Assembly (NCBI GenBank): GCA_964502465.1
Contig: CAZCWX010000076.1
Location: 16,025 to 80,024, forward strand
DNA: 64,000 nucleotides
Origin: an uncultured Enterobacteriaceae bacterium
GTDB taxonomy: Bacteria > Desulfobacterota > Binatia > Bin18
Direction: 5' to 3'
The notes under the pieces: model-generated
Database searches by the model: none
Seen by the model: only the letters and a program-made list of their open reading frames with translations
What the model was told of the DNA's origin: nothing
Shown here: one piece after another, positions 1-64,000 of the stretch
How the letters are laid out: every line of letters starts with the position of its first letter
How positions within the stretch are numbered: position 1 is the first letter of the stretch
Position numbers and translations under genes: made by a program

Positions 1-1
1 A

Positions 2-1492
2 GAGATCAGCGAAATTATCAAACAACAGATCCAAGGCTATAGCAAACATGTGGAATTGCGAGAGACTGGCACGGTGCTCTCGGCTAGTGATGGTATCGCC
101 CGCATCCATGGTTTGGATCGGGTTGCGGCGGGAGAATTATTGCTCTTTCCACACGATATCTATGGGTTAGCGTTGAACTTAGAGGAAGATAACGTGGGCG
201 CGGCGGTATTTGGGGAAGTGCAGGCGATCAGAGAAGGAGACGAGGTCCGTCGCACTGGCCGTATTGCCGAGGTTCCCGTTGGCGAGTCTATGCTCGGCCG
301 TGTGGTGAATGCCCTTGGGCAACCAATAGACGCCAAAGGTCCCGTTGCCACCACAGAGACGCGCCGCATTGAGGTGAAGGCACCAGGGATTGTCCTGCGT
401 CAGCCAGTAAAGGAGCCGCTCCAGACTGGCATCAAGGCGATTGACTCAATGATCCCTATTGGTCGAGGGCAGCGCGAGTTGATTATCGGGGACCGCCAGA
501 CTGGAAAGACCGCGCTCATTATCGATGCAATTATTAATCAAAAAGGCGGTGATGTTTTCTGTATCTACGTTGCGATTGGCCAGAAACGCTCGACCGTCTC
601 CCAAGTCGTAGAACGCTTAACCCGCGCCGGAGCGATGGAATACACTACCGTGGTTGCCGCAACCGCTTCAGAGGCAGCGCCTTTGCAGTTCATTGCCCCC
701 TATGCTGGCTGTGCGATGGGAGAATACTTCCGCGATAACGGTAAACATGCCTTGGTCGTCTACGACGACCTTTCAAAACATGCCGTTGCCTATCGTCAGC
801 TCTCGCTCCTCCTCCGTCGACCGCCGGGACGCGAGGCCTTCCCTGGCGATGTATTTTACTTGCACTCTCGCCTGCTCGAACGGGCGGCGAAGATGAGTGC
901 GGCTCTGGGAGGAGGGTCGCTGACTGCACTGCCTGTGATCGAAACGCAAGCTGGCGACGTATCGGCGTATATCCCTACGAACGTGATCTCGATTACCGAT
1001 GGTCAGATCTTTTTAGAAACAGACCTCTTTTATGCTGGGGTTCGACCAGCGGTCAACGTCGGCATTTCTGTCTCTCGTGTGGGGGGGGCCGCGCAGATGA
1101 AGGCCATGAAACAGGTGGCAGGTTCTCTCCGCCTTGACTTGGCGCAATATCGTGAAATGGCAGCGTTCGCGCAATTTGGCTCAGACCTTGATGCCGCAAC
1201 CCAGCGGATGTTAGCCCGCGGCACCCGTTTGGTCGAGATTCTCAAGCAAGGGCAGTATCAGCCACTTCCTGTCGAACGCCAGATCCTCATCCTTTACGCA
1301 GGGACCAATGGCTTTGTCGATCAGTTACCTGAGAGTGCCCTGAAGAAGTATGAGCAAGAACTTTTCCGCTTCATCGACACTCGCCACCCTGATATCTTCG
1401 CTGATCTGCTCACGAAACGCGAGCTGAGTGATGAGCTGAAAGAGCGGATCAACACCGCCCTCAAAGAGTTTAACGAAAGTTTCACTGCATAA
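2..1492 (+). CDS. atpA: F1 ATP synthase alpha subunit (5' end cut by window edge)
   Basis: Frame is open from nt 2 ([23 protein letters not shown]...). Walker A GDRQTGKT. Full-length alpha-like sequence followed by gamma/beta/epsilon genes. Confidence 0.97.
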
Positions 1493-1498
1493 ATTCTC

Positions 1499-2356
1499 AT
1501 GGCCACTCTCAAAGCGATTCGCAGACGTGTCTCGTCCGTCCGGAACATTCAACAGATTACCAAGGCGATGAAAATGGTCTCTGCTGCCCGGCTACGCCGG
1601 GCACAGGAGGCTGCATTCGCCGCGCGACCGTATGCTGAGAAACTCGAAGCCGTATTGCAAAACTTAGCGGCCCAGCGTGATACCCTTGCTCATCCGTTCC
1701 TCACCGCTCGCGAGGAAAAGAACGTTGATCTGCTCGTCATTACCTCTGATCGTGGCCTTTGCGGTGGGTTCAACGCCAACCTGATCCGGGCTGCCGAGGC
1801 CTTTATGCGGGAGCGCACTGAGCAAAAGGTCTCCCTCTCTTTCATTGGGCGGCGGGGGGTTGATTACTTCAAGCGTCGGCCGGTACCCATAACAGAACAG
1901 CACGTCAACCTCTTTGGCCGCCTGACTCCGCCCCTCGCGCATGAAATTGGTCAGCGTATGGGTGAACGCTTTCTCCGGGGAGAATCAGACGGTTTCTATG
2001 TGCTGTACGCCCGCTTCCGCTCTGCGTTAGTGCAAACCCCCACGGTTGACCAAGTCTTGCCCATTGTCGCAAAAGAACGGGAAGCGGCGCAGGGGTCACT
2101 GGAATATCTCTATGAACCGACCCCACAAGCACTGCTGGTGAGCCTTCTGTCACGCTATGTCGACATGCTGATCTATCGAGCGATGCTCGAGTCGATCGCG
2201 AGTGAGCACGGTGCTCGCATGACCGCGATGGACAACGCGACGAACAATGCCGTGGACATGATCAGCCGTCTGACCTTGGATATGAACCGGGCTCGTCAGG
2301 CCGGTATCACCCGTGAGTTACTGGAAATCGTTTCGACAAGTGAGGCCTTGAAGTAG
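1499..2356 (+). CDS. atpG: F1 ATP synthase gamma subunit
   Basis: 285 aa. N-terminus MATLKAIRRRVSSVRNIQQITKAMKMVSAARLRRAQ and C-terminus ...ITRELLEIVSTSEAL are typical of gamma. Lies between alpha and beta. Confidence 0.95.
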   Translation: MATLKAIRRRVSSVRNIQQITKAMKMVSAARLRRAQEAAFAARPYAEKLEAVLQNLAAQRDTLAHPFLTAREEKNVDLLVITSDRGLCGGFNANLIRAAEAFMRERTEQKVSLSFIGRRGVDYFKRRPVPITEQHVNLFGRLTPPLAHEIGQRMGERFLRGESDGFYVLYARFRSALVQTPTVDQVLPIVAKEREAAQGSLEYLYEPTPQALLVSLLSRYVDMLIYRAMLESIASEHGARMTAMDNATNNAVDMISRLTLDMNRARQAGITRELLEIVSTSEALK

Positions 2357-3850
<1,494 letters not shown>

Positions 3851-3922
3851 ACAAAGGGTGCAGAGTGAAAAGTCCCCAACTCTTCGCAGCTGACTTTTTA
3901 TTACTAAACGCTTCGGAGCACT

Positions 3923-4345
3923 ATGGCTGACTTTCTTCGTCTTCGTGTGATAACGCCAGAGCGGTTACTTCTCGATGAAGAAGTAGATGAGGTCACTGCT
4001 CCTGGCACGGTCGGTGAGTTCGGTGTCCTCCCGAACCACATCACTTTTCTCTCTTCTCTGCAACCAGGCAGACTGACCTACAAGAAGGGCGCACAAGTAC
4101 ATGCCCTTGCTGTCAGTGGAGGATTCGCCGAAGTCGTGGATAACGTGATGACTGTCCTAGCTGATAGCGCTGAGTTCGCTGAAGAAATTGATATCGAGCG
4201 GGCCCGTGTGGCGCTACGCACAGCCGAAGAGCGTCTGAAAAAGCTTGCAGCGAGCGATCCTGACTTCGCTGAGGATGAAGCTGCACGTCTCCGTGCACAG
4301 GCCAGGATTGAGGTTGCGACAGGGAGTACTGCACAACGTATGTAA
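3923..4345 (+). CDS. atpC: F1 ATP synthase epsilon subunit
   Basis: 140 aa. LRVITPERLLLDEEVDEVTAPGTVGEFGVLPNH is a typical epsilon beta-sandwich start. Last gene of atpAGDC. Confidence 0.93.
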   Translation: MADFLRLRVITPERLLLDEEVDEVTAPGTVGEFGVLPNHITFLSSLQPGRLTYKKGAQVHALAVSGGFAEVVDNVMTVLADSAEFAEEIDIERARVALRTAEERLKKLAASDPDFAEDEAARLRAQARIEVATGSTAQRM

Positions 4346-4753
4346 AATTATGGCTCATGTCCAGGATTTGTGCTGGCAACGGCAGGCAGAGCTTCCCCTA
4401 CTCAGTAGACGTTCCACGGGAATAGTCCTGTAGAGTGGGCCGTGCCCGTCATCAAGCGCTCGCGCACAGATTTTGTACATACGCGAAAATTGTTTCCGCT
4501 TTTACCATTCTCGTAGTTGTGGTTAAGACACCCTTCTTTTTCAGCTTTGCTGAATCCACTCTGTTCTTTCCTGTCCCTGCGTTCCCTTTACCCCTATGGG
4601 ACCCATCTCCCCCTTGGATACCGTCTGGCTGCTGACCGAGTAGTGGTCTCCTTCTATACTGCCTTTAAGTTTCTGGGCCTCTCTCCGATGATACAAATGC
4701 TGATCCTCTTCCTGACCGCCATAGGGCCAGAGGGAAACATAGGAGGTTTTCTC

Positions 4754-6223
4754 ATGTTTGGGATTGACCCAACAATGTTAGTGATTTCCTTACTGGCTGG
4801 AGGAATTGTTATTCTCTTGATGCGTCTTCTCCTCCAGCCACATGCGCAATCTGCTGGGCCGCAGGGACGGTCTGATCTGGCCGGAGGAGGAACAGAGCCT
4901 TCTTCACGCCATTGGAATGCTACTGGAGACAAGTCCCCAGCTTTTGCCAATCAGTCTCTTGGACGGCAGAATGGTCTTCCTAACGGAGATACTACTGCAC
5001 CAGTTCTTGCTCCTCTTGAAAAGAACGACATAACCCCAACTGGGTTCTCTGCGCCTGCTATGGAAGCAAAAATACCCGAAGCTTCGAACTCTGGAGAACA
5101 GAGACAGGCTCTTATTTTAGAGACTCCTGCCGAAAAGGTTTCAGAAATTGCTGCGAAACAAGGAGCCGTGGTCGGGCAGAAAAAGCAAGCTGGTTCGGAC
5201 ACGCTGTGGGCAGATTTGAAAAATGAGCGGACGGCACGTTTCATTAGTTTTATTAATTTCAAAGGTGGGGTAGGGAAGAGCACAACTGCAGTGGAAACTG
5301 CAGCGTCTCTTGCCCGACACTTTGGCAAGCGGGTGTTACTGATTGATCTGGATCCACAGACCAATTCAACTTTCTATCTGATGGATCATGCGGAGTGGGA
5401 ACGATGGACCCAGACGAATGGTTCACTGAAAACGCTTTTTGAGGCGTATTTATCCGGTAAAGAAGACACATTCGACGTTTCTCAGGTGATTAAGAGAGAT
5501 CTGCTGTGTCACGGAGGAACTCCTCTCGCTCCTGGCTTCGAGCTCTTACCCTCGCACCTTGCGCTCGTCCAGATTGATATTCAGTTGGCGGCACGATCAG
5601 TCATTGGCGAAGCTGTCTTTAGTAACCAGGCGATTATTCGCCAAGCGTTGCAAAAAGTCCAACATCAGTATGACTATATCTTCTTTGACTGTCCTCCTAA
5701 CTTCAACTTAGTGACGCAAAATGGTCTTTTTGCCAGCGATGGGTATGTCATCCCTGCTATTCCAGATTACCTCTCGACTCTCGGCGTTAATCTGATCCAG
5801 GGAGAAGTGAACCGGTTTTCTAACCGTATCCGCCATGCCTTAGCAATGTTTGGGGGAACTTTTGCCGGACCTGAACTCAAAGGCATCATTTTTACTCGTG
5901 TCCGCTTGCGCAGTCGCAACCCCTTGCGGTTTGTTGACTTACACGCACGGCGGATGCAAGAAGTGCACAGGACAAATCCTGGGCTTGTATTCGAGCACTT
6001 CATCAGCGAAGCAGTCCGCTTTGCAGAAGCACCGGAGCGGCAGCTTCCGGTCAGTCTCTCTCCGCGACCTGAAGATCGTGAGGCTCGTGACGAGTTTCTT
6101 CGGCTCGCAGAGGAGTTCATTGAGCGCACCGATGGAAAGGAGAACCTCCGTGGCACTGAAGACCTCTCATGGCCTGGCACTGATGCTGGAGAACATCTGT
6201 CAGGCATTGCGCGAGCTTCCTGA
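4754..6223 (+). CDS. ParA/MinD-family P-loop ATPase with N-terminal TM helix and low-complexity linker
   Basis: Deviant Walker A FKGGVGKST, LIDLDPQ(T)N, and a DCPPN Walker B-like motif. ATG 4754 lies 7 nt after AGGAGG. The N-terminus MLVISLLAGGIVILLMRLLL is hydrophobic, followed by about 150 aa rich in Gly/Pro/Ser/Gln. Confidence 0.8.
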   Translation: MFGIDPTMLVISLLAGGIVILLMRLLLQPHAQSAGPQGRSDLAGGGTEPSSRHWNATGDKSPAFANQSLGRQNGLPNGDTTAPVLAPLEKNDITPTGFSAPAMEAKIPEASNSGEQRQALILETPAEKVSEIAAKQGAVVGQKKQAGSDTLWADLKNERTARFISFINFKGGVGKSTTAVETAASLARHFGKRVLLIDLDPQTNSTFYLMDHAEWERWTQTNGSLKTLFEAYLSGKEDTFDVSQVIKRDLLCHGGTPLAPGFELLPSHLALVQIDIQLAARSVIGEAVFSNQAIIRQALQKVQHQYDYIFFDCPPNFNLVTQNGLFASDGYVIPAIPDYLSTLGVNLIQGEVNRFSNRIRHALAMFGGTFAGPELKGIIFTRVRLRSRNPLRFVDLHARRMQEVHRTNPGLVFEHFISEAVRFAEAPERQLPVSLSPRPEDREARDEFLRLAEEFIERTDGKENLRGTEDLSWPGTDAGEHLSGIARAS

Positions 6224-6581
6224 TGAAAATTTGTTCGCTCTGCTCCAGAAGCTCCAATTTGCCCAGGCCGGACAAAGGCGCAATCGTGCTCCACGGCCAT
6301 CTCGCAACCTGCCACCTCCTCCACGAGACCCGCGCGAGATGGACCGCAGCGAGCTAAAAGCCTATCTGCAGAGCGCTCACTATTTCCCCCACAAGGCAGA
6401 CTTATTAGAGTTTGCCAGGCGGTATGGTGTGCCGGCGAACAGCCATACGCCCCGTGATGAAATTATCCGGCTCTGTGTGCGGATGCTGCACGATATTCCT
6501 CACGGGTTTATCATCTTACGCGCTCTTGCCACGGAGTATGATCCTGTTTCTTTGCCGTCTGATCACTCCTTAGGGAATTAA
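6183..6581 (+). CDS. hypothetical small protein downstream of and overlapping the ParA-like gene
   Basis: ORF in a different frame overlapping the ParA-like stop by 41 nt. Basic RRNRAPRPSR stretch, then a helical-looking C-terminal half. No clear SD; an alternative ATG exists at 6339. Confidence 0.4.
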   Translation: MLENICQALRELPDENLFALLQKLQFAQAGQRRNRAPRPSRNLPPPPRDPREMDRSELKAYLQSAHYFPHKADLLEFARRYGVPANSHTPRDEIIRLCVRMLHDIPHGFIILRALATEYDPVSLPSDHSLGN

Positions 6582-6606
6582 GCGAGTGAGACCGTGAGAG
6601 AGGAGG

Positions 6607-7605
6607 CTACTTTTTCGGGACTTTCTTGAGAAGGGCCGCGACGATCTGATCTGCTGTGACGCTTTCAGCTTCAGCCTGGAAGTTTAGGAGGCAGCGATGG
6701 CGCAGGGCTGGCAGAGCGACATCTGTGATATCGTCAAAACTCACATTGACTCGGTTATCGAGCAACGCATTGACCTTCGCCCCAAGCGTGATAGCTTGAG
6801 CCCCACGCGGGCCAGGACCATAACGCAAATATTGTGTCACTTCGGGGACCACAGATTGTGTATTCCCTGGAGTGGCCGTAGCAATGAGCCGTGCAACATA
6901 GCTACTGAGCGGCGGGGCCAGTAACACCTGGCGTACCACCACCTTCATGTCTTCCACTAACCATTGCGGCTGATCCGCGGGTAGAACCTGTTTCATCTGA
7001 TATCGTGAGTCTGTCGTTGTACGAGCGAGGATCTCTGACAGTTCTATGGAGTTGGGAGGAGAAACAATCAGTTTGAAAAGGAAACGGTCAAGCTGCGCTT
7101 CGGGGAGCGGGTATGTCCCTTCTATCTCGATGGGGTTTTGGGTTGCTAAAACAAAAAATGGAGGATCCAATTTGTACGTTTCGCCAAAAACTGTGACCTG
7201 CTGCTCTTCCATTGCTTCCAAGATCGCCGACTGCGTCTTGGGAGTCGCCCGGTTGACTTCGTCCGCTAAGACGATGTTGGCGAAGACCGGCCCCCGTTTA
7301 AATTCAAAGTGACGATCGGTCGCGCCTTCGGACAGCACCTGAGTGCCGACGATATCAGCAGGCATCAGGTCTGGTGTAAATTGGATACGCTTGAAACTGA
7401 GGCCAAGAGCCTGACTGAGGGACTTTACCATGAGAGTTTTCCCCAATCCTGGGACTCCCTCGATCAGCACATGGCCACCTGCAAAAAAGGCGGTGACAAT
7501 TTTTCGCACGACATCTTTGTGGCCAACAATAACTCGGCTCACCTCTTCTTCTATAGCAACAAAGAGGTGGCGAAATTCTTGGACTCGATCTTCCCGTTGT
7601 GTCAT
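6607..7605 (-). CDS. MoxR-family AAA+ ATPase
   Basis: Walker A GVPGLGKT and Walker B IVLADEVNRA. The RIQFTPDLMPADIVG motif is typical of MoxR/MRP. 332 aa. Confidence 0.92.
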   Translation of the reverse strand: MTQREDRVQEFRHLFVAIEEEVSRVIVGHKDVVRKIVTAFFAGGHVLIEGVPGLGKTLMVKSLSQALGLSFKRIQFTPDLMPADIVGTQVLSEGATDRHFEFKRGPVFANIVLADEVNRATPKTQSAILEAMEEQQVTVFGETYKLDPPFFVLATQNPIEIEGTYPLPEAQLDRFLFKLIVSPPNSIELSEILARTTTDSRYQMKQVLPADQPQWLVEDMKVVVRQVLLAPPLSSYVARLIATATPGNTQSVVPEVTQYLRYGPGPRGAQAITLGAKVNALLDNRVNVSFDDITDVALPALRHRCLLNFQAEAESVTADQIVAALLKKVPKK

Positions 7606-7608
7606 AAC

Positions 7609-9021
7609 CTATTGTCGCAGGATTGCCCGGTACTCTAGGGGAATAGGTTGCTTGGGTTTAGGCTGATCTGGCACTCCTTCTTTCAGGGGAGCATTGCTAT
7701 ACGGAGTTTTCGGCAGGGCGCCCCCGCGCCCCTCGGTACGTTTGTCGCCACCTGGAGCATCCTGCCCGAGCGGAACTCGCACCTTAACAAATTGCGCGTC
7801 CTTCGTGAGAAATCCGCCAGGTTGCTCTCCTGGTTTCAGGAAACGCTCTCCGCTACTACCTCCCCTTGCGGTACCCATCCCTTTTTGTTGTTGCTGTTGG
7901 GAGTCTGGGGCCTGCTGCTCTTTTTCCGCACCCTGATTGTGATCTTGTCGCTCTCCTGGTCGGTCGGGATCTGTTCCTGGCCCCTGATTGTTTGCCGCCT
8001 GCTCCTGGGAGGACTGTTGTTGCTGGCCAGGCGGCTCATTTCCTGTACGTTCTTGCTTTTCTCCTGATTGGGGTTGTGGGAGGTTGAACTGAACGCCACC
8101 ACCAGCCTTGCGCGGCTCGGACTGTTCTTGTTTTTCCCCATCTTTGGTTGGCCCAGTATGGGGTTCATTACCGGCTGCGGTAGAGGGGGATTTCTTTAAT
8201 TGTTCTAGGTTCTGCTCCGATTTTGCCAATGGCGTATCACCCGCTTGTGGTTGATCAGTTTGATTGCCTGAATCCTGGTCTTTCTTGCTATCATTCGCAA
8301 AAAGCTTGAGATCGAATGGTAAAAGTTGAGGAAGCGGGAGGTTGAGCCGTTGCTGTGCTTCTTCGATAAGCTGCTGCTGCTCTCGCGGCGACAGGGCAGG
8401 ATTCTTGAGTTCTTCTGCTAGGGTTAGCAGTTGAGTCCCAGCGGCCTGTTCTTGAAGAGTTGCGCCCTTCATAAGTTCTCGGGCAATCTGTTCGAGATGT
8501 GTTAGGACTTGGTCATTGGGAGTTTGGGGGGCCAGCAGTGAACTTACTGGGGTTGAGGGAAGAAAAAACAGCATGAGGATACTGAGTGCAGCGGCGAGGA
8601 GCGCCACAGGTACCCGCTTATCCACTGTGAATGGCAGGTCTCGCGCTGGGATGAAAGAGGAAGCTTTACGAGCAGTTTGGCGTTGGAGAAGAGAGGAGAA
8701 AGGCAGGCCTGGTTGATTCTGAGCAAGGGTCGCGTAAGTGAGAAAGCGTTCCTGACCATCAGTTTGCTCATCAAGGAAAGAGGCGACGGCTTCCCAGTCT
8801 TCAACTTTCTTGGCTTTCACTAAAGTCAGGATCATGAGGGTGCCTAGGAGAGTAAGGGGAATAAGCACGAGAAAGGCTGAAAGGGAAAAAGCTGAGAGCA
8901 AAATATGGCCAGTCACAAGAAGGGCGACCATGAGCGAGAGAAAGAAGCTATAGATATTCGCCCGTCTTTGGTTACGGAGCCGTCTCCCTGTTTGCGCAAT
9001 GAGGGTGGAGGGCATAGTCAT
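7609..9021 (-). CDS. hypothetical membrane protein with long Gln/Pro/Gly-rich C-terminal half
   Basis: ATG 9021 sits 1 nt after the mltG stop. Two or three hydrophobic segments (IYSFFLSLMVALLVTGHILL, AFLVLIPLTLLGTLMILTL, VALLAAALSILMLFFL), then low-complexity sequence. Its stop lies 3 nt before the moxR start. Confidence 0.6.
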   Translation of the reverse strand: MTMPSTLIAQTGRRLRNQRRANIYSFFLSLMVALLVTGHILLSAFSLSAFLVLIPLTLLGTLMILTLVKAKKVEDWEAVASFLDEQTDGQERFLTYATLAQNQPGLPFSSLLQRQTARKASSFIPARDLPFTVDKRVPVALLAAALSILMLFFLPSTPVSSLLAPQTPNDQVLTHLEQIARELMKGATLQEQAAGTQLLTLAEELKNPALSPREQQQLIEEAQQRLNLPLPQLLPFDLKLFANDSKKDQDSGNQTDQPQAGDTPLAKSEQNLEQLKKSPSTAAGNEPHTGPTKDGEKQEQSEPRKAGGGVQFNLPQPQSGEKQERTGNEPPGQQQQSSQEQAANNQGPGTDPDRPGERQDHNQGAEKEQQAPDSQQQQQKGMGTARGGSSGERFLKPGEQPGGFLTKDAQFVKVRVPLGQDAPGGDKRTEGRGGALPKTPYSNAPLKEGVPDQPKPKQPIPLEYRAILRQ

Positions 9022-9022
9022 C

Positions 9023-10171
9023 CTAGAATTGCCTTCGCTGAAACCGATAGACAGCACGGTTATGCGCCTCCAGATCAGATGAGAAAACGTGAGAACCATC
9101 TCCTCTGGCGACAAAATATAGATAGTCAATCTTCGCTGGATTCAGGGCAGCGAGCATAGACTCCAGTCCAGGGCTCGCGATCGGTCCAGGCGGAAGGCCG
9201 CGGAACAAGTAGGTATTGTACAGTGTAGGAGTAAGGAGGTGCTGGCGTGTGAGGTTCCCGTCGAACTCATCAAGGCCATAGATGACGCTCGGGTCACACT
9301 GTAACGGCATCCCTATGCGCAGTCGGTTATGAAAGACCGCTGCCACAAGGGAACGCTCTGTGCCAAGCCGTGTTTCTTTCTCAATCAATGAAGCCAGGGT
9401 AATAGCCTCATGGAGCGAAAAGTGCTGGGCTGCAATCTGGCGATACATGGTCGGACTCATCACTTTGTAGAATCGTTCGATCATACGCCCCAGAATTGCT
9501 TCTGGCGCTGCCAACCAGGAGAAATGGTAGGTATCTGGGTATAAGTACCCTTCCATTCCCTGTGGGGGTAGTCCCCAAGTCGCCAAGAAATCTGTATCAA
9601 TGTTCAGACACAAAAATTGCTCCTCAGCCCCAAACCCTTTCCGTGCCAACAGGCTGACAATCTGCTTAAACGTCATCCCTTCTGTCACGGTTATGGTATG
9701 ACGAAGGCCTTTTCCATTGACGAGCATATGCAAGACAGAAAGGGGGGACAGGGGATCTGTAAACAGATATTCTCCGCTCCTGACCTTTCGGTCCGCTCCG
9801 GTAAGACGAGCCCACCAAGAAAAAAACCGAGCATTGGTAATCACCCCTTCAGATGCAAGGATGTGGGCTGTTTTCCATAGCGGAGAGCTCTGCGGTATAA
9901 AGATAATGACGTGTCGCTGGAGTGCGGGTCCCGGTGTAGTGAGAAAATGGTGGACATGCCAGGCGAAAAAGCTACAGGCACAGGTAAGTATGACGAAACA
10001 GAAAACCAACACTCTCTTCACTGCAGCAACAGTAACATCGGCCTGAGTGCGATACAATGTCATCCCTAAAGCGCTCAGTTCCTCAGCTTCGGCATAAAAA
10101 TAAGGATTGAGACTGCGTTCCCTTGTTGAGCCTTCTCTTGAATGAGGAGACTGATGACCGACCGTTGACAC
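9023..10171 (-). CDS. mltG: endolytic murein transglycosylase MltG (YceG-like)
   Basis: EGYLYPDTYHF, LASLIEKET, VFHNRL, CDPSVIYG and LYNTYLFRGLPPGPIASPG motifs. Start uncertain: GTG 10171, or ATG 10063 just before the TM segment. Confidence 0.9.
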   Translation of the reverse strand: MSTVGHQSPHSREGSTRERSLNPYFYAEAEELSALGMTLYRTQADVTVAAVKRVLVFCFVILTCACSFFAWHVHHFLTTPGPALQRHVIIFIPQSSPLWKTAHILASEGVITNARFFSWWARLTGADRKVRSGEYLFTDPLSPLSVLHMLVNGKGLRHTITVTEGMTFKQIVSLLARKGFGAEEQFLCLNIDTDFLATWGLPPQGMEGYLYPDTYHFSWLAAPEAILGRMIERFYKVMSPTMYRQIAAQHFSLHEAITLASLIEKETRLGTERSLVAAVFHNRLRIGMPLQCDPSVIYGLDEFDGNLTRQHLLTPTLYNTYLFRGLPPGPIASPGLESMLAALNPAKIDYLYFVARGDGSHVFSSDLEAHNRAVYRFQRRQF

Positions 10172-10250
10172 GTTGCAAAGTTTCTCTTGACATTTTTTCT
10201 CTTTGCTGGCAGTGTGGGGCGCGTTTTAGTTTTGCTTGGGGGAGTGGTTG

Positions 10251-11870
10251 ATGAGGTATTTGAAAGGAACATTATACGCTTTTCTCGCCCAAGAATCCGG
10301 CCAGATCCAACTACTTATTATTGCCCCTATTCTGGCCCTTTCTTTTTTGAGTCTCATTGTTCGTACCGCGAGTTCAGCGGTTGATCCGGCACTGGAAAAG
10401 AAAAAAGTCACCGAACAACTGAAACGAAGATTGAGTGAGATGCAGGGTGAGGAGGAGATCCAATCCTTTCAGGCAGTCGTCTCACCTGAAGAATTAAAGG
10501 TGCCGTCGCTATCGGTGCTGCAAGAGGAATTGCAATCTCCTCAAGAACTCGCTCCACCTATTCTTGGAGAGTCTCAGATCCCTGTGGGGCCTCAACAAAT
10601 TACACGTCGCATTAAGAAAGGAGAGGCTTTTTCATCTATCCTCATAAATGAAGGCCTCAACCCAGAAGAAACTGTTAAATGGAGCGAGGCTGCACGAACA
10701 GTTAAGGGATTAAAAATATTCCGGGCTGGACATTCTTTAACGCTCGTCTTTTCTGGGATAGCAGAAAATCGGACGCTCACTACAGTCTCGTACGAGATTG
10801 ATAAAAAAACCTCACTGATTTTTGAAAAAAAGGCAGATGGAACAATAGCCTCCAGACGCGAAACGCTTCCTACGACGCTGGTGTGGCGCGCTGTCGGGGG
10901 CCGTATTCAAAGCAACTTGTATAGTGCCGCCAAAAAAGCTGGAGTGCCAGTGCGGTTGTTAGACGACTTAGCTGATATGAATTGGGACATGGACCTCTCT
11001 TCTGATCTGCGTCCCGGCGATGTCTTTAAAGTCATTTTCGAGGAGATCCAGCATGAGGGGCGGGCTATCGGACATGGAAAGATCCTTGCCGCAGAGATTA
11101 TCAACCGAGGAAAAACCTGCACTCTCTTTTCGATCGCAGGAAAAGAAGAAGCAAGAGGGACTGGTTCAGGCAATGCCAGCCGGCAATTTCTCCGTTACCC
11201 GCTGAAATTTAGTCGTATCTCGTCGGTGTTTACCACCGGTCGGTTCCATCCCATACTCAAGCGCTCCCGTCCACACTTAGGGGTAGACTTCGCTGCACCT
11301 GCGGGTACTCCAGTGAGATCGGTGGCCAGTGGGAAAGTCGTCTACGCCGGGAGATTTGGCGGCTATGGCAATTTTGTGCGGATTGACCATCCTGGCCCTT
11401 ATGCCTCAGCTTATGCTCACCTTCAGCGGATAGCGAAAGGAGTAAAGGTCGGCGGCTCGGTTGTGCGCGGTCAAGTGATTGGCTACGTGGGCTCTACTGG
11501 TCTGGCTACAGGGCCCCATCTTCATTTTGAACTGTACAAGGATGGGAATTACGTCAACCCCTTAACGGCAAAGTTACCGATGGTAGATGAAACCCCTGGA
11601 GAAAAAAAGCAGAACCAGTTCCTTGCCGAAGCAAAAAAACATTTACGCGAACAACTCTCCAACCTGAAAGTAGGGAGTCAGTCAGTCACGCTTGTGCGAG
11701 CCAATCCTTTGGGGGATAAAACTTTTCGCAGTGTGGCAGCTCCTCCTCGTGAGTCCCAACGCCTCGCCCTGAATGCGGCCAAGGCACCTCCCCGCAGAAA
11801 AGCTTCGGTTTCTCGTAGCCAACAGCCTCGAAGTGCGAAAACCCAGAAACGATCCTCTCGCCGCCGCTGA
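10251..11870 (+). CDS. M23-family metallopeptidase (murein endopeptidase-like)
   Basis: HLGVDFAAPAGTPV...GNFVRIDH...GSTGLATGPHLHFE zinc-site motifs. ATG 10251 lies 6 nt after GGGGAG. Basic C-terminal tail. Confidence 0.9.
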   Translation: MRYLKGTLYAFLAQESGQIQLLIIAPILALSFLSLIVRTASSAVDPALEKKKVTEQLKRRLSEMQGEEEIQSFQAVVSPEELKVPSLSVLQEELQSPQELAPPILGESQIPVGPQQITRRIKKGEAFSSILINEGLNPEETVKWSEAARTVKGLKIFRAGHSLTLVFSGIAENRTLTTVSYEIDKKTSLIFEKKADGTIASRRETLPTTLVWRAVGGRIQSNLYSAAKKAGVPVRLLDDLADMNWDMDLSSDLRPGDVFKVIFEEIQHEGRAIGHGKILAAEIINRGKTCTLFSIAGKEEARGTGSGNASRQFLRYPLKFSRISSVFTTGRFHPILKRSRPHLGVDFAAPAGTPVRSVASGKVVYAGRFGGYGNFVRIDHPGPYASAYAHLQRIAKGVKVGGSVVRGQVIGYVGSTGLATGPHLHFELYKDGNYVNPLTAKLPMVDETPGEKKQNQFLAEAKKHLREQLSNLKVGSQSVTLVRANPLGDKTFRSVAAPPRESQRLALNAAKAPPRRKASVSRSQQPRSAKTQKRSSRRR

Positions 11871-11931
11871 GTCTCCCGATCTCTGTGCTTTCTCATATTG
11901 TTTGTTTTTTGGCCAATGCGAATGGTTCAAT

Positions 11932-12327
11932 ATGTTCACCCATATTGAAAGACTGCGAGTGCGCTGGGTGGATACCGATGCTTCGGGCCGCATCCACTAT
12001 ACTGCGGCATTCCGTTATTTTGAGACTGCAGAGTGGGAACTGTTCAGAAAGATAGGAATACCATTCCGCGGCCATGAAAAAAATTGGGGATTTCCTCGGG
12101 TTGCAGTCTCTGCAACTTTTCATGTCCCGCTCTACGCAGATGACAACATCGCCGTTCACATTAGTCCGGAACGTGTGGGAAAAACGTCTATTACTTTTGC
12201 GTTCGAGGTGTTCAGAGAGGAAACTCGGTGTATTAGTGGCAAGATCACCGCAGTTTTTATTGATGATCAAGACAGACCTATGCCGATACCTGACGCGATC
12301 CGCACCGCCTTGATACGGAAAGGCTAA
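11932..12327 (+). CDS. 4HBT/YbgC-type acyl-CoA thioesterase
   Basis: 131 aa. The N-terminus MFTHIERLRVRWVDTDASGRIHY is a typical hot-dog thioesterase start. The upstream ORF-track extension overlaps the M23 gene. Confidence 0.8.
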   Translation: MFTHIERLRVRWVDTDASGRIHYTAAFRYFETAEWELFRKIGIPFRGHEKNWGFPRVAVSATFHVPLYADDNIAVHISPERVGKTSITFAFEVFREETRCISGKITAVFIDDQDRPMPIPDAIRTALIRKG

Positions 12328-12383
12328 CTCACTGGTTTTCTTGGGAGTTGACAGAGGAGGGCTGCTCACGTAGGTAGGGAAAG

Positions 12384-12713
12384 ATGTCATACGCAGTTAT
12401 TCGTACCGGAGGCAAACAGTACCGCGTAACTCCTGGAGAGTTACTACGGGTCGAGTCTCTCAACGGAGAGGTCGGGAGCGAAATTACTTTTTCCGAGGTT
12501 CTTCTTACCGCAGCTGAGGGTTCAGTCCGAGTTGGGACACCTTTTCTTCTTGGTGTTACAGTGAGTGCACGTATTGTCCAGCACGGAAGAGAGAAGAAAA
12601 TCCTCGTGTTCAAGAAAAAACGGCGTAAAAATTATCGCCGTAGACAGGGGCATCGGCAAAATTTTACCGCAGTACAGATCAACAACATTAACAACATTAA
12701 TGTAGGGGAATAA
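12384..12713 (+). CDS. rplU: 50S ribosomal protein L21
   Basis: MSYAVIRTGGKQYRVTPGE... is a canonical L21 start. Followed by L27. Confidence 0.96.
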   Translation: MSYAVIRTGGKQYRVTPGELLRVESLNGEVGSEITFSEVLLTAAEGSVRVGTPFLLGVTVSARIVQHGREKKILVFKKKRRKNYRRRQGHRQNFTAVQINNINNINVGE

Positions 12714-12716
12714 GCT

Positions 12717-12995
12717 ATGGCCCATAAAAAAGGACAAGGATCGAGTCGAAATGGCAGGGATAGTCCAGGACAGCGACGCGGTATCAAGCTTTTTGCGGGT
12801 CAAGAAGCGAAGGCGGGTAACATTATCGTTCGACAACTCGGTACTCGCATCCATCCTGGCCTTAATGTCGGGATGGGGCGCGACTATACGATTTTCGCCA
12901 AGATTCATGGTGTTGTTCGTTACGAGCGGGTGGGAAAAGATCGGAAAAGGGTCAGCGTCCACCCTCACTCAGTTCCTGAACTTGTACAGGTTTAA
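12717..12995 (+). CDS. rpmA: 50S ribosomal protein L27
   Basis: [24 protein letters not shown]... is a canonical L27 start. Confidence 0.97.
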
Positions 12996-13018
12996 GGACG
13001 GGTTGGTGCTCGTATAAT

Positions 13019-13046
13019 GAAAAGCCCCAGTCGGGGCTTTTTTTTC
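13019..13046 (+). terminator. intrinsic terminator after rpmA
   Basis: AAAGCCCC-AGTC-GGGGCTTT hairpin (13021-13040) followed by a T-run to 13045. Confidence 0.75.
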
Positions 13047-13050
13047 TTGT

Positions 13051-14121
13051 ATGCATTTCATTGATGAAGTTCGTATCCATGTGAAAGCCGGCGATGGTGG
13101 TCGCGGGTGTGTGGCTTTTCTGCGGGAAAAGTATCGGCCTCGGGGCGGCCCTAGTGGTGGGAATGGTGGTGACGGCGGGAGTGTGATCATCAAGGTTGAT
13201 CCACAATTGAATACCCTGATTGACCTTGCTCATCGACAGCATATTCGGGCCGAACGTGGAGAGCATGGAAGAGGAAAAAACCAACACGGAAAAAATGGTG
13301 AAGACTTGCTCATTCGTGTACCCCTGGGAACGATCATCCGTGATTGTGAAACCGGAGATATTCTTGCTGATCTCGCTGCTCCTTGTGGAGAATTTAGGGT
13401 GGCGAAAGGAGGCAAAGGAGGAAAGGGGAATGCATTTTTCGTATCCTCAACAAACCAGGCGCCTCGGTTCGCTCAGCCCGGCTTAGCCGGTGAAGAGCAC
13501 GTCCTCAGACTGGAGTTACGGTTACTCGCTGATGTTGGCCTTGTCGGATTACCAAACGTCGGCAAGTCAACACTCATCTCATCAGTCTCTGCGGCCCGGC
13601 CGCGGATTGCCGATTTCCCGTTTACTACCCTGACTCCTCACTTAGGAGTGGTGCGTTACGGAGAAGAAAAGTCTTTTGTCATGGCCGATGTCCCTGGCCT
13701 CATTGAAGGGGCACATTTGGGTTATGGCCTGGGAGTGCGCTTCCTTCGCCATCTTTCGCGCACGTCGGTGCTCGTCCACCTGCTTGATATTTCTCATCCT
13801 GAAAGTGACCCGTTACGCAACTACGAAGCCATCACCCATGAATTGCAATGCTTTGATGAAGCGCTCAGCAACCGCCCCTACATCGTCGTCGTAACCAAGC
13901 TTGATCTTCCGGTCACTCGCGAACGCCTTGGAGAAGTGCGCAATGCTTTTGCCGAAAAATACAGTACATCTCTCCTCGCAATTTCAGCCGCTACTGGTGA
14001 GGGAGTAAAAGAGTTGGTCAATCATCTTGCTCGCGTTGTGGAAGGTTACAAAACTCAAACGGTGAACACTATGGCGGTCAATAGTAGTGCAGTGGAGCAT
14101 ACATTGTGGGAAGAGGTGTGA
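13051..14121 (+). CDS. obg: GTPase Obg/CgtA
   Basis: MHFIDEVRIHVKAGDGGRGCVAF is a Gly-rich Obg fold start. G motifs GLPNVGKST, DVPGLIEGA and TKLD. Confidence 0.96.
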   Translation: MHFIDEVRIHVKAGDGGRGCVAFLREKYRPRGGPSGGNGGDGGSVIIKVDPQLNTLIDLAHRQHIRAERGEHGRGKNQHGKNGEDLLIRVPLGTIIRDCETGDILADLAAPCGEFRVAKGGKGGKGNAFFVSSTNQAPRFAQPGLAGEEHVLRLELRLLADVGLVGLPNVGKSTLISSVSAARPRIADFPFTTLTPHLGVVRYGEEKSFVMADVPGLIEGAHLGYGLGVRFLRHLSRTSVLVHLLDISHPESDPLRNYEAITHELQCFDEALSNRPYIVVVTKLDLPVTRERLGEVRNAFAEKYSTSLLAISAATGEGVKELVNHLARVVEGYKTQTVNTMAVNSSAVEHTLWEEV

Positions 14122-15251
14122 CGCAACTTGCTCACAAAAGTTTTATTCTTGACCGTGCCCGTCGGATCGTTATCAAAGTCGGCAGCAGTGCTCTTTCAAG
14201 TACAACAGGGATCAGACGAGAGAGCTTGGATCACCTCACTCGTAACCTTGCCTCACTCCAGCGTGCTGGGAAGGAAGTGGTACTTGTGTCTTCTGGAGCC
14301 ATTGCTTCAGGCATGAGCAAGTTAGGGATGAAGGAGCGGCCCAAAACCATTCCGGAGAAGCAAGCGGCAGCTGCAGTTGGGCAGATTGCTCTGATGGCAC
14401 TGTATGAGGAATATTTTTCTTTCTCTGGTGTGCAAGTTGCGCAGATTCTGCTCACGCACGATGATTTGGCAAACCGCCGTCGGTATCTGAATGCGAAGCG
14501 TACCATCCTGACCTTGCTTGAGTCTGGCGTGCTCCCGATTGTCAATGAAAATGACACCGTCGCGATCGAGGAAATTCAATTCGGCGACAATGATAATCTG
14601 TCAGCTTTAGTCGCGGTCTTAGTTGAGGCTGATCTGTTGGTGATCTTGAGCGACGTAGCAGGGCTCTATGACCGGGACCCACGCGTTCATCCTGAGGCAC
14701 GTTTAGTTGCTTTGGTCGAGAAGTTCACCGATGAGTTAGCCGCAGGAGTCGGAGGAGGAGGACCACTAGGTCGGGGTGGGATGGCTACGAAGCTTGAAGC
14801 GGCGCACAAAGCGGCGGTTTCTGGTATTCCAACCATTATCGCTGATGGGCAACGAGCAGACAGTCTTTCGTTCGTCTTTGATCCAACGAAAGATATTGGT
14901 ACATTGTTTCTGCCTATGACCGACCGTATTGCGAGCCGAAAGCACTGGATTGCCTACACCCTGAAACCTGCCGGTGTATTAATTGTCGATGCTGGAGCTC
15001 GCGTAGCGATTTGCGAGCGCGGACGCAGCCTTCTGCCTCCTGGCGTGCGTGAGGTCCGAGGTATATTTGATGAGGGAGAATGTGTAACCTGCCTTGACGA
15101 CGGTGGACGCGCGTTTGCTCGTGGACTGGTGAATTATAAATCAGTGGATTTGGAGCGGATCAAAGGTGCTCAGACGAGTCAAATTGAGCGCATTCTCGGC
15201 TATAAAGTGAGTGATGAAGTCATTCATCGTGATGACCTCGCTTTGTTGTGA
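14118..15251 (+). CDS. proB: glutamate 5-kinase
   Basis: RIVIKVGSSAL, VLVSSGA and NENDT motifs, with a C-terminal PUA-like region. GTG 14118 overlaps the obg TGA (GTGA) and follows GAAGAGG. The ORF track starts at GTG 14106. Confidence 0.95.
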   Translation: MTQLAHKSFILDRARRIVIKVGSSALSSTTGIRRESLDHLTRNLASLQRAGKEVVLVSSGAIASGMSKLGMKERPKTIPEKQAAAAVGQIALMALYEEYFSFSGVQVAQILLTHDDLANRRRYLNAKRTILTLLESGVLPIVNENDTVAIEEIQFGDNDNLSALVAVLVEADLLVILSDVAGLYDRDPRVHPEARLVALVEKFTDELAAGVGGGGPLGRGGMATKLEAAHKAAVSGIPTIIADGQRADSLSFVFDPTKDIGTLFLPMTDRIASRKHWIAYTLKPAGVLIVDAGARVAICERGRSLLPPGVREVRGIFDEGECVTCLDDGGRAFARGLVNYKSVDLERIKGAQTSQIERILGYKVSDEVIHRDDLALL

Positions 15252-15268
15252 ATGCGGAGGGAGCCCCT

Positions 15269-16525
15269 ATGGATCTTGAGCACAGCATTGTGCAAATGAG
15301 CCAGGCGGCAAAAAAAGCTGCCCGTACTTTAGCCAAAACACCAACATCAGCAAAAAATCAAGCGCTGGGACTAGCTGCGATCCGACTCCGTCAGAACGGC
15401 GGAGTACTGCTGGCTGCGAACAAGGTGGACGTGGAGGCCGGGAAAAAAACCGGTCTTTCCGCGGCAATGCTCGACCGCCTCACATTGACCGAGGCCCGAA
15501 TCAATGCCATGGCGAAAGGTGTAGAAATCATTGCTGACCTACCTGATCCTGTTGGCGAAACTATCGCAATGTGGCGTCGACCTAACGGGTTGGAGATCGG
15601 CCAGGTTCGCGTGCCGCTCGGGGTGGTCGGTGTGATATATGAATCACGCCCCAACGTCACTGCCGATGCCGCTGGGCTTTGTCTGAAAGCTGGTAATGCC
15701 ACGGTCCTCAAAGGAGGGTCTGAAGCATTCCGTACGAACAGTGCGATCGTCGATGTGCTGACGAGAGCAGTGGTGGAGGCTGGTCTGCCAGAAGCAGCGA
15801 TGCAATTGGTCCGCTCAACTGACCGTCAAGCAGTGGCTTTTTTACTCCAGCAAGACCGCTATATTGACGTGATTATTCCGCGTGGCGGAGAAGAACTCAT
15901 TCGCGCAGTCAGTGAACGCTCAGCAATTCCGGTGATTCAGCACTTTTCTGGCATCTGCCACACCTATGTCGATGCAGCGGCCGATTGCGAGAAGGCCGCA
16001 CGGATCTGCTTGAATGCTAAGGTCCAACGACCGTGGGTATGCAATGCTATGGAAAATCTTTTGGTGCATGAATCCGTAGCTCCCCGGTTTTTACCCTCGT
16101 TTGTCGCGGACCTCGAAAAATCAGGGGTCGAGGTCCGCGGCTGCGAACGGACGCGCCTCCTGGTGCCGCAGGTCAAGGCAGCAAGTGAGGAAGACTGGCA
16201 GACCGAATATCTTGACCTGACCCTCGCAGTGAAGATCGTGAACTCCCTAAATGAGGCGATTGAGTTCATTCACACAAATGGCTCCGGTCTCGCCGATGCC
16301 ATTGTGAGTGAAGATTACTCGAACGTGCGACGGTTTCTGCATGAGATTGATTCAGCGACAGTGTATGCCAATGCCTCGACGCGTTTCACCGATGGCTACG
16401 AGTTCGGCTTTGGGGCCGAGGTTGGGATCTCGACGAACCGCTTGCATGCTCGCGGCCCGATGGGACTCCGTGAACTGACAACGTACAAGTATATCATTTA
16501 TGGCAATGGTCAGGTTCGCGAGTGA
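15269..16525 (+). CDS. proA: gamma-glutamyl phosphate reductase
   Basis: Aldehyde-dehydrogenase fold (VIYESRPNVT, CNAMENLLVH). ATG 15269 lies 7 nt after GGAGGG. Follows proB. Confidence 0.95.
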   Translation: MDLEHSIVQMSQAAKKAARTLAKTPTSAKNQALGLAAIRLRQNGGVLLAANKVDVEAGKKTGLSAAMLDRLTLTEARINAMAKGVEIIADLPDPVGETIAMWRRPNGLEIGQVRVPLGVVGVIYESRPNVTADAAGLCLKAGNATVLKGGSEAFRTNSAIVDVLTRAVVEAGLPEAAMQLVRSTDRQAVAFLLQQDRYIDVIIPRGGEELIRAVSERSAIPVIQHFSGICHTYVDAAADCEKAARICLNAKVQRPWVCNAMENLLVHESVAPRFLPSFVADLEKSGVEVRGCERTRLLVPQVKAASEEDWQTEYLDLTLAVKIVNSLNEAIEFIHTNGSGLADAIVSEDYSNVRRFLHEIDSATVYANASTRFTDGYEFGFGAEVGISTNRLHARGPMGLRELTTYKYIIYGNGQVRE

Positions 16526-16678
16526 AACGATTGGCACGAAGACTGGGAAGACGTAATAGAAGACGGACAGAGAAGAAATAAAAAGGAGTCACGCAGGAGC
16601 GTTGTCACGATCCTAGAACATCCGAACTGAATATGGCTGCAGGAAATGACGCGAGAGCTGAACACGAGAAACCGACAG

Positions 16679-17338
16679 ATGAGGATAGGACTATTCGGCG
16701 GGACTTTTGATCCTATCCATTTGGGACATTTACGCAGTGCCGAGGTGACTCGCGAGGCGTTCACCCTTGAGAGGGTCTATTTCATTCCTGCAGCTCGCCC
16801 TCCTCACAAAAGAGGAGAAGATCTTGCTCCGGCCTATCATAGGCTCAAGATGGTTGAATTGGCTGTGACCGACAATCCCTTCTTCTCTGTGTCAGCAGTA
16901 GAAGTGGAACGAGAGGGGAAATCGTATTCGATTGATACGATCCGCCATTTCCTCGATATCCTTCAGCCTTCCGCGTTGTTTTTCATCCTTGGTGTGGATG
17001 CCTTTTGTGAGATGCATACGTGGAAAGAATACGAGGCCATACCAGAGCTCTGTAACCTGATTGTCACCTCGCGCCCGGGGATACCCATGCCTCCGTCAGG
17101 GGTCTTGCTCCCTGTTGCTCTGCGGTCAGCGTTTTGGTACGATCCGGTCAGCAAAATGCACCGACATAGATCAGGTCACACTGTAGTGTCGTATGAGATC
17201 GAAGGCCTTCATATTTCTGCTTCTGCCATCCGAGAAAAAGCCCGCCGCGGAAAGTCCATCCGTTATTTGATCCCTGCACCAGTCGCATGCTATATGAAAG
17301 AGCATTCGCTTTATAAACCAAGGGTTTCATTGCGTTGA
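16679..17338 (+). CDS. nadD: nicotinate-nucleotide adenylyltransferase
   Basis: MRIGLFGGTFDPIHLGHL is the canonical (H/T)xGH start, plus a SASAIR motif. Confidence 0.92.
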   Translation: MRIGLFGGTFDPIHLGHLRSAEVTREAFTLERVYFIPAARPPHKRGEDLAPAYHRLKMVELAVTDNPFFSVSAVEVEREGKSYSIDTIRHFLDILQPSALFFILGVDAFCEMHTWKEYEAIPELCNLIVTSRPGIPMPPSGVLLPVALRSAFWYDPVSKMHRHRSGHTVVSYEIEGLHISASAIREKARRGKSIRYLIPAPVACYMKEHSLYKPRVSLR

Positions 17339-17730
17339 AATCGAACGACAGTTGGGAAAGGGTTCTCCGGTGTGCTCAATCCGCTCTTGATAAGAAGGCG
17401 TACGACCTTGTTATCCTTGATGTCGCGAAGCTCACCTCAGTTGCTGATTATTTTTTGATTTGCACTGGTCGCTCAGACATCCAAGTCCAAACGATTTGTC
17501 GCCACATTGAGGAATCTCTGGTGAAGACTGGTGTGAAGCCTCTGGCGGTTGAAGGATTTACCCACGGGCAATGGGTGTTGATGGATTTGGGCGATATCGT
17601 GATCCATATTTTTTACGAGACTGTGCGGGATTTTTACAATCTCGAAGGTTTATGGGTTCAAGCCCCGAAACGGACTCTCCCTGAACCGTATCACTCCCAG
17701 GCCCAACAGCTGAGAATTGCGACTGCCTAG
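17335..17730 (+). CDS. rsfS: ribosome silencing factor RsfS
   Basis: DLVILDV...DYFLICTGRSDIQVQ...WVLMDLGDIVIHIF motifs. The TTG start overlaps the nadD stop. Confidence 0.9.
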   Translation: MKSNDSWERVLRCAQSALDKKAYDLVILDVAKLTSVADYFLICTGRSDIQVQTICRHIEESLVKTGVKPLAVEGFTHGQWVLMDLGDIVIHIFYETVRDFYNLEGLWVQAPKRTLPEPYHSQAQQLRIATA

Positions 17731-17976
17731 GACAGAAAGTCCTTTCATCCCCTGCTCCCTATCTTTTCTTCCGTCAATCTTTCGCTCTATACTGAAAGAA
17801 AGAAATCAAGCGAGCGAGATGAGTGGTACGTCTGCATCAAGATCTCTCGTCAGAAAAGTCTAGGCGATGACCTGCTCGTTGAAAATCTGGACTTTTCATT
17901 CACGCAGGCGAAGGAGGAAGAGTGACTCGCGCAGCCTTCTTCTTGCAGAGAGACTTGGCTCGAGAGGAGAGTACTT

Positions 17977-18174
17977 ATGCGCAATAAAGAATGGCCTCAG
18001 TGCCAGCGCTGCCGTAAGGGTGTCCTCTTGCCCTTGTCTGATTATGGACCGCAAGGGAATGATATTCCTTTTAAGATTTGGGTCTGCCATAATCCAACCT
18101 GTGGATTCTCGTTGCGAATCGATAAAGGGCAGGTGAGCTTTGGCCGGCCAATCCGTCTCAGATCTGATTCATGA
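17977..18174 (+). CDS. hypothetical small zinc-ribbon protein
   Basis: 65 aa with CQRC...CHNPTC Cys pairs. GAGAGGAGAG lies 6 nt upstream of the ATG. Confidence 0.45.
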   Translation: MRNKEWPQCQRCRKGVLLPLSDYGPQGNDIPFKIWVCHNPTCGFSLRIDKGQVSFGRPIRLRSDS

Positions 18175-18249
18175 GAGACTCGAAAGCGACAAAGCTTGAG
18201 TAGGATTTTCAGAAATGCCCTGCTTTGTCTTTGTCACATCGTGTGTGAC

Positions 18250-19536
18250 TCACGTCTTCCGAGCGCCTCTGAACAGCCGTGTATCTCTTTGTCCTTTGTC
18301 AGACCGTGTTCCCTTGTCCCTCCGAGTTTCCTTGCTTTTTGCTTGCGCATGAGGCCGCGATTGAGGTTTGGTGGTCGCAAACAGATACTGGTGCAGAGTG
18401 AGTAACCCACCGAGGTCGGCGGGAAAGGCAGGAAGTATCGGTACTTGGGTAAACGAGGTCTCCGTAGGGAGCGCCCGACGAAAATGTGCGAGTCGCTTTT
18501 CCTCTCCGCGCACCAAGGTTTGGTAAGCGAGAAAATTTTTAGTTAGCCACTGTATCTGCTCGTGATTTTTTGACCTCATATGCAAGATTGTCCGCAGTCG
18601 TGCGGCTAACGTTCCTGCATCCTCGTCCCATGAAGGTTCCGTTCGCCATTCCTCTTGTACTCCGTTCACGACCACACCTTCCAACGGAGCTTTGAGGCGA
18701 TGCAAGTCTGTGAGGAATGCTGCTGTTTCGGCCAGTACCTCCTCTTCTGGGCGGGTAATCAGGACAAAAGCTGTTTCTTTACTCGTTAATAATTGATTGA
18801 CTCGCGTCAGTCGGTGCCCAAAGTCCGCAAGCATTTGCTGCATCGCTGTGAAGAATTCCGAGATGTCGCCCAAGGCTGAAACACCTGTTGCCGCTTCGAT
18901 CTTGCGTAACAGAAAAGCGGCAGTACGGTTCACCGCAGAAAAAGCTACCCAACCGGTTGTCACTGAGGGTTGAATAAACCATTTGCTGACCTGACTATTG
19001 AGAAAGCGCTGCACTCGTTGCGGGGCTTCGAGAAAATCAAGGGCCTGCTTTGTCGGTGGGGTATCGACGACAATCAGATCGTAGATGTCCCGTTGCACTA
19101 GTGTGGCAAGAGTATCAAGAGCCATATACTCGTGTGAACCAGCAAAGGTCCGAGACAATCCCAGGTAAAAACGGTTTGCTAAAATGCGGTTATGGATCTC
19201 CGGTGTTGGTGCGTATCGTCCGACGACTGCATCCCAGGCTCTTTGCTGATCAACAAGCATCGCGGTGAGGGTCCCAGATGGTGAGAGACCATAAGGAGCG
19301 AAAGCCTCTGGGGGCAGTGGATGTTCTTGTTGTCTCGTTTCTTCGAGTCCCAGGCACGTCGCTAATCGTTTAGCCGGGTCAATAGTAAGCACGGCTGTGC
19401 GTTGACCGTGCAGTGCCCCCCAAAGTGCGAGCGCAGCCGCAACCGTCGTTTTTCCTACACCACCACTGCCCACACAGACAACGATGCGATGGCAAGACAC
19501 CAGAGAGGTGAGGTCAGGCGGGGTACGTCTGTTCAT
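18250..19536 (-). CDS. ArsA/Get3-like P-loop ATPase, divergent paralogue 2
   Basis: P-loop GSGGVGKTT and LTIDPAKRL. The ArsA signature is degenerate (VDTPPTKQALDFLEAP). ATG 19536 overlaps the upstream paralogue's stop by 23 nt. Basic C-terminal tail. Confidence 0.8.
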   Translation of the reverse strand: MNRRTPPDLTSLVSCHRIVVCVGSGGVGKTTVAAALALWGALHGQRTAVLTIDPAKRLATCLGLEETRQQEHPLPPEAFAPYGLSPSGTLTAMLVDQQRAWDAVVGRYAPTPEIHNRILANRFYLGLSRTFAGSHEYMALDTLATLVQRDIYDLIVVDTPPTKQALDFLEAPQRVQRFLNSQVSKWFIQPSVTTGWVAFSAVNRTAAFLLRKIEAATGVSALGDISEFFTAMQQMLADFGHRLTRVNQLLTSKETAFVLITRPEEEVLAETAAFLTDLHRLKAPLEGVVVNGVQEEWRTEPSWDEDAGTLAARLRTILHMRSKNHEQIQWLTKNFLAYQTLVRGEEKRLAHFRRALPTETSFTQVPILPAFPADLGGLLTLHQYLFATTKPQSRPHAQAKSKETRRDKGTRSDKGQRDTRLFRGARKT

Positions 19537-20518
19537 CTGACTGTTCCAGCATATAGGAGAGTTGCTCCACTTGAGGAAGGCCAAATTCCTCAGCAAAATA
19601 GAATGGTACGTATACGGTCGGCACCGATAGTGTCTTAAGGCGATGGAGATAGGGAGCCTGAACTTCTTTCAAGGTCGTTTCTGTTTGCGCATGTCTGAGG
19701 ACGTGCTTGGCAAGCTGGCGATCCCGCGATCGAACAGACGCACCTATACGAATCCGCGCTAAGGCAGTGGAGGAAAGAGGGGTATGACGAACACGGTTGA
19801 CGAATAACCGCCCGACAGGCAGGCCTAGATCAGTCCTGAGCTGGTGATACGCTTCGAGAGTTTCGCTCACTGCAAGTTCTTCTGGGACAGTCACCAGATT
19901 CATTACCGTCTTGCTGGGGTCGCTAAAGAGCGCCATAATGCGTTCAGCCTCACGGTGGACCATGCCGCTCCCAAAAGTATCGCGGGCTGCCCGAGGCATG
20001 CGCAGATATTGAAGACTGTGGCCAGTTGCTGGCATATCAACAATAAGGAGGTCCCAACGTGGCTGTAGGGTATCTTTCTCGTGTTTGCGCTCCTCGTACC
20101 AGATTTTTCCCATCGACAGTAATTCCCTGAGTCCTGGCGCTGCCGCCACAAAATACTGGTAGAGTCGGCTCTCAAGAATCATACGCAATAAGCGTTTGAC
20201 TGGAAAAATAAGGCGCAGGTATTCTTCTAGGGCTGTTTGTCCGCTGACTGACAAAACAAAAAGTGTAGGAAAGACTGACTGCGGGTCGTCAGAGGGCTCA
20301 CGGCGGACAGGCACGCCTAGCAACCGGGCGGCGCGCGTATTGCCCTCAAGTTCGATCAGGAGCGTTTTTTTTCCTTGTCGCGAGGCTGCTAAAGCAAGGG
20401 CAGTGGCAAGGATGGTCTTTCCTACTCCACCTTTGCCAACGAGGAAGAGCACACGTTTGGTGAACAATGTGTGAAGAGAAGAAATTGAGCAGCGACGATG
20501 GGGCTGCACCTCTACCAC
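19514..20518 (-). CDS. ArsA/Get3-like P-loop ATPase, paralogue 1
   Basis: P-loop GKGGVGKT and an ArsA-like VDMPATGHSLQYLRMP motif. Candidate GTG 20518 overlaps the fabH stop (GTGGTAG). The ORF track extends to 20557. Confidence 0.85.
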   Translation of the reverse strand: MVEVQPHRRCSISSLHTLFTKRVLFLVGKGGVGKTILATALALAASRQGKKTLLIELEGNTRAARLLGVPVRREPSDDPQSVFPTLFVLSVSGQTALEEYLRLIFPVKRLLRMILESRLYQYFVAAAPGLRELLSMGKIWYEERKHEKDTLQPRWDLLIVDMPATGHSLQYLRMPRAARDTFGSGMVHREAERIMALFSDPSKTVMNLVTVPEELAVSETLEAYHQLRTDLGLPVGRLFVNRVRHTPLSSTALARIRIGASVRSRDRQLAKHVLRHAQTETTLKEVQAPYLHRLKTLSVPTVYVPFYFAEEFGLPQVEQLSYMLEQSDEQTYPA

Positions 20519-21486
20519 CGCACTACCGCAGCTCCCCAGGTCAGACCACCCCCACAAGCGTTTAACACAATAATGTCGTTTTCATGAATCTTGCCGTCAC
20601 GCACGGCTTCATCCAAGGCGATAGGGATAGAAGCTGCTGAGGTATTCCCAAACTGCTGTACGTTGCAATACACCTTCTCCATGCCCAGGTGTAACCGATC
20701 AGCCACCGCTTGGATGATACGAAGATTTGCTTGATGAGGAATCATAAGGTGAACATCAGCAGGGGAAAGTCCGACCCGCTCTAAGGCTCTGCATGCAACA
20801 TCGGAGAGGGCACGGACTGCCACTTTGAACAATTCCGGACCTTTCATTTGGATACCCCATTCTTTTGGATGGAATCCTTCTTGGTCCACAGCTTGACGTT
20901 GCCCTGTGCGGACGTACAACAATTGCCACAGTGCGCCGTTCGATTCGACTACCGTGCTCAGGAGGCCTCTTTCACCGGGTTGGTTGTCCAGCACGACCGC
21001 GCCAGCACCGTCGCCAAAGAGTACACACGTCGTACGATCTTGCCAGTTGACCATCGTGCTCAGTGCATCGGCGCCGACCAAGAGCAGGCGTCCATACTCG
21101 CCACTTTTCATGTAGCTGTGCACAATGGACATGCCATAAACGAACCCCGCGCAGGCCGCATTCACATCAAATGCTGGGATATTCTCTACCCCCAGACGAG
21201 CTTGCAGCAAACAGGCTGTCGAAGGGAAAGCGTAGTCCCCAGATACAGTAGCGACGACAATGGCTTGTAAATCCTGCGCACTCAAGCCAGCTGTATCTAA
21301 GGCTTGTTGACTCGCGACGTGCATCAGGTCCAAGATATCTTCCCCATGCTTCATCACCCGCCGTTCGTGGATTCCAGTCCGGGCGACAATCCAGTCGTGG
21401 TTGGTATTTACCAACTTTTCCAGCTCCGCGTTGGTCAGACGAGTTGCAGGAATGGCGGAGCCAGTGCCGATAATACGTGCGCCCAT
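20512..21486 (-). CDS. fabH: 3-oxoacyl-ACP synthase III
   Basis: Active-site Cys context DVNAACAGFVYG, plus IPHQANLRI and NACGGGLTWGA. ATG 21486 follows GAAAGGG. Confidence 0.95.
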   Translation of the reverse strand: MGARIIGTGSAIPATRLTNAELEKLVNTNHDWIVARTGIHERRVMKHGEDILDLMHVASQQALDTAGLSAQDLQAIVVATVSGDYAFPSTACLLQARLGVENIPAFDVNAACAGFVYGMSIVHSYMKSGEYGRLLLVGADALSTMVNWQDRTTCVLFGDGAGAVVLDNQPGERGLLSTVVESNGALWQLLYVRTGQRQAVDQEGFHPKEWGIQMKGPELFKVAVRALSDVACRALERVGLSPADVHLMIPHQANLRIIQAVADRLHLGMEKVYCNVQQFGNTSAASIPIALDEAVRDGKIHENDIIVLNACGGGLTWGAAVVRW

Positions 21487-21528
21487 GCACAAACCCTTTC
21501 TCTGTGTTGAAGTGGACTGCTGCGGGCT

Positions 21529-22779
21529 CTATTCGACCCACTTGCGAAACACTAAGCAGGCGTTAGTGCCGCCGAAACCAAACGAGTTGGATAAGGCAAC
21601 ACGAATAGAAGCTCGGCGAGCGACGTTCGGTACATAGTCCAGGTCACAGGCTGGATCTGGCTCTTCATAGTTGATCGTTGGGGGAAGACACTCATGATAG
21701 AGGGCAAGGGCTGAGTAGACTGCTTCTACCCCCCCAGCGGCGCCAAGCAGGTGACCGGTCATGGATTTGGTTGAGCTCACGGCTAAGCGTCCAGCATGCT
21801 CTCCAAACACGCATTTGATCGCGTGAGTTTCGGTCGCATCATTGTAAGGAGTCGAGGTGCCATGGGCATTAATGTAATCCACCTCAGTCGGATGAACGCC
21901 GCCACTCCGGAGAGCCATCCGCATACACCGCACGGCGCCTTCTCCATCTGGGGAGGGCGCGGTAATGTGGTATGCATCGCCGTTGGCACCATACCCGATC
22001 ACCTCAGCATAAATCCTGGCTCCACGGCTCTTGGCATGCTGCAATTCTTCAAGCACAATGATCCCCGCACCTTCAGCCATGACGAACCCATCACGGTTCC
22101 GGTCAAACGGACGGCTGGCTTTTTCGGGCTCCTCATTATGCGATGATACTGCCTTCATAGCAATGAACCCCCCCAACCCCAATGGAGTCAACGCGGCCTC
22201 CGCACCGCCTGCGATCATAGCGTCCTGCTCGCCGAGCCGGACAAGGCGAAATGCCTCTCCAATAGCATGTGCCCCTGAGGAGCATGCACTCGTCGGCGTG
22301 TAATTAATCCCTTTTGCTCCGTAGTGGATGGCGATCTGCCCAGGCGCAAGGTTGGCAATGAGCTTCGGAATAAAAAATGGCGAAACTTTTTTCAGTCGGG
22401 TCTCTAGAAACAATTTGTGATATTCTTCAATGCTTGACAGGCCGCCAATCCCCACACCCACGATGACTCCGACCATATCCTCATTGTCTGGCGTAATCGG
22501 GAGGCGTGCTTCATCCATCGCCATCCGTGCAGCAGCTACGGCATATTGGATGAAGGGATCCATCTTCTTGATCTCTTTTTTCTCAATAAAGTCCTCTGGA
22601 TGAAAGTCTTTCACCTCGCCAGCAATACGGGTGGGGAAATCGGATACATCAAAGCGGGAGATGGGGCTAATGCCGGAACGGCCCTCTAGCAGGGCATGCC
22701 AGTTTGTCTCCACCCCAATACCAAGAGGGGTCACCAGCCCCATGCCGGTGATCACGACACGGCGGCGCTCGTCTTTCAT
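21529..22779 (-). CDS. fabF: 3-oxoacyl-ACP synthase II
   Basis: RVVITGMGLVTPLG, PTSACSSGAHAIG, INAHGTSTP and SNSFGFGGTNA motifs. Confidence 0.96.
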   Translation of the reverse strand: MKDERRRVVITGMGLVTPLGIGVETNWHALLEGRSGISPISRFDVSDFPTRIAGEVKDFHPEDFIEKKEIKKMDPFIQYAVAAARMAMDEARLPITPDNEDMVGVIVGVGIGGLSSIEEYHKLFLETRLKKVSPFFIPKLIANLAPGQIAIHYGAKGINYTPTSACSSGAHAIGEAFRLVRLGEQDAMIAGGAEAALTPLGLGGFIAMKAVSSHNEEPEKASRPFDRNRDGFVMAEGAGIIVLEELQHAKSRGARIYAEVIGYGANGDAYHITAPSPDGEGAVRCMRMALRSGGVHPTEVDYINAHGTSTPYNDATETHAIKCVFGEHAGRLAVSSTKSMTGHLLGAAGGVEAVYSALALYHECLPPTINYEEPDPACDLDYVPNVARRASIRVALSNSFGFGGTNACLVFRKWVE

Positions 22780-23018
22780 ATTCCTCCTGTCCTTGTCTGC
22801 CTGTCGCTCAAGGAATTTGTGTATCTTAATGACTCTATTTCTTAACTGTCAACCACCGTTTTTACGTGGGTAGGACCGCTCTCTTCCTGTATCCAACCCA
22901 CCACAATCCGAGATACGCGAGCGCTCTTACCGTGCCTAGCGCAAAGAAAGACGGCAATCCTGCTATACTTGTTTCTCATTGAGGGGCACGTTGACCGCCT
23001 CTGGAAAATGCTCTAGCG

Positions 23019-23921
23019 TTGCGGAGCATGTCAGGACGAACCTTGCTTCCCTTGTGCAGCGTTGCCCTCCTCCTTCTTGGAGGGTGCTCCTCAACCGTAC
23101 AACGTCTCTCGGCGAAGGAATACTACACCCAGGCGGACGAAGCGTTTACCAAAGAGGACTTTACCACTGCTGCGGACCAGTACCGTGAGTTACTGGATCA
23201 ATATCCTCTGAATCCATACGCTGAAGAGGCTCAACTAAAAATTGCCTATTCGTACTATCTTGATAAAAAGTACACAGAAGCCATTGCGGCATTCGGTGAC
23301 TTCGAACGAGCTTTCCCAACCAGCCAACACCTGCCTTTTGTCGAGTATTACCGCGGCATGTGTTACCTGGAACAGATGCGCTCAATCGATCGTGACCAGA
23401 GTGTCACAGAAAAAGCTCATGATTTTTTCAAAGCGGTAGTCGAACGTTTCCCTGAAAGCTCTTTTGCCCCTCTGGCTGAAGAGAAAATCGCAGTGTGTCG
23501 GGAAGCAATGGCAGAAAACGAGCTGTACGTGGCGCAATTCAGTGAAAGAATTGGCAACCTGTTAGCTGCCAAAGCGCGGTTGCGCACCATCGTTGAGAAA
23601 TACCCTGAAACCAAAGTGACGGCTGACGCCTTGGCTCGTCTGGAAATTATTCTCACTTGGGAAGGCAGCACCGAGCTGGCAGGGTTAGCGGCGAAGGCAT
23701 TGGCAGTGCGGCGGTCGACCCAGCCAGCAATAGAACACACTACCGTGGCTTCACTCGATACCCAGGAGCTTCCTGCGCCAGGTGTTGACCCACTGCTGTT
23801 ATTAGTGACTGAACTCAAAAAGCAAGAAGAACGAGAAAGAGCGCAAATTCCGGGGACTATTAGGACTGGATCCACAGGTAAGGAATTTGGAGAAGAAGAT
23901 GGCGAGGGATATGAAGAGTGA
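23019..23921 (+). CDS. bamD: outer-membrane assembly lipoprotein BamD (TPR)
   Basis: Lipobox LLLGGC after a signal peptide. TPR-like repeats (YYTQADEAF..., AQLKIAYSYYLDKKYTEAIAAF..., YYRGMCYLEQ). Start is TTG 23019 or ATG 23028. Confidence 0.88.
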   Translation: MRSMSGRTLLPLCSVALLLLGGCSSTVQRLSAKEYYTQADEAFTKEDFTTAADQYRELLDQYPLNPYAEEAQLKIAYSYYLDKKYTEAIAAFGDFERAFPTSQHLPFVEYYRGMCYLEQMRSIDRDQSVTEKAHDFFKAVVERFPESSFAPLAEEKIAVCREAMAENELYVAQFSERIGNLLAAKARLRTIVEKYPETKVTADALARLEIILTWEGSTELAGLAAKALAVRRSTQPAIEHTTVASLDTQELPAPGVDPLLLLVTELKKQEERERAQIPGTIRTGSTGKEFGEEDGEGYEE

Positions 23922-23922
23922 G

Positions 23923-23951
23923 TTGACACTCCAGGAAATTTTCGCTAGCCT
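23923..23951 (+). promoter_or_regulatory. candidate sigma70-type promoter for the sulfur-carrier cluster
   Basis: TTGACA (23923-23928), a 17-nt spacer, then TAGCCT (23946-23951), directly after the bamD stop. Pattern match only. Confidence 0.25.
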
Positions 23952-24045
23952 TGCAAGGACTTAGGCCTGATAGCATCAAAGAAAACGACGCTCTCCTTAG
24001 CCTCTTTCTCATCAGGAAGGGGCTTTTCATTTTCATGATAGGACC

Positions 24046-24798
24046 ATGAATACTGTTAAGGCAGAAACTAATTCTCGCTTGCAAAGTGGGAAAGTCCTCG
24101 TAGTCGGTGTAGGGGGATTGGGCTCTCCCGCGGCTTTGGCACTTGCCGTTGCGGAGGTTGGAGTAATTGGCTTAGTCGATCCCGATACGGTTGAATTATC
24201 TAATCTTCAGCGCCAGATTCTTTATGCCACATCGGACTTAGGAAAATCAAAGGTTGCGTCGGCACGCGAGAAGCTCCTGCGGATTAATCCGCAGGTTGTT
24301 GTGCAGGCTCATCACGAGCGGCTACATCCAGGCAATCTTCTACAGCTTTTTCTGCCATACGACTTCATTATTGATGGGACAGATAGTGTGGCGACCAAGT
24401 TTCTTATTAATGACGGTGCAGTATTGATGGGAAAACCCTTTTCCTATGGAGGTATCGTACAATTTCATGGCCAGACTCTGACTGTGTTGCCAGGACAGAG
24501 TGCCTGTCTTCGCTGCCTTTTTCCTGTTCCTCCAGACCCAGACGAGATCCCAACCTGCCAGGAAAGCGGAATTCTTGGGAGTCTTGCTGGCACCCTAGGG
24601 TTCATGCAAGCAAATGAGGCAGTGAAGTACCTGAAAGGGCAAAATGATCTGCTCACTAACCGCTTGCTGACTTATGAAGCGCAGGCGCTACGCTGGCGAA
24701 TGGTGACTGTCCAACGGAACCCGCGCTGCCCTGTGTGTAGTCCGGTCCCCACTATTACGAGGCTACATCTCGAAGATCCGCAACAATCTGGAAATTAA
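24046..24798 (+). CDS. ThiF/MoeB-family E1-like adenylyltransferase (catalytic motifs intact, N-terminal helix missing)
   Basis: VLVVGVGGLGSPAAL G-loop, DPDTVELSNLQRQ, GTDSVATKFLIND, and Cys pairs CLRC and CPVC. An in-frame TAG at 23998-24000 forbids a longer N-terminus. Confidence 0.9.
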   Translation: MNTVKAETNSRLQSGKVLVVGVGGLGSPAALALAVAEVGVIGLVDPDTVELSNLQRQILYATSDLGKSKVASAREKLLRINPQVVVQAHHERLHPGNLLQLFLPYDFIIDGTDSVATKFLINDGAVLMGKPFSYGGIVQFHGQTLTVLPGQSACLRCLFPVPPDPDEIPTCQESGILGSLAGTLGFMQANEAVKYLKGQNDLLTNRLLTYEAQALRWRMVTVQRNPRCPVCSPVPTITRLHLEDPQQSGN

Positions 24799-24849
24799 TT
24801 GTGCAGCTAGAGGACAGATCTCTAGCTGCTGCATAGCAGAGGAGCCGGT

Positions 24850-26124
24850 ATGAGCAATATTAGTGGATTGACCTGCCGTGAATGTGGGCAGGAGTATCCC
24901 GTGGCCCCGTTACATGTATGTGAGACCTGTTTTGGTCCGCTCGAAGTGGTATACGACTATGACAGTATTCGCCATCGATTGACCCGAGATCTCATTCAAT
25001 CTCGCTCACCTTCAATCTGGCGCTACCGTGAACTGCTGCCAATCAGTGAAGAGCCGAAGATCGGCTTGTATAGCGGTTTTACCCCGTTAGTGAAGGCTGA
25101 TCGGCTTGCCGCACATCTCGGGGTCAAAGATCTGTATGTGAAAGACGACTCGGTGAACCATCCCACCTTCTCGTACAAGGATCGGGTCGTTGCGGTGGCA
25201 ATCTCTAAGGCTGTGGAATTTGGCTTTGACACTGTTTCCTGTGCCTCGACAGGAAACCTGGCAAATTCTGTCTCGGCACACGCTGCACGAGCAGGTCTCC
25301 GTTGTTTTATTTTTATTCCTGCGGACCTCGAGCAGGGGAAAATCATTGGCTCGACGATCTATGGCCCTCGTGCGGTGAGTATTCGTGGCAATTATGATGA
25401 TGTGAATCGCCTTTGCAGTGAGATAGCAGATAAATATGGCTGGGCCTTTGTCAACATCAACGTTCGTCCCTATTACACTGAAGGGGCAAAAACCTATGGG
25501 TTCGAAATTGCTGAACAACTCGGCTGGCAGCTCCCTCAGCACGTCGTCGTCCCTACTGCCGGAGGAACGATACTTCCTAAGATAGCGAAAGCATTTGAAG
25601 AGCTTAAAAAAGTCGGTCTTGTAGACAGTGGGCAGTCCCCAAAGATCTACAGTGCTCAAGCCGCTGGCTGTGCACCTGTGATTCAGGCGCTCCATAAAGG
25701 GACAGACCTGATTGCCCCAGTCAAGCCCAATACCATTGCCAAGTCGATCGCTATTGGCAACCCAGCCGATGGCTACTATGTCCTACGTGCGGTGCGCGAT
25801 TCGGGCGGTTGGGGTGAGGCAGTGACTGACGAGGAAATCATTGCAGGAATTCAGTTGCTCGCCCGGACTGAAGGAATTTTTACTGAACCAGCTGGTGGGA
25901 CAACTGTGGCGGTTACCAAGAAACTCATCGAACAAGGCCGCATTCCGCGAACTGAGTCGATTGTCATCTGTATTACGGGAAATGGTTATAAGACGCTCGA
26001 GGCTGTCGTCAATAACGTTGATTGCCCTCGTCTCATTAATGCCCGCTTGCAGGAGTTCGATGAACTGTATCGCTCTTTCTCTCCGCCTACTTCCTCACTG
26101 GCGACGCAGGATCACCTACACTAA
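24850..26124 (+). CDS. thrC: threonine synthase homologue with N-terminal Zn-ribbon
   Basis: PLP-Lys motif FSYKDR, STGN, and N-terminal CRECG...CETCFG. 424 aa. Confidence 0.9.
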   Translation: MSNISGLTCRECGQEYPVAPLHVCETCFGPLEVVYDYDSIRHRLTRDLIQSRSPSIWRYRELLPISEEPKIGLYSGFTPLVKADRLAAHLGVKDLYVKDDSVNHPTFSYKDRVVAVAISKAVEFGFDTVSCASTGNLANSVSAHAARAGLRCFIFIPADLEQGKIIGSTIYGPRAVSIRGNYDDVNRLCSEIADKYGWAFVNINVRPYYTEGAKTYGFEIAEQLGWQLPQHVVVPTAGGTILPKIAKAFEELKKVGLVDSGQSPKIYSAQAAGCAPVIQALHKGTDLIAPVKPNTIAKSIAIGNPADGYYVLRAVRDSGGWGEAVTDEEIIAGIQLLARTEGIFTEPAGGTTVAVTKKLIEQGRIPRTESIVICITGNGYKTLEAVVNNVDCPRLINARLQEFDELYRSFSPPTSSLATQDHLH

Positions 26125-26255
26125 CGGAGAAAAGGGCTTTCTCAGTCGATTATGTCCAAGAAAGACGAGGCAACGAAGAGCCCCCATAAGGGTGGTTGCC
26201 AGAGTAGAGGAAAATCGCCACAGTAAAAACGATTTCCCGTAAGGAGGTGCTAGGC

Positions 26256-26531
26256 ATGAGTGTTCAGGTGCGGGTGCCGACCCCGCTGCGTCGCTTCACC
26301 GGCGGTGCTGAAGAAGTGACTGTCAACGGAACGACTGTGGCCGCTTTAGTAGATGATTTAGAGAGCAATCATCCTGGTATGAAAGAACGTATCTGCGATG
26401 AGGAAGGGAAAGTTCGTCGTTTTGTCAATATCTTCGTCAATGGTGATGATATCCGCTTTCTCAATAATCTTGACACTCCGGTGAAAGATGGGGACGAGGT
26501 GTCGATTGTTCCTGCTATCGCTGGGGGATAA
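26256..26531 (+). CDS. cysO: CysO-type ubiquitin-fold sulfur carrier protein (MoaD/ThiS superfamily), C-terminal GG
   Basis: 91 aa ending VSIVPAIAGG*. By eye collinear with M. tuberculosis CysO as I remember it (..VPT.LR..TGG.., RFVNI.VNG.D.RF). ATG 26256 lies 8 nt after AAGGAGG. Confidence 0.9.
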   Translation: MSVQVRVPTPLRRFTGGAEEVTVNGTTVAALVDDLESNHPGMKERICDEEGKVRRFVNIFVNGDDIRFLNNLDTPVKDGDEVSIVPAIAGG

Positions 26532-26534
26532 GGG

Positions 26535-27521
26535 ATGTCCCTTTTACCGATACGGGGTGAAGGATTTCCGCCGCCGGAGTCGCAGCGAGTCCCTTCTGTC
26601 TTGCATTTGGTAGGGAATACCCCTCTTCTAAGAATCTCTAAAATAGCCACAGGCCTCTCCCCCCGAGTCCAGGTTTTTACCAAGCTTGAAGGCTTCAATC
26701 CTGGGGGATCTGTAAAAGACCGGCCAGCTCTACAGATGGTAGCAGAAGGACTACATACTGGTTCGCTTGCTCCGGGGAAGACCATTCTCGAATCCACTTC
26801 AGGCAATACCGGAATAGCCTTAGCAATGATTGGTGCTGTGCTCGGCTACCCGGTCGAGCTGGTCATGCCGGCAAATGTCAGCGTGGAACGCAAAAAGATT
26901 ATCGCGGCATATGGGGCGCGCATGATCTTTAGTAATCCCTTGGAAGGGTCAGACGGGGCAATTCGGCTGTGCCGCCAACTTCTTCATGAAACGCCTGATC
27001 GATACTTCAAGCCAGATCAATATTTTAATGAGGCAAACCCACTCGCTCACTACGAAACCACAGGACCAGAGATCTGGTATCAGACCGAGGGGCAAGTGAC
27101 CCACTTCGTTGCAGGCATTGGCACAGGTGGGACGATCATGGGGGCCGGTCGCTACCTTAAGGAGAGGAGCCAACAAGTTCAGGTCATTGCGGTCGAGCCT
27201 GATGATGCCTTTCATGGCCTAGAAGGACTGAAACACATGGCTAGCTCTATTGTCCCTGGGATCTACCATGAAGAAAAACTTGACCGTAAAATTCCAGTTT
27301 CTACGGAAAACGCCTATGATACGGTCTACCGGCTAGGGCGAGAAGAGGGGATACTGGTGGGCCAGTCCTCAGGAGCAGCACTTTGGGCTGCGCTCAAAGT
27401 GGCGCGTGAACTTGAGGAGGGTGTAGTGGTAACCCTATTCCCTGACTTCGGTGATAAATACCTGAGCACCACCCTGTGGGTCGGCTGGAAGGAGTTGAAT
27501 AAAAAAGCCCAAACCGTATAA
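26535..27521 (+). CDS. cysM: CysM-type cysteine synthase (O-phosphoserine/thiocarboxylate-dependent class likely)
   Basis: KLEGFNPGGSVKDR (PLP Lys), TSGNTG and GIGTGGT motifs. Starts 3 nt after the cysO stop. Confidence 0.93.
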   Translation: MSLLPIRGEGFPPPESQRVPSVLHLVGNTPLLRISKIATGLSPRVQVFTKLEGFNPGGSVKDRPALQMVAEGLHTGSLAPGKTILESTSGNTGIALAMIGAVLGYPVELVMPANVSVERKKIIAAYGARMIFSNPLEGSDGAIRLCRQLLHETPDRYFKPDQYFNEANPLAHYETTGPEIWYQTEGQVTHFVAGIGTGGTIMGAGRYLKERSQQVQVIAVEPDDAFHGLEGLKHMASSIVPGIYHEEKLDRKIPVSTENAYDTVYRLGREEGILVGQSSGAALWAALKVARELEEGVVVTLFPDFGDKYLSTTLWVGWKELNKKAQTV

Positions 27522-27535
27522 CGCAGAGGGGAGTC

Positions 27536-27772
27536 ATGAAAGAGAAATTTTATTTGACCTACCCTCCCGCCCTGGTCAAGGAACCTATCATTTACCTTGT
27601 CGGGAAAAAATTTAATGTGATTACGAACATTCGTGGAGCCAACATTTCGAACGATCTCGGCCTCGTTGCGTTGGAAATAGAAGGGCCGCAACTGGAGATT
27701 GACAACGCAGTGTCTTGGCTGCGATCCCAAGGGATCACGGTTGAGCCTATTGAGAAAAATGTCATCGAATGA
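27536..27772 (+). CDS. stand-alone NIL-domain protein
   Basis: 78 aa. FYLTYPPALVKEPIIYLVGKKFNVITNIRGANI....GLVALEIEG resembles the C-terminal NIL domain of MetN-type ABC ATPases. Confidence 0.8.
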   Translation: MKEKFYLTYPPALVKEPIIYLVGKKFNVITNIRGANISNDLGLVALEIEGPQLEIDNAVSWLRSQGITVEPIEKNVIE

Positions 27773-27781
27773 CTGATACTG

Positions 27782-28534
27782 ATGCTTTCTGACCGCCAGA
27801 TTGAGCGTTACAGTCGCCAGATTATCCTCCCTCAGGTCGGTGGCAAGGGCCAAGAAGCCCTCCTGCGCTCCAGCGTCCTGGTGAACGAGAGCGGGCTGTT
27901 GCAGACCTCCAGTTTATTGTACCTTGCTGCGGCTGGAGTGGGGAAAGTTGGGATCATGTCTAAGCTGTGTCCAGATCTTTTTTCTTCCCTTGCTGTTTTT
28001 TCAGATCTGAACCCAGACTGTCAGGTTGTGATGCACGACGAAACAGAGACCGTCGACCTCAAACAATTGGTACAAAAGTACGATATAATACTGTCACCTC
28101 CTGATACTCGACTGCATGCGATCTGTTATGAATTATGTTGTCCTTTTCTCTGTGCGGCGATGACCAGCTCGCATGGCTGGTTATTCTCTTCCCTGGGATA
28201 TCAGCCTGATTGGCCTTGTCTCCACTGTCTCCCTCCGCAGTTTTCTGAGAACCCTATCGATTCCTTTGTCAATGAGCGTTCTCTGCAGCAAGAAAAAGGG
28301 GAAGCGTTCACCAACCTTGCCCCCAATATCTCTGCGAACTTTTTAGCAAGCTGGTCGCCAATGGCCATGTTCTTTGGAGCTTTGCAGGCCACTGAAGCAC
28401 TGAAGCTGCTTCTTGGGCTGAATCAGACATTGGCTAGAAAACTATGGCAGTGCCATTTTACCCCCTTATATTTCTCTGAGCATCTGATAGAAAAGAAGCC
28501 TCAGTGTCCTCTGTGTGGAAAACCCTCCTTTTAG
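27782..28534 (+). CDS. degenerate ThiF/MoeB-like paralogue (predicted adenylation-dead)
   Basis: Keeps the N-terminal IERYSRQIILPQVGGKGQEAL helix, the Cys pairs CLHC and CPLC, and LQATEALKLLLG. The G-loop is VLVNESGLLQTSS, and the DxDxVxxSNLxRQ segment is replaced by MSKLCPDLFSSLAV. Confidence 0.75.
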   Translation: MLSDRQIERYSRQIILPQVGGKGQEALLRSSVLVNESGLLQTSSLLYLAAAGVGKVGIMSKLCPDLFSSLAVFSDLNPDCQVVMHDETETVDLKQLVQKYDIILSPPDTRLHAICYELCCPFLCAAMTSSHGWLFSSLGYQPDWPCLHCLPPQFSENPIDSFVNERSLQQEKGEAFTNLAPNISANFLASWSPMAMFFGALQATEALKLLLGLNQTLARKLWQCHFTPLYFSEHLIEKKPQCPLCGKPSF

Positions 28535-28660
28535 GTTACGCCAAAGAGCTTCGTATTTCCCCAACGTGAAAAGGTACAATAAACTTGTCTGCGCTCTTAT
28601 TGGAGTGTAGAATTTTTGCTCGATGTCTACTTTATCTCAATTTCTCTTCTAAGGAGTTAT

Positions 28661-30349
28661 ATGGAAAAAGGGTTCACTCTTTGGTTTACCGGCATGTCAG
28701 GGGCGGGCAAGTCCACTATCACAAACGCGTTGACCCCTCGATTACAAGATTTAGGCAAACGGGTTGAGGTCCTCGATGGAGACGAGGTCCGTCTGAACCT
28801 CAGTAAAGGCTTAGGCTTTAGCAAAGAGGATCGTGACACGAATATCCGTCGAATCGGTTATGTCGCTCACCTGTTGACACGGAACGGCGCGGTCGCGATC
28901 ACCGCTGCCATTTCTCCTTACCGGGCTATACGCGATGAAGTACGCAATTTTATCGGAAACTTTGTTGAGGTGTACGTCAAGTGTCCACTCGAAACTCTGA
29001 TTGCCCGCGATGTAAAAGGGCTCTACAAGAAAGCCCTCACTGGTGAGATTAAAGAATTCACGGGAATTTCAGATCCTTATGAGGAGCCCCTTCATCCGGA
29101 GGTTGTGGTGGAAACTGACCGTGAGACAGTAGAAGAGAGTGTCGAGAAAATTCTCTCTCGGCTGCAGGAACTGGGGTTGATTGCGCACGCGGTTGGTACG
29201 ATTGCCCCACATGGCGGGGTGCTCGTGAATCGCCTCGTCACCGGAACTCAGCGGGACGCACTTTTGGAAAAAGCCCGCACCCTTCCGACAATCCAACTCG
29301 ACGAACGGGCGCAGAGCGACATAGAGATGATTGCTGTGGGCGCATTTTCGCCATTACGCGGATTTCTTGGGGCTGCCGATTATCACATGGTAGTTGAGAA
29401 CATGCGGTTAATCTCTGGACTTCCGTGGTCAATTCCGATCACCTTGCAAGTTTCACGTGCTCAGGCAGACACACTGAAAGACGGGACAGAGGTGGCGCTG
29501 ATTGATGAACGAAATATGACCCTCGCGATCTTGGAATTAGCCGAGCGCTATCTGCCAGATCAGGAAGAAGAAGTACAACGGGTGTATGGAACGACAGATG
29601 CCGCTCATCCTGGAGTGGCCGCAGTCCTTGGTGGAGGTGAGGTGTATCTTGGGGGAGAGATTCAGGTGTTGAATCGACCCGATACCGTTGCATTTCCTAC
29701 GTATCACCGAGACCCTGCGCAGACGCGCGCATTGTTTCGTGAACGGGGGTGGCAAACGGTGGTCGGATTCCAAACCCGGAACCCCATTCATCGGGCTCAT
29801 GAATATATCACGAAGTGTGCTCTTGAAATCGTCGATGGATTGCTGCTCCACCCGCTTGTCGGGAAGACCAAGAGCGATGACATCCCTGCGGCTGTGCGTA
29901 TGCGCTGTTATGAAGAGCTGCTAGCCCATTATTACCCAACCGAGCGCGTCATGTTGTCTGTGTATCCGGCTGCGATGCGATACGGAGGTCCGCGTGAGGC
30001 AATCTTTCACGCGATTGCCCGCAAGAACTATGGCTGCACCCACTTTATTGTTGGCAGGGATCACGCCGGTGTCGGCAGCTATTATGGGACCTACGACGCG
30101 CAGAAAATCTTCGATGAATTTACTCCAGGAGAACTGGGTATCCAGCCTCTCAAATTTGAGAACGCCTTCTTTTCTCAAGTGACCGGCCAGATGGCCACAG
30201 CCAAAACTGCCCCGGGTGGACCTGAAACTCAAGTCAATCTCTCCGGCACAAAAGTCCGCGAAATGTTAAGCAATGGCGAGCAGCCCCCTGCCGAATTCTC
30301 CCGGCCTGAGGTTGCCGCAGTGCTCATCGGCGCGATGAAACGACGATAG
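28661..30349 (+). CDS. bifunctional adenylylsulfate (APS) kinase / sulfate adenylyltransferase (kinase N-terminal)
   Basis: N-terminal [12 protein letters not shown]-loop (APS kinase). C-terminal [11 protein letters not shown] and GRDHAGVG (ATP sulfurylase). ATG 28661 lies 5 nt after AAGGAG. Confidence 0.93.
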
Positions 30350-30377
30350 GAGAAGAGGATGGCGTAGAGCGGAGGCG

Positions 30378-30830
30378 CTATTCTTCCGCTGCTACGCCAA
30401 TGCGAATGATGAGCGTTCCCTCTTGGTGGGTCTGTCCGGCAATAAAGAGGGCGCCCGGATTGGGGATGCGGAGATAGGTGCTCATAAGAGAGGTCGGGGT
30501 CGAACCTTCCATCAGCATCACTTGCAGTGCGATCTTCTCGTTTACGTATTCCTTGGGAACTACCTGGAGAAAGCGCCCTCCGGGCAGCGAAAAATCAGCC
30601 TGTTTTCCCCACCCCACTTGTCGCCGTTCTTCTTGCACGAGACGATATGAGGAGTAGCGAAAAGCGTTCAATTGGGGTCGGAAGGGCATGAGTCGGTTAT
30701 CAAAGTCTTTCGACGCGTTCGTAGCAAGAACGGTTTCGATCCGAACCTCTACCATTTCGCCAGCGTTGGCCTGAAGCACCCATGCCAATATCGTTGCAAC
30801 GCAGAATAAGACGAGGCAGCGTGTCCTCAT
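30378..30830 (-). CDS. hypothetical secreted protein (third gene of the ECF sigma operon)
   Basis: Signal peptide MRTRCLVLFCVATILAWVLQANA. The start overlaps the anti-sigma stop (ATGA). Confidence 0.6.
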   Translation of the reverse strand: MRTRCLVLFCVATILAWVLQANAGEMVEVRIETVLATNASKDFDNRLMPFRPQLNAFRYSSYRLVQEERRQVGWGKQADFSLPGGRFLQVVPKEYVNEKIALQVMLMEGSTPTSLMSTYLRIPNPGALFIAGQTHQEGTLIIRIGVAAEE

Positions 30831-31369
30831 GGCACCGCTCCACCTCGGTCATCTTCTATCCAGATAACAGGCGAATTGCTTGTCGGTTCGTTCCAGAGTG
30901 CTACAGTGGTGGCTGCTGACAGTGATTCGATTTGGGCTTGATTGTGAGCGGCGACGGCAATGGGAATGGGGGGTTGGGTAACGAACAGTGATTCGACCGA
31001 TGATCGCAGTTGTGGGAAAAACAAGAAAGAGACGAGTAACAGAGCTACCGCAGCTGCGCTAACAGGAACACTGAGTGACCAGTCAGGCCACCACTGCTCG
31101 CGCCACAACTGCAGGCGCACAGACCAAGACGGCTTTGGTACAAGGAGCTTGTTTTCGATCTGCTTCCAGAAACTCGAGAAATCAACCTTCTCGACTTGTG
31201 AGTCAATTTCCTGTAACAGCAGCTCTTGCATGCGATCGAGAGAAGCAAGCCAACGAGTGCACGCGACGCAACTAGCTACATGAGATCGCACTTCTCGCCG
31301 TAACGGTCCATCCAATTCCCCGTCACAGAGCAAGACAGCTAACCGCTCGTATTGTGGGCATTTCATCAT
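30827..31369 (-). CDS. anti-sigma factor (zf-HC2 type, single TM)
   Basis: MMKCPQYERL...HVASCVACTRW putative zinc-finger motif. TM segment VPVSAAAVALLLVSFLFF. Directly downstream of the ECF sigma gene. Start is ATG 31369 or TTG 31390. Confidence 0.75.
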   Translation of the reverse strand: MMKCPQYERLAVLLCDGELDGPLRREVRSHVASCVACTRWLASLDRMQELLLQEIDSQVEKVDFSSFWKQIENKLLVPKPSWSVRLQLWREQWWPDWSLSVPVSAAAVALLLVSFLFFPQLRSSVESLFVTQPPIPIAVAAHNQAQIESLSAATTVALWNEPTSNSPVIWIEDDRGGAVP

Positions 31370-31465
31370 AGCCGAGGAAATAAGGTTCAAGGCCTATAGA
31401 TAAGTGGTGAAGGAAAAAGCGAACAGAAAGGCAATTGCTAATGCACGAGACATAAGCAGGAACCA

Positions 31466-32035
31466 TCAAAGTTCAGAACGCAGGAGCGACTGCAACCGTT
31501 TGCGTGCATAATGAAGCCGGCTCATGACCGTCCCTCGCGAGCATTGTAAGACCTCACTGATCTCTTCGTAAGACAAACCCTCCACTATGCGCAGTAGTAT
31601 GACCGCTTTGTGTGCGGGCGTCAACTCTGCGATAGCTGCACGAATCCTTTCTCCCAACTCTTTGTCCTTTGTTTGTTCGTAGGGGTCCGTGGTTGTTGTA
31701 TCTGGGATCGTATCGATACGGTTGCTATTTCCTTCTTCCTGGTCATCACGTTCCAGTTGTGGTTGCCTGCTTTTTTGGCGTTGGCGATCGATCGCCAAGT
31801 TGACAATAATACGGTACAACCACGTGTAAAAACTCGCTTCTTCCTTGAATTGGTGAATACTGGTAAAAACCTTAGCAAACGCTTCTTGCGCAACCTCTAG
31901 GGCATCTTCACGGTCGTGGAGCATACCAAACGCAATCGCTACGGCCTTACGCTGGTACCGTTCCACCAATTCGCGAAACGCCTGCCGGTCGCCCTCCTTA
32001 CAGCGCTTAACTAATTCCCAGTCGCTTGATTCCAC
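31466..32035 (-). CDS. ECF (sigma-70 family, group 4) RNA polymerase sigma factor
   Basis: Region 2 (FRELVERYQRKAVAIAFGML..DALEVAQEAF) and region 4 HTH (LSYEEISEVLQCSRGTVMSRLHYARKRL). Confidence 0.92.
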   Translation of the reverse strand: MESSDWELVKRCKEGDRQAFRELVERYQRKAVAIAFGMLHDREDALEVAQEAFAKVFTSIHQFKEEASFYTWLYRIIVNLAIDRQRQKSRQPQLERDDQEEGNSNRIDTIPDTTTTDPYEQTKDKELGERIRAAIAELTPAHKAVILLRIVEGLSYEEISEVLQCSRGTVMSRLHYARKRLQSLLRSEL

Positions 32036-32348
32036 CGATTCCGCACATAATCAGAGACGTCAAATGACACTGATATATTCAGCCCTTAGGCTTTCTCCCC
32101 TTGGGACCGAAGACTCACACAAACGGCCCTCTGAGCCTTTCTCGTGCAAAGAGAGTGAACAGACGCCAACTCATCTGTAGCCTCTGAATTTCTTAGCGGG
32201 ATTGGCGTCGAATCTACACTATAGATATATCGTTAAGAGTGAAAACTTGACAAGCTCCAACGCTAGCATTAAAAAACATGCCTGCTTCGAAGAAAGGGAA
32301 CAAGCCTAAGCAGGTCCGCTGCAGAACCGAAAGCTTCTTTCTGAGCCA

Positions 32349-33086
32349 ATGATTGAAGTCCAGCATCTCACAAAACACTATGGTGACATTACCGCTATCG
32401 CTAATGTCTCTTTTCAAGTGGCATCTGGCCAAATCCTCGGGTTTCTCGGTCCAAACGGTTCTGGCAAGACTACGACTATGCGGATTATTACTGGATTTAT
32501 GCCAGCAACGAGCGGGACAGTCAAAGTCGCAGGTTTTGACATTTTCGACGATTCTTTCGAAGTGCGCAAGCGTATAGGATACTTACCTGAGAATCCTCCT
32601 CTGTACAATGATATGACCGTGGCCGCTTATCTACGCTTTGTTGCACGCATTAAAGGCACTCCTAAAGCTGACATTGCCGATTCCCTGGACCGGGCTCTGA
32701 CGCGTTGTGGCCTTACGCAGGTTACAGACCGTGTCACCGGCCATCTCTCGAAGGGATATCGGCAGCGAGTCGGCTTGGCACAAGCGATCATTCACAATCC
32801 GGCGGTGCTCGTGCTTGACGAACCTACTGTAGGGCTCGACCCGCAGCAAATCATTGAAATTCGTTCGCTTATCAAAGAGTTAGCTGGTGCCCATACTGTG
32901 ATTCTCTCCACCCATATTCTTCCTGAGGTGGTACAGGTGTGCGAGAAAGTGGTTATCATTAATGCCGGCCGCGTAGTCGTGGAGGACATGCTTGTCAACT
33001 TGACCCAGGGGCAATCCCTTGAAGACGTTTTCTTGCGGGCGATTGCTCAAGAGGAGACGCGTAGCGTCGAGGAGGCAGCTGAATGA
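32349..33086 (+). CDS. ABC transporter ATP-binding protein (ABC-2/GldA-like)
   Basis: [21 protein letters not shown] and VLVLDEP motifs. Confidence 0.93.
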
Positions 33087-33856
33087 GGAATGTGCTCACG
33101 ATTATCGGGAAAGAGCTTCGTTCCTATTTTGTCTCGCCGATCGCGTATGTTGTCCTGACGGGATTCCTCCTCCTTGGGGGCTGGTTCTTTTTTAATCTTT
33201 TGTCACGGTTCAATTTGTTGCTCTCTCTCTACACACAGTTTCAGGGTGGTGCGGCGGCGGATCGACTGAACCTCAATGACTTCGTGATTGCCCCTCTGAT
33301 GCACAATTTATCGATTGTCCTTGTGATCCTCGTACCGATGATCACGATGCGTGCATACGCCGAGGAAAAAAAAGTCGGTACCTACGAACTGCTCTTAACC
33401 TCGCCATTACGTACCGGAGAAATCGTTCTCGGTAAATTTCTTGCCTCGTTTTTATTCATCTGTGTGATGATTAGCCTCACGGGCATCTATCCAGCAATTT
33501 TATTGGCTTTTGGCAATCCTGAGGTTGGTGTCCTCGCGGCTGGCTACTTTGGCTTGGTATTACTGGCCACTGCTTTTGTCGCGGTAGGTCTTCTCACGTC
33601 TTCATTCACAGAAAACCAAATTATTGCTGCAGTGAGTGGGCTCGTTGCGACTCTCCTTCTCTATATTATTGGTTGGCCAGCTGATACTGCTGGTGACGTG
33701 CTTGGGCCGCTGCTGCGGTATCTCTCAGTGACTGAGCATTTCGCTGAAATGGTGAAGGGCATCATTGACACCCGCAATCTGGTGTATTTTGCTAGTGTTA
33801 TCGCGATAGCCTTGTTTCTCACTCAGCGCTCAGTTGAGTCGCTGCGCTGGAGGTAA
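33083..33856 (+). CDS. ABC-2 type permease (GldF-like)
   Basis: 257 aa with about six hydrophobic segments. The start overlaps the ATPase stop. Confidence 0.85.
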   Translation: MRNVLTIIGKELRSYFVSPIAYVVLTGFLLLGGWFFFNLLSRFNLLLSLYTQFQGGAAADRLNLNDFVIAPLMHNLSIVLVILVPMITMRAYAEEKKVGTYELLLTSPLRTGEIVLGKFLASFLFICVMISLTGIYPAILLAFGNPEVGVLAAGYFGLVLLATAFVAVGLLTSSFTENQIIAAVSGLVATLLLYIIGWPADTAGDVLGPLLRYLSVTEHFAEMVKGIIDTRNLVYFASVIAIALFLTQRSVESLRWR

Positions 33857-33861
33857 GCCGG

Positions 33862-35412
33862 ATGCCACGTCTCGGGTCGTTCTATGGGGTGGTTGGTGTC
33901 ATTCTGCTCGTCTTTGCCGGCATTGCCTATTTTATTACCCAAATCGTATCGGTGTACGTTTTTGCTCACGCGTTGTTAGGCCTTTTGGCGGTTGGCTTTT
34001 ATTTCGCCTCGGCAAAAGATTCACTGAAAACCTTTCTGGGCGAACGCTCGACCAAGTATGGTGCGAGCGCTGCAGCGTATTCGGTAATCTTTCTCGCCAT
34101 ACTGGTATTGGTAAACTACTTGTCAACCCGTCATTATCATCGTTTCGACATGACCGAGGCAGGGGTATATAGTTTATCCCCACAATCACAGAGTGTACTT
34201 CAGGGTCTCGAAAAACCCCTTGAAGTGAATGCTTTTGTCGAGGCTGGTGCTGACCCTCAGCTGAGAGAACTCCTTGATAGCTACCGCTATATTTCAGAGG
34301 AAGTGTCTTATCGAATCATTGACCCGGACAAGCAGCCGGACCTAGCCGAACGATTTCAAATTACCACCATTCCAGCGATCCATTTGCAGTATGGCGATCA
34401 AACTAATGTCGTCACTCGTATTTCCGAGGAAGACCTAACGAATGGGCTTATCAAAGTCAGCCGATCAGAAAAGAAGGTGGTCTATTTTCTCGAAGGCCAC
34501 GGAGAGCCTGATATTGATGGATTACAAGATCCGCGTGGGTATGGCCAAGTCAAACTTGCTTTGGAGAATGAAAGCTTTGAAGTCAAAAAGTTAGTGCTTT
34601 CTCCAGATACGGCTGTCCCTGATGGTGCAAATTTGCTGGTTGTTGCCGGAGCCGAGCGGTCACTGCTAGAACACGAAATCCAACTGATTGACGCGTATCT
34701 CAAAAAAGGGAACCGTGCACTGTTTTTGCTCAACCCTCGATCAACCCCTGAACTTGTGACGTACCTCGAGCAATGGGGAGTAGAAATTGGCAACAACGTT
34801 ATTGTAGACGAACAGCTCCAACTCCTGAAAGGGCGGACTTTCACGCTGACACCGTTCGTGACGACCTATGGCGATCATCCAATTACGCAGGAACTGAGTC
34901 GCCGCGGCTCTGCTGCGCTGACTGCCTATGGGATCTCGCGCTCGGTCGAACCCAAACCGAACGGGCGTCAGGGAGAGACTCAGCTCTGCCTGGCAAAAAC
35001 GAGTCCGAACTCTTGGGCTGAGTACGATATCGAAGGTGTCTTTCAAAAACAGACGGCTCGCCTCGACGCGCAAGACCGAAAAGGACCAATTTGCCTGGCG
35101 GTGGCGGTCACTGTGAATCTGAAGGAGATGGAGACAGAGCAGGATAGTGAGGCGCGCTTAGTCGTGTTTGGCAATGCCGTCTTTGCAAACAATCAGTTTC
35201 TCGGGCAGTACTTCAACCGTGATCTGTTGCTGAATTCAATGAGTTGGCTGATTGGGGAAGAAGGGTTGATTTCGGTTCGTCCCAGTACTCTGCGTGCGTC
35301 GCGTGTCCAGTTCACGGCTGAGCAGGGAACGTTGATATTTTACCTATCGGTTTTGGTTTTACCCGAGATCCTGCTTATTGCTGGTTTGGCCGTGTGGTGG
35401 CAGAGGCGATAG
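33862..35412 (+). CDS. GldG-like ABC-transporter auxiliary protein
   Basis: N- and C-terminal TM segments flank a large periplasmic domain. Position after the ABC-2 ATPase/permease matches gldAFG-like operons. Confidence 0.75.
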   Translation: MPRLGSFYGVVGVILLVFAGIAYFITQIVSVYVFAHALLGLLAVGFYFASAKDSLKTFLGERSTKYGASAAAYSVIFLAILVLVNYLSTRHYHRFDMTEAGVYSLSPQSQSVLQGLEKPLEVNAFVEAGADPQLRELLDSYRYISEEVSYRIIDPDKQPDLAERFQITTIPAIHLQYGDQTNVVTRISEEDLTNGLIKVSRSEKKVVYFLEGHGEPDIDGLQDPRGYGQVKLALENESFEVKKLVLSPDTAVPDGANLLVVAGAERSLLEHEIQLIDAYLKKGNRALFLLNPRSTPELVTYLEQWGVEIGNNVIVDEQLQLLKGRTFTLTPFVTTYGDHPITQELSRRGSAALTAYGISRSVEPKPNGRQGETQLCLAKTSPNSWAEYDIEGVFQKQTARLDAQDRKGPICLAVAVTVNLKEMETEQDSEARLVVFGNAVFANNQFLGQYFNRDLLLNSMSWLIGEEGLISVRPSTLRASRVQFTAEQGTLIFYLSVLVLPEILLIAGLAVWWQRR

Positions 35413-35517
35413 CGGTTTCTGCCCCACAGTGATGAGGTCTAGCAGAGAACAACAGAACTCAATGCTGCCTAAGAAAGACGAGTTCGGAGGCTTCTGTATT
35501 CCTCCTGCCGGTTCACT

Positions 35518-36975
35518 ATGAGTCTACGCAAAGCTCTCATCATGTTAACGGTCCTCCTCGCTCTCGGAGGATACGTCTACCTCGTGGAACTCCCTCGGGA
35601 ACAAGAAGAAGCGCAAAAAAAGAAGCTCTTTACCTTTGACAAAGACGAGGTCTCGGCAGTGTCTCTCATCTATCCTGACCGCTCTCTGCACCTCAGAAAG
35701 GATGAATCTGGAAAATGGCACCTGACCCAGCCGATTGAGTCTGAAGCCGACGAAACGACCGTTTCAAACCTGCTTAACGCCCTTACTGATGTAGAGGTCA
35801 GCCGAGTATTGGAAGAAGGGGTCCAAGATCTGGCTTTGTATGGCCTCGATCAACCAATGGTCAAACTACAAGTGACATTACAGGAGGGCCCAAGCCTTCC
35901 CGTGGTCTTGATCGGCAAAGACACGCCGGTGGGATTCTCCGTGTATGTGCAAAAAACAGGAGACCCAAAAATTTTTCTCACTCCTCAGGCTTTTCGCCTG
36001 GGAATGACCAAAGAGGTCAAAGATCTACGGGATAAAGCGATCATTGCGTTTGAGACGAACGAGGTGAAAAAGGTTGAAATCCACAGCGCAGAGCACGATA
36101 TCGTCCTGAGCAAGAACGATACAGGCTGGACGCTTGACAAGCCGGTCAGTAGTAAAGCCGATGAAGCCCAAGTACAAACCTTTCTTTCGTCGGTCCAGGG
36201 AATGCGGGCACAGGATTTTATTGAACAACCGCTGCTTGAACTGAAAGAATTCGGTCTGGACCCTCCGCAACTCACCGTATCACTTACGTTAGGAACAGAT
36301 AACGCCCAAAAGACGATTTTCATTGGGGGGGAAAGGAGCGACGATACGGGAGGGAAGAAGCTCTACGTCAAGCGAGGAGAGGCTGATACCCTCTTTTTGG
36401 TGGGAGATTGGGTCCTCCGTGATATGGACAAGACGGCTAATGATTTCCGCGATAAGACGGTTGTTCATTTCGATCGAGAGAAAGTCGTCAAGGTCGAAGT
36501 CTGGCACCGAGACGGAGACAGTTTCACCCTCAACCGCGATGAGGACAAGAAATGGGCTATTGATAAGACTCAGGAAGGAACCCTCAAAGAGATGGCCCTT
36601 TCTCAATTGGTGGACGATCTGCATACCTTACGAGGGTTCGAAATTGCGGCCGAGAATCCCAGTGACCTCAGTGTGTACGGTCTGCAAGAACCAATGCTGA
36701 AGATCTCCGTCTATGATGACGGTGGGACAAAACTTGCGACAATCTTAGCTGGGCAGAGATCTGAAGAAGACAAACAGGAAGTATTTGCTATGGCCGAAGA
36801 AGGAAATACGGTCTTCACGCTGCGTGATTATGTCTTTGATCGTGTGAATAAGAAAGTCGCTGACTTTTGGGAAAAGCCAGTAGAGAATAAAGAGGATAAG
36901 CAAGCAGGTGAAGTCACTTCTCCTGAGTTGCCTGGAAGTAGTGTTGAAGAAAGCGAGGATGGACACTCCCATTAA
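35518..36975 (+). CDS. DUF4340-like periplasmic protein
   Basis: N-terminal TM segment, then repeated modules of about 100 aa (...W.L..P....AD...V..LL..L..L....). Typical fourth gene of GldG-type clusters. Family assignment is from memory. Confidence 0.65.
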   Translation: MSLRKALIMLTVLLALGGYVYLVELPREQEEAQKKKLFTFDKDEVSAVSLIYPDRSLHLRKDESGKWHLTQPIESEADETTVSNLLNALTDVEVSRVLEEGVQDLALYGLDQPMVKLQVTLQEGPSLPVVLIGKDTPVGFSVYVQKTGDPKIFLTPQAFRLGMTKEVKDLRDKAIIAFETNEVKKVEIHSAEHDIVLSKNDTGWTLDKPVSSKADEAQVQTFLSSVQGMRAQDFIEQPLLELKEFGLDPPQLTVSLTLGTDNAQKTIFIGGERSDDTGGKKLYVKRGEADTLFLVGDWVLRDMDKTANDFRDKTVVHFDREKVVKVEVWHRDGDSFTLNRDEDKKWAIDKTQEGTLKEMALSQLVDDLHTLRGFEIAAENPSDLSVYGLQEPMLKISVYDDGGTKLATILAGQRSEEDKQEVFAMAEEGNTVFTLRDYVFDRVNKKVADFWEKPVENKEDKQAGEVTSPELPGSSVEESEDGHSH

Positions 36976-37040
36976 AAAAGACAATGAAAGGGGAAGAGCT
37001 GACGCAAGCTACAGGGAAATAGGAGGGGTTTTTTGCGTAG

Positions 37041-37077
37041 AAAAAGAGGGCTCGCTTTTTTGTCGAACCCTCTTTTC
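37041..37077. terminator. bidirectional intrinsic terminator between convergent genes
   Basis: AGAGGGCTCG (37045-37054) pairs with CGAACCCTCT (37064-37073) with 1 mismatch. Flanked by AAAA upstream and TTT downstream. Confidence 0.6.
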
Positions 37078-37116
37078 TATGAAGGAGCACTATTGCTATT
37101 GAGGGGAGCAACGCTG

Positions 37117-37836
37117 CTAATTCTCGATGACGACTTCTACTCTCCGATTTTTTGCTCTTCCTTCCGGATTGTCAGAGCCGTCTGGGTTGGTGTTCGGAGC
37201 AACAGGGTAGCGCTTCCCATATCCCTTGGTGATGACGCGGTTTGGGCTGACTCCTGAATTCTCCAGCGTCATTGCCACGTTTTCAGCGCGGCGTTCGGAA
37301 AGTTGCTGATTAAAGGCGTCACTGCCGATCGAATCGGTATGTCCCTCGATCGACACACGTCGCCCCTGCGCTTGGTTGTTCAGCACTTGGCTCATATCTT
37401 GTATTTTCATCTGAGCATCACCGGTGAGGTCAGTTCGACCAAAATCAAACAGGACATCAGGAAGATTGACAACCACCCCACGTTCAGTCTCACGTGCCTC
37501 GAGGTTCTGCTTTCTTAATTCTTCGAGCAGTTCCCGGTTCCGTGCGAGTTCTTGTCGTTGCTGTTCGATTTGCTGTTGCTGTTCTTGCGCAACAGTGTCA
37601 CGTTTTTGCAATTGGTCACCAACGAGGGCCCCAGTTCCGGCACCGAGCGCAGTGCCAATTGCCGCGCCAGCTCCAGGACTACCAACGGCTGCCCCGATGA
37701 TCGCCCCGGCAGCACCGCCGATACCACCACCAACGAGGGTACTTTTCTCACGGGTGCTTAATGGTTGCGAACAACTGGCCAACAACGCCACGGCTATCAG
37801 GCAGGCTGTGTTCCGCCAGACAAACATTTTTCTCAT
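37117..37836 (-). CDS. OmpA-family lipoprotein with glycine-zipper and coiled-coil N-terminal half
   Basis: Lipobox LLASC. GGGIGGAAGAIIGAAVGSPGAGAAIG glycine zipper. Q-rich coil. C-terminal OmpA-like domain (FDFGRTDL..., GHTDSIGSDAFNQQLSERRA). Confidence 0.88.
   Translation of the reverse strand: MRKMFVWRNTACLIAVALLASCSQPLSTREKSTLVGGGIGGAAGAIIGAAVGSPGAGAAIGTALGAGTGALVGDQLQKRDTVAQEQQQQIEQQRQELARNRELLEELRKQNLEARETERGVVVNLPDVLFDFGRTDLTGDAQMKIQDMSQVLNNQAQGRRVSIEGHTDSIGSDAFNQQLSERRAENVAMTLENSGVSPNRVITKGYGKRYPVAPNTNPDGSDNPEGRAKNRRVEVVIEN
37615..37775 (-). repeat. copy A of an approximately 160-bp direct repeat (duplicated lipoprotein 5' region)
   Basis: By eye near-identical to 37995-38155 at an offset of 380 bp, with mostly third-position differences. 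Confidence 0.8.
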
Positions 37837-37854
37837 ATCTCCACCTTGTTGATA

Positions 37855-38220
37855 TTAATAGTAATCGTCCTCAGTTGTTCTGCGTTGCTGGCGCTTGAGC
37901 TCTTCCATTTCTCGGCGTTGCCGTTCAATTTCCTGTTGTTGCTGCTGAATCTCTTGTTGTTGCTGAGATTGCTGAGCATCTTGGCTTTGGAGTTTATCAC
38001 CGGCAAGAGCACCAGTCCCGGCTCCCAAGGCTGTTCCAATTGCCGCGCCGGCTCCAGGACTGCCAACAGCTGCCCCGATAATCGCCCCGGCAGCGCCGCC
38101 GATACCGCCACCAACGAGGGTACTTTTCTCGCGGGTGCTTAACGGTTGCGAACAACCGCTCGCAATGAACATCAGGGCGAGTATCGCCCCTCCCAATCTA
38201 ACGCTCCGTACTGTTATCAT
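37855..38220 (-). CDS. glycine-zipper lipoprotein (paralogue of the N-terminal half of the OmpA-family gene)
   Basis: Lipobox FIASGC. The CSQPLSTREKSTLVGGGIGGAAGAIIGAAVGSPGAGAAIGTALGAGTGAL block is identical to the downstream gene. ATG 38220 lies 8 nt after GGAGG. Confidence 0.75.
   Translation of the reverse strand: MITVRSVRLGGAILALMFIASGCSQPLSTREKSTLVGGGIGGAAGAIIGAAVGSPGAGAAIGTALGAGTGALAGDKLQSQDAQQSQQQQEIQQQQQEIERQRREMEELKRQQRRTTEDDYY
37995..38155 (-). repeat. copy B of an approximately 160-bp direct repeat (duplicated lipoprotein 5' region)
   Basis: See copy A. Confidence 0.8.
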
Positions 38221-38324
38221 ACTGTGCACCTCCAAAGTCACAGATAAGGAAATAAGCTTATCTTAATCGGCAAAATTTTCTGCGTCAATAGAAATACTCA
38301 TAGACAGACAAGACCCTCTCCGGG

Positions 38325-38816
38325 CTATGCCCGATTCTCCCGGAATGACGACCACAAGATCCCGATTACACCTAAGGTGATGCAGGCGTCAGCCACATTG
38401 AAGGCGGGCCAGTGGTAGCCTCGCCAGTGAAAGTCAAGAAAGTCAATGACATGGCCATAACGGATTCTATCGATGAGATTGCCTAATGCCCCGCCTATAA
38501 TTGCACTTACCGACACCACAACGGACCGACGGTCCCCATCCGTGTGGCGGAGAAAAAATAGCAAAGCACAGACCGCTACACCCGTTGCAAGCAGGAAAAA
38601 AGGTTGACGAAACCACGCTGGTGTGTGCGCAAGCAAGCCAAAAGCCGCCCCCGTATTATAGACAAGGGTTAAACGGAAAAAGGAGTCGATAATCGGTACC
38701 GACTCATGAAGAGCTAAAGCTTGCAGGGCTAGTGTCTTAGTCACCTGGTCGAGCACAAGAATTGTACTCACGAAAAGAATCAGGGTACGTGTCTTTGCAT
38801 TCATGAGATCAGTCAA
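38325..38816 (-). CDS. lspA: lipoprotein signal peptidase II
   Basis: NTGAAFG, GNLIDR and FNVAD motifs, four TM segments. The start overlaps the ileS stop. Confidence 0.93.
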   Translation of the reverse strand: MTDLMNAKTRTLILFVSTILVLDQVTKTLALQALALHESVPIIDSFFRLTLVYNTGAAFGLLAHTPAWFRQPFFLLATGVAVCALLFFLRHTDGDRRSVVVSVSAIIGGALGNLIDRIRYGHVIDFLDFHWRGYHWPAFNVADACITLGVIGILWSSFRENRA

Positions 38817-41800
38817 ACTCCGTCGCGTCGCACGCCAAGAGTGAGGGCAGCCCTGTCAATGTCTAGCGTTTCAACCCGATCGCCGATCGGTTGCCCACGT
38901 TGGAGCGAGCGAGCCAGCGTTTCTTTTTGGATGTAGGCGGTATGCCGGTCGATGGCCGCAGCGAGGTGAGGCTCCGCCTCGTAAATCACGACAATGCGGT
39001 CTTCAACCTGGTAACCAGCATTCCTGCGCATCTGTTGAATGACATGCACGATCTCTCGCGCCAATCCTTCGGTGATGAGGTCGTCATCCAGAATACAGGG
39101 GAATTCAATCGAGATGAACCGGTCAGACCGCACATCTGGTGCACCATCTCGAGCCTGGCGAAGGATCTGAATTTCATTTGGCTGAAATGTCTCTCCTGCA
39201 AAAGTGAGAGACTCGCCTGCTTCTAGCGTGAGCATCTGTTCGAGTGTCAGATTGGCAACGTGTTTACTGACTGTACTAAACGATTTCCCAAAGCGAGGGC
39301 CCAGCAACTGAGGATTGGGTTTGGCGCTGAGGGTCACCTTCGTGTCTTCAGCCGTACTGTACCTGACCTGTTTGACATTCAACTCTTCACGAATGTACCC
39401 TTCGAGCGGCTTCAATTCGTCAAGGATACGCTCTTGCCGATGAAGGATTGTGAGGATTGAAAGCGGCATGCGAACTTTTACTTTGCGTTCATTGCGCAAA
39501 CTCCGGCCAAGCAGGATGACCCGCTGCATGCGTGCCACTGCATCTTCCAACTGTATATCAACAGAACCTTCATCGCAGGCAGGGAATAATTCAAGATGTA
39601 CACTTTCGGCGGTGGTCTTTTCTTGTAGAGCACTTAAGTTGCGGTAGATAGCGTCGGCCAGAAACGGAGTAAAAGGGGCCATGAGCTTGGCGAACCCGAG
39701 TAAGATTTCATACAAAGTGCGATAGGCAAAGCGTTTATCTTCGTCGGCGCCCTCGCTCCAGAAACGTCGCCGGTTGAGGCGCACATACCAATTGGTCAGC
39801 TCGTTGAGAAAATCGAGCAAGGCTGGCACGACGTTATAGAGACGATAAGCCTCCATCTCGTCACCCACGCGGCGGATGAGGGTTTGCTGGCGCGATAAAA
39901 TCCAACGATCAAGAATGTTTGGCGAATGTCCCGCAGGGGTATACTCTGGTCGCCATTTATCAACGAGGGCATAAGTGACAAAGAATTTATAGGCATTCCA
40001 CCACGGCAACAGGAGACGGCGGACGGTATCGCGCACTCCTTGCTCGCTAAAACGTAGCTCTTCGGCTCGCACCAGGGGGGAATTAATCAAGTACAACCGT
40101 AAGGCATCAGCGCCATGTTCGGCGATAACCTCTTCAGGCTCAGGGTAGTTCTTCAGGCGCTTGCTCATCTTCTTGCCGTCTTCGGCAAGAACAAGACCGT
40201 TGACAACCACGTGATGGAAAGCGGGCTTGTCGAACAGACCAGAAGCAATCACCATTAAGGTATAGAACCACCCTCGAGTTTGATCGAGCCCTTCGGCAAT
40301 AAAGTCGGCAGGAAAAAAATGCGAGAAGTCATTCGCATGTTCAAAGGGATAATGGAGTTGTGCGTATGGCATCGAGCCACTTTCGAACCAGCAGTCAAAG
40401 ACATAAGGAACTCGGCGCAGTATCCCTTTGCCAGCGGATGAAGGAAAGGTCAGGTCGTCAACGAATTCACGATGAAGATCCGTCACTCGTACCCTGGTTC
40501 GCTCTGCCAGTTCAGCGACACTGCCGAGGCACACGACTTCACGCTCATCCTCACTCTTCCAAATTGGCAGCGGAGTCCCCCAGTACCGGCTACGGCTGAT
40601 CGCCCAGTCTCGCGCGTTTTCCAACCAGTTGCCAAAGCGACCGTCACGGAGATGAGCAGGAATCCAAGAGGTCAAGCGATTGTTTGCAACTAAACGCTCC
40701 CGGAACGCTTCGACTCGCACAAACCAAGTGGTCACAGCACGATAAATGAGCGGCGTATCACTACGCCAGCAAAACGGATAGCTGTGAAAAATCGTTCCTT
40801 GGTGAACAAGGTTTTTCTCACGCTTGAGGCGCTCGATGATCTTGGGATCGGCCTCTTTCACATGGAGGCCAGCAAAGTCGCTCACCTGCTCAGTAAAACG
40901 GCCTTCGTCATCGACTGGATTGACCAGATCGATCCCAGCCTTTTGGCAGGCGGAGAAGTCATCCTCGCCAAAAGCCGGAGCGATATGGACTATTCCCGTG
41001 CCCTCTTCAGTGGTGACATGCTCAGCCGCAATCACCCGAAAACCCCCGTGGTCTTTTCGAGAAGAAAAGTAGGGGAAGAGCGGGGCGTAGGTACGCCCCA
41101 CGAGATCCTTGCCTTTGTAGTGCTGTTCGATGGTGTACGTGCTGGCCTTAGGGAAATATACCTTGACGCGTGCTTCGGCCATGATGTAACAAGTACCGTC
41201 TGCGTGATCCCGGACTTTGATATAATCGATCTCTGGACCCACGGCCAAAGCTAAATTGCTGGGTAAGGTCCAGGGGGTAGTTGTCCAGGCGATAAAGAAG
41301 GTTTTCTCTTCACCCTCGGCGGCGAAACGTACAGTGATTGCCGGGTCTTGAACCTCTTTATAGTTCAGATTGGCCTCGAAGTTAGAGAGGACAGTGCTGA
41401 GGCGGGTCGAGAACGGCACGACCTTATAGCCTTCATAGACCAGGCCCTTGTTCCAGAGCTGTTGAAAGACCCACCATACGGTCTCCATGAACGGGAGGTC
41501 CATCGTGCGATAGTCATTGCGAAAATCTACCCAACGGCCCATACGTCGGACCGTTTTCTCCCATTCTTGGGTATAACGCAGCACAATTTTCCGACACTCG
41601 GCATTGAACCGCCCCACTCCGAAGCGTTCGATAGCAGTTTTTCCCTCGAGACCGAGAGTCTGTTCAATTTCCATTTCGACTGGGAGACCATGACAGTCCC
41701 AACCGAAGCGACGGTCCACGTAGCGTCCGCGCATGGTCCAGAACCGAGGAATGATATCCTTGATCGTGCCGGCAAGCAGATGACCATAATGCGGTAAGCC

Positions 41801-41950
41801 AGTGGCAAAAGGCGGCCCATCATAGAAAATAAATGGCTGTTGATGTCGGGTCTTTAGTAGGGTTTTTGCGAAGGTGTCGTTTTCGTCCCAGAATTGCAGA
41901 ACTTCTTGTTCAACCTCCGAAAGCTTGACGTGTTCTTCAACCGGTTTCAT
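38813..41950 (-). CDS. ileS: isoleucyl-tRNA synthetase (long, type-2-like architecture)
   Basis: HIGH-class motif PHYGHLL and KMSKR motif GKKMSKRL. 1045 aa. Conserved ileS-lspA pairing. Confidence 0.98.
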   Translation of the reverse strand: MKPVEEHVKLSEVEQEVLQFWDENDTFAKTLLKTRHQQPFIFYDGPPFATGLPHYGHLLAGTIKDIIPRFWTMRGRYVDRRFGWDCHGLPVEMEIEQTLGLEGKTAIERFGVGRFNAECRKIVLRYTQEWEKTVRRMGRWVDFRNDYRTMDLPFMETVWWVFQQLWNKGLVYEGYKVVPFSTRLSTVLSNFEANLNYKEVQDPAITVRFAAEGEEKTFFIAWTTTPWTLPSNLALAVGPEIDYIKVRDHADGTCYIMAEARVKVYFPKASTYTIEQHYKGKDLVGRTYAPLFPYFSSRKDHGGFRVIAAEHVTTEEGTGIVHIAPAFGEDDFSACQKAGIDLVNPVDDEGRFTEQVSDFAGLHVKEADPKIIERLKREKNLVHQGTIFHSYPFCWRSDTPLIYRAVTTWFVRVEAFRERLVANNRLTSWIPAHLRDGRFGNWLENARDWAISRSRYWGTPLPIWKSEDEREVVCLGSVAELAERTRVRVTDLHREFVDDLTFPSSAGKGILRRVPYVFDCWFESGSMPYAQLHYPFEHANDFSHFFPADFIAEGLDQTRGWFYTLMVIASGLFDKPAFHHVVVNGLVLAEDGKKMSKRLKNYPEPEEVIAEHGADALRLYLINSPLVRAEELRFSEQGVRDTVRRLLLPWWNAYKFFVTYALVDKWRPEYTPAGHSPNILDRWILSRQQTLIRRVGDEMEAYRLYNVVPALLDFLNELTNWYVRLNRRRFWSEGADEDKRFAYRTLYEILLGFAKLMAPFTPFLADAIYRNLSALQEKTTAESVHLELFPACDEGSVDIQLEDAVARMQRVILLGRSLRNERKVKVRMPLSILTILHRQERILDELKPLEGYIREELNVKQVRYSTAEDTKVTLSAKPNPQLLGPRFGKSFSTVSKHVANLTLEQMLTLEAGESLTFAGETFQPNEIQILRQARDGAPDVRSDRFISIEFPCILDDDLITEGLAREIVHVIQQMRRNAGYQVEDRIVVIYEAEPHLAAAIDRHTAYIQKETLARSLQRGQPIGDRVETLDIDRAALTLGVRRDGV

Positions 41951-42117
41951 CGTGTGGTGTTCCTTGTTCGCATTAAGATGCCTCGTGTAGGCTATCGCCT
42001 GGGGTCACATTTGGCTAGAGGGAGGAAGGAAAGCGCAGGACTGGCCTTGACCGAGCTTTCCGCAAGAAAAACAATGTCGAAGGACTAAGTGAGGTGAACG
42101 AACAGGAGGATTTTTGC

Positions 42118-42327
42118 ATGGGGAAGCGGATGATGGTCGACTTCTCTAAGGCCGGTTTTCCTCAGTATGACGAAATAGAAGAGGAGGGCATGGCTAAGCC
42201 CTGTGCCATGGGCCTCCCTTGGGTGAATGTTGATACGTTGAGAACCTTGGATCGCAGACATATCCACAAGACCGGTCCCAAGGGTGAACCAATGGAAGCT
42301 CAGGACACACCAGCGAAGGCGCCCTGA
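42118..42327 (+). CDS. hypothetical small protein
   Basis: ATG 42118 lies 8 nt after AGGAGG. 69 aa with no recognisable motif. Confidence 0.3.
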   Translation: MGKRMMVDFSKAGFPQYDEIEEEGMAKPCAMGLPWVNVDTLRTLDRRHIHKTGPKGEPMEAQDTPAKAP

Positions 42328-42354
42328 GACGAGGGAGATGAAAAAGCGTTCCGT

Positions 42355-42744
42355 TTACTCGCGGGTGAAACGCTTTGCTGAACGCGTGCGAGCAACACGT
42401 TCAGCACTAAATAATGGATGCCTATACCTTCGCACACCGTAATAGTAGCAACATAACTCATTGTCTAAGTCGTTATTGAAAGTGCGCTGTTGACCGTCCT
42501 CGAACTGAATACGGATCAAACAGGTGCCGCCGACAAGGACCGAGGTCATTTCTTCTACAACGACCCCTTGACCCCATTCTTCATAATTGAGGTGTGCTAC
42601 TCTATCGCCGAGTCTCAGGTAAAGGCGCTGGTTCTCGTACACGCTATATCCTAGCGGCTTACTGCTGTTTTTTCTGTTGTAGCGGAAAACCAGGAGGCGA
42701 ATCAAGGAGACGAGTATCAAGAAAGAAGAGCGTACCAGGAGCAT
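42355..42744 (-). CDS. hypothetical TM protein with DUF3553-like/Tudor-like C-terminal domain
   Basis: Internal ATG 42744 avoids overlap with the DUF2063 gene. Hydrophobic LLVRSSFLILVSLIRLLVF, then GDRVAHLNYEEWGQGVVVEE, reminiscent of the small GDRV.H..(F/W)G.G.V domain. Family assignment is tentative. Confidence 0.5.
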   Translation of the reverse strand: MLLVRSSFLILVSLIRLLVFRYNRKNSSKPLGYSVYENQRLYLRLGDRVAHLNYEEWGQGVVVEEMTSVLVGGTCLIRIQFEDGQQRTFNNDLDNELCCYYYGVRRYRHPLFSAERVARTRSAKRFTRE

Positions 42745-42812
42745 TGGCCTCGGTACTTGTCTTCCTTGCTTCCTTGCTGCAGCGACCGGGGGCAAAAGAT
42801 TTTTCTCGGTGC

Positions 42813-43613
42813 TTACTGCCGCTGGAGGATACCATCTTCGACCCAACGGATAAGTAGGGCGCCCACCTCTTGTGCTGCGTGTTCGGGGGGTACCAATGAC
42901 TCAACCGTCTCGCAAATCGTTGCGAACGCCTCCCCTGCTTGTACGCATTGAAGTGCGTGTTGCTCGATCGGATCCATGCTGGCCTGGTACACAATAAAAT
43001 TGTCACGCCACACACGCACAGCCGTCTCAACGGGCTGCGCGAGCGTCCAGTCTACTGCCATCTCGTCCCCCAAAATGGACCAGATATCGTGAATCGGCCA
43101 GGCGCTGGTGAGAATCTGACAGGCAGGGATCAAACAAAATTTCAGCTGAGGCCATTCTTCTGGCGGGATGGCCTGTAAATCTGTCATTTGGAGGGGAACA
43201 GCATCACAAGCGTCGAATACCTCCAAGCGTGCCCACTCAAGCCGCGCCAAGTCGGGCAGGAAGGGGAACATTTTCCTGTCTCGGTGCGTACTGAGAAATG
43301 TTGGGAAGGAGCGACCGATATACCGCAAGGAAGGATGAACTGAAGGAGTGCCGGCCAAGTAGACACGGGCGACTGCACGAAAATGTTCAGGACCTAAGGC
43401 GGCAGCGACACGCAGAAAATCCTCACTCAGCGCATCAAGGATCCGGGCGCAGTACATTTGCGCGTAAATATCGATGCGCTCTTCAGCTCCAAGCGGCCCC
43501 CGACCCTGGACAAGCTGGACGAAATCTGGATCAAAACCATACTTACTAGCTGCAGGCGGTGGGGAAGCAATGGCCTGAAAAAATTTTAATTGTAATTCAC
43601 GCAGAGTGAGCAT
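42813..43613 (-). CDS. bufC: DUF2063-family partner protein of the MNIO (BufC/HvfC-like)
   Basis: N-terminus LRELQLKFFQAI....ERIDIYAQMYCARILDALSEDF is typical of DUF2063. Start overlaps the DUF692 stop by 17 nt. Confidence 0.85.
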   Translation of the reverse strand: MLTLRELQLKFFQAIASPPPAASKYGFDPDFVQLVQGRGPLGAEERIDIYAQMYCARILDALSEDFLRVAAALGPEHFRAVARVYLAGTPSVHPSLRYIGRSFPTFLSTHRDRKMFPFLPDLARLEWARLEVFDACDAVPLQMTDLQAIPPEEWPQLKFCLIPACQILTSAWPIHDIWSILGDEMAVDWTLAQPVETAVRVWRDNFIVYQASMDPIEQHALQCVQAGEAFATICETVESLVPPEHAAQEVGALLIRWVEDGILQRQ

Positions 43614-44445
43614 AGTTCATAGTGAGAGATTGGGATGCAAACGCGCGCGCACGTTCGGCTTCGGCGCAGAGCACCTCGAACTCGGGGACCTGATCATCCC
43701 ACTCAATCAGGGTTGAGACTTGCCCGAAGCGGCGCACTGCCAGGCAGTAGAGTTCCCACACTGGCTCAATGACAAGACCATCATGCGTATCTAACAGGTA
43801 TGTCCCTTTGTTACTGTGCCCCGCCAGATGGATCTGGCCAATGCGATCTAGTGGCAGTGCCGTTAGGTATGTTTCTGGCGCAAAGCCGTGATTCCTCGCA
43901 CTGACATAGACATTATTCACGTCGAGGAGAATACCACAGTCAGCCTGTTCGGCAATTTCTGCAAGGAAAACCCACTCGGGCATTGTCGAGTGCGAGAAGG
44001 TCAGATAGCTGGAGACATTTTCGACCAAGATCTGGCGACCGAGCCAGTCCTGCACTTGCCCTATCCGTTCAACAACGTGCCTGAGGGCTTCCTCAGTATA
44101 TGGCAGTGGCAGCAAGTCGTGCGCATAATGTCCACCGACACTCCCCCAACACAGATGATCTGATATCCAGGCAGGTTCGAAGCGCTCCACCAATACGCGC
44201 AGATGACACAGATAGGCTTCATTCAAGGGATCGGTCGAACCTAAAGAGAGGGAAACCCCGTGCAAAACCAGAGGGGCGAGTGAGCGGGCTCGTTCGAGCA
44301 CTGCCAGTGGCCGCCCACCACGGATCATGAAGTTTTCGGAGATCGCTTCAAACCAGTCTACCTGCGCCGTCCCCTCCCAGATACGAGGAAAATGTTTGGT
44401 GCGCAACCCGACGCCATGACCGAGGTAGGGAACTGTACAAGCCAT
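43597..44445 (-). CDS. bufB: DUF692/MbnB-family multinuclear non-haem iron oxidase (BufB/HvfB-like)
   Basis: GVGLRTKHF...VDWFEAISENF...LHGVSLSLGS...ISDHLCW...ENVSSY...LLDVNNVY...IHLAGH are canonical DUF692 (TIM-barrel) blocks. Confidence 0.92.
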   Translation of the reverse strand: MACTVPYLGHGVGLRTKHFPRIWEGTAQVDWFEAISENFMIRGGRPLAVLERARSLAPLVLHGVSLSLGSTDPLNEAYLCHLRVLVERFEPAWISDHLCWGSVGGHYAHDLLPLPYTEEALRHVVERIGQVQDWLGRQILVENVSSYLTFSHSTMPEWVFLAEIAEQADCGILLDVNNVYVSARNHGFAPETYLTALPLDRIGQIHLAGHSNKGTYLLDTHDGLVIEPVWELYCLAVRRFGQVSTLIEWDDQVPEFEVLCAEAERARAFASQSLTMNYAHSA

Positions 44446-44527
44446 ATAGGCGACTGCTTACTTTCTTGAACCAAACGAAACCGAGACCCCGGATGGTGGA
44501 GACCGAGGCCTCGTCTTCTCCTGGCTG

Positions 44528-44794
44528 TTATTGCTTTGCTTCGACGATCTTCCCGCCCTTTGCCTGGCATTCCTCGGCACTCGTTTGCACCCAGCCTTGC
44601 CCTTTACAAGCGTTTTGTCCTTTGCACGAGTTGCCCGCTCCAGCGCAGGCTCCGTGACCCTTACACTCATTAATACCGGCACAGTGGACTGGTTCAGAAC
44701 CGGCTTTATCAGTCGCCCGTGCCACGAGGCTACCGCCCACGATCAGGCCTGCTACCGCGCTTGCAATCATCACCCCTTTTCCGAATGTGTTCAT
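44528..44794 (-). CDS. bufA: Sec-exported Cys-rich RiPP precursor (BufA/HvfA-like, 6 Cys)
   Basis: 88 aa. GGAGG lies 9 nt upstream. Signal peptide MNTFGKGVMIASAVAGLIVGGSLVARA. Core is HCAGINECKGHGACAGAGNSCKGQNACKGQGW...EECQAKGGKI. Confidence 0.85.
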   Translation of the reverse strand: MNTFGKGVMIASAVAGLIVGGSLVARATDKAGSEPVHCAGINECKGHGACAGAGNSCKGQNACKGQGWVQTSAEECQAKGGKIVEAKQ

Positions 44795-44837
44795 TGTCCT
44801 ACCTCCTCTAGGTTATGTGAATGAGTGGATTCCTTTT

Positions 44838-44857
44838 CCAACGCTGATCGGCGTTGG
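44838..44857. promoter_or_regulatory. perfect 7-6-7 inverted repeat upstream of the precursor gene
   Basis: CCAACGC-TGATCG-GCGTTGG lies 44-63 nt upstream of the bufA-like ATG. Could be an operator or a 5'-UTR hairpin. Confidence 0.3.
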
Positions 44858-45097
44858 ATCACCTTGAATCACGCTTGTTTCAACTGCTTGTCAATCCCTT
44901 GCACCTCCTCCTGAGAATAGTATGCAAAATATGATAGGCAGCCTCTCAGACATTCGGGCATGAGAGATTGTTGTCTCTCCTGTCCTCCATTGTCGCATCG
45001 GAGCCTGCTCTCTCGGATGTTCGGATGAAGGAAAAAGTTTCACATGCCATAGCACAACTTCATGCTGTAAGAAGCCCTGGGAGAGGAAATATGACGG

Positions 45098-46372
45098 TTA
45101 GAATGGAAATTCTGCTGTGGCAAATTGCTCACTGTCGAGGACCAGCACCTTTACAGTCAGGCCTTTGGGCAATAACGGGAGTTCAGCTGGGCCAATGATG
45201 AGTCCTTCTCCCAGGGAGAGAGAACTGAGCACCCCTGAACTCTGGCTGCCAGTCGAGACAACTTCATAGCCCCCGTCTCCCCGGGCCAGTCGACAGCGAA
45301 CAAACTCAGTTAGACCTTTCGCTTTGGGAATATCAGCCCCCACTCGTGCCGCAATCACTGGTAGGAAGAGTTTTATGTGACCCATCATACGGTACAGAGC
45401 CGGGCGGACATACAGATAAAAACACACCAGCGCAGACACTGGGTTTCCTGGCAAACCAAAGTATGGACGCTCGCGGAGCAAACCAAACGTCAGGGGTTTA
45501 CCTGGACGCTGGGCGACTTGCCAAAACAAGCGACGGCTACCTAATTCGTCCATCGCCGCCTTCACGAAATCAAAGTCACCAACCGACACTCCACCAGTCG
45601 AGAGCACAACATCGTGACGGACTGCCTCGGCAAGCGCTGTACGGATTTCACTTTGTGTGTCACGGGCGATTTCCAGAATGACTGGTGCTCCGCCGGCTTC
45701 GCGTACCGCTGCAGCTAAAGTGTAAGCATTTGAATTGACAATCTGGCTAGGATGCAGGGTCTCATCGACTTCTACCAACTCATTGCCAGTGCTGAGAATA
45801 GCCACGCGTGGACGCTGATGCACCAGGACTAAGCTGCGGCCGACCGAAGCAAGTAGCCCTATAGCCGCCGGCCGTATCACACGGCCCTTTTCCAGCACTA
45901 GCTGACCCCGCTGGATATCTTCACCGCTGGCGCGAATATGTGTCCCCACACGCTCTTGGCGGTTGATCCAGACGCGCCCGTCTTCTTCTTCGCTGTCTTC
46001 GACACGGATAACCGTATCAGCCCCATGAGGGATGAGCGCGCCAGTCATAATTTTGCTTGCCGTGCCTGAGGTGACCGCTTGCGTGGGGACACTGCCTGCC
46101 TGGATCACTTCGAGAAGAGTCAGCCCAATCGGTTGCTCGGGGCTGGCACCATGGAGGTCATCCCAACGCACCGCGTACCCGTCCATCGCCGAGTTGGCAA
46201 ACGGAGGTACCTCGCGCTCTGATCGTACTTCTTCGGCGAGTATCCGTCCCACCCCTTGCAATAACCCAATACGTTCTCCAGCTAAGGGAGAAACGGTCTC
46301 CAGAATCATTGCCAATGCATCGTGTACAGCAATCATACCAGTAGAGTAGGCGAACTGAACCTTGATCGTCAA
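45098..46372 (-). CDS. moeA: molybdopterin molybdenumtransferase MoeA
   Basis: Four-domain MoeA layout. SAMDGYAV, TGALIP.GADTV and LSTGGVSVGDFD motifs. Confidence 0.93.
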   Translation of the reverse strand: MTIKVQFAYSTGMIAVHDALAMILETVSPLAGERIGLLQGVGRILAEEVRSEREVPPFANSAMDGYAVRWDDLHGASPEQPIGLTLLEVIQAGSVPTQAVTSGTASKIMTGALIPHGADTVIRVEDSEEEDGRVWINRQERVGTHIRASGEDIQRGQLVLEKGRVIRPAAIGLLASVGRSLVLVHQRPRVAILSTGNELVEVDETLHPSQIVNSNAYTLAAAVREAGGAPVILEIARDTQSEIRTALAEAVRHDVVLSTGGVSVGDFDFVKAAMDELGSRRLFWQVAQRPGKPLTFGLLRERPYFGLPGNPVSALVCFYLYVRPALYRMMGHIKLFLPVIAARVGADIPKAKGLTEFVRCRLARGDGGYEVVSTGSQSSGVLSSLSLGEGLIIGPAELPLLPKGLTVKVLVLDSEQFATAEFPF

Positions 46373-46415
46373 CCGGTCAAGAAGAGAGGCTATCCTTATC
46401 TTCCCTGAGTGAGGA

Positions 46416-46922
46416 CTAATGTTTCTTCTTGTCTAATCGCTCCTGCAGACGCCGGTCTTTCTCTCGTGTCGCTTCAGAAAGCTGTTCTTTATAAGAGATA
46501 AGGCGCGTAAAGAGGTCTGTATCGTGCGTTGCGAGGATCTGCATAGCTAACAGACCAGCATTGCGACCGCCATTAATGGCGACAGTCGCCACTGGTACAC
46601 CGGGAGGCATCTGCACGATCGAGAGTAGGGAATCAAGACCTTTGAGTGCCTTACTTTTGATTGGGACCCCGATGACTGGCAAGGGAGTATGGGCGGCTAC
46701 TACCCCAGCAAGATGGGCGGCGCCCCCGGCGCCAGCAATGAGAACCTTCAGTCCACGTTGATGGGCGTTGCTGGCGTATGCAGTCGTCTCTTGCGGGGTG
46801 CGATGGGCCGAGAACACATGGATATCGTACGCCACGCCAAATTCCTCGCACACCTGTGTGACTTCCTCCATAACCTCAAGGTCTGAGTCACTTCCCATGA
46901 GAATACCAATTTGTGGGTCCAT
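46416..46922 (-). CDS. purE: N5-carboxyaminoimidazole ribonucleotide mutase
   Basis: [16 protein letters not shown] and [13 protein letters not shown] motifs. Confidence 0.95.
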
Positions 46923-46942
46923 ACCGTGTTCTCTCTCCTACA

Positions 46943-48544
46943 TTATGGTTGAGTGATTTGGTGTGTTATCGCTTCAAGGCGGACACCACGTGACCCCTTC
47001 ACTAACAAAAGCTGAGGACCTTGGTAACTGCATATCGTTTCTCGCACCCAAATGACAGCGGCTTCGGCGTTGGCAAAGACACACACGGGAATTCCTGCCT
47101 GTTCCGCCCTGGTCGCGATCAGACGGGCTTCTTCACCAACAGTAATAAGTACATCGGGAGGTGGGGCGAGGGCCACAAGGTACTCGCCGATTTCCTGATG
47201 ACGACTGTGGCTGAGCGTTCCTAGTTCGAGCATGTCTCCCAGCACCAGGATCAAGCGCTCTCCGGCAAGCCGCACCTGGGATGCGGTGAGGAGTGCCTGG
47301 CGCATCGAGGCTGGATTCGCATTATAACAGTCGTCAAGAATTGTCAGACGTTGTGAGGGGATTTCGATGACGGCCATTCTCCGTGGTGCACCATGTGCAG
47401 TTGCGAGCGCCGTACACACCTGCTCGAGTGAAAGTCCACATTCGGTTGCCACTGCGGTTGCAGCCACCGCAGCCAGGGCAAAATGGCTGCCAAGCAACTG
47501 CATCTGGACCCGTCGGTTCTCGGTCGGCGTAGACAACGCAAAACTTGTACCCTGTCGGGAGACCTGGATGTTGGTCACGCAGAACTGATTTGCTAGTCCT
47601 TCTCCGAAAGTGACGATCCGACACGAGGCTACACGCTGGACGGTTGCGAGCAAAGAAGGATCGTCTCCGTTGACGACTGCGATACCATGCTCAGGTAAGG
47701 CAGCGATCAACTCGGTTTCTGCCGCGAGGACTCCGGCAAGGTCTTTGAGCGTTTCCGTGTGCTCTTCAGCAATGGTGGTAATCACTCCGATGTGCGGCTG
47801 AGCAATGGCAGAAAGCAGGGTCAGTTCTCCAACTCCGCTCGTCCCTAATTCGAGCACGAGGACTTCGGCGCGCTCATCCGTCCGTAGCAAGGTGAGTGGG
47901 AGACCGATATGGTTATTCTGGTTTCCTTGGGTGGCCAGTGTCGGCTTTGTGGCGGCGCACACCTGCGCCAAGATCTCTTTGGTCGTTGTCTTGCCGTTAC
48001 TCCCAGCAATACCAATGACCAGAGCACCTAACCGGCTCCGGTGCCATGCTGCAAGGGCTTGCAGTGCCGTGAGCGGGTCATCGACGGCAATCCCAACTGC
48101 GCCAGGTGGCAAAGTCAGGTCTCGGTCTCTGGCAAAGAAGAAACCTGCGGCTCCTTGTTGCACTGCGGTGGCAAGATGGGTATGTCCATCGGTTCTCGCC
48201 CCAGGCAAAGGCACAAAGAGGGCACCAGGGGTAATAGCACGAGAGTCGATAGAAACAGACGTAAAGATCACCTCCTCACGTCCACAGACAAGTGTCCCTC
48301 CCGTAGCAGTGCAAACATCAGCAGCAGTCAGTTTAAGCAAGGTCTCGTCCTCTGCGAAGGAATAATTGCGGAGCGAGAGAGGCTCATTGAGCTGTTTAAC
48401 TCTATCCACTGTCTCACCGACCCGCAAGGTCTCTTGCTTCCTCACCTGCCTTGGCGCGAAACCAATTGTGCACTGCTGATAACTAAAGGCGAGCACGCAT
48501 TGATCCTTTTCGTTGCGCATGCCACCATGACACTGTGACGGCAA
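46943..48544 (-). CDS. murF: UDP-MurNAc-tripeptide--D-Ala-D-Ala ligase
   Basis: IDSRAITPGALFVPLPGARTDGH and GIAGSNGKTTTKE motifs. True start is probably internal (for example GTG 48409), because the ORF-track start overlaps the divergent cca start. Confidence 0.9.
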   Translation of the reverse strand: MPSQCHGGMRNEKDQCVLAFSYQQCTIGFAPRQVRKQETLRVGETVDRVKQLNEPLSLRNYSFAEDETLLKLTAADVCTATGGTLVCGREEVIFTSVSIDSRAITPGALFVPLPGARTDGHTHLATAVQQGAAGFFFARDRDLTLPPGAVGIAVDDPLTALQALAAWHRSRLGALVIGIAGSNGKTTTKEILAQVCAATKPTLATQGNQNNHIGLPLTLLRTDERAEVLVLELGTSGVGELTLLSAIAQPHIGVITTIAEEHTETLKDLAGVLAAETELIAALPEHGIAVVNGDDPSLLATVQRVASCRIVTFGEGLANQFCVTNIQVSRQGTSFALSTPTENRRVQMQLLGSHFALAAVAATAVATECGLSLEQVCTALATAHGAPRRMAVIEIPSQRLTILDDCYNANPASMRQALLTASQVRLAGERLILVLGDMLELGTLSHSRHQEIGEYLVALAPPPDVLITVGEEARLIATRAEQAGIPVCVFANAEAAVIWVRETICSYQGPQLLLVKGSRGVRLEAITHQITQP

Positions 48545-49851
48545 AAGAACTGCACGCTCGGGCTATCGTCCACACCCTACGCGACCGCGGTTTTACCGCT
48601 TACCTGGCTGGTGGATGTGTTCGAGACAAACTTCTCGGTATAGAACCAAAAGATTTCGACGTTGCGACCAGCGCCCGGGCAACGGAGGTACAGGCGTTAT
48701 TCCCCCACACGGTACCGGTGGGGGTGCAGTTTGGTGTTATCCTAGTCATCTGCGATGGTTCTCAAGTCGAAGTAGCAACCTTCCGTTCCGATGGGATCTA
48801 CCGCGATGGTCGCCACCCCAGCAGCGTACAATTCAGCAATGCACATGCGGATGCACTCAGAAGGGATTTTACCATCAATGGCATGTTCTATGATCCGGTG
48901 ACGGAACAGGTGATCGACTACGTCGGTGGCCGCCAAGATCTCGCTCAGCGAGTGGTCCGCGCTATTGGGAATCCCTACGCGCGGTTTGCTGAGGATCGCC
49001 TGCGCATGATCCGCGCCGTACGTCTGGCTGCCAGACTGGGATTTACTATTGCTCCAGATACCTTTGCGGCGATCCGTGCATTAGCCCCAACGATTGTCGA
49101 TATTGCCTGGGAGCGGATCGGCGACGAGATCGTGAAAATCCTTACTGCAGGTGGGAGCAAACGAGCTTTCGCTCTACTCTCCGAGTCTGGACTGCTTCAG
49201 GTTATTCTTCCGGAGATAGAAGCGATGCGCGGCGTTGAGCAATCGCCTGATTTTCATCCTGAAGGCGACGTGTTCGTACACACGCTACTACTCCTCGAAA
49301 AACTCGATCATCCGAGTGAAACCCTTGCTTTGGGGGCACTGTTACACGATGTGGCGAAACCGCTGTGCCGGGCACAGAAAGGAGAAAGAATCACCTTCTA
49401 TGGACATTGCGAAAAAGGTGCGAAGATGGCTGTGGAGATTTGTCAGCGGCTGAAGCGCTCGCGCACGACCTGGGAGCGGGTCGCCTACCTGGTGAAGAAT
49501 CACCTGCGGTTACTCAACGCACCGGAAATGCGTACCGCTACACTGAAGCGCTTCTTGCGGGAGGAGGGCATTGAAGAATTGTTAGAGTTGGCGCGGATTG
49601 ATGCCCTGTCTTCGAGTGGTGACTTGCGTCCCTACGAATTCTGCCGTCGCAAGCTGGCCGAACTCGGCCCTGCGCAAATCGCTCCTCCACACCTGCTCAA
49701 TGGCCGCGATCTGATTACCTTAGGATTTCCTCCAGGACCGCACTTCAAAGATATTCTCGATGCGGTCGAGGAAGCGCAGCTTGAGGGTCGGCTAGTGACG
49801 CGCGAGGATGCCCTCTCGTGGGTTCAAGAAAGATGGAAAAACAAACACTGA
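48535..49851 (+). CDS. cca: CCA-adding enzyme / poly(A) polymerase family with HD domain
   Basis: GGCVRDKLLG..DFDV nucleotidyltransferase head. RDFTINGMFYD. HD motif LLHDVAKP. Confidence 0.9.
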   Translation: MTAKELHARAIVHTLRDRGFTAYLAGGCVRDKLLGIEPKDFDVATSARATEVQALFPHTVPVGVQFGVILVICDGSQVEVATFRSDGIYRDGRHPSSVQFSNAHADALRRDFTINGMFYDPVTEQVIDYVGGRQDLAQRVVRAIGNPYARFAEDRLRMIRAVRLAARLGFTIAPDTFAAIRALAPTIVDIAWERIGDEIVKILTAGGSKRAFALLSESGLLQVILPEIEAMRGVEQSPDFHPEGDVFVHTLLLLEKLDHPSETLALGALLHDVAKPLCRAQKGERITFYGHCEKGAKMAVEICQRLKRSRTTWERVAYLVKNHLRLLNAPEMRTATLKRFLREEGIEELLELARIDALSSSGDLRPYEFCRRKLAELGPAQIAPPHLLNGRDLITLGFPPGPHFKDILDAVEEAQLEGRLVTREDALSWVQERWKNKH

Positions 49852-50004
49852 AGAATCATTCCCCCGTAGAGGTGAGGATACGCTGAGTCTCTGCCACCTC
49901 CAAGAGTATTCAGATGGCCTGTCTCACCTGCGAACGAGGAAGCATAGCAACCATATATGTGATGTTCCCTCGCTTGATAGCTTCGGACATCATGGCCTAT
50001 TCCG

Positions 50005-50154
50005 CTACACCGAGGGGGGCGAAGGTACTTCCGGATTCTCGCTCGCTTCCTGCTTGTTTTCCTTTGCCTGTGAGCGGTTAGCTTGCTTCCAGGTCTTTGG
50101 AGTCAGTATCCGAAGCAGCAGGAGGATGCCGAGCAGACTGAATAGCGTTGTCAT
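50005..50154 (-). CDS. possible 49-aa single-TM small protein downstream of prfC
   Basis: ATG 50154 lies 5 nt after AAGGGGG. The product MTTLFSLLGILLLLRIL... is followed by a charged tail. The rest of the long ORF-track ORF overlaps prfC. Confidence 0.3.
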   Translation of the reverse strand: MTTLFSLLGILLLLRILTPKTWKQANRSQAKENKQEASENPEVPSPPSV

Positions 50155-50215
50155 ATAGCCCCCTTTCGCTGTCATTGAGCATGTTAATAAAATACGGTCC
50201 CTTCTCTGTCTCCGT

Positions 50216-51838
50216 TTATGCTGCCAGGCGTACGGTCTGTGGGGGTTGAATTGCGGCAAGGAAACGGAGGCGGGGATACGCTTCTTGGGCACTCTTGAGT
50301 GCCCAGTCATTCGCGAAGAGTACGAGAGGACGGCGGTCAGTGTCCCACACACAGGTGCTGCGTCCTGCGCGCTCGAAGTCATCGAGATGAGGGATGTCCC
50401 CTGCGATCCAGCGCGCGTACTGATAGGAAAGAGGTTCGAACTCAGCAACGACGCCATATTCAGCCTTGAGACGATGGCGAACGATCTCAAATTGTAGGAT
50501 ACCGACCGCACCAAGAATTGGATCACGTTCGAGTCGCTGCCGATCAAAGAACAGTTGCACTGTCCCTTCCTCGGACAGATGAGCGAGTCCTTTTTGCAAC
50601 TGCTTGCGTTTGAGGGGGTCTGCTAGGCGTACACAGACAAACTGTTCGGGCGAGAAACGTGGAATCCCAGGAAATTCTAGTACAGGCCCCTCACATACTG
50701 TGTCGCCTATGCGCAAGACCCCTGGGTCCCACAGGCCGATGATATCCCCTGAGAAGGCTTCCTCGATCAGGGTGCGATCTTGGGCCAAGAACTGAAACGG
50801 TTTACTCAAGGTGAGCGGGGTTCCGGTGCGCACGTGGCGGACCTTCATGCCTCGGACGAAACGTCCTGAGCAAATGCGGACGAAGGCGACGCGGTCACGA
50901 TGGAAGGGATCCATATTCGCTTGGATTTTAAAGACAAACCCTGCAAACTGCGAAGCAGCAGCGGCGAGCTCACCACTCGACGTCATGCGGGGGCGTGGTG
51001 GTGGCGCGAGTTCCATGAATCGGTCGAGAAAAGGCTCAAGCCCGAAATTGGTCATGGCACTACCGAAGAAGACGGGGGTCACCTCGCCACGGAGGAAACA
51101 GCCAAGATCACACGAAGCTCCTGCCGTGTCGAGCAGTGCCAACTCCTCTCGGAACTGCGCGTACGCGTGCGATCCGATGTCCGTCTGTAAAGTGCGATCC
51201 TCAAGGCTCGTGACCGTCATGGGTACCTTGCGCGTGCCGGCGTCCGCACGTGCGAAGCGAAAGACCTGCTGCGACCAACGGTCATAGACGCCCTGGAAAG
51301 TCTGCCCCGTTCCGATCGGCCAGGTCACTGGACTGCATGGAATACCGAGGACACGTTCGATATCATCAAGGAGTTCGAGCGGGCCCTGCCCGTTCCGGTC
51401 CATCTTATTGATGAAGGTGATAATAGGAATCTGCCGTAGACGACAGACCTGAAAGAGTTTAATCGTTTGTGGTTCGACGCCCTTCACACAATCAATGAGC
51501 ATGACCGCTGCGTCTGCTGCGGCGAGCGTGCGGTATGTATCTTCACTGAAATCGTTGTGCCCAGGCGTATCAAGCAGATTGATATGGCACCCCTGATAGG
51601 TAAACTGCAGCACGCTGGTCGAGATCGAGATGCCCCGCTGACGTTCGATCTCCATCCAATCACTCGAGGTCTGCCGTTCCCCACGGCGTTGTTTCACTGA
51701 ACCAGCGAGATGAATGGCGCCGCCATAGAGTAACAGCTTTTCGGTCAACGTCGTCTTCCCTGCGTCTGGATGAGAGATGATGGCAAAAGTCCGTCGTCGT
51801 GAGACTTCCGTGTATATCCTGTTGAGAATGTCGCTCAT
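50216..51838 (-). CDS. prfC: peptide chain release factor 3
   Basis: AIISHPDAGKTTLTEKLL, DTPGH and NKMD GTPase motifs. 540 aa. Confidence 0.96.
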   Translation of the reverse strand: MSDILNRIYTEVSRRRTFAIISHPDAGKTTLTEKLLLYGGAIHLAGSVKQRRGERQTSSDWMEIERQRGISISTSVLQFTYQGCHINLLDTPGHNDFSEDTYRTLAAADAAVMLIDCVKGVEPQTIKLFQVCRLRQIPIITFINKMDRNGQGPLELLDDIERVLGIPCSPVTWPIGTGQTFQGVYDRWSQQVFRFARADAGTRKVPMTVTSLEDRTLQTDIGSHAYAQFREELALLDTAGASCDLGCFLRGEVTPVFFGSAMTNFGLEPFLDRFMELAPPPRPRMTSSGELAAAASQFAGFVFKIQANMDPFHRDRVAFVRICSGRFVRGMKVRHVRTGTPLTLSKPFQFLAQDRTLIEEAFSGDIIGLWDPGVLRIGDTVCEGPVLEFPGIPRFSPEQFVCVRLADPLKRKQLQKGLAHLSEEGTVQLFFDRQRLERDPILGAVGILQFEIVRHRLKAEYGVVAEFEPLSYQYARWIAGDIPHLDDFERAGRSTCVWDTDRRPLVLFANDWALKSAQEAYPRLRFLAAIQPPQTVRLAA

Positions 51839-51959
51839 GTCTGTTTTTCCGGTTACGCTTTCAACACTGCCAAGTTGCTGGTGCCAAACGCCTCTTTGTC
51901 AGCGCCAGCCAGGTAAGAAAAAAGAAGACTTGCTTTGTCCTCTCGAAAAGTACGCAGTA

Positions 51960-52598
51960 TCAGGGTGGTGTGATCTGCCGCTGCGAAAAAGAGATAAGAA
52001 GAACTTCGGCACGCCGTTTCCCGGTATTTTCCCAGCGGGAAGGTTGGGTCGCGTCGTAGAAGAGACTATCTCCCTCAGCCAGTTCGTACCGCTCCTCGTC
52101 AAGGACCACGGTGACTTTCCCGCGCACGCAGAATGCCAGTTCCTCACCAGTATGAAGCAAGGGAGACTTCCCGCTGCGTCCGCCTGGTTCGAGGCGAATG
52201 AGCACGACAGCAACGCGGTCATCGACACCGGCTGGAAGGAGAGACTGGACGGTCGCCCGAGACCACTCGCTGCGTAAGCTCGCTTGCTCCTTGCGCCGCA
52301 GCACGGGGCCGTTGGTCACCGCTGGTTCACTCAGCAGGTCACTCAACCGTACTCCTAATGCGTGCGTAATCCGGTCGAGGGAAGCAAGAGAGGGTGAAAC
52401 TTGGCCGAGTTCTACCTGCGAGAGGAAACTCGCCGAGAACCCTGTCTGTGTCCCGAGTGCACGTAACGACAGACCACTGTGACGTCGTGCCGCCTTGAGC
52501 TTCGCGCCAAATTGCAGAGGCAATGGGGCACCGTTTCCAGTTGTGCCTGGTGTGCTTTTGTTTTTTCTTTTGTCCAGTATTACTTCACGAGTGTTCAT
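51960..52598 (-). CDS. XRE-family HTH regulator with C-terminal cupin domain
   Basis: HTH LSLRALGTQTGFSASFLSQVELG. Cupin-like H.GEELAFCVRGKV......Y.L..GDS. ATG 52598 chosen. Confidence 0.85.
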   Translation of the reverse strand: MNTREVILDKRKNKSTPGTTGNGAPLPLQFGAKLKAARRHSGLSLRALGTQTGFSASFLSQVELGQVSPSLASLDRITHALGVRLSDLLSEPAVTNGPVLRRKEQASLRSEWSRATVQSLLPAGVDDRVAVVLIRLEPGGRSGKSPLLHTGEELAFCVRGKVTVVLDEERYELAEGDSLFYDATQPSRWENTGKRRAEVLLISFSQRQITPP

Positions 52599-52733
52599 TC
52601 TCAGCGTATGTGTAGCAAAAGGGAGAAGACAATGCAAACAGTGGAGAAGTGCTGCCCGGGTGAGGAAAAAGAACCCGCGCAATACGTCCAAAGGAAGGAC
52701 AGCTCTGCGGTGTGGATTTTCCTCCCATTGGCA

Positions 52734-53147
52734 TCAAGAGCGAGCGTTTTCTAGTGGAAGAGCGAGCTGAAAGCAGGTGCCAGAACCAGGGGTACTATCT
52801 ATGGTGATCTGACCACCATGCATCTCAACCACTGTCTTGGCGATAAAGAGCCCTAACCCGAATCCCTGTCTCTGCTTCCCTGTAGTGGCACGCCAGCCCT
52901 CTTCACGCACGACAGCGGCTTCTGCGGGGATAATCCCTGGTCCTGTAGCTGCTACTGTGATTCCGACCGCTCCAGTATGTCGCGCAGCACTGATCTCAAT
53001 ACGTCCGTGTTCTGGAGTGAACTTGAGGGCATTATGGACGAGGTTACTCACCACTCGCACCAGAGCCGCTCCATCTCCTGCTATTGTGGGCAGTCCGTCC
53101 TGGAGCTGCAGTGTCAGTAGAATGTGACGGCGACGTGCGGGTCCGGG
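52734..53147 (-). pseudogene. histidine-kinase remnant (HATPase_c domain only)
   Basis: The frame is open to 53147 with no HisKA domain. N-box VSNLVHNALKFTP and G-boxes TGPGI...GFGLGLFIAKTVVEMHGG are present. Its 5' end overlaps an oppositely oriented prs fragment. Confidence 0.65.
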
Positions 53148-53335
53148 TCAACGAGGACGTTGAAGGCTATGCCGTCTGGGTGATTGCCGGAACCCAGCCA
53201 CCAGCTGAATACATGCTGCAGCTCCTCTTCTTGCTCGACGCGCTCCAACGCCACGGAGCAAAACTCCATCTGCTGTGCACCTATTTTGCCTATGCGCGCC
53301 AGGAGAACGGGCGCGAGGGTCTCCGTTTCTCATAG
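53120..53335 (+). pseudogene. ribose-phosphate pyrophosphokinase (prs-like) internal fragment
   Basis: DGDVRVRVNEDVEGYAVWVIAGTQPPAEYMLQLLFLLDALQRHGAKLHLLCTYFAYARQE matches residues of roughly 35-100 of Prs. Lacks the N-terminus and stops shortly after YARQE. Confidence 0.6.
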
Positions 53336-53391
53336 CTATGCGTGAGGGGGAAAGCGGCCTGCAGGGGTCTCCGCTCTGGTAGGCTCAAGGG

Positions 53392-53964
53392 TTAGTCCTC
53401 TTCGATCACAATGCCCGCATCACGCAACTGCCGGAGGGCTCTCGCCCCTCCCTCAGCCGTGACAGGTCGTGTGGCTGCCTTGATCACGTGGACCTTAAAT
53501 CCCCCTTGCCGGGCGTCAAGAGCCGAAGCGCACACGCACACGTCTTGAGCGAGACCGCCGATCCATACGCGCTGTACCTCTCTCCGCTTCAGTTCGTCTA
53601 GTAGGCCGGTCTGATCGAAAACAGAATACTGGTCCTGGTCGAACCGCACGCCCTTGGTCACCTTAATCACATGCTGCGGCAGGTGCAGAGCAGGGTGGAA
53701 CGCCGCCCCTTCTGTATCCTGAACGCAGTGCGGAGGCCATGGTCCGCCCTGCGTCTGGAAACTGATGTGGTCCTGTGGGTGCCAATCGCGTGAGGCATAG
53801 ATCGGAATGCCTTTGGCGTCGGCTTCATCAATCCATTCGTTCAGTACAGGGACAACAGCGTCTCCGTCCTCAATCGATAACGCGCCGCCCGGACAGAAAT
53901 CATTCTGCACGTCCACAACGAGCAAAGCATCTCTTGGTTGAAGGACTTCTCTTGGGGGCATCAT
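53392..53964 (-). CDS. pncA: nicotinamidase/pyrazinamidase (isochorismatase family)
   Basis: LLVVDVQNDFCPGGAL, SRDWHP..H, and catalytic Cys context GLAQDVCV. Confidence 0.92.
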   Translation of the reverse strand: MMPPREVLQPRDALLVVDVQNDFCPGGALSIEDGDAVVPVLNEWIDEADAKGIPIYASRDWHPQDHISFQTQGGPWPPHCVQDTEGAAFHPALHLPQHVIKVTKGVRFDQDQYSVFDQTGLLDELKRREVQRVWIGGLAQDVCVCASALDARQGGFKVHVIKAATRPVTAEGGARALRQLRDAGIVIEED

Positions 53965-54281
53965 GATATGCTCTTCTTTCTTAATTCTATTTGTTTATAC
54001 GGTTCCCCGTCTCGCCCTCCACATCTAAGTTCGTGTGAGATTCGCGCTACCCATTTTTGTATGATTATTTCGTCGCTCCACGTGCTACAATATTCAATTA
54101 TAATTTCCCTCCCGATGTCAGTCGAGGCGGGAACCACAACTTTGTCCACGAGAAGATGATTGACGAGGACGCCACCTGCAGTCTGGCCGAAATTCGACAC
54201 GACGCGGTTGCCCCCTCCTATTTCTTTTTTCCCCTCCTGCGGGTCTCTCCAAAATTCATAAAAATTCCACAGAGAAGACAA
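53961..54281 (-). CDS. hypothetical protein in an AT-rich patch
   Basis: 106 aa. The stop overlaps the pncA start (ATGA-type coupling). No recognisable motif. Visibly AT-richer than its surroundings. Confidence 0.4.
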   Translation of the reverse strand: MSSLWNFYEFWRDPQEGKKEIGGGNRVVSNFGQTAGGVLVNHLLVDKVVVPASTDIGREIIIEYCSTWSDEIIIQKWVARISHELRCGGRDGEPYKQIELRKKSIS

Positions 54282-54405
54282 CGATGAGAATGTATCAATC
54301 TTTTTGATACTTCAACGAGGAGAAGTGCGAGGCTCGCTGTCACTTATCCTTTCCCCCACTGGGTGACCTTGAAGTGATGGGCACGTAGGGATGCGCAGGT
54401 GCAGA

Positions 54406-54440
54406 ATGAAGAAAAAGAGCGTCGCTTTTTCTTCATTTTT
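54406..54440. terminator. 12-bp perfect hairpin with T-run (terminator-like)
   Basis: ATGAAGAAAAAG-AGCGTCG-CTTTTTCTTCAT followed by TTTT on the + strand. Lies between minus-strand genes. Confidence 0.5.
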
Positions 54441-54488
54441 GCCAAAGAGAAAAGGTTACAAGCCGTAGGACAAGGCTTTCTTCCTGAC

Positions 54489-54680
54489 TCACTCATGTGG
54501 CACGAGAACAATCGGCTCATCATCCGCCGGCCTTACCGCGAATTCTTTGTCTGTGAGCCGAGCGTAGATCTCGATCAGATGTCCGTCAGGATCAGTGATC
54601 CAGAGTTCGTGGAAAGGCGTGCCGCGCCACGTGGTATGTGGCTGTTTTTCAATGGACCAGTCCGCCTCGACTGGATGTGT
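54489..54680 (-). pseudogene. VOC/glyoxalase-fold C-terminal remnant
   Basis: ...WRGTPFHELWITDPDGHLIEIYARL is a typical last beta-alpha-beta-beta-beta module of a VOC domain. No plausible start. The upstream part of the frame overlaps arsC. Confidence 0.35.
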
Positions 54681-55083
54681 GTAACGCTGCCAAGACTTCG
54701 ATCCGCCCACGGATCTGGTCCCGCGCGGCGCGAAATCGTTGGAGTTGCTGTTCGTGTGCTTCTTCCTCATGGCCTGCTGGGTCTGGGATTGGCCAGTGCA
54801 GCCGTGCGGCCTTACCGAGAAAGACAGGGCACACCTCCTCAGCGCAGAGGGTGATGGTGGTGTCGACGCTGGCTGGGTCAATAGTATCGACCGACTTTGC
54901 CACGTGCTTCGAGATATCAATCCCGATTTCTTTCATTACCTGTATTGCAAGTGGATTGACGCGTGTTGGGCGCGAGCCAGCGCTTTGCACGCAGACAGTG
55001 TCACCGAAAAGCTGACGCGCCAAGCCTTCGGCCATCTGACTGCGTGCCGAATTCGCCACACAGAGAAATAAGAGACGCTTCAT
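54649..55083 (-). CDS. arsC: arsenate reductase, LMW-PTPase type
   Basis: [17 protein letters not shown]-loop (CX5R-S) and downstream Cys residues (TLCAEEVCP). Confidence 0.9.
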
Positions 55084-55254
55084 AGACGCTCTTTTCTATC
55101 GTTCCACGGGGAGATCTCCGCGATTTTCTGTATCTACGATCCGGACAGCGGGGTCCTGCAGAGGCGCGAAGAACCGGTCCGTGTCCGCCAACATATCCGG
55201 ACGTGCACACCCTTCATATGAGCTGGGTATTCTCCATTTTGCCCACGTTCGCCT

Positions 55255-56784
55255 TCAAGAGAAGACGTGATTTTCAGCATGACTCATTATAAGCGGAAGG
55301 GCAACGTGACGCGGCAGCCAAATGCGTACAGCAGTTCCCTGGTTCATTTGACTGTCGATACGCAAGAATCCGCCATGTGCCTGAACAATGTGTTTGACGA
55401 TAGCCAGGCCGAGCCCGGTGCCGCCGAGTTCACGCGAGCGCGCCTTGTCAACACGATAAAAACGTTGCGTAAGACGGGGAATTTCAGATGCCGGGATACC
55501 ACAGCCCGTATCTGTCACTGCAATCTCGATCCATTCTTCAGGGAAAGCGTGGTCAGTAGGTCGGAGAGAAGAACCTCGGACCTCACCGTTGCGCAGCTCC
55601 TCCTGATTCTGTACACGCACCTCGAGGCTTTGAGCCATCCTTGCCGTCACTGTCACTGTACCACCTACAGGCGTGTACTTCACGGCATTATCGATCAGGT
55701 TGATCAGCACCTGATGCAGACGGTCCCCATCTCCTGAGAGGGGTGGGAAGTCAGGTGAAAGGTCTTCGACAAGGGTCACCTGGCCTCGCTGCGCTTTCTC
55801 TTTGACCACCTCGAAGACTTCAGCGACTAACTCAGGGAGTAGCACTTCCTCGTAGCGAAGTTCGGTCTTGCCTAACTCAAGATTTGACAGGGTGAGCAAG
55901 TCTTCTATCAGCCGACTGAGGCGCTCAGAATGGCGATCGATAATCGTAAGAAAACGTCGGGCTGTTTCTGGATCTCTCAGCGCACCGTTGAGCAAGGTTT
56001 CGGCGTATCCTTTAATCGCGGTCAGGGGAGTACGGAGCTCGTGCGAAACGTTCGCCACAAAATCCGCCCGGATCGATTCGAGTCTCTTGAGCTGGGTGAT
56101 CTCGTGGAAAACCAAGACATACCCGCTTGTCGTGGTCCTGTCCTCATAAATCTGCATCGCGCTCACTTCTAAAGAGCGCGGTTTTTTATTCTCGATCTCC
56201 AGTTCTCGGGTTAATGGGTGATCAGTTGGTCGTTTGCTGGCGACTTCTCGCAGCAATTCATGCAAGGTCGGGTCGCGAGAAAATTCTTGTATTGGTTTCC
56301 CTTGCCAGTTTTTAACTGAGTTGAGGTCGAACTGATCCTGCGCGGCACGATTGCAGAGGACAACGTTGCCATCGAGGTCGATCACCACAACCCCTTCAGC
56401 CATACTTTGCAACACCGCTTCCAATTTTCTGCGCTCCCTTTGCAGGGTCCGTAAGCGTTCATGTTGCAACGTCACAAACCGCTGCAGTCCCTTTTCTAAG
56501 GCGCCGAGTTCATCTTCGTTCCATACCGGTAAGAGAGGAGGAGACTCCCCCTCTGGAGCAACAGCCATGAACTCACGCAGACCAGCAAGACGGCGTCGTA
56601 CACAGAGGCCGCCATAAATAGCGCTGACTGACGCGATCACTCCAAGTGTGACAACACCATACCAGAGGATGTCTGGACGAGGCGCTGGCGGCAGGGTAGA
56701 GAAAAACACCAGACCTACCAACGCACCCAGGGCAAAGGCAGGACAGAGAACAAGGACAAAGAGCAGGCTATTCCTCCAGCGCAT
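55255..56784 (-). CDS. phoR: phosphate-regulon sensor histidine kinase PhoR-like
   Basis: Two TM segments, a PAS-like segment, H-box SHELRTPLTAIKGY, N-box LINLIDNAVKYT and G-box GGTGLGLAIVKH. Follows phoB. Confidence 0.9.
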   Translation of the reverse strand: MRWRNSLLFVLVLCPAFALGALVGLVFFSTLPPAPRPDILWYGVVTLGVIASVSAIYGGLCVRRRLAGLREFMAVAPEGESPPLLPVWNEDELGALEKGLQRFVTLQHERLRTLQRERRKLEAVLQSMAEGVVVIDLDGNVVLCNRAAQDQFDLNSVKNWQGKPIQEFSRDPTLHELLREVASKRPTDHPLTRELEIENKKPRSLEVSAMQIYEDRTTTSGYVLVFHEITQLKRLESIRADFVANVSHELRTPLTAIKGYAETLLNGALRDPETARRFLTIIDRHSERLSRLIEDLLTLSNLELGKTELRYEEVLLPELVAEVFEVVKEKAQRGQVTLVEDLSPDFPPLSGDGDRLHQVLINLIDNAVKYTPVGGTVTVTARMAQSLEVRVQNQEELRNGEVRGSSLRPTDHAFPEEWIEIAVTDTGCGIPASEIPRLTQRFYRVDKARSRELGGTGLGLAIVKHIVQAHGGFLRIDSQMNQGTAVRIWLPRHVALPLIMSHAENHVFS

Positions 56785-57520
56785 CAGGGTTAAACTTGTA
56801 CCCGACCCCACGCACGGTCAGAATCAGTGTGGGATTCGCATCATCTCGCTCAATCCGTTGGCGTAAACGGCGAATGTGGACATCTACTGTGCGTGGCTCA
56901 ACGTATACATCTTGCCCCCATACCAGATCAAGGATTTGCGTGCGGCTAAAAACTCGATGGGGATATTGGACAAAAAACTTCAGGAGTTCAAACTCCCGCA
57001 ACCCGAGTTCGACTGAACGTCCGTCCAGGGTGGCTTCATAAGTATCGTAATCGATGCGTAAACGGCCTTTTTCGTAAAATTCATGCGGTCGATCTGGACC
57101 CTGTCCGTATGCGCGGCGCATCACCGCCTTGACCCGCGCAACAAGCTCTCGCGGGCTAAAGGGTTTGGTCACATAATCATCCGCGCCCATTTCGAGCCCA
57201 AGGATCTTGTCCACTTCAGATGCACGAGCGGTGAGGATAAGAATTGGCAGCCGCTGGGTGTCTTCTTTCGCGCGCAATAACCGGCACACCTCAAGCCCGG
57301 GCAGGCCGGGGAGCATGAGGTCAAGGATGATCAAAGCCGGACGCTCTCTGGCCGCGAGATGGAGGGCGATCTCACCGTCGCTTGCTTCGACAACCACGAA
57401 CCCTTCAGTCTCCAGGTTATAACGGACAAGATCGCGAATGTCTTTTTCATCTTCAACGATCAGGATTTTGCGTTTGATTTCGGTAACCGCCAGTTTGGTC
57501 GTCTGTGCCTGTGCTTCCAT
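56768..57520 (-). CDS. phoB: OmpR/PhoB-family response regulator
   Basis: Receiver domain (ILIVEDE, IILDLMLPG) plus winged helix (LTVRGVGYKF). Lies between phoU and phoR. Confidence 0.93.
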   Translation of the reverse strand: MEAQAQTTKLAVTEIKRKILIVEDEKDIRDLVRYNLETEGFVVVEASDGEIALHLAARERPALIILDLMLPGLPGLEVCRLLRAKEDTQRLPILILTARASEVDKILGLEMGADDYVTKPFSPRELVARVKAVMRRAYGQGPDRPHEFYEKGRLRIDYDTYEATLDGRSVELGLREFELLKFFVQYPHRVFSRTQILDLVWGQDVYVEPRTVDVHIRRLRQRIERDDANPTLILTVRGVGYKFNPDALEE

Positions 57521-57584
57521 GGATCTCCTTCGTTATAGGCAGCTTTCAGCCTTACCTCTGCGAGGGGGTATTGAGCCCTATGCT

Positions 57585-58268
57585 TTAGACTGAGGTGGGT
57601 GGAGGAGTGATGTGCCGGATGCTTTTCCCTTTGGCTAAGAAGATGACCATTTCGGCAATGTTTGTCGCATGGTCAGCGATCCGCTCTAAATACTTGGCGA
57701 TGAATAAAGTACGGGTGGCGCGGGCCACGCTTTGCGGGTCTTGGGCCATAAAGGTCAACACATCGTCGAAAGTCTTGGCAGTGAGGTTATCAATGTAGTC
57801 GTCCCGTTGGCACACGCGCAACGCCAATTCATGGTCTTCACGAACAAAGGCATCAAGGCTGTCTCGTAACATAGAACGGGCCCACTCAGCCATATGCGGC
57901 AGATCGACGTTGAGTTTGACCGGAGGCTCTTGGTTGAGCTCGATCGCACGTTCACAGATATTTTGCGCGATATCACCGATGCGTTCGAGATCGGTCGTGA
58001 TCTTCGTGCTGGTCATAATCAGGCGCAGATCGCGGGCTGCCGGCTGATGCAGCGCAACCAGGCGAGTGCAGGCTTCGTCTACGGCCACATCAAGGTAATT
58101 CACCATATGGTCACGCTCAATAATCGCGCGTGCCTCTGCCGAGTCGCGCCTGGTCAGGGCGTCCATCGCATCGGTGATCTGTTTCTCGACTAAGCCGCCC
58201 ATCTCCAGAAGTTTCGCCCGGAGTTGCTGCAGTTCTTCTTCGTATTGTTTATCTGTATGCAACGGCAT
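57585..58268 (-). CDS. phoU: phosphate signalling complex protein PhoU
   Basis: Two PhoU repeats (E..D..ID; DLERIGDIAQNI / YLERIADHATNIAE). Confidence 0.95.
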   Translation of the reverse strand: MPLHTDKQYEEELQQLRAKLLEMGGLVEKQITDAMDALTRRDSAEARAIIERDHMVNYLDVAVDEACTRLVALHQPAARDLRLIMTSTKITTDLERIGDIAQNICERAIELNQEPPVKLNVDLPHMAEWARSMLRDSLDAFVREDHELALRVCQRDDYIDNLTAKTFDDVLTFMAQDPQSVARATRTLFIAKYLERIADHATNIAEMVIFLAKGKSIRHITPPPTSV

Positions 58269-58284
58269 GGTGGTCTCCTTACGT

Positions 58285-59148
58285 TTAGCCGAACCTGCCA
58301 GTGATGTAGTCTTCTGTTTCCTGCTTCTCCGGGGTGGTAAACAATTTTTCCGTACTCCCGAATTCTATCAAGCGACCGAGATACATGAAAGCTGTGTAGT
58401 CAGAGACTCGCGCCGCTTGCTGCATGTTATGCGTAACGATCACGATGGTGTAATATTTTTTTAACTCATGGATGAGTTCTTCAATTTTCGCAGTAGCAAT
58501 CGGGTCCAGAGCGGAGCAGGGCTCATCCATGAGGACTACTTGGGGCTCCACCGCGATCGTCCGCGCAATACACAGACGCTGATGCTGGCCACCAGACAGG
58601 GCAAGCGCGTTGTCATGCAGACGCTCTTTCGCCTCCTCCCATAATGCCGCATTTTTGAGACTACGCTCGACAATCTCATCCAGGCGTGCCCTGTTGTTGA
58701 TGCCAAGAATGCGTGGGCCATATGCGACATTTTCATAAATGGTCTTGGGAAAAGGGTTGGGCTTCTGAAACACCATACCGACCCGCTTGCGTAGGTCGGT
58801 GACATCAACAGTCTGGCCGAGAATTTCCTGGCCAGCCATCGTAATACTTCCTGTAATCCTCACCCCCTCAACCAAGTCGTTGAGCCGATTGAGACAACGG
58901 ATCAGGGTCGACTTGCCGCACCCAGAGGGGCCAATAAAGGCAGTCACCTGGTTGCGAGCAATGTCCATATTGATGTTTTCCAGCGCCATCTTGTCTCCGT
59001 AGTAGAGACAGAGGTCGCGGATCTCAATCTCTGGCACGCCAGAGGGGAGTATGGTCGAACGGTCCTGGCCGTTGCCTTGCTCCGTCTGGCGGCGCAACAA
59101 AGAAACCGCGTGGGTTGGTGTTGGGGTACTTTTCTCCATACTATCCAT
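58285..59148 (-). CDS. pstB: phosphate ABC transporter ATP-binding protein
   Basis: [22 protein letters not shown] and [11 protein letters not shown] motifs. Confidence 0.96.
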
Positions 59149-59160
59149 CCTCTTTTTTAT

Positions 59161-60792
59161 TTAGAACGTGCCGAAGCGCAATTTCCTGCGCAGACGGTTA
59201 CGAAAGTAGATCGCAGCCAGATTGAGGACAATGATAACCACGATGAGCAACAATGTAGTGATGTATACCATAGGTTTTGCCGCTTCAACGTTTGGCGATT
59301 GAAACCCGACATCATAGATGTGAAAGCCCAGGTGCATGAATTTTCGTTCAAGGTGCAGGAACGGCCAGTGCGAATCCAGCGGCAAGTTCGGCGCGAGTTT
59401 GACGACGCCGGTAATCATCAGAGGAGCGACCTCTCCTGCACCTCTGGCCATCGCCAGGATCATACCGGTGAGGATCCCTGGCAGGGCGCCAGGCAAGACA
59501 ATCTTGCGAATCGTTTCCCACTTGGTTGCCCCAACGGCTAATGACCCCTCTCGCCACTCTCGCGGAATCGAGGCCAGCGATTCTTCCGTTGCCACAATGA
59601 CGACCGGAACAGTCAACAACGCCAGGGTGAGGGAGGCCCAGAGGATTCCCCCGGTGCCGTATGTTGGCGTTGGCAGCGCTTCGGGATAGAAGAACGTGTC
59701 AATGGTTCCCCCAATCAGGTAGACGAAAAAACCGAGGCCAAAAACGCCGAAGACAATAGAGGGCACGCCGGCGAGATTATTGACCGCGATCCGCACCGCG
59801 CGTACCAGTGGTCCCTGCTTAGCGTACTCCTGCAGATACAGAGCGGCAATCACACCAAACGGCACTACAACGATACTCATGAGAATGACCATCATCACTG
59901 TGCCGAAAATAGCCGGGAACACGCCACCCTCGGTGTTGGACTCGCGTGGGTCGTCCCAGACAAATTCCCAGAATCTGGTCAGATAGAGCCCTAAGCGCTG
60001 TGTCCAACTCATGTCGTTGGGCAGATACGCGCGCACGACCTCAGCGATTGGTAAGTCTTTTTCGCGTCCACCCGCCGCTTCGACAATGATACGGTAGCGG
60101 GCATTTTCTGCAGCCAAGGTGCGCCGCTCCGCGGCTTTCTCGTTGTAGCGTTCTTGCCACACGGCGATGTCCTTTTCGAGGGCAGCAATCCGTTGCGCGG
60201 CCCGTTGCGGGTCGCGCTCCTCCATCCCCACGCGTCTGATGGCCAGCCGCAATCGTTCAAGATTATAGTTGATATCGCCGATCTCTTTCTTCTCGATATA
60301 ACGGATGCGAGCGAGCGTTGCTTGAGTGCGCGGATGAATCTCCTGGAACGCCTGCCAACTCTCGGCGGACCCGGTGGCCACGACCTGACCATCTTCACGG
60401 ACCTCTTTGAGAAAGCCGAACAGCGGCCCCCACTCCCAGCGGGCAAAGTAGATGGCATCCGGCGGATAACTGCGGCTGACGATCTGATCATTGTCGATCC
60501 AGCGAAAATCCGCGCCATAGAGGTCGCGGTTGCCCACTTGAAACTGAGTGCGATAGCGTGGTGCGCCCTCTTGGGTCAACAAGTGGGGAATTTCTTCGTG
60601 CACCCGGACAATCCCCATCGTGACACTGCCATCGTGCAGGGTAGCCATCTCCATGGTTGTCGGCCAGAAGAAACCCAAGGCATTGACACCGATCACCCAG
60701 AGCAACGACACAATCATAATCAGGCCGAAGCCCAGGGCTCCGCCTGTCAGCCAGATAAACGGGTCTCCACTTTTCCAAAAACCTTTGAGCAC
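59161..60792 (-). CDS. pstA: phosphate ABC transporter permease PstA (long form)
   Basis: Permease core with AVGATKWETIRKIVLPGALPG. An extra region of about 250 aa after TM1 includes a coiled-coil-like stretch. Confidence 0.92.
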   Translation of the reverse strand: MLKGFWKSGDPFIWLTGGALGFGLIMIVSLLWVIGVNALGFFWPTTMEMATLHDGSVTMGIVRVHEEIPHLLTQEGAPRYRTQFQVGNRDLYGADFRWIDNDQIVSRSYPPDAIYFARWEWGPLFGFLKEVREDGQVVATGSAESWQAFQEIHPRTQATLARIRYIEKKEIGDINYNLERLRLAIRRVGMEERDPQRAAQRIAALEKDIAVWQERYNEKAAERRTLAAENARYRIIVEAAGGREKDLPIAEVVRAYLPNDMSWTQRLGLYLTRFWEFVWDDPRESNTEGGVFPAIFGTVMMVILMSIVVVPFGVIAALYLQEYAKQGPLVRAVRIAVNNLAGVPSIVFGVFGLGFFVYLIGGTIDTFFYPEALPTPTYGTGGILWASLTLALLTVPVVIVATEESLASIPREWREGSLAVGATKWETIRKIVLPGALPGILTGMILAMARGAGEVAPLMITGVVKLAPNLPLDSHWPFLHLERKFMHLGFHIYDVGFQSPNVEAAKPMVYITTLLLIVVIIVLNLAAIYFRNRLRRKLRFGTF

Positions 60793-60806
60793 GGGATCAC
60801 CTCACT

Positions 60807-63158
60807 TCAAACGCGGCTGTAGCGCTCGCGCAACCGTTGGCGCACGATTTCCGCGGCCGTGTTGACGATGAAGGTCAGGATAAACAGGAGCAAGGCGGCC
60901 AGGAACAACACGCGGTACAAGGTGCCGCCGTGTGGTGCTTCCGGAATCTCCACGGCGATATTGGCCGACAGGGCACGGAACCCATTGAATGGGCTAAAGT
61001 CCATCACCGGCGTGTTGCCGGTCGCCATCAGCACAATCATCGTCTCGCCTACGGCGCGGCCAAAGCCAATCATGATCGCCGAGAACACCCCAGGACTGGC
61101 GGTTGGCATCACCACCCGCAGCGCAGTCTGCCAGCGGGTTGCCCCGAGCGCCAGCGACCCCGAGATCAGATGTTGCGGGACGTTCGAGAAGGCATCTTCA
61201 CAGATAGTGTAAATAATCGGGATGACGGCAAACCCCATGGCAAAGCCGACGACCATGGAATTACGTGGGTCATAGCGCATGCCGGTCGTGTCGAAGAGCC
61301 ACTGGGGAAAATTGCCATTGAAAAAGAAGGCCTCTATGGTGCCATTGAAGCTCACACAGGCATAGACGGTGAGCACCAGCACTGGGCACAGAACGGCAAG
61401 CTCTGAGCCGGATTTGAGCACGAGACGTATCGAGAGTGGGATCAAGCGCCACAGAAACGCCGCAAGCAGGGTCATCGTTGGCAAAGCAAAAAACATCAGG
61501 AACACCGCCGGAACGATCTGTTCCACCAACGGCGCGAGCCACAGCCCGGCAAAAAACCCCAACACAACGCTGGGCAAGGCCGCCATGATCTCCATCGACG
61601 GTTTAATGAGATTGCGCAGGGTGGGATGGAGAAATTGCGAGGTATAAATCGCCGCACAGATACTGATGGGCACAGCGAGCAACAGCGCGTAAAAGGTGCC
61701 CTTGAGCGTGCCATAGGCGAGTGGGGTGAGACTGAATTTCGCTTCGAAGTCATCAGTCCCGCCGGTGGATTGCCAGGTGTATTCTGGCTGTTCGTAGCCT
61801 TCGTACCACACCTTGCCAAAGAGGGTTTTCAGCGTGATCTCTGGATGTGGGTTGCGCAGCTTCCAGCGGAAGAACTCTCCTTCAGTATTTGTGGCCACAA
61901 GGCCATCTGCCTTCGGCGCAAACGCCAGCAACGGAATGGGGTGGGCATCCGTGGGCAGTTGCAGCAAGGTTTGCTCGGAGGTGCTGTGCTGTAGCATAAC
62001 GGTGCCAGCAGCATCGGCGGACAGGAACCCTTTGTCACGCGGCGACGTGGCAAAGGCAGTGACCGGAGCGCTGTGGGGGAGAAATTGGTGGACCCGGCGG
62101 TACGGAAGTTTGGTCGGGTCTTTTTGGTCTCGTATCTGAAACCAAATATTCACACCACCGGCCGTATCCCCAACGATCAAAGACCGGTCGCCAAGGACCC
62201 ACCCCAGGGCACTAATGCCGGCACCGGGAGCGGTGGCTGCAGCGAAGGTTTCCATAAACTGTGGATGTTCGGGATTGTCGATATGCCAATGCAAGACCTC
62301 ACCAGTTGCCGTGCCAACTAAGAGATTTAATTGAAAGCGATCAAAGGCTACGGCCGTGACATCTGCCGTCAGCTCAGCAGAGAGCTCGAGATGATGCTCT
62401 TGCACTGGCGCCGGTCCAATGAGAGTGCGACGTGCTCGTTGCGCGAGGAAGAACAGTCGGCGTGGACCAGTCAGCGCGGCGGTGGAGGTTTTGCCTCCGT
62501 CCTTTCGATACACGAGCCCGGTGATCGCCTGGCCGGCTGGATCGAGACGAAGCGGCTCTTGTTCGTCCACTGTTGGGATACTCGTGCGTTTCCCCTCTGG
62601 AAAGGTAACGACAAAATTGATGACCAGTGGAATGACCAGACCATCGGTCGTACCAACTGCGACAATGTGGTCAATGCCGTTTGTGTACGCCACGGTTGGG
62701 CTGCGCTCTTGTAAAGCATTGATAGTATAGCGGTGTATGAGGCTATTGTCGTGCAGTGAGAAGAAATCGACAGTTCCAGCGCTGGTCACGACATAGGCAA
62801 TCTCCTGGTATTCTTCTATCCCAACGGCCAGAGGGCGATCACTGGCAGTAGAGAGACCAGGGAGACCTGCAGCCGCCGCCGGCTGATCGGCTGCTTCGAT
62901 GAGCGGCAGCAGATCGATAGTCTCCTGTGGCGTCGCCACCGCTGGCAGGAGCAGGGGCAACACTTCAGCGACAATCACGATAAGGATTGCGACAATGCTG
63001 GCGATCGTGACCAGACCACCGGCAGTGATAAAAACGGTCGCACCTTTATCTGCCAGTTTCTTGCGTTGTACCCGGCTCTTGTCCTCGGCGGTGGACAGGC
63101 GCGGCTCGCCTTGCTGCGGAGCCGCCTCCTGCTCCTCGACCTGCTGCATATCCGACAT
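60807..63158 (-). CDS. pstC: phosphate ABC transporter permease PstC (long form with large periplasmic insert)
   Basis: Permease core with ALGATRWQTALRVVMPTASPG. An insert of about 400 aa after TM1 shows repeated beta-propeller-like ...G..DG.V..W units. Confidence 0.9.
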   Translation of the reverse strand: MSDMQQVEEQEAAPQQGEPRLSTAEDKSRVQRKKLADKGATVFITAGGLVTIASIVAILIVIVAEVLPLLLPAVATPQETIDLLPLIEAADQPAAAAGLPGLSTASDRPLAVGIEEYQEIAYVVTSAGTVDFFSLHDNSLIHRYTINALQERSPTVAYTNGIDHIVAVGTTDGLVIPLVINFVVTFPEGKRTSIPTVDEQEPLRLDPAGQAITGLVYRKDGGKTSTAALTGPRRLFFLAQRARRTLIGPAPVQEHHLELSAELTADVTAVAFDRFQLNLLVGTATGEVLHWHIDNPEHPQFMETFAAATAPGAGISALGWVLGDRSLIVGDTAGGVNIWFQIRDQKDPTKLPYRRVHQFLPHSAPVTAFATSPRDKGFLSADAAGTVMLQHSTSEQTLLQLPTDAHPIPLLAFAPKADGLVATNTEGEFFRWKLRNPHPEITLKTLFGKVWYEGYEQPEYTWQSTGGTDDFEAKFSLTPLAYGTLKGTFYALLLAVPISICAAIYTSQFLHPTLRNLIKPSMEIMAALPSVVLGFFAGLWLAPLVEQIVPAVFLMFFALPTMTLLAAFLWRLIPLSIRLVLKSGSELAVLCPVLVLTVYACVSFNGTIEAFFFNGNFPQWLFDTTGMRYDPRNSMVVGFAMGFAVIPIIYTICEDAFSNVPQHLISGSLALGATRWQTALRVVMPTASPGVFSAIMIGFGRAVGETMIVLMATGNTPVMDFSPFNGFRALSANIAVEIPEAPHGGTLYRVLFLAALLLFILTFIVNTAAEIVRQRLRERYSRV

Positions 63159-63170
63159 ATCTTATCCTTA

Positions 63171-63213
63171 AAAAAAAAGGAGGGGAGCCAGGTGATCCAG
63201 CGGCCTCCCCTCC
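63171..63213 (-). terminator. intra-operon hairpin/terminator between pstS and pstC
   Basis: On the minus strand, GGAGGGGAG...CTCCCCTCC (9-bp GC-rich stem plus 2 further bp) is followed by T8. Lies 30 nt after the pstS stop. Confidence 0.7.
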
Positions 63214-63242
63214 CGTAGGTTGATGTTACTTCATCGAAGGAG

Positions 63243-64000
63243 TTACTCGATAAGGGCGAGCTGTTGTTTGGCCAGTTCCGCCGTCAGCGGGTAGTAGCCG
63301 TCCTTTACCACTACTTCCTGCCCTTCTTTGCTGAAGACGAATTTTGCGAACTCTCTCATCAACGGGGCGAGCGGTTGATTGGGTGACTTGTTGATATACA
63401 CATACAGGAGGCGACTGAGCGGATAGTTGCCACCTATGACGTTCTCATAGTTTGCTGGATAAAAGGTTTCCCCTGCTTTTGCCGCGAGGGGGACGGCACG
63501 CACGCCAGAGGTCATGTAGCCGATGCCGCTGTAGCCAGCGCCATTGCGGTCCTCGCTTACCCCCTGCACGACCGAGGCTGAGCCTGGTTGCTCTTTTACC
63601 TCATCTCTGTAATCCCCGTTACAGAGCGCGACCTCTTTGAAAAAGCCATAAGTGCCGGAGGCGGAGTTCCGGCCATACAGGCTGATCGGTGCGTTGGCCC
63701 ACGTGCCATCGAGACCGGATTCTCCCCAGATGGAGACGCTTTTTACCTCACCGCAACGGCGGGTCTTGGAGAAGATGGCATCGACCTGCTGCATGGTCAG
63801 TCCTTGAATGGGGTTGTCTTTGTGGACGTACACCGCCAACGAGTCGAGTGCGGTACCCAACGCCGTTGGTTTATGGCCGTATTTTTTCTCGAAAGCATCG
63901 ATCTCGGTGCCGCGCATTTCCCGCGACATGGGGCCGAGCTGCGCGGTGCCCTCGATGAGGGCTGGTGGGGCGGTGCTGGAGCCTTTGCCTTCGATCTGGA
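63243..64000 (-). CDS. pstS: phosphate-binding protein PstS (5' end beyond window)
   Basis: The frame stays open to the window edge (..[28 protein letters not shown]..). PBP-like motifs GSASVVQGV. Heads the pstSCAB operon. Confidence 0.9.

Follow-up and report, generated by a model that had tools for sequence, protein, structure and literature searches.

Among the closest described systems is the cysteine pathway of M. tuberculosis, which consists of CysO, CysM, Mec+ and MoeZR (PMC3227635). For Streptomyces albulus, Hasebe et al. (2024) document a ThrC homologue, MetM, that uses the thiocarboxylated carrier MetO, with MoeZ and Mec, in a thiocarboxylate route from O-phosphohomoserine to homocysteine. 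This MetM/MetO precedent was absent from the first-pass annotation of the DNA analyzed here. A third group comprises the HcyS/HcyF/HcyD/MetY system of Wolinella succinogenes and the "sulfur-metabolism" ThiS/MoaD-JAB-E1-SirA operons (class 4e) of Iyer et al. 2006 (PMC1779556). E1 heterodimers with one inactive subunit are represented by SAE1/SAE2, APPBP1/UBA3 and yeast Tcd1/Tcd2 (PMC12355090, PMC13139853).

The window, i.e., the whole analyzed stretch of 64 kb, contains seven co-directional ORFs on the + strand between positions 24046 and 30349. Assignment of their domains with Pfam and NCBIfam profiles gave the order E1 (g1), ThrC-like enzyme (g2), GG-ended carrier (g3), CysM (g4), NIL protein (g5), degenerate E1 (g6) and APS kinase–ATP sulfurylase (g7), with intergenic spacers of 51, 131, 3, 14, 9 and 81–126 nt. 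The ORF list and these assignments thus bear out the seven-gene cluster of the first-pass annotation. A perfect 10-bp hairpin, GCAGCTAGAG-gacagat-CTCTAGCTGC, was read directly from the sequence of the g1-g2 spacer (24803..24829, + strand). Upstream of the carrier gene (26188..26226, + strand), alignment A3 revealed a conserved promoter/operator-like block, GGGTGgTTGCCA-N17-CACAGT, whose internal spacing is constant in 47 upstream regions while its distance to the start codon varies. This block had no match in Rfam, and the SAM riboswitch reported for S. albulus metM was not found at the cluster, which speaks against a MetM-like route here.

The arrangement E1–[ThrC]–carrier–[CysM]–[NIL]–pseudo-E1 recurs in about 48 independent loci, mostly from Candidatus Binatia MAGs, and is therefore far beyond chance. 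Sulfate activation genes (APSK-Sat or CysD-CysNC) come next in most of the loci whose sequence is long enough. The carrier gene is present in all complete loci (45/45), accompanied by ThrC, CysM or both; since the loci are phylogenetically related, these co-occurrence counts overstate independence. The identity to the carrier of the window is approximately 75–88% in the loci with a pseudo-E1 and 69% in locus L016.

In both the cluster and the M. tuberculosis system, the gene for a GG-ended ubiquitin-fold carrier immediately precedes that for a PLP enzyme of the CysK/M family, and a MoeB/ThiF-superfamily E1 is present. The cluster differs in that the window has neither a JAB protease nor a rhodanese domain, that its E1 belongs to the MoeB type, has two CxxC pairs and is divided into catalytic and pseudo subunits, and that a ThrC-like enzyme, a NIL protein and sulfate activation are added. 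The view of the first-pass annotation that this is a carrier-protein cluster of the thiocarboxylate type for sulfur amino acids, more elaborate than CysO/CysM of M. tuberculosis, is supported. The Wolinella and class 4e operons (PMC1779556) resemble it in combining a carrier and a rhodanese-less E1 with ATP sulfurylase and APS kinase. However, they always include JAB and SirA/TusA and use MetY, whereas the cluster described here has no JAB or TusA nearby and uses the ThrC-like enzyme and CysM.

The new element of the cluster is the E1 pair, in which each protein has lost the half of the catalytic apparatus that the other retains. The first gene, g1 (24046..24798, + strand), encodes a catalytic E1 of the MoeB/ThiF type with 250 aa (Pfam ThiF, 237 bits). 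According to the motif census and alignments, its ATP site is complete, and both the loop Cys and the Zn Cys4 site are present. Missing are the N-terminal RYxRQ arginine-finger helix and, in the copy of the window, the C-terminal tail Cys. Consistent with this, it aligns to positions 21–249 of the 250 positions of the NCBIfam MoeB profile, the first ~20 being absent. The sixth gene, g6 (27782..28534, + strand), encodes a pseudo-E1 of 250 aa with a ThiF/MoeB fold and a weak Pfam ThiF match (71.5 bits). It retains the N-terminal helix (RYSRQ, the sole E1-type RYxRQ in all six frames of the window) and the Zn Cys4 site, while the ATP/Mg ligands, the loop Cys and the C-terminal tail are gone. In the family alignments (A1, A2, A4) and the column comparison, the equivalents of MoeB R73, K86 and D130 are lost and the first 25 residues are nearly invariant. 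The AF2 model of g6 (pLDDT 84) superimposes on ThiF/MoeB with a TM score of 0.73–0.77. Both genes are under purifying selection (dN/dS 0.16 for g1 and 0.31 for g6), and g6 is not decaying, as its dN/dS and the fold retained in the model indicate.

In all 44 two-E1 loci of the genome scan, the g1-type protein lacks RYxRQ and carries GxGGxG and SNLxRQ, and the g6-type protein shows the exact inverse of this pattern; the g1-type loop Cys is present in every locus except L006. Among 39 classified canonical E1s, drawn from single-E1 loci and the double-E1 loci of Nitrospirota, the N-terminal helix and GxGGxG occur together in each case (39/39). The second, degenerate E1 noted in the first-pass annotation is thus real and conserved, but the complementarity of the two genes had been overlooked. 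The arginine fingers of ThiF (Arg11) and MoeB (Arg14) are donated by the neighbouring subunit, and in the yeast ThiF-family heterodimer Tcd1/Tcd2 the inactive partner provides it to the active paralogue (PMC13139853), which matches the complementary motif loss in g1 and g6. We infer from these motif patterns that the two proteins assemble into a heterodimer that is asymmetric and has one active site. Like SAE1/SAE2, APPBP1/UBA3 and Tcd1/Tcd2, the pair would consist of two paralogous adenylation-fold proteins. In contrast to these eukaryotic E1s, the predicted subunits are bacterial and small (250 aa), their target would be a sulfur carrier instead of a protein or tRNA modifier, and the N-terminal helix is also gone from the putative active subunit.

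The arginine finger was reported to be catalytically non-essential in MoeB and ThiF, and E. coli TcdA has none (PMC13139853), so g1 might function as a homodimer alone. In that case g6 would act as an adaptor or regulator with an E1 fold; it might, for instance, hold the carrier, hand it to CysM or the ThrC-like enzyme, or tie the pathway to sulfate activation. The family-specific residues C80 (invariant) and H112 (80%) of g6, which are absent from canonical E1s, and its position directly upstream of the sulfate activation genes wherever the downstream gene could be identified would fit such a role. The strongest constraint in g6, however, lies in the N-terminal helix, precisely the part that g1 has lost; the loss is strictly reciprocal in 44/44 loci, and E1-fold proteins are obligate dimers in every matched structure. 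Such a role is therefore considered unlikely.

The third gene, g3 (26256..26531, + strand), encodes a CysO/MetO-like ubiquitin-fold sulfur carrier of 91 aa with the native C-terminus ...AIAGG*. Of the two possible starts (26247 or 26256, giving 94 or 91 aa), the ATG at 26256 is backed by 47 orthologues with the same ATG and by an independent gene call. Its Pfam/NCBIfam class is ThiS/MoaD/SAMP1-like (ThiS, 69 bits; NF041918, 68.5 bits, cutoff 60; TIGR01687, 60.6 bits, cutoff 49.5). Since g3 exceeds the NCBIfam cutoffs for SAMP1 and archaeal MoaD, and the third-best NCBIfam match of g1 is the SAMP-activating E1 UbaA (232.7 bits, below the cutoff of 450), one could imagine that the carrier and E1 work in SAMP-like protein conjugation, molybdopterin synthesis or tRNA thiolation and that the PLP enzymes have no part in it. 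The 3-nt spacing between carrier and CysM genes, the conserved order with PLP enzymes and sulfate activation, and the lack of MoaE, E2 and tRNA-thiolation genes in the cluster (Pfam) make this highly improbable.

The gene starting 3 nt past the carrier stop codon, g4 (26535..27521, + strand), encodes a cysteine synthase of the CysK/CysM family (328 aa). It scored 363 bits with TIGR01136 (cutoff 344) and 393.2 bits with TIGR01138 (cysM; cutoff 394.2). In the PDB it matches cysteine synthases, among them M. tuberculosis CysM (3dki). The similarity to the latter is not higher than to ordinary CysK/CysM, which counts against the reading preferred here.

The second gene, g2 (24850..26124, + strand), encodes a PLP enzyme of the threonine synthase family with an N-terminal zinc ribbon (424 aa; PALP, 237 bits). 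It exceeds the NCBIfam cutoff for threonine synthase PRK08197 (NF006050, 329 bits, cutoff 303) and among solved structures it is closest to threonine synthases, which speaks against the reading preferred here and would be expected of a housekeeping threonine synthase placed in an operon for cysteine only. This alternative is very unlikely, since in 45 loci from several phyla ThrC-like genes adjoin or lie near genes for an E1 and a carrier of the ThiS/MoaD type (Binatia, Nitrospirota, Saganbacteria, Margulisiibacteriota, Omnitrophota, Latescibacterota and others), including loci without CysM between the two E1 genes. Moreover, Hasebe et al. (2024) describe MetM as "often misannotated" as threonine synthase. 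The gene product of g2 resembles MetM, by family and neighbourhood, as a threonine synthase homologue encoded beside a sulfur carrier; it differs in that MoeZ and Mec are absent from the window and that the carrier is apparently common to CysM. We propose that g2 is a MetM-like homocysteine synthase dependent on carrier thiocarboxylate.

The fifth gene, g5 (27536..27772, + strand), encodes a stand-alone NIL-domain protein of 78 aa (Pfam NIL, 47.4 bits, cutoff 24), with weak similarity in the PDB only to the MetN C-terminal domain (E = 0.02–0.8). [quoted passage not shown] Known examples tied to homocysteine or methionine are MetN and the NIL-ferredoxin subunit of L-aspartate-semialdehyde sulfurtransferase (MA1822/DvMF_0262), whereas g5 has no ferredoxin or ABC ATPase domain and belongs to a thiocarboxylate pathway. 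A NIL gene is found in 13 of 14 loci with both ThrC and CysM compared to 1 of 31 other loci, which suggests that g5 is a methionine-sensing regulator of the homocysteine branch.

The last gene, g7 (28661..30349, + strand), encodes a bifunctional enzyme for sulfate activation to PAPS, with an N-terminal APS kinase (207 bits), a PUA_2 domain (190 bits) and a C-terminal ATP sulfurylase (320 bits), a domain order reversed relative to NF004040. Starts at 28616 or 28661 would yield 577 or 562 aa; the independent gene call gave 562 aa.

In the other ORFs of the window of at least 90 aa, Pfam detected neither a JAB or rhodanese domain nor TusA, sulfite reductase or PAPS reductase. A six-frame search of the window found no JAMM motif, in agreement with the first-pass annotation on this protease. 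Its further claim that known components do not account for sulfur loading and product release does not follow, as absence from 64 kb is no proof. E. coli MoeB also depends on separate sulfur donors, IscS and YnjE (PMC3227635). Among the related carriers, 22 extend 2–12 residues past AIAGG. Judging from these predicted C-termini, which need trimming, their genomes must encode a C-terminal processing protease more than 10 kb away on either side, and the gene for the "missing" protease probably lies elsewhere in the genome. JAB and Sir-TusA are present in homologous clusters of Nitrospirales, Saganbacteria and others.

Although the window yielded no sulfite reductase, sulfur donor or release protease, we give a probability of roughly 60% to the reading that this operon of an uncultured, Binatia-like bacterium directs sulfur into cysteine and homocysteine via one ubiquitin-fold carrier, a g1-g6 E1 heterodimer and tuning by NIL. 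Domain content and conservation were observed directly, and the chemistry is proposed from them as follows. Sulfate would be activated to APS/PAPS by g7 and reduced to sulfide by enzymes encoded elsewhere. In the heterodimer, g1 would supply the ATP/Mg site and adenylate the carrier, while g6 as non-catalytic partner would provide the dimer interface and the arginine-finger helix in trans. The acyl-adenylate would be converted to the thiocarboxylate by sulfide or by a persulfide donor encoded elsewhere. CysM would then transfer the thiocarboxylate onto the aminoacrylate from O-phosphoserine or O-acetylserine, and the MetM-type enzyme onto O-phosphohomoserine. A protease, probably of the JAB type and encoded elsewhere, would free the amino acid, and the NIL protein would sense methionine and adjust the homocysteine branch where the carrier serves both branches. 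The dual role already considered in the first-pass annotation is the best reading, as the same carrier accompanies CysM, ThrC or the two together in related loci. The fit of the ThrC-like gene to the MetM/MetO route makes it probable that a single carrier supplies the synthesis of both cysteine and homocysteine.

Open reading frames were found for all members of the co-directional seven-gene cluster claimed in the first-pass annotation (ORF list, Pfam and NCBIfam). On the forward strand, the cluster starts with a ThiF/MoeB-type E1 (g1, 24046-24798; ThiF, 237 bits), followed by a PLP enzyme of the threonine synthase family that carries a zinc ribbon at its N-terminus (g2, 24850-26124; NF006050, 329 bits, cutoff 303), a ThiS/MoaD/SAMP1-like carrier ending in AIAGG directly before the stop codon (g3, 26256-26531; ThiS, 69 bits) and a CysK/M-family enzyme (g4, 26535-27521; TIGR01136, 363 bits, above the cutoff of 344; TIGR01138, 393.2 bits, cutoff 394.2). 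The remaining genes encode a NIL protein of 78 aa (g5, 27536-27772; PF09383, 47.4 bits, gathering score 24), a protein with a weak ThiF match (g6, 27782-28534; 71.5 bits) and an APS kinase-PUA_2-ATP sulfurylase (g7, 28661-30349; Pfam, NCBIfam). The domain order of g7 is the reverse of that in NF004040 (ATP sulfurylase, then APS kinase), which it matches in two stretches with 605 bits, below the cutoff of 669. The starts of g3 (91 aa) and g7 (562 aa) were also called independently on a second assembly of this sequence, and an ATG equivalent to that of g3 begins 47 orthologues.

The cluster is flanked by the housekeeping genes for BamD/YfiO, FabF and FabH upstream and by an ECF sigma/anti-sigma pair and an ABC-2 transporter downstream. 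A perfect 10-bp hairpin, GCAGCTAGAG gacagat CTCTAGCTGC, lies at 24803-24829, in the 51 nt that separate g1 from g2. Elsewhere in the window, on the reverse strand, two neighbouring lipoprotein-like genes (37117-38241) share a near-identical glycine-zipper N-terminal region, and one of them carries an OmpA domain. An MbnB/TglH/ChrH-family RiPP-modification enzyme (42813-44445, reverse strand; 356 bits) adjoins a DUF2063 protein, an arrangement typical of peptide-modification systems.

For the comparison across genomes, the g6 protein was searched, its relatives were aligned and 80 loci were taken from species-representative genomes, onto which the seven window proteins were mapped. The relatives of g6 form a large family with 38-85% identity, mostly from MAGs of Candidatus Binatia, "Deltaproteobacteria" and Methylomirabilota. 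The neighbourhood comparison that the first-pass annotation had proposed showed that the gene order recurs: about 48 loci, here termed Binatia-type, contain a g6-type gene and have one common skeleton. Four variants were found. Three are E1-ThrC-carrier-CysM-NIL-pseudoE1 followed by either a fused APS kinase-ATP sulfurylase or CysD and a CysN/C fusion, E1-carrier-CysM-pseudoE1-CysD-CysNC, and E1-ThrC-carrier-pseudoE1. In the fourth, represented by one locus, the order is E1-ThrC-carrier-NIL-pseudoE1. BamD lies next to the cluster on its upstream side in 38 Binatia-type loci, as it does in the window. The carrier was found in 45 of 45 loci having both E1 genes on the contig, and it is about 75-88% identical to g3 whichever PLP enzyme accompanies it (exception L016, 69%).

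Related clusters with complete E1s were identified in Nitrospirota, where the order is (CysM)-E1-ThrC-carrier-NIL-E1, and in Saganbacteria, Margulisiibacteriota, Omnitrophota, Latescibacterota and Aerophobetes, where it is (CysM)...ThrC-carrier-E1-NIL. Many clusters of other phyla also have a Prok-JAB gene, a sulfite reductase-TusA fusion or separate TusA, an Rrf2 regulator or a rhodanese. Inside ThrC-carrier-E1-NIL clusters, a sulfite reductase with a C-terminal TusA, or one followed by a separate TusA gene, was observed at L059:4785-7016, L063:6131-8464 and L077:3461-4581. This placement suggests that reduced sulfur is handed directly to the carrier system.

The pair of g3 and g4 resembles CysO/CysM of M. 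tuberculosis in that a ThiS/MoaD-fold carrier with a C-terminal Gly-Gly is encoded together with a CysK/M-family PLP enzyme, whose start lies 3 nt past the stop codon of g3. However, g4 is not nearer to CysM of M. tuberculosis (206 bits) than to that of E. coli (243 bits). It is predicted to use the carrier thiocarboxylate, and its specificity for O-phosphoserine is likewise putative. MoeZR is an E1-rhodanese fusion, whereas g1 and g6 have 250 aa each and consist of a ThiF domain only; the MoeZ profile NF005902 gave 241 bits with a cutoff of 647.

The ThrC homologue had been regarded as an unexplained extra component. Its presence was confirmed, but it is not without precedent. MetM of Streptomyces albulus is described as a homologue of threonine synthase that is "often misannotated as such" and that converts O-phosphohomoserine to homocysteine via the thiocarboxylate of the carrier MetO, with MoeZ and Mec as accessory enzymes (Hasebe et al., 2024, as summarised in the GapMind 2026 preprint and PMC12172450). 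The adjacent g2 and g3 correspond to this arrangement, a threonine-synthase homologue encoded with a sulfur carrier. g2 scores above the NCBIfam cutoffs for threonine synthase, and threonine synthases are also its closest matches among solved structures, as would be expected for a housekeeping ThrC. Yet in 45 loci from many phyla, some of them without CysM between the two E1 genes, a ThrC-like gene adjoins or lies near an E1 and a ThiS/MoaD-type carrier, and this recurrent pairing argues for a carrier-dependent rather than a housekeeping ThrC. We infer that g2 is an orthologue of MetM, which would form homocysteine from O-phosphohomoserine and the carrier thiocarboxylate. Since both branches have a precedent, in MetM/MetO and in CysO/CysM (PMC3227635), the simplest reading would be that one carrier feeds two PLP enzymes. 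A SAM riboswitch is reported upstream of S. albulus metM (PMC12172450), whereas a search for a riboswitch or leader RNA gave no Rfam match at all in the window (gathering score) or in the region 22700-30900 (E<=1).

The claim that the window encodes no JAMM protease and that neither E1 has a rhodanese domain held in the Pfam and motif searches. JAB/JAMM, rhodanese, TusA, sulfite-reductase and PAPS-reductase domains were absent from the remaining ORFs of the window with 90 aa or more (Pfam), and a six-frame search of the window revealed no JAMM motif. This distinguishes the cluster from the M. tuberculosis system with its JAB/JAMM protease Mec+, and the difference extends to the neighbourhoods, as no JAB ORF was found within 10 kb on either side of any of the 48 Binatia-type loci (858 kb). 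Matches to "TusA-like" and "JAMM-like" regular expressions in Binatia loci were spurious on inspection. A JAB ORF lies beside the E1 in 16 of 32 canonical-E1 loci.

From the absence of these genes, loading and release steps beyond the known components had been proposed. This part was not supported, since the absence need not mean new chemistry. AIAGG is the C-terminus of 26 Binatia-type carriers, while the remaining 22 (L015, L017, L018, L022, L023, L026-L034, L036, L038-L044) have 2-12 residues beyond it, for example SG, NCGPV, KYGPA and SFCPRLATLGTP. Such extensions need to be removed before adenylation; judging from these predicted C-termini, the genomes concerned must therefore encode a processing protease outside the ±10 kb neighbourhood. 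Release in known carrier systems is performed by the same enzyme class, a JAB-type protease (PMC3227635; GapMind 2026 preprint), and the sulfur donors of E. coli MoeB, IscS and YnjE, are separate proteins (PMC3227635). A genuinely JAB-independent mechanism would be unlikely.

NIL was found in 13 of 14 complete loci with both ThrC and CysM but in 1 of the 31 remaining complete loci (Fisher p = 2.6e-9, with phylogenetically non-independent loci), and in no complete locus without ThrC. The sole PDB similarity of g5 is a weak one to the C-terminal domain of MetN (E = 0.02-0.8). NIL has been described as methionine-binding and as regulating enzyme activity (PMC12068725), and genetic data show a requirement for NIL-ferredoxin proteins in an unrelated homocysteine pathway (PMC5764234). 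By analogy, we propose that g5 may sense methionine and regulate the homocysteine branch.

A conserved promoter/operator-like block, GGGTGgTTGCCA-N17-CACAGT, precedes the carrier gene at 26188-26226. Of 47 Binatia-type loci examined, most share it, with either ThrC or E1 as the upstream gene. It has a fixed internal spacing, a variable distance to AGGAGG/ATG and no Rfam match. The variable distance to the start codon spoke against a hairpin, and for this reason a promoter/operator is preferred; the block suggests a putative internal regulated promoter for the carrier.

The two E1 genes, on which the findings are the most distinctive, were compared by alignments and a motif census of 46 g1-type and 46 g6-type proteins from the loci and of 65 g6-type sequences in the family alignment. 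The g1-type proteins retain GxGGxG, the DxD and NLxRQ segment, the Lys, the Mg-binding Asp (ATP-site residues equivalent to MoeB R73, K86 and D130) and both CxxC pairs, with the Zn Cys4 site intact in g1, as well as the loop Cys in all except L006. The N-terminal segment QIERYSRQIILPxVGGxGQ, which contains the RYxRQ helix, is missing from g1 and all 46 g1-type orthologues. The g6-type proteins keep this segment almost invariantly, with L2, Q6, Y10, S11, R12, Q13, I14, I15, L16, G20, G21, G23 and Q24 invariant in 65 sequences, together with both CxxC pairs. All ligands of ATP and Mg and the loop Cys are gone from this group; in the column comparison, g6 itself has lost the loop Cys as well as GxGGxG, DxD, NLxRQ, the Lys and the Mg-binding Asp. 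Such reciprocal loss was found in 44 of 44 genome-scan loci with both E1 genes; all 39 classified canonical E1s, from single-E1 and Nitrospirota double-E1 loci, have the N-terminal helix and GxGGxG. The sole E1-type RYxRQ in a six-frame search of the window is that of g6. A metagenome scan with g1 added one Binatia-type locus (L082) and no counter-example, a weak result as the patterns are generic and mostly returned MoeB/MoeZ.

The description of g6 as a second, degenerate E1 is correct regarding the weak ThiF match and the lost ATP ligands; g6 is, however, not decaying but under purifying selection (median dN/dS 0.31 compared to 0.16 for g1). This value and 27 invariant columns across 65 sequences exclude a pseudogene. 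The AlphaFold model of g6 is confident (pLDDT 84, pTM 0.81) and has TM-scores of 0.73-0.77 to E. coli ThiF and MoeB. g6 is a pseudoenzyme which keeps the fold and has lost the ATP-binding and catalytic residues.

In ThiF and MoeB, one subunit contributes an arginine finger (Arg11 and Arg14, respectively) to the ATP site of its neighbour, and in the yeast ThiF-family heterodimer Tcd1/Tcd2 it is given by the inactive subunit to the active one (PMC13139853). Canonical eukaryotic E1s are constructed in the same way (PMC12355090). The reciprocal motif loss of g1 and g6 fits the inactive-partner logic of Tcd1/Tcd2 and SAE1/SAE2. From the losses and these precedents, we infer that g1 and g6 would form a heterodimer with one active site, with the caveat that the finger is reportedly dispensable in MoeB and ThiF (PMC13139853).

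The g6 family also has residues of its own near the degenerate nucleotide pocket, an invariant Cys80 (canonical Val) and a His112 in 80% of the sequences (canonical Asn), which may constitute a new ligand- or sulfur-binding site. A tail Cys located 16-29 (mostly 19-21) residues past the second CxxC was observed in 37 of 39 complete E1s and 37 of 46 g1-type proteins; g6-type proteins are without a C-terminal tail. The window g1 has no tail Cys because a TAA stop lies one codon ahead of the in-frame Cys codon (24796-24810, TAA TTG TGC AGC TAG). In active E1s, this Cys may be a swinging-arm sulfur-relay residue.

In a neighbour-joining tree, the g1-type proteins group with the Nitrospirota E1 upstream of ThrC; g6 could not be placed due to its long, divergent branch. 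Its position after NIL is that of the second Nitrospirota E1. In seven Nitrospirota loci (L056, L057, L068, L075, L076, L078, L080), two complete E1s flank ThrC-carrier-NIL with a single carrier gene, and a Prok-JAB-type gene directly follows the cluster in L068, L078 and L080. The split pair may have descended from such an arrangement of two complete E1s. The tree grouping of g1 and the matching position of g6 suggest that both derive from a subfunctionalised ancestral duplicate. A farther-reaching joint reading is tentative and, taken as a whole, rather doubtful: g1 and g6 would be an obligate asymmetric heterodimer whose subunits degenerated reciprocally after a MoeB-type E1 had been duplicated, an origin considered because Nitrospirota retain two complete copies in the same positions, and g6, freed from catalysis, together with NIL would partition the single carrier between the cysteine and homocysteine synthases in response to methionine. 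If true, a prokaryotic lineage would have repeated, independently, the step from which the eukaryotic two-subunit E1s emerged.

Operon classes combining ThiS/MoaD, JAB and E1 with cysteine synthase or sulfur-assimilation genes, always with JAB and additionally with rhodanese or SirA, are reported in the available text of Iyer et al. (2006; PMC1779556), which mentions no threonine synthase and describes no inactive E1 or NIL. Apart from eukaryotic cases, the literature searched for bacterial heterodimeric or pseudo-E1 activators of sulfur carriers contained just the single-chain IAD/AAD E1s of antiviral Bil systems, which is no proof of novelty. In our placement, the chemistry of the pathway is known, and new are the use of one carrier for two branches, the stand-alone NIL and the reciprocal E1/pseudo-E1 pair. 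The interpretation of the first-pass annotation is thus partly supported, and the overall model of the cluster is given a probability of roughly 60%.

To our knowledge, protein-thiocarboxylate routes to cysteine and methionine are described for few organisms only and are treated as separate pathways. The results suggest that Candidatus Binatia and relatives, a widespread lineage, run both routes from one carrier. This affects metabolic reconstruction, where the ThrC-like gene would be mis-called as threonine synthase and the pseudo-E1 as MoeB. The poorly understood NIL domain gains a testable role, and the E1/pseudo-E1 pair would offer a simple bacterial model of how asymmetric E1s with a single active site evolve from symmetric homodimers.

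Follow-up and report, generated by a model that had tools for sequence, protein, structure and literature searches.

A helix-less active and a helix-bearing degenerate ThiF-family protein encoded around one sulfur-carrier gene: a candidate asymmetric two-subunit E1 in bacterial sulfur assimilation

INTRODUCTION

Dimers of ThiF/MoeB-family enzymes contain two composite ATP sites, each combining one subunit's body with its partner's N-terminal helix. The MoeB and ThiF enzymes of the MoeB-MoaD and ThiF-ThiS systems in Escherichia coli form symmetric homodimers, and ATP and the carrier are bound at both of their sites (PMC12355090). The arginine finger of the helix (Arg14 in MoeB, Arg11 in ThiF) has been reported to be catalytically nonessential, and E. 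coli TcdA is without the finger residue (PMC13139853). In the eukaryotic enzymes SAE1(AOS1)-UBA2 and NAE1(APPBP1)-UBA3, two ThiF-fold subunits have one live ATP site; the inactive subunit has an N-terminal xYDRQ-type helix and a degenerate glycine loop, and the active subunit starts just before its glycine loop.

This inactive/active asymmetry has been treated as a defining trait of eukaryotic E1s, to which the antiviral BilD is a recent bacterial exception (PMC12355090, PMC10557695). BilD is a single-chain E1 whose inactive and active adenylation domains form a pseudo-dimer, Arg9 being provided by the inactive half (PMC10557695); it carries a CYS domain and acts in phage defense together with an E2, a Ubl, and a DUB. 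Complementary defects are also known from the yeast Tcd1-Tcd2 heterodimer, a ThiF-family tRNA ct6A dehydratase: the Tcd2 site receives an arginine finger (Arg59) from Tcd1, which itself lacks the second ATP-coordinating arginine, Tcd2 donates no finger, and mutation of the finger has only a small effect (PMC13139853). Among metabolic systems, the mycobacterial CysO-CysM-Mec-MoeZ and Streptomyces MetO-MetM pathways combine a Gly-Gly carrier with CysM-type or ThrC-like enzymes in a sulfate-assimilation context. MoeZ, the mycobacterial E1, is one full-length ThiF domain fused to a rhodanese, and the JAMM hydrolase Mec is part of the pathway; in the MetM/MetO pathway, the ThrC-like PLP enzyme uses the carrier thiocarboxylate and O-phosphohomoserine (GapMind 2026). 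Here, we describe a bacterial sulfur-assimilation locus with two ThiF-family genes, P1 and P2, that have complementary losses.

RESULTS AND DISCUSSION

Inspection of a 64-kb stretch of DNA (the window) showed P1 (24046..24798) and P2 (27782..28534) on the plus strand, on either side of a sulfur-carrier gene and in the same orientation as the genes between and after them. P1 is followed by a gene for a threonine-synthase-like PLP enzyme with an N-terminal zinc ribbon (24850..26124, plus strand; PALP, 237 bits, and a small Cys-rich N-terminal match), whose product, judged from gene adjacency and the PALP match, is probably a MetM-type carrier-thiocarboxylate-dependent homocysteine synthase. Next comes a ThiS/MoaD/CysO-type sulfur-carrier protein of 94 amino acids (26247..26531, plus strand; PF02597, 69 bits), the translation of which ends in VPAIAGG, with Gly-Gly directly before the stop codon; it adjoins a gene for a CysM-like PLP cysteine synthase (26535..27521, plus strand; PALP, 241 bits), as in the CysO-type cysteine pathway. 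A stand-alone NIL-domain protein of 78 amino acids (27536..27772, plus strand; PF09383, 47 bits) precedes P2, and an APS kinase/ATP sulfurylase fusion, CysC-Sat (28616..30349, plus strand; PF01583, PF14306, and PF01747), follows it; on the strength of this fusion, the operon belongs to sulfate assimilation. In every related locus a ThiS-like carrier gene lies between two ThiF genes, and in most of them CysC-Sat comes after P2. The ThrC-like, CysM, and NIL genes come and go among these loci, the ThrC-like gene being found only in part of them, and the NIL gene is missing from so many loci with the P1/P2 pair that it does not count as part of the constant core.

We scanned 48 open reading frames (ORFs) of the window, namely, those of at least 128 amino acids plus the 94-amino-acid carrier and the 78-amino-acid NIL protein. 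None matched the rhodanese or JAB/JAMM families, neither P1 nor P2 contained PF00581, and neither the operon nor the scanned ORFs included an E2-like or JAB gene. Among these ORFs there is thus neither a rhodanese-fused E1 nor a JAMM hydrolase as in the CysO/MoeZ pathway; rhodanese and JAMM genes may be present in other parts of the genome. Apart from P1 and P2, the window has no ThiF-family ORF. A MoeA gene (45098-46372) indicates that the organism makes molybdenum cofactor and hence probably has another E1-like enzyme encoded outside the window, and it might be argued that P1 or P2 pairs with such an intact ThiF/MoeB protein, for example, the MoaD-activating enzyme. We regard this as very improbable, given that no other ThiF-family ORF accompanies P1 and P2 in the window and that the two genes are always co-operonic around a single carrier gene. 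Their pairwise divergences also track each other (r = 0.95), as shared phylogeny alone would have them do, and the correlation is therefore not used as evidence.

The 250-amino-acid P1 protein (MNTVKAETNSRLQSGKVLVVGVGGLGS...DPDTVELSNLQRQ) is assigned as a ThiF/MoeB-family active adenylation subunit from its homologues and its PF00899 score (237 bits; Pfam cutoff, 28.1). It is collinear with ThiF, free of insertions, and has the full set of adenylation residues (glycine loop G21-S27, D45, N53, R56, K69, and D113), so that the complete nucleotide site (MoeB G41, D62, R73, K86, and D130) is present in one polypeptide. The zinc cysteines Cys154/157 (CLRC, 154-157) and Cys228/231 (CPVC, 228-231) and the crossover-loop Cys171 are also present. 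What is absent from P1 is the RYxRQ helix with its trans-acting arginine: the glycine loop begins 20 residues after the start of the protein, and the alignments with E. coli ThiF (1e-42) and MoeB begin at ThiF residue 22 and MoeB residue 28, respectively. An in-frame TAG on the plus strand (23998..24000), 16 codons 5' of the start codon, rules out an N-terminal extension; it shares the frame of the ATG at 24046, and not one ATG, GTG, or TTG lies between them. No RYxRQ-like peptide was found in any frame within 240 nucleotides 5' of the glycine loop, in either the window or 45 related loci. The helix is missing in all 120 of the 120 best P1 homologues, the glycine loop of which mostly starts at residue 21, and the catalytic columns of P1 are invariant in an alignment of 16 P1/P2 pairs. 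A frameshift or an alternative start that would give P1 back its helix was considered and is ruled out by the in-frame TAG and the lack of a relic in any frame.

P2, also of 250 amino acids (MLSDRQIERYSRQIILPQVGGKGQEALL...VLVNESGLLQTS...MSKLCPDLFSSLAV), is a degenerate ThiF-fold subunit, as indicated by PF00899 (71.5 bits against the cutoff of 28.1), the alignment with MoeB, and structure prediction. Its residues 1 to 28 (MLSDRQIERYSRQIILPQVGGKGQEALL; 27782..27865, plus strand), identified by family conservation, form the arginine-finger helix, in which Arg12 of ERYSRQ is the counterpart of MoeB Arg14. The Gly-rich nucleotide loop is dead: residues 34 to 43 read VNESGLLQTS (27881..27910, plus strand), the consensus of the P2 family at this position is VLVNGxGPLQ, and no member has GxGGxG. 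P2 matches MoeB over residues 4-61, 94-185, and 194-249; the segment in between, MoeB 62-93, which contains the DxDxVxxSNLxRQ...K stretch with Asp62, Arg73, and Lys86, has given way to about 13 unrelated residues, a short variable linker (P2 residues 60-72, MSKLCPDLFSSLA; 27959..27997, plus strand). With the loop reduced to NESGLLQ and this segment deleted, P2 is without a complete nucleotide site, and the crossover-loop cysteine is missing as well. Both zinc CxxC pairs (CLHC, 146-149; CPLC, 242-245), the C-terminal hairpin, and the LQATEALKLLLG helix are kept. An AlphaFold2 (AF2) model of P2 (pLDDT, 84; pTM, 0.81) has the ThiF fold, with Foldseek TM scores of 0.71 to 0.76 to ThiF/MoeB and 0.65 to SAE1.

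A preliminary description of the locus, made from the sequence, had presented P1 as having every catalytic element but a short N terminus, with the TAG blocking the usual helix, and P2 as its mirror image, with helix and cysteine pairs kept and with the altered loop and the lost segment. The alignments with E. coli MoeB and ThiF bear this picture out residue by residue and confirm the losses in both proteins.

In an alignment of 116 P2-family sequences, the helix is the best-conserved part: the mean column identity is 41%, and L2, Q6, Y10, S11, R12, Q13, I14, I15, L16, G20, G21, G23, and Q24 are invariant. A helix-less query (P2 residues 30-250), run against 1.84 billion representatives, retrieved degenerate proteins that nearly all start with MLxDxQIERYSRQIILP and in which RYSRQ is near-invariant; the helix was seen in 37 of 37 full-length degenerate matches. 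This conservation effectively refutes the notion that P2 is a decaying remnant or that the features described here are artefacts of sequencing, assembly, or gene calling. Evolution is indeed faster in P2 (mean pairwise identity, 0.50) than in P1 (0.69), and the window copy of P2 has a lineage-specific, poorly modelled insertion at about residues 160 to 190 (pLDDT, 46 to 56), as might be expected under decay. Against this, P2-type proteins are encoded by intact ORFs of 220 to 265 amino acids in more than 100 sequence clusters from several phyla, with 24 invariant columns, the start architecture of P1 is identical in 120 independent gene calls, and identical P1 and P2 proteins occur on independent assemblies. 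We also considered whether P2 has acquired a new catalytic site (Cys80, His112, and Cys115) and rejected it, because the NPDC motif is found in intact relatives too and the His/Cys pair is not kept across the wider degenerate clade.

The two sequence states occur together. In data with one genome per species, all 43 informative loci, mostly from Candidatus Binatia, have one ThiS flanked by an active ThiF without the helix and a dead ThiF with it; this set is biased toward the helix because the loci were retrieved by patterns in the P2 helix. A search from the P1 side led to the same pair of states in all three loci that it reached, and the complementary pair was found in 0 of 32 loci with intact ThiF genes only; because of the phylogenetic relatedness of these loci, the counts do not represent independent events. 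Co-occurrence of the truncated and degenerate forms is strict in both searches. The pair is also found in a divergent high-GC clade (L052, L062, and L084). Among named organisms, the nearest relatives are Candidatus Binatia, Thermodesulfobacteriota, and "Deltaproteobacteria" metagenome-assembled genomes (MAGs). P0262 and P0288 sit on contigs of 1.3 to 1.6 kb, and their gene context is uninformative.

Loci from Nitrospirota have the same gene order, with both ThiF paralogues intact. With the P1 profile, the upstream Nitrospirota paralogue scores 319 to 343 bits and the downstream one 290 to 300 bits, and the signatures KFLIND and LTDRLLTYD are common to P1 and the upstream paralogue. The gene position and the spelling of the motif (RYSRQ versus RYSRH) suggest that P2 is orthologous to the downstream paralogue; profile support for this assignment is mixed, with a higher score in 4 of 7 loci.

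A helix-bearing dead domain and a helix-less active domain also occur in one chain, in the natural fusion represented by P0258 and P0388 (89% identical). The fusion is rare (two 90% clusters), and its genes adjoin a PP-loop ATPase in a context unlike that of the operon; it may be an independent invention. The AF2 model of the fusion (pTM, 0.72) gives query TM scores of 0.57 to 0.66 to UBA7, UBA1, and UBA6 over both halves, compared with 0.47 to single-domain ThiF. When P2-family rows were added to the fusion alignment, MAFFT put them on the C-terminal half; the N-terminal half was consequently modelled from two sequences, and its N-terminal helix is of low confidence (pLDDT, <50).

We think it rather likely that P1 and P2 together make up, as its subunits, a single sulfur-carrier-activating E1 with one working site; we infer that they associate physically and that the helix is donated in trans, as we do the sulfur source and substrates named below. 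The composite site formed by the P2 body and the P1 helix would have been discarded in this lineage, and that formed by the P1 body and the P2 helix, with Arg9/Arg12, would have been kept. With one composite site lost and the other kept, the two apparent defects would amount to one loss. P2 would be the equivalent of an inactive adenylation domain, a structural half-dimer that donates its helix. Within the heterodimer, ATP-Mg would be bound in P1, and the carrier (26247-26531) would be adenylated on its C-terminal Gly-Gly; the acyl-adenylate would then be converted to a thiocarboxylate with reduced sulfur from the Sat/CysC branch, and the thiocarboxylate would supply the CysM-like enzyme for cysteine and the MetM-like enzyme for homocysteine. 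The retained zinc module of P2 may still dock the carrier.

The main alternative is that P1 is a self-sufficient homodimeric E1 without an arginine finger and that P2, as a homodimer or a monomer, is a separate pseudoenzyme with a role of its own in the pathway; it might have a regulatory function, provide a scaffold for sulfur relay, or, as a chaperone or adaptor for the carrier protein, pass the thiocarboxylate on to CysM/MetM. The reported dispensability of the finger in MoeB/ThiF and its absence in TcdA (PMC13139853) speak for this alternative, since a P1 homodimer could then still work. So does the fact that P2 has retained its CxxC zinc pairs, its C-terminal hairpin, and a confident ThiF fold, unlike eukaryotic inactive domains, and the pathway has functions without an assigned gene, as the window shows neither a rhodanese nor a JAMM protein. 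We nevertheless consider the separate pseudoenzyme unlikely: it leaves unexplained that near-invariance in P2 falls on the finger helix and not on the carrier-binding face, that a P1 without its helix always comes with a P2 without its ATP site, and that both domain types have been fused. The preliminary description had gone further and proposed an obligate heterodimer. A heterodimer is the best reading of the gene pairing, the near-invariance of RYSRQ, the helix-less P1, the Nitrospirota layout, and the fusion; that it is obligate is unproven, since a finger reported as dispensable in MoeB and ThiF (PMC13139853) does not by itself make it so. Also in favor of a heterodimer, eukaryotic E1s share the design, and in BilD and Tcd1-Tcd2 a helix or an arginine comes from an inactive half (PMC10557695, PMC13139853). 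The kept zinc module is an observation that runs against the heterodimer, in that P2 may have its own job.

Compared with the described systems, P1 and P2 are closest in sequence and fold to MoeB-MoaD and ThiF-ThiS, with the same size (about 250 amino acids), zinc site, and carrier type. They differ from those homodimers in that neither protein alone has the full set of elements, and the sequences argue against two live sites. In architecture, a degenerate ThiF-fold module with an arginine helix plus an active module without one, P1/P2 resembles SAE1-UBA2 and NAE1-UBA3, P2 corresponding to the inactive subunit and P1 to the active one; residue 11 of P1 aligns to residue 14 of SAE2, which shows that SAE2 too is without the helix. 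Unlike eukaryotic E1s, P1 has neither a catalytic-cysteine (SCCH) insertion nor a ubiquitin-fold domain, and there is no E2; the output would be a protein thiocarboxylate for amino acid synthesis rather than conjugation, P2 retains zinc CxxC pairs that eukaryotic inactive subunits do not, and the origin appears to be independent, in a bacterial ThiF duplication. Lacking the catalytic-cysteine insertion and any E2 or JAB gene, P1/P2 is not a canonical conjugating E1, even though it is like the adenylation core of asymmetric E1s. BilD has the single-chain inactive-plus-active layout that is also that of the fusion, whereas P1 and P2 are separate genes of housekeeping sulfur assimilation and are accompanied by neither an E2 nor a DUB. 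Tcd1-Tcd2 differs in being eukaryotic, in belonging to the TcdA subfamily, and in having tRNA, not a Ubl or carrier protein, as its substrate.

No description of a bacterial heterodimeric sulfur-carrier E1 was found in a literature search that covered few subscription papers, so an earlier description may exist. The preliminary claim that no such arrangement is known for bacterial sulfur-carrier E1s is therefore uncontradicted in this narrow form; beyond sulfur-carrier E1s it does not hold, as asymmetric E1s are known in bacteria (BilD; PMC10557695) and complementary heterodimers in the ThiF family (Tcd1-Tcd2; PMC13139853).

We give about even weight to a wider proposal, that an asymmetric two-subunit E1 arose independently in bacterial housekeeping sulfur assimilation through ThiF duplication (as in Nitrospirota), heterodimer formation, loss of one composite site (in Binatia and relatives), and occasional UBA1/BilD-like fusion. 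If this is true, these loci hold living intermediates for the supposed route to the inactive/active asymmetry of eukaryotic E1s. Confirmation of the heterodimer would place a widespread asymmetric E1 encoded by two genes in primary sulfur metabolism and would show that ThiF duplications give rise to such asymmetry readily and repeatedly. The pair would then also be a small, tractable system, two 250-amino-acid proteins and one 94-amino-acid carrier, suited to asking what the inactive half contributes (finger, stability, or docking), whether half-of-sites loss is neutral or adaptive, and in which order duplication, degeneration, and fusion took place. Both genes are currently labelled "molybdopterin/thiamine biosynthesis adenylyltransferase," and with the same label on P1 and P2, active E1s are miscounted in pathway reconstructions of Binatia-like MAGs.

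Organization of the operon

Two ThiF-family ORFs, P1 (24046-24798, plus strand) and P2 (27782-28534, plus strand), are the only ones in the 64-kb window; both belong to PF00899, and neither is by itself a complete ThiF/MoeB enzyme. They lie in a tight, co-directional string of genes (24046-30349, plus strand; intergenic gaps of 3 to 122 nt) that runs from P1 (250 aa) through a threonine-synthase-like PLP enzyme with an N-terminal zinc ribbon, a ThiS/MoaD-type carrier with a Gly-Gly C terminus, a CysM-like PLP enzyme and a NIL-domain protein of 78 aa to P2 (250 aa) and an APS-kinase/ATP-sulfurylase fusion. According to Pfam families read from the matching contig, the upstream neighbor is BamD and the downstream neighbor is an ECF sigma/anti-sigma pair on the opposite strand. 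A scan of 48 ORFs of the window (length of 128 aa or more, with the short carrier and NIL genes added) revealed neither a rhodanese domain (a sulfur donor, as in MoeZ) nor a JAMM/Mec hydrolase (which would free the amino acid).

Complementary defects of P1 and P2

The residues that the preliminary description had named for both proteins are all present, and the TAG that it had taken to rule out an upstream helix (23998-24000) is indeed in frame with the P1 ATG at 24046, and no start codon intervenes. Alignments of P1 begin at residue 22 of Escherichia coli ThiF, residue 28 of MoeB, and residue 14 of human SAE2, and P1 therefore lacks the first helix, the bearer of ThiF Arg11 and MoeB Arg14. 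It retains the Gly loop (G21-S27), D45, N53, R56, K69, D113, the crossover-loop Cys171, and both CxxC pairs. The helix is likewise absent from all 120 of the best P1 homologues (65 to 100% identity, about 255 aa), whose Gly loop in most cases begins at residue 21, versus about residue 37 in intact relatives; upstream of 45 P1-type genes, no relic of the helix is encoded in any frame.

The losses in P2 are seen in its alignment to MoeB, where three pieces match (residues 4-61, 94-185, and 194-249). The N-terminal helix ERYSRQIILPQVGGKGQ is intact, the nucleotide loop reads VNESGLLQTS, and about 13 unrelated residues stand in place of the segment corresponding to MoeB 62-93 (with Asp62, Arg73, and Lys86); the crossover Cys is missing, and both CxxC pairs are kept. 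Because the AlphaFold2 model of P2 (116 homologues) is confident (pLDDT 84, pTM 0.81) and superposes on ThiF/MoeB (TM 0.71 to 0.76) and SAE1 (TM 0.65), P2 is, on this prediction, a folded pseudo-enzyme rather than debris. All members of its family (220 to 265 aa, 40 to 85% identity) share the dead loop and the deletion. Across 116 sequences, mean column identity is 41%, and the invariant columns cluster in the helix (L2, Q6, Y10, S11, R12, Q13, I14, I15, L16, G20, G21, G23, and Q24) and at the zinc cysteines. Gene decay or an artefact as the source of these defects is very improbable.

Since word-seeded searching, like the scan of genomes with the patterns RYSRQIILP and Q[VI]GGKGQE, is biased towards the P2 helix, P2 residues 30-250 alone were used as a phmmer query against 1.84 billion representatives. 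Degenerate proteins made up 50 of the 150 best matches; the RYxRQ helix opens every one of the 37 that are full length, and the remaining 13, without the helix, are fragments or doubtful gene calls. The same search returned another kind of degenerate E1-like protein, P0259 (540 aa), which joins two rhodanese domains to a ThiF domain that is partly degenerate, with the helix RYSRH, the loop GSGGHAP, and no NLxRQ segment. The window P2 also has in common with its nearest relatives (P0002, P0004, and P0006) an insertion of about 20 to 30 residues (…VNERSLQQEKGEAFTNLAPNISANFLAS…; window 28259-28351, P2 residues about 160 to 190) ahead of the QATEA helix; the insertion is missing from the rest of the family and models poorly (pLDDT 46 to 56).

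Pairing across genomes and a proposed heterodimer

Eighty loci were sampled at one genome per species, and 43 carry enough DNA to show both genes. Co-occurrence of the truncated and degenerate forms, which the preliminary description had put forward as a check, was seen in all 43, with the sampled genomes being related and the locus counts not equivalent to independent events. The order throughout is BamD, ThiF (no helix, live site), [ThrC-like], ThiS, [CysM], [NIL], ThiF (helix, dead site), and sulfate-activation genes; P1, carrier, and P2 form the constant core, and the PLP enzymes and NIL are variable. Five further loci interrupted at contig ends agree with this layout, and the other 32 of the 80 have intact ThiF genes only, never a helix-less one. 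Hosts are mostly "Candidatus Binatia" but include Methylomirabilota, Thermodesulfobacteriota, and "Deltaproteobacteria" MAGs. The pairing recurs in a more divergent high-GC clade (loci L052, L062, and L084) and in 3/3 cases when long contigs were searched from P1 homologues. The association outlasts extensive sequence divergence and operon remodeling. Members of the high-GC clade have, after the degenerate ThiF, a conserved protein of about 405 to 420 aa whose only match, to Radical_SAM, is weak (L083, 1549-2814; L084, 3851-5065) and then a Na+/sulfate symporter, neither of which is in the window.

The N-terminal Arg of one subunit completes the ATP site of the other in both MoeB and ThiF (PMC12355090; PMC13139853). 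We consider it probable that P1 and P2 form a heterodimer, in which a helix on P1 would be of use to the P2 site only and the one on P2 to the P1 site. Loss of the P2 site would render the P1 helix useless, and conversely; because each helix would serve only the partner's site, the complementary defects would amount to one single loss, a reading that is coherent only if P1 and P2 pair with each other. A partner of either protein from outside the operon is improbable. Rather unlikely, with more in its favor, is that P1 is an independent E1 and P2 a separate pseudo-enzyme: the Arg finger in MoeB, like that in ThiF, is reported to be catalytically non-essential, and TcdA is without one (PMC13139853), so that P1 might function on its own and P2 might do something else; P2 also differs from the inactive domains of eukaryotes in still having its zinc module. 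The P1-P2 complex that we favor would adenylate the Gly-Gly carrier, whose thiocarboxylate would then supply CysM-type cysteine and MetM-type homocysteine synthesis.

A natural fusion of degenerate and helix-less domains

The body-only search also retrieved P0258 (448 aa), which is 89% identical to P0388 (449 aa) from a different metagenome contig. The N-terminal domain of this fusion has a RERYSRQ helix and a dead loop, GGDSTAH; the second, active domain begins ...TAARLLVVGAGGLGC... and lacks the helix. Intact ThiFs align their helix to the N terminus of the fusion and the remainder to its C-terminal half. In the AlphaFold2 model (pLDDT 74.7, pTM 0.72; helix below 50), the halves are predicted to be arranged roughly as an inactive/active adenylation-domain pseudo-dimer, because UBA7, UBA1, and UBA6 match better (query TM 0.57 to 0.66, about 600 columns) than single-domain ThiF (0.47). 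The fusion is rare and adjoins a PP-loop ATPase instead of lying within a CysM/MetM operon, a context that suggests tRNA thiolation or another kind of sulfur transfer as the task of a single-chain asymmetric E1. In locus L081 (3038-4868), the P0388 fusion comes after a histidine kinase and a DUF362/ferredoxin protein and before the PP-loop ATPase (SGGLDS motif).

Plausible evolutionary path and comparison with known E1 systems

Seven Nitrospirota loci (L056, L057, L068, L075, L076, L078, and L080) share the layout ThiF-a, ThrC-like, ThiS, NIL, and ThiF-b, with both paralogues fully intact. By sequence comparison, P1 is the orthologue of paralogue a, because this scores higher with the P1 profile (319 to 343 bits, versus 290 to 300 for b) and has, like P1, the signatures KFLIND and LTDRLLTYD. 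Just two points, gene position and RYSRQ versus RYSRH, link P2 to paralogue b. The intact Nitrospirota paralogues may already be a heterodimer. In other lineages, only one ThiF, an intact one, is present in a cluster of ThrC-like, ThiS, ThiF, and NIL, and a plausible path leads from duplication through heterodimer formation to loss of one composite site.

Functionally, the P1/P2 pair would correspond to an asymmetric E1's adenylation core. The same one-site logic is fixed in SAE1-UBA2, NAE1-UBA3, and yeast Tcd1-Tcd2 (PMC13139853), and within a single chain in UBA1 and in bacterial BilD, where Arg9 is supplied by the inactive half (PMC10557695). P1/P2 differ from canonical conjugating E1s in having no Cys-domain insertion, ubiquitin-fold domain, or E2. 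According to a 2023 paper, every known bacterial E1-like protein apart from BilD is a homodimer. A literature search that left most subscription papers outside yielded no account of a sulfur-carrier E1 that is asymmetric and encoded by two genes, and an earlier description is possible.

Other features of the window

A MoeA gene (45098-46372, minus strand) indicates that the organism makes molybdenum cofactor and therefore needs a MoaD-activating enzyme; as the window holds no further ThiF-family gene, either the MoaD E1 is encoded elsewhere or P1/P2 is not confined to a single carrier. An MbnB/TglH/ChrH (DUF692) enzyme (43597-44445, minus strand; 360 bits) adjoins a DUF2063 protein (42813-43613, minus strand), the usual RiPP-modification gene pair, and small ORFs just upstream (44358-44570, minus strand; 44531-44824, plus strand) could be precursor-peptide genes. 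Beside FabH and FabF are two neighboring genes for P-loop ATPases of the ArsA/Get3 type (448 and 347 aa; 18250-20557, minus strand).

Follow-up and report, generated by a model that had tools for sequence, protein, structure and literature searches.

The bufferin-2 (Buf2) system of Caulobacter vibrioides is the closest described relative of the locus reported here. Its operon is copper-induced and its product exhibits a mass shift of -18 Da (-4.03 Da per central Cys, with CysI-CysVI unmodified), the four central Cys being converted to 5-thiooxazoles and the outer two held in a disulfide (PMC11626156). The order of the bufABC genes is strictly kept, and thousands of Buf2 members have been described (PMC12452194). 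BufB1 and BufC1 together modify BufA1 in vitro (PMC11626156), whilst in HvfBC, according to the literature, the mixed-valent diiron state depends on the partner protein. Bufferins have since been confirmed to carry 5-thiooxazoles, and the finding has been carried over to other MNIO-PME1 clusters, with oxazolin reassigned to this chemistry too (PMC13097082; 10.64898/2025.12.15.693703).

The locus described here is very probably a chromosomal bufA2-bufB-bufC operon for a bufferin-2 type ribosomal peptide metallophore (a 'captophorin'), carried by what is probably a Binatia bacterium. We assign it to Buf2 because the BufA2 and BufB equivalog models were both passed and the competing models of multinuclear non-haem iron oxidases (MNIOs) all fell below their cut-offs. 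It is a standard member of this already described family and not a new system.

Layout of the operon and its surroundings

The initial annotation of the window (the whole 64-kb stretch of DNA that was analysed) had proposed a minus-strand operon running from 44794 to 42813 with ORFs of 88, 282 and 266 aa, and the ORF list confirmed all of them: three minus-strand ORFs, each with an ATG start, are present at 44528..44794, 43597..44445 and 42813..43613, in the order bufA2-bufB-bufC and with DoxX absent. The same A-B-C order is kept in related loci and across distant taxa. The architecture had been described as uncharacterised, yet three genes without DoxX is the arrangement of the characterised C. 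vibrioides buf2ABC (PMC11626156). The lower limit first given for the locus (42355) was also too generous, as positions 42355..42642 hold a separate 95-aa DUF3553-like gene, which lies within the lower 460 bases of that range and is unrelated to the operon. An ORF at 42355..42846, considered as a fourth operon member, is really this 95-aa gene, and it was rejected because the DUF3553 gene accompanies ileS-lspA with or without bufABC.

The operon is chromosomal and its setting is purely housekeeping. The named relatives point to Binatia as the probable source lineage, and the best BufB match among GTDB species representatives shares 77% identity. At this chromosomal site some Binatia genomes carry the cassette and others lack it. 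A Pfam scan of 49 ORFs from the window revealed no DoxX, copper-resistance or copper-handling, or SigF/NrsF genes, and DoxX was likewise not found beside bufC; the sole ECF sigma and zf-HC2 anti-sigma pair in the window lies 12.5 kb off.

The precursor, the oxidase and the partner protein

The first gene, bufA2 (44528..44794, minus strand), encodes an 88-aa bufferin-2 precursor that matched the NCBIfam BufA2 model NF050166 at 85.6 bits (cut-off 60, E 2e-24) over profile positions 2-78 of 79, and 453 homologues were found. PF10048 (DUF2282) gave no match to the precursor at E<=1. Judged by eye from the sequence and its conservation, the signal peptide (residues 1-27, nt 44714..44794, minus strand) is of Sec type: K6 lies in the n-region, a hydrophobic stretch spans residues 8-24 and A25-R-A27 precedes T28, with A25 and A27 invariant or nearly so in an alignment of 39 sequences sharing 58-78% identity, whilst by inspection the N-terminus contains neither a lipobox nor a twin-arginine motif. 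The 61-residue core (nt 44531..44713, minus strand) contains CKG motifs, 11 Gly, 7 Lys and six Cys (C38, C44, C50, C57, C63 and C76), and all six Cys are invariant in the same alignment. The Sec-type signal peptide, with its AxA at 25-27, and the Gly/Lys-rich six-Cys core thus agree with the first description of this ORF. AlphaFold2 modelled the precursor with low confidence (pLDDT 58), and the model was left unused for fold search and disulfide geometry.

The second gene, bufB (43597..44445, minus strand), encodes a 282-aa MNIO (formerly DUF692), in which the canonical DUF692/MbnB-family blocks had been recognised from the start; Pfam PF05114 (MbnB_TglH_ChrH) matched it end to end (E 1e-107). 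The model for the MNIO bufferin maturase BufB (NCBIfam NF050167) was passed at 376.9 bits (cut-off 310), and every rival MNIO model stayed under its cut-off, with ApyH at 98.6 against 400, MbnB at 54.6 against 325, ChrH at 42.5 against 600 and the next-best, HvfB, weighed below. To read the iron ligands we took the list reported for MbnB (H54, H90, E133, D163, N166, H192, D208, H210 and E239; PMC9060507) and followed it through alignments with 3BWW and Vibrio MbnB 7DZ9. The nine equivalents in bufB (H62, H97, E142, D175, N178, H206, D219, H221 and E248) fall on the ligand motifs of both structures, and their spacing (35, 45, 33, 3, 28, 13, 2, 27) closely resembles that of MbnB (36, 43, 30, 3, 26, 16, 2, 29). 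All nine are invariant among 20 homologues, so no conserved ligand is missing from the alignment.

The third gene, bufC (42813..43613, minus strand), encodes a 266-aa MNIO partner with an N-terminal DUF2063 and a C-terminal RRE-like domain; PME-type 1 MNIO partners have about 250-260 residues. Residues 7-107 matched PF09836 (DUF2063) at 62.4 bits (cut-off 27.2, E 4.9e-17). Its start at 43613 lies inside bufB, the stop codon of which has its last base at 43597, giving the 17-nt overlap that had been noted initially; we consider the overlap real because the bufC N-terminus, MLTLRELQ, agrees with the consensus start of 47 homologues. A single-sequence search of bufC against the PDB gave no match, and its relatives came from a fold search: Foldseek with an AlphaFold2 model of pLDDT 92.2 recovered TglI (8hi7_A, E 3e-6) and NGO1945 (3dee, E 2e-5, TM 0.74 on the target), with RRE domains (TbiB1) as weak matches. 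From this model, bufC is confidently predicted to have a two-domain fold, DUF2063 plus RRE-like, resembling TglI and NGO1945.

The profile searches that the initial annotation had proposed for the precursor, the oxidase and the DUF2063 protein were therefore all passed, and together with the invariant iron ligands they support its reading of a periplasmic metal-chelating RiPP locus. Its expectation that the genes would be labelled as three hypothetical proteins is out of date, because two of the three proteins now receive a name from NCBI models and relatives from Binatia MAGs are already called BufA2. Nothing that we found contradicts membership of the family.

Candidate control elements

A Shine-Dalgarno sequence, GGAGG, can be read at 44802..44806 (minus strand), 7 nt upstream of the bufA2 ATG, and is kept in the related loci L004-L007, in line with the strong ribosome-binding site claimed for this ORF. 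Downstream of the precursor gene, RNA folding placed a stem-loop followed by a U-rich stretch in the bufA2-bufB spacer (44469..44526, minus strand), with a folding energy of -32.4 kcal/mol (z -3.9) that none of 200 shuffles equalled. The bufA-bufB spacers of related loci do not align in sequence and were folded one by one: those of L004 and L025 contain a canonical terminator hairpin and U run at the same place, those of L005 and L006 contain other strong hairpins, and that of L007 contains none. The stem-loop is therefore a candidate partial terminator or attenuator, which may give a surplus of precursor transcript.

Further upstream, about 220 nt before bufA2, lies a candidate ECF-type promoter motif, TGAAAC-N16-ACATCC (45015..45042, minus strand), the single occurrence of which in the 64-kb window is by itself not above chance. 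A TGAAAC-N16-RCATYY arrangement also occurs upstream of bufA2 in L004, L005 and L025, and this kept position leads us to propose, with low confidence, an ECF-type promoter; the upstream region of the ECF sigma/zf-HC2 pair was without the motif. A 7-bp inverted repeat, CCAACGC-N6-GCGTTGG, can be read at 44838..44857 (minus strand), 44-63 nt before the bufA2 ATG, and may serve as an operator or form a hairpin in the 5'-UTR. In L004, L005 and L025 the corresponding position is taken by a small inverted repeat of another sequence, GCGAG...CTCGC. A scan for sigma-70 promoters and terminators yielded nothing convincing, and Rfam gave no matches at gathering thresholds in the whole window or the upstream region. 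One sub-threshold CRISPR-DR match in Rfam was taken as chance.

Proposed function and alternative explanations

By homology with the described systems, the operon would work as follows. The BufA2 precursor would be made in excess, as its strong ribosome-binding site and the hairpin that follows bufA2 suggest. In the cytoplasm a BufB-BufC complex would work on this precursor, with the RRE-like domain of BufC recruiting it, as in homologues, and with BufC required for the active mixed-valent iron cofactor in BufB, a role shown for homologues only. With O2, the complex would carry out a four-electron oxidation of each central Cys to a 5-thiooxazole, and by analogy with Caulobacter Buf2 the oxidised residues would be C44, C50, C57 and C63. 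The modified peptide would then enter the periplasm via its Sec signal peptide, with cleavage predicted after A27, where C38 and C76 would pair in a disulfide and the 61-residue product would bind excess copper through its thiooxazoles. The C38-C76 disulfide is proposed by analogy alone because the precursor model was of low confidence. The initial annotation had allowed for either thiooxazole or oxazolone/thioamide groups, and more recent studies ascribe 5-thiooxazoles, rather than the latter pair, to bufferins (PMC13097082; 10.64898/2025.12.15.693703).

Copper specificity and regulation, both carried over by homology, are without local support, because the window contains no copper genes, DoxX or NrsF/SigF. 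The same 64 kb of housekeeping context, with neither copper genes nor a SigF/NrsF pair, would also suit a genuine Buf2-type system with a role other than copper buffering, either for another thiophilic metal or in housekeeping metal or redox homeostasis, and the patchy presence among Binatia genomes is what an accessory, niche-dependent trait would show. A metal other than copper is conceivable, because some bufferins occur in mercury-resistance contexts, and MerC-Buf2 fusions in mercury clusters make other metals possible (PMC12452194). However, all bufferins and captophorins tested so far bind copper and protect against it (PMC11626156, PMC13097082), the precursor closely fits the BufA2 equivalog model, and Buf2 clusters are usually without linked sigma/anti-sigma genes, so that their absence here says little; we therefore regard a non-copper role as rather unlikely.

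A bolder and distinctly improbable proposal is that the Binatia Buf2 cassette is an insert of variable presence, lying between moeA and the DUF3553-ileS block, with its own control logic, comprising the ECF-like TGAAAC-N16-RCATYY promoter, the 5'-UTR inverted repeat and the attenuator hairpin after the precursor, and that it serves a non-copper metal or stress. If true, the peptide would be a version of a known one that differs in both its regulation and its use.

The initial annotation had placed the locus in a joint bufferin/HvfABC type, of which the Buf2 part stands and the HvfABC part does not. Membership of the HvfABC/oxazolin (EGKCG) type might be argued from the next-best NCBIfam matches, HvfB (245 bits) and HvfC (NF050145, the only NCBIfam partner model available, 68.6 bits), and from the MNIOs of both groups, which fall in one large sequence cluster (PMC12452194). 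Both models nevertheless remained under their curated cut-offs (360 and 142), whereas BufB and BufA2 passed theirs, and the 88-aa precursor contains no EGKCG repeat but six conserved Cys and C-K-G motifs as in the 'Cys-Lys' group. With neither the HvfB nor the HvfC model reaching its cut-off and no repeats present, this membership is already refuted, and we hold it to be very improbable. That the three ORFs are unrelated, with DUF2063 a DNA-binding regulator, DUF692 a TIM-barrel sugar or AP-endonuclease-like enzyme and the small ORF a chance secreted peptide, draws on older annotations of relatives as 'putative DNA-binding domain-containing protein' and on a weak, sub-cut-off AP_endonuc_2 match to bufB (E 1e-4), but is effectively refuted already, and has next to no probability, given the strict A-B-C order across distant taxa, the 17-nt overlap of bufB and bufC, the match of the partner fold to the MNIO partner TglI and the modification of BufA1 in vitro by BufB1 plus BufC1 (PMC11626156).

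The preferred reading, a Buf2 operon with a predicted copper-buffering role, adds one more member to a family with thousands known and carries little weight beyond correct annotation. It would place a Buf2 copper-buffering cassette in the housekeeping neighbourhood of an uncultured lineage from soil or groundwater that probably belongs to Binatia. For work on bufferin operon expression outside Pseudomonadota, the conserved hairpin that follows bufA2 and the upstream motif shared with related loci could be modestly helpful.

Comparison with described systems

Bufferin 2 of C. vibrioides (buf2ABC, CCNA_03001-02999; BUF_6/12Cys; NF050166/NF050167) has the same precursor-MNIO-DUF2063 order without DoxX, and the two precursors are alike in their Sec signal peptide, 61-residue core, six conserved Cys and C-K-G motifs. 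They differ in phylum, which is probably Binatota here whereas Caulobacter belongs to the Alphaproteobacteria, and the locus described here, known from its sequence, is without a linked or identifiable SigF/NrsF. The bufA-bufB hairpin and the ECF-like upstream motif are features of the locus here.

The bufferin 1 or gig-like operons of C. vibrioides and Cupriavidus metallidurans (bufABCD) belong to the same MNIO subfamily cluster and have a DUF2063 partner and a Sec-exported precursor in common with our locus, as well as, by analogy, the thiooxazole chemistry and a copper role. Buf1 precursors, however, bear the DUF2282 signature with four Cys, and DoxX is usual in their clusters and sigma/NrsF genes are frequent, whereas the locus here exhibits six Cys, no PF10048 match and no DoxX.

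More distant are oxazolin/HvfABC of Haemophilus influenzae and the other EGKCG captophorins (fontiphorin, gonophorin and bulbicupramide), which also combine an MNIO, a PME-type-1 partner and a signal-peptide precursor, and with which 5-thiooxazoles and copper binding would be shared by analogy (PMC13097082; PMC11252979). EGKCG repeats make up their precursors (the Lys-Cys group), and their HvfB/HvfC models are not passed by our locus. Methanobactin (MbnABC) draws on the same enzyme superfamily and iron-ligand set, and in both systems Cys would, by analogy, be modified to a copper ligand. Here the MbnB model falls far short of its cut-off and the partner is a DUF2063 protein rather than MbnC; the methanobactin precursor has a leader peptide without a Sec signal, and its product, which bears oxazolone/thioamide groups, leaves the cell as a chalkophore that serves copper uptake.

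Family assignment

The initial annotation read 42355-44857 as a bufferin/HvfABC-type metallophore RiPP locus and proposed profile-HMM searches of its three ORFs, and in these searches the BufA2, BufB and DUF2063 models were all passed. The precursor scored 85.6 bits (cut-off 60) against NF050166, the BufA2 periplasmic bufferin-type metallophore model, the oxidase scored 376.9 bits (cut-off 310) against NF050167, the MNIO bufferin maturase model, and aligned with Pfam PF05114 over its full length (E 1e-107), whilst the third ORF scored 62.4 bits (cut-off 27.2) against PF09836 (DUF2063). An Hvf/oxazolin-type identity is ruled out, as the oxidase failed HvfB (245 bits, cut-off 360) and the third ORF failed HvfC (68.6 bits, cut-off 142); a methanobactin-type identity is ruled out by the MbnB score of the oxidase (54.6 bits, cut-off 325), and a Buf1-type identity by the profile searches. 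The oxidase also failed ApyH (98.6 bits, cut-off 400) and ChrH (42.5 bits, cut-off 600). Judged by profile scores against cut-offs, the locus is assigned to the Buf2 type, not to the Hvf/oxazolin, Buf1 or methanobactin types: the bufferin half of the original label stands and the HvfABC half falls.

Operon structure and signals

The three minus-strand ORFs lie where they had been placed, bufA2 at 44528..44794 (88 aa), bufB at 43597..44445 (282 aa) and bufC at 42813..43613 (266 aa) in the ORF list, with the bufC start 17 nt inside bufB. On three near-identical metagenome contigs the genes are called from these same starts, and the BufC N-terminus (MLTLRELQ...) agrees with the consensus start of 47 homologues. 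The strong Shine-Dalgarno described for bufA2 is a GGAGG 7 nt 5' of the ATG, kept in relatives. Related loci from genomes and metagenomes keep the A-B-C order, likewise reported as conserved in the literature (PMC12452194).

The 82 nt bufA2-bufB spacer holds a strong hairpin at 44469..44526 (-; RNA fold -32.4 kcal/mol, z -3.9). At the same position, two related loci carry a textbook, canonical intrinsic terminator with a U run (L004 5907..6000; L025 3168..3262), the related loci L005 and L006 form different but likewise strong hairpins, and folding gave no hairpin in the spacer of a further relative, L007. The hairpin sequence differs in each relative. We infer that the hairpin is probably an attenuator which makes transcripts of the precursor more abundant than those of the enzymes.

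Upstream of bufA2, a TGAAAC-N16-RCATYY motif at 45015..45042 (-) is shared with L004 (5565), L025 (2825) and L005 (about 1375), and is a candidate promoter resembling those of the ECF type. In the window the motif and the ATG are about 220 nt apart, versus 60-70 nt in the relatives, with roughly 150 extra bases between motif and Shine-Dalgarno; a 7-bp inverted repeat at 44838..44857 also lies upstream of bufA2. An Rfam search over the whole window and the upstream region matched no family at gathering thresholds. A gene pair at 30827..32035 (-), 12.5 kb from the operon, encodes a 189-aa ECF sigma factor and, after it, a 187-aa zf-HC2 anti-sigma factor; the TGAAAC motif is absent upstream of this pair, and therefore no link of the pair to buf was shown.

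Precursor, oxidase and partner protein

As claimed, the 88-aa product reads as a Sec-type signal peptide (K6, hydrophobic 8-24, A25-R-A27, then T28) before a Gly/Lys-rich six-Cys core, here of 61 residues with 11 Gly, 7 Lys and 6 Cys; on sequence inspection it has neither a lipobox nor a twin-arginine motif. A search of 5.8 billion proteins returned 453 relatives, most of them 85-92 aa long and 55-78% identical, at least one of which, in a Candidatus Binatia MAG, already carries the name BufA2. In a 39-sequence alignment C38, C44, C50, C57, C63 and C76 are invariant; the K-G residues that follow C44 and C63, together with A25 in the AxA cleavage site, are likewise invariant, and the C-K-G motifs place the precursor in the 'Cys-Lys' group of PMC13097082. 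In a low-confidence AlphaFold2 model (pLDDT 58), C38 belongs to the first strand and C76 to a short helix, which agrees with the description of bufferins.

The iron ligands of MbnB are H54, H90, E133, D163, N166, H192, D208, H210 and E239 (PMC9060507). In alignments to Vibrio MbnB 7DZ9 and to 3BWW, a homologue from Haemophilus somnus, BufB H62, H97, E142, D175, N178, H206, D219, H221 and E248 fall on the ligand motifs with spacing close to that of MbnB, and all nine are invariant in 20 of 20 homologues from genome loci. The conserved ligands expected of the DUF692 ORF are thus all present and, with the BufA2 and BufB models passed and the gene order conserved, the metallophore RiPP reading is supported.

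BufB-like MNIOs (58-59% identical) also occur at L009 and L010 (5597..5854), loci in an Aquirickettsiella MAG and a MAG labelled 'archaeon', where an 85-aa lipoprotein-type precursor with eight Cys and a His/Arg-rich tail precedes the MNIO and has no match to BufA2; the near-identity of L009 and L010 suggests that 'archaeon' arose through faulty binning or labelling.

A single-sequence PDB search with BufC gave no match. Its AlphaFold2 model, for which 48 sequences were used, is confident (pLDDT 92.2, pTM 0.88) and best matches TglI, which partners the MNIO TglH (8hi7_A, E 3e-6), as well as NGO1945 (3dee, E 2e-5, TM 0.74 on target), with weak C-terminal matches to RRE domains such as TbiB1. 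The modelled architecture is DUF2063 plus RRE-type, termed PME-type 1 (PMC12452194).

Boundaries and neighbourhood

The range first given, from 42355, was too wide: its lower 460 bases lie outside the operon and hold a separate DUF3553-like gene (42355..42642, -, 95 aa, GTG start). The 386 homologues of its protein come from Binatia-like metagenomes and are for the most part 95 aa long; those in Binatia are named DUF3553 by NCBI, and Pfam hints at nothing beyond a Tudor-like PcrA/UvrD match (E 0.3). A small ORF at 42094..42327 (+), MGKRMMVDFSKAGFPQYDEIEEEGMAKP..., is convergent to it, and similar ORFs of roughly 65-92 aa occupy the same place, between DUF3553 and ileS or lspA, in L005 and in the related loci L024 and L027. 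In these last two, which lack buf genes, the DUF3553-like gene is accompanied by the small convergent ORF and ileS-lspA. L025, L005 and L004 have bufABC between moeA and the DUF3553-like gene, which thus keeps its place beside ileS-lspA with or without bufABC. From this comparison of gene content, bufABC is judged to be a cassette, present in some genomes and absent from others, within a conserved housekeeping neighbourhood.

Elsewhere the window carries housekeeping genes (ATP synthase, obg, proBA, nadD, rsfS, fabHF, ileS, lspA, moeA, purE, murF, CCA-adding enzyme, prfC, pst-phoU-phoBR), with no DoxX, copper genes or NrsF among 49 ORFs of the window scanned against Pfam. Next to fabH and fabF lie two neighbouring genes for ArsA/GET3-like ATPases of 448 and 347 aa (18250..20557, -), and the pstS-pstC-pstA-pstB-phoU-phoB-phoR block includes a 783-aa protein (60807..63158, -) that has a PstC-like ABC permease domain (BPD_transp_1) and whose N-terminal half gives weak beta-propeller/WD40-like matches; phosphate permeases are not usually built this way. 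Named relatives point to Candidatus Binatia, or 'Deltaproteobacteria' in older MAG labels.

Proposed function and comparison with known systems

Family membership, iron ligands, partner fold and gene order are established by the present analysis; modified residues, chemistry, metal and regulation are ascribed by homology. In the cytoplasm, BufB-BufC would oxidise C44, C50, C57 and C63 of BufA2 to 5-thiooxazoles; Sec would next export the modified peptide, with the signal peptide cut after A27; a disulfide would join C38 and C76, and the 61-residue product would chelate excess periplasmic copper.

Later work has confirmed 5-thiooxazoles in bufferins (10.64898/2025.12.15.693703), reassigned oxazolin to this chemistry and extended its installation to tens of thousands of MNIO-PME1 clusters, named captophorins (PMC13097082); in HvfBC the partner protein is required for the active mixed-valent diiron state (10.64898/2026.07.17.739211). 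Thousands of Buf2 members are known, 90% with six Cys (PMC12452194). Within this well-described family the locus is an ordinary member, and the expectation that annotation would give 'three hypothetical proteins' is out of date, since curated models already name the family. What is new is mild: a probable Binatia host, the cassette-like presence/absence, the hairpin that follows the precursor gene and the upstream motif common to related loci.

The architecture, earlier called uncharacterised, has been overtaken by work on Caulobacter vibrioides buf2ABC, an operon without DoxX whose BufA2 carries a Sec signal peptide ahead of a six-Cys core of 61 residues (PMC11626156). Its product shows a mass shift of -18 Da (-16 Da once reduced), with -4.03 Da per central Cys, CysI and CysVI unmodified and probably joined by a disulfide, and an absorbance maximum near 305 nm; it is copper-induced and protects against copper (PMC11626156). 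The two loci are alike in their three genes, lack of DoxX, Sec signal and 61-residue six-Cys core.
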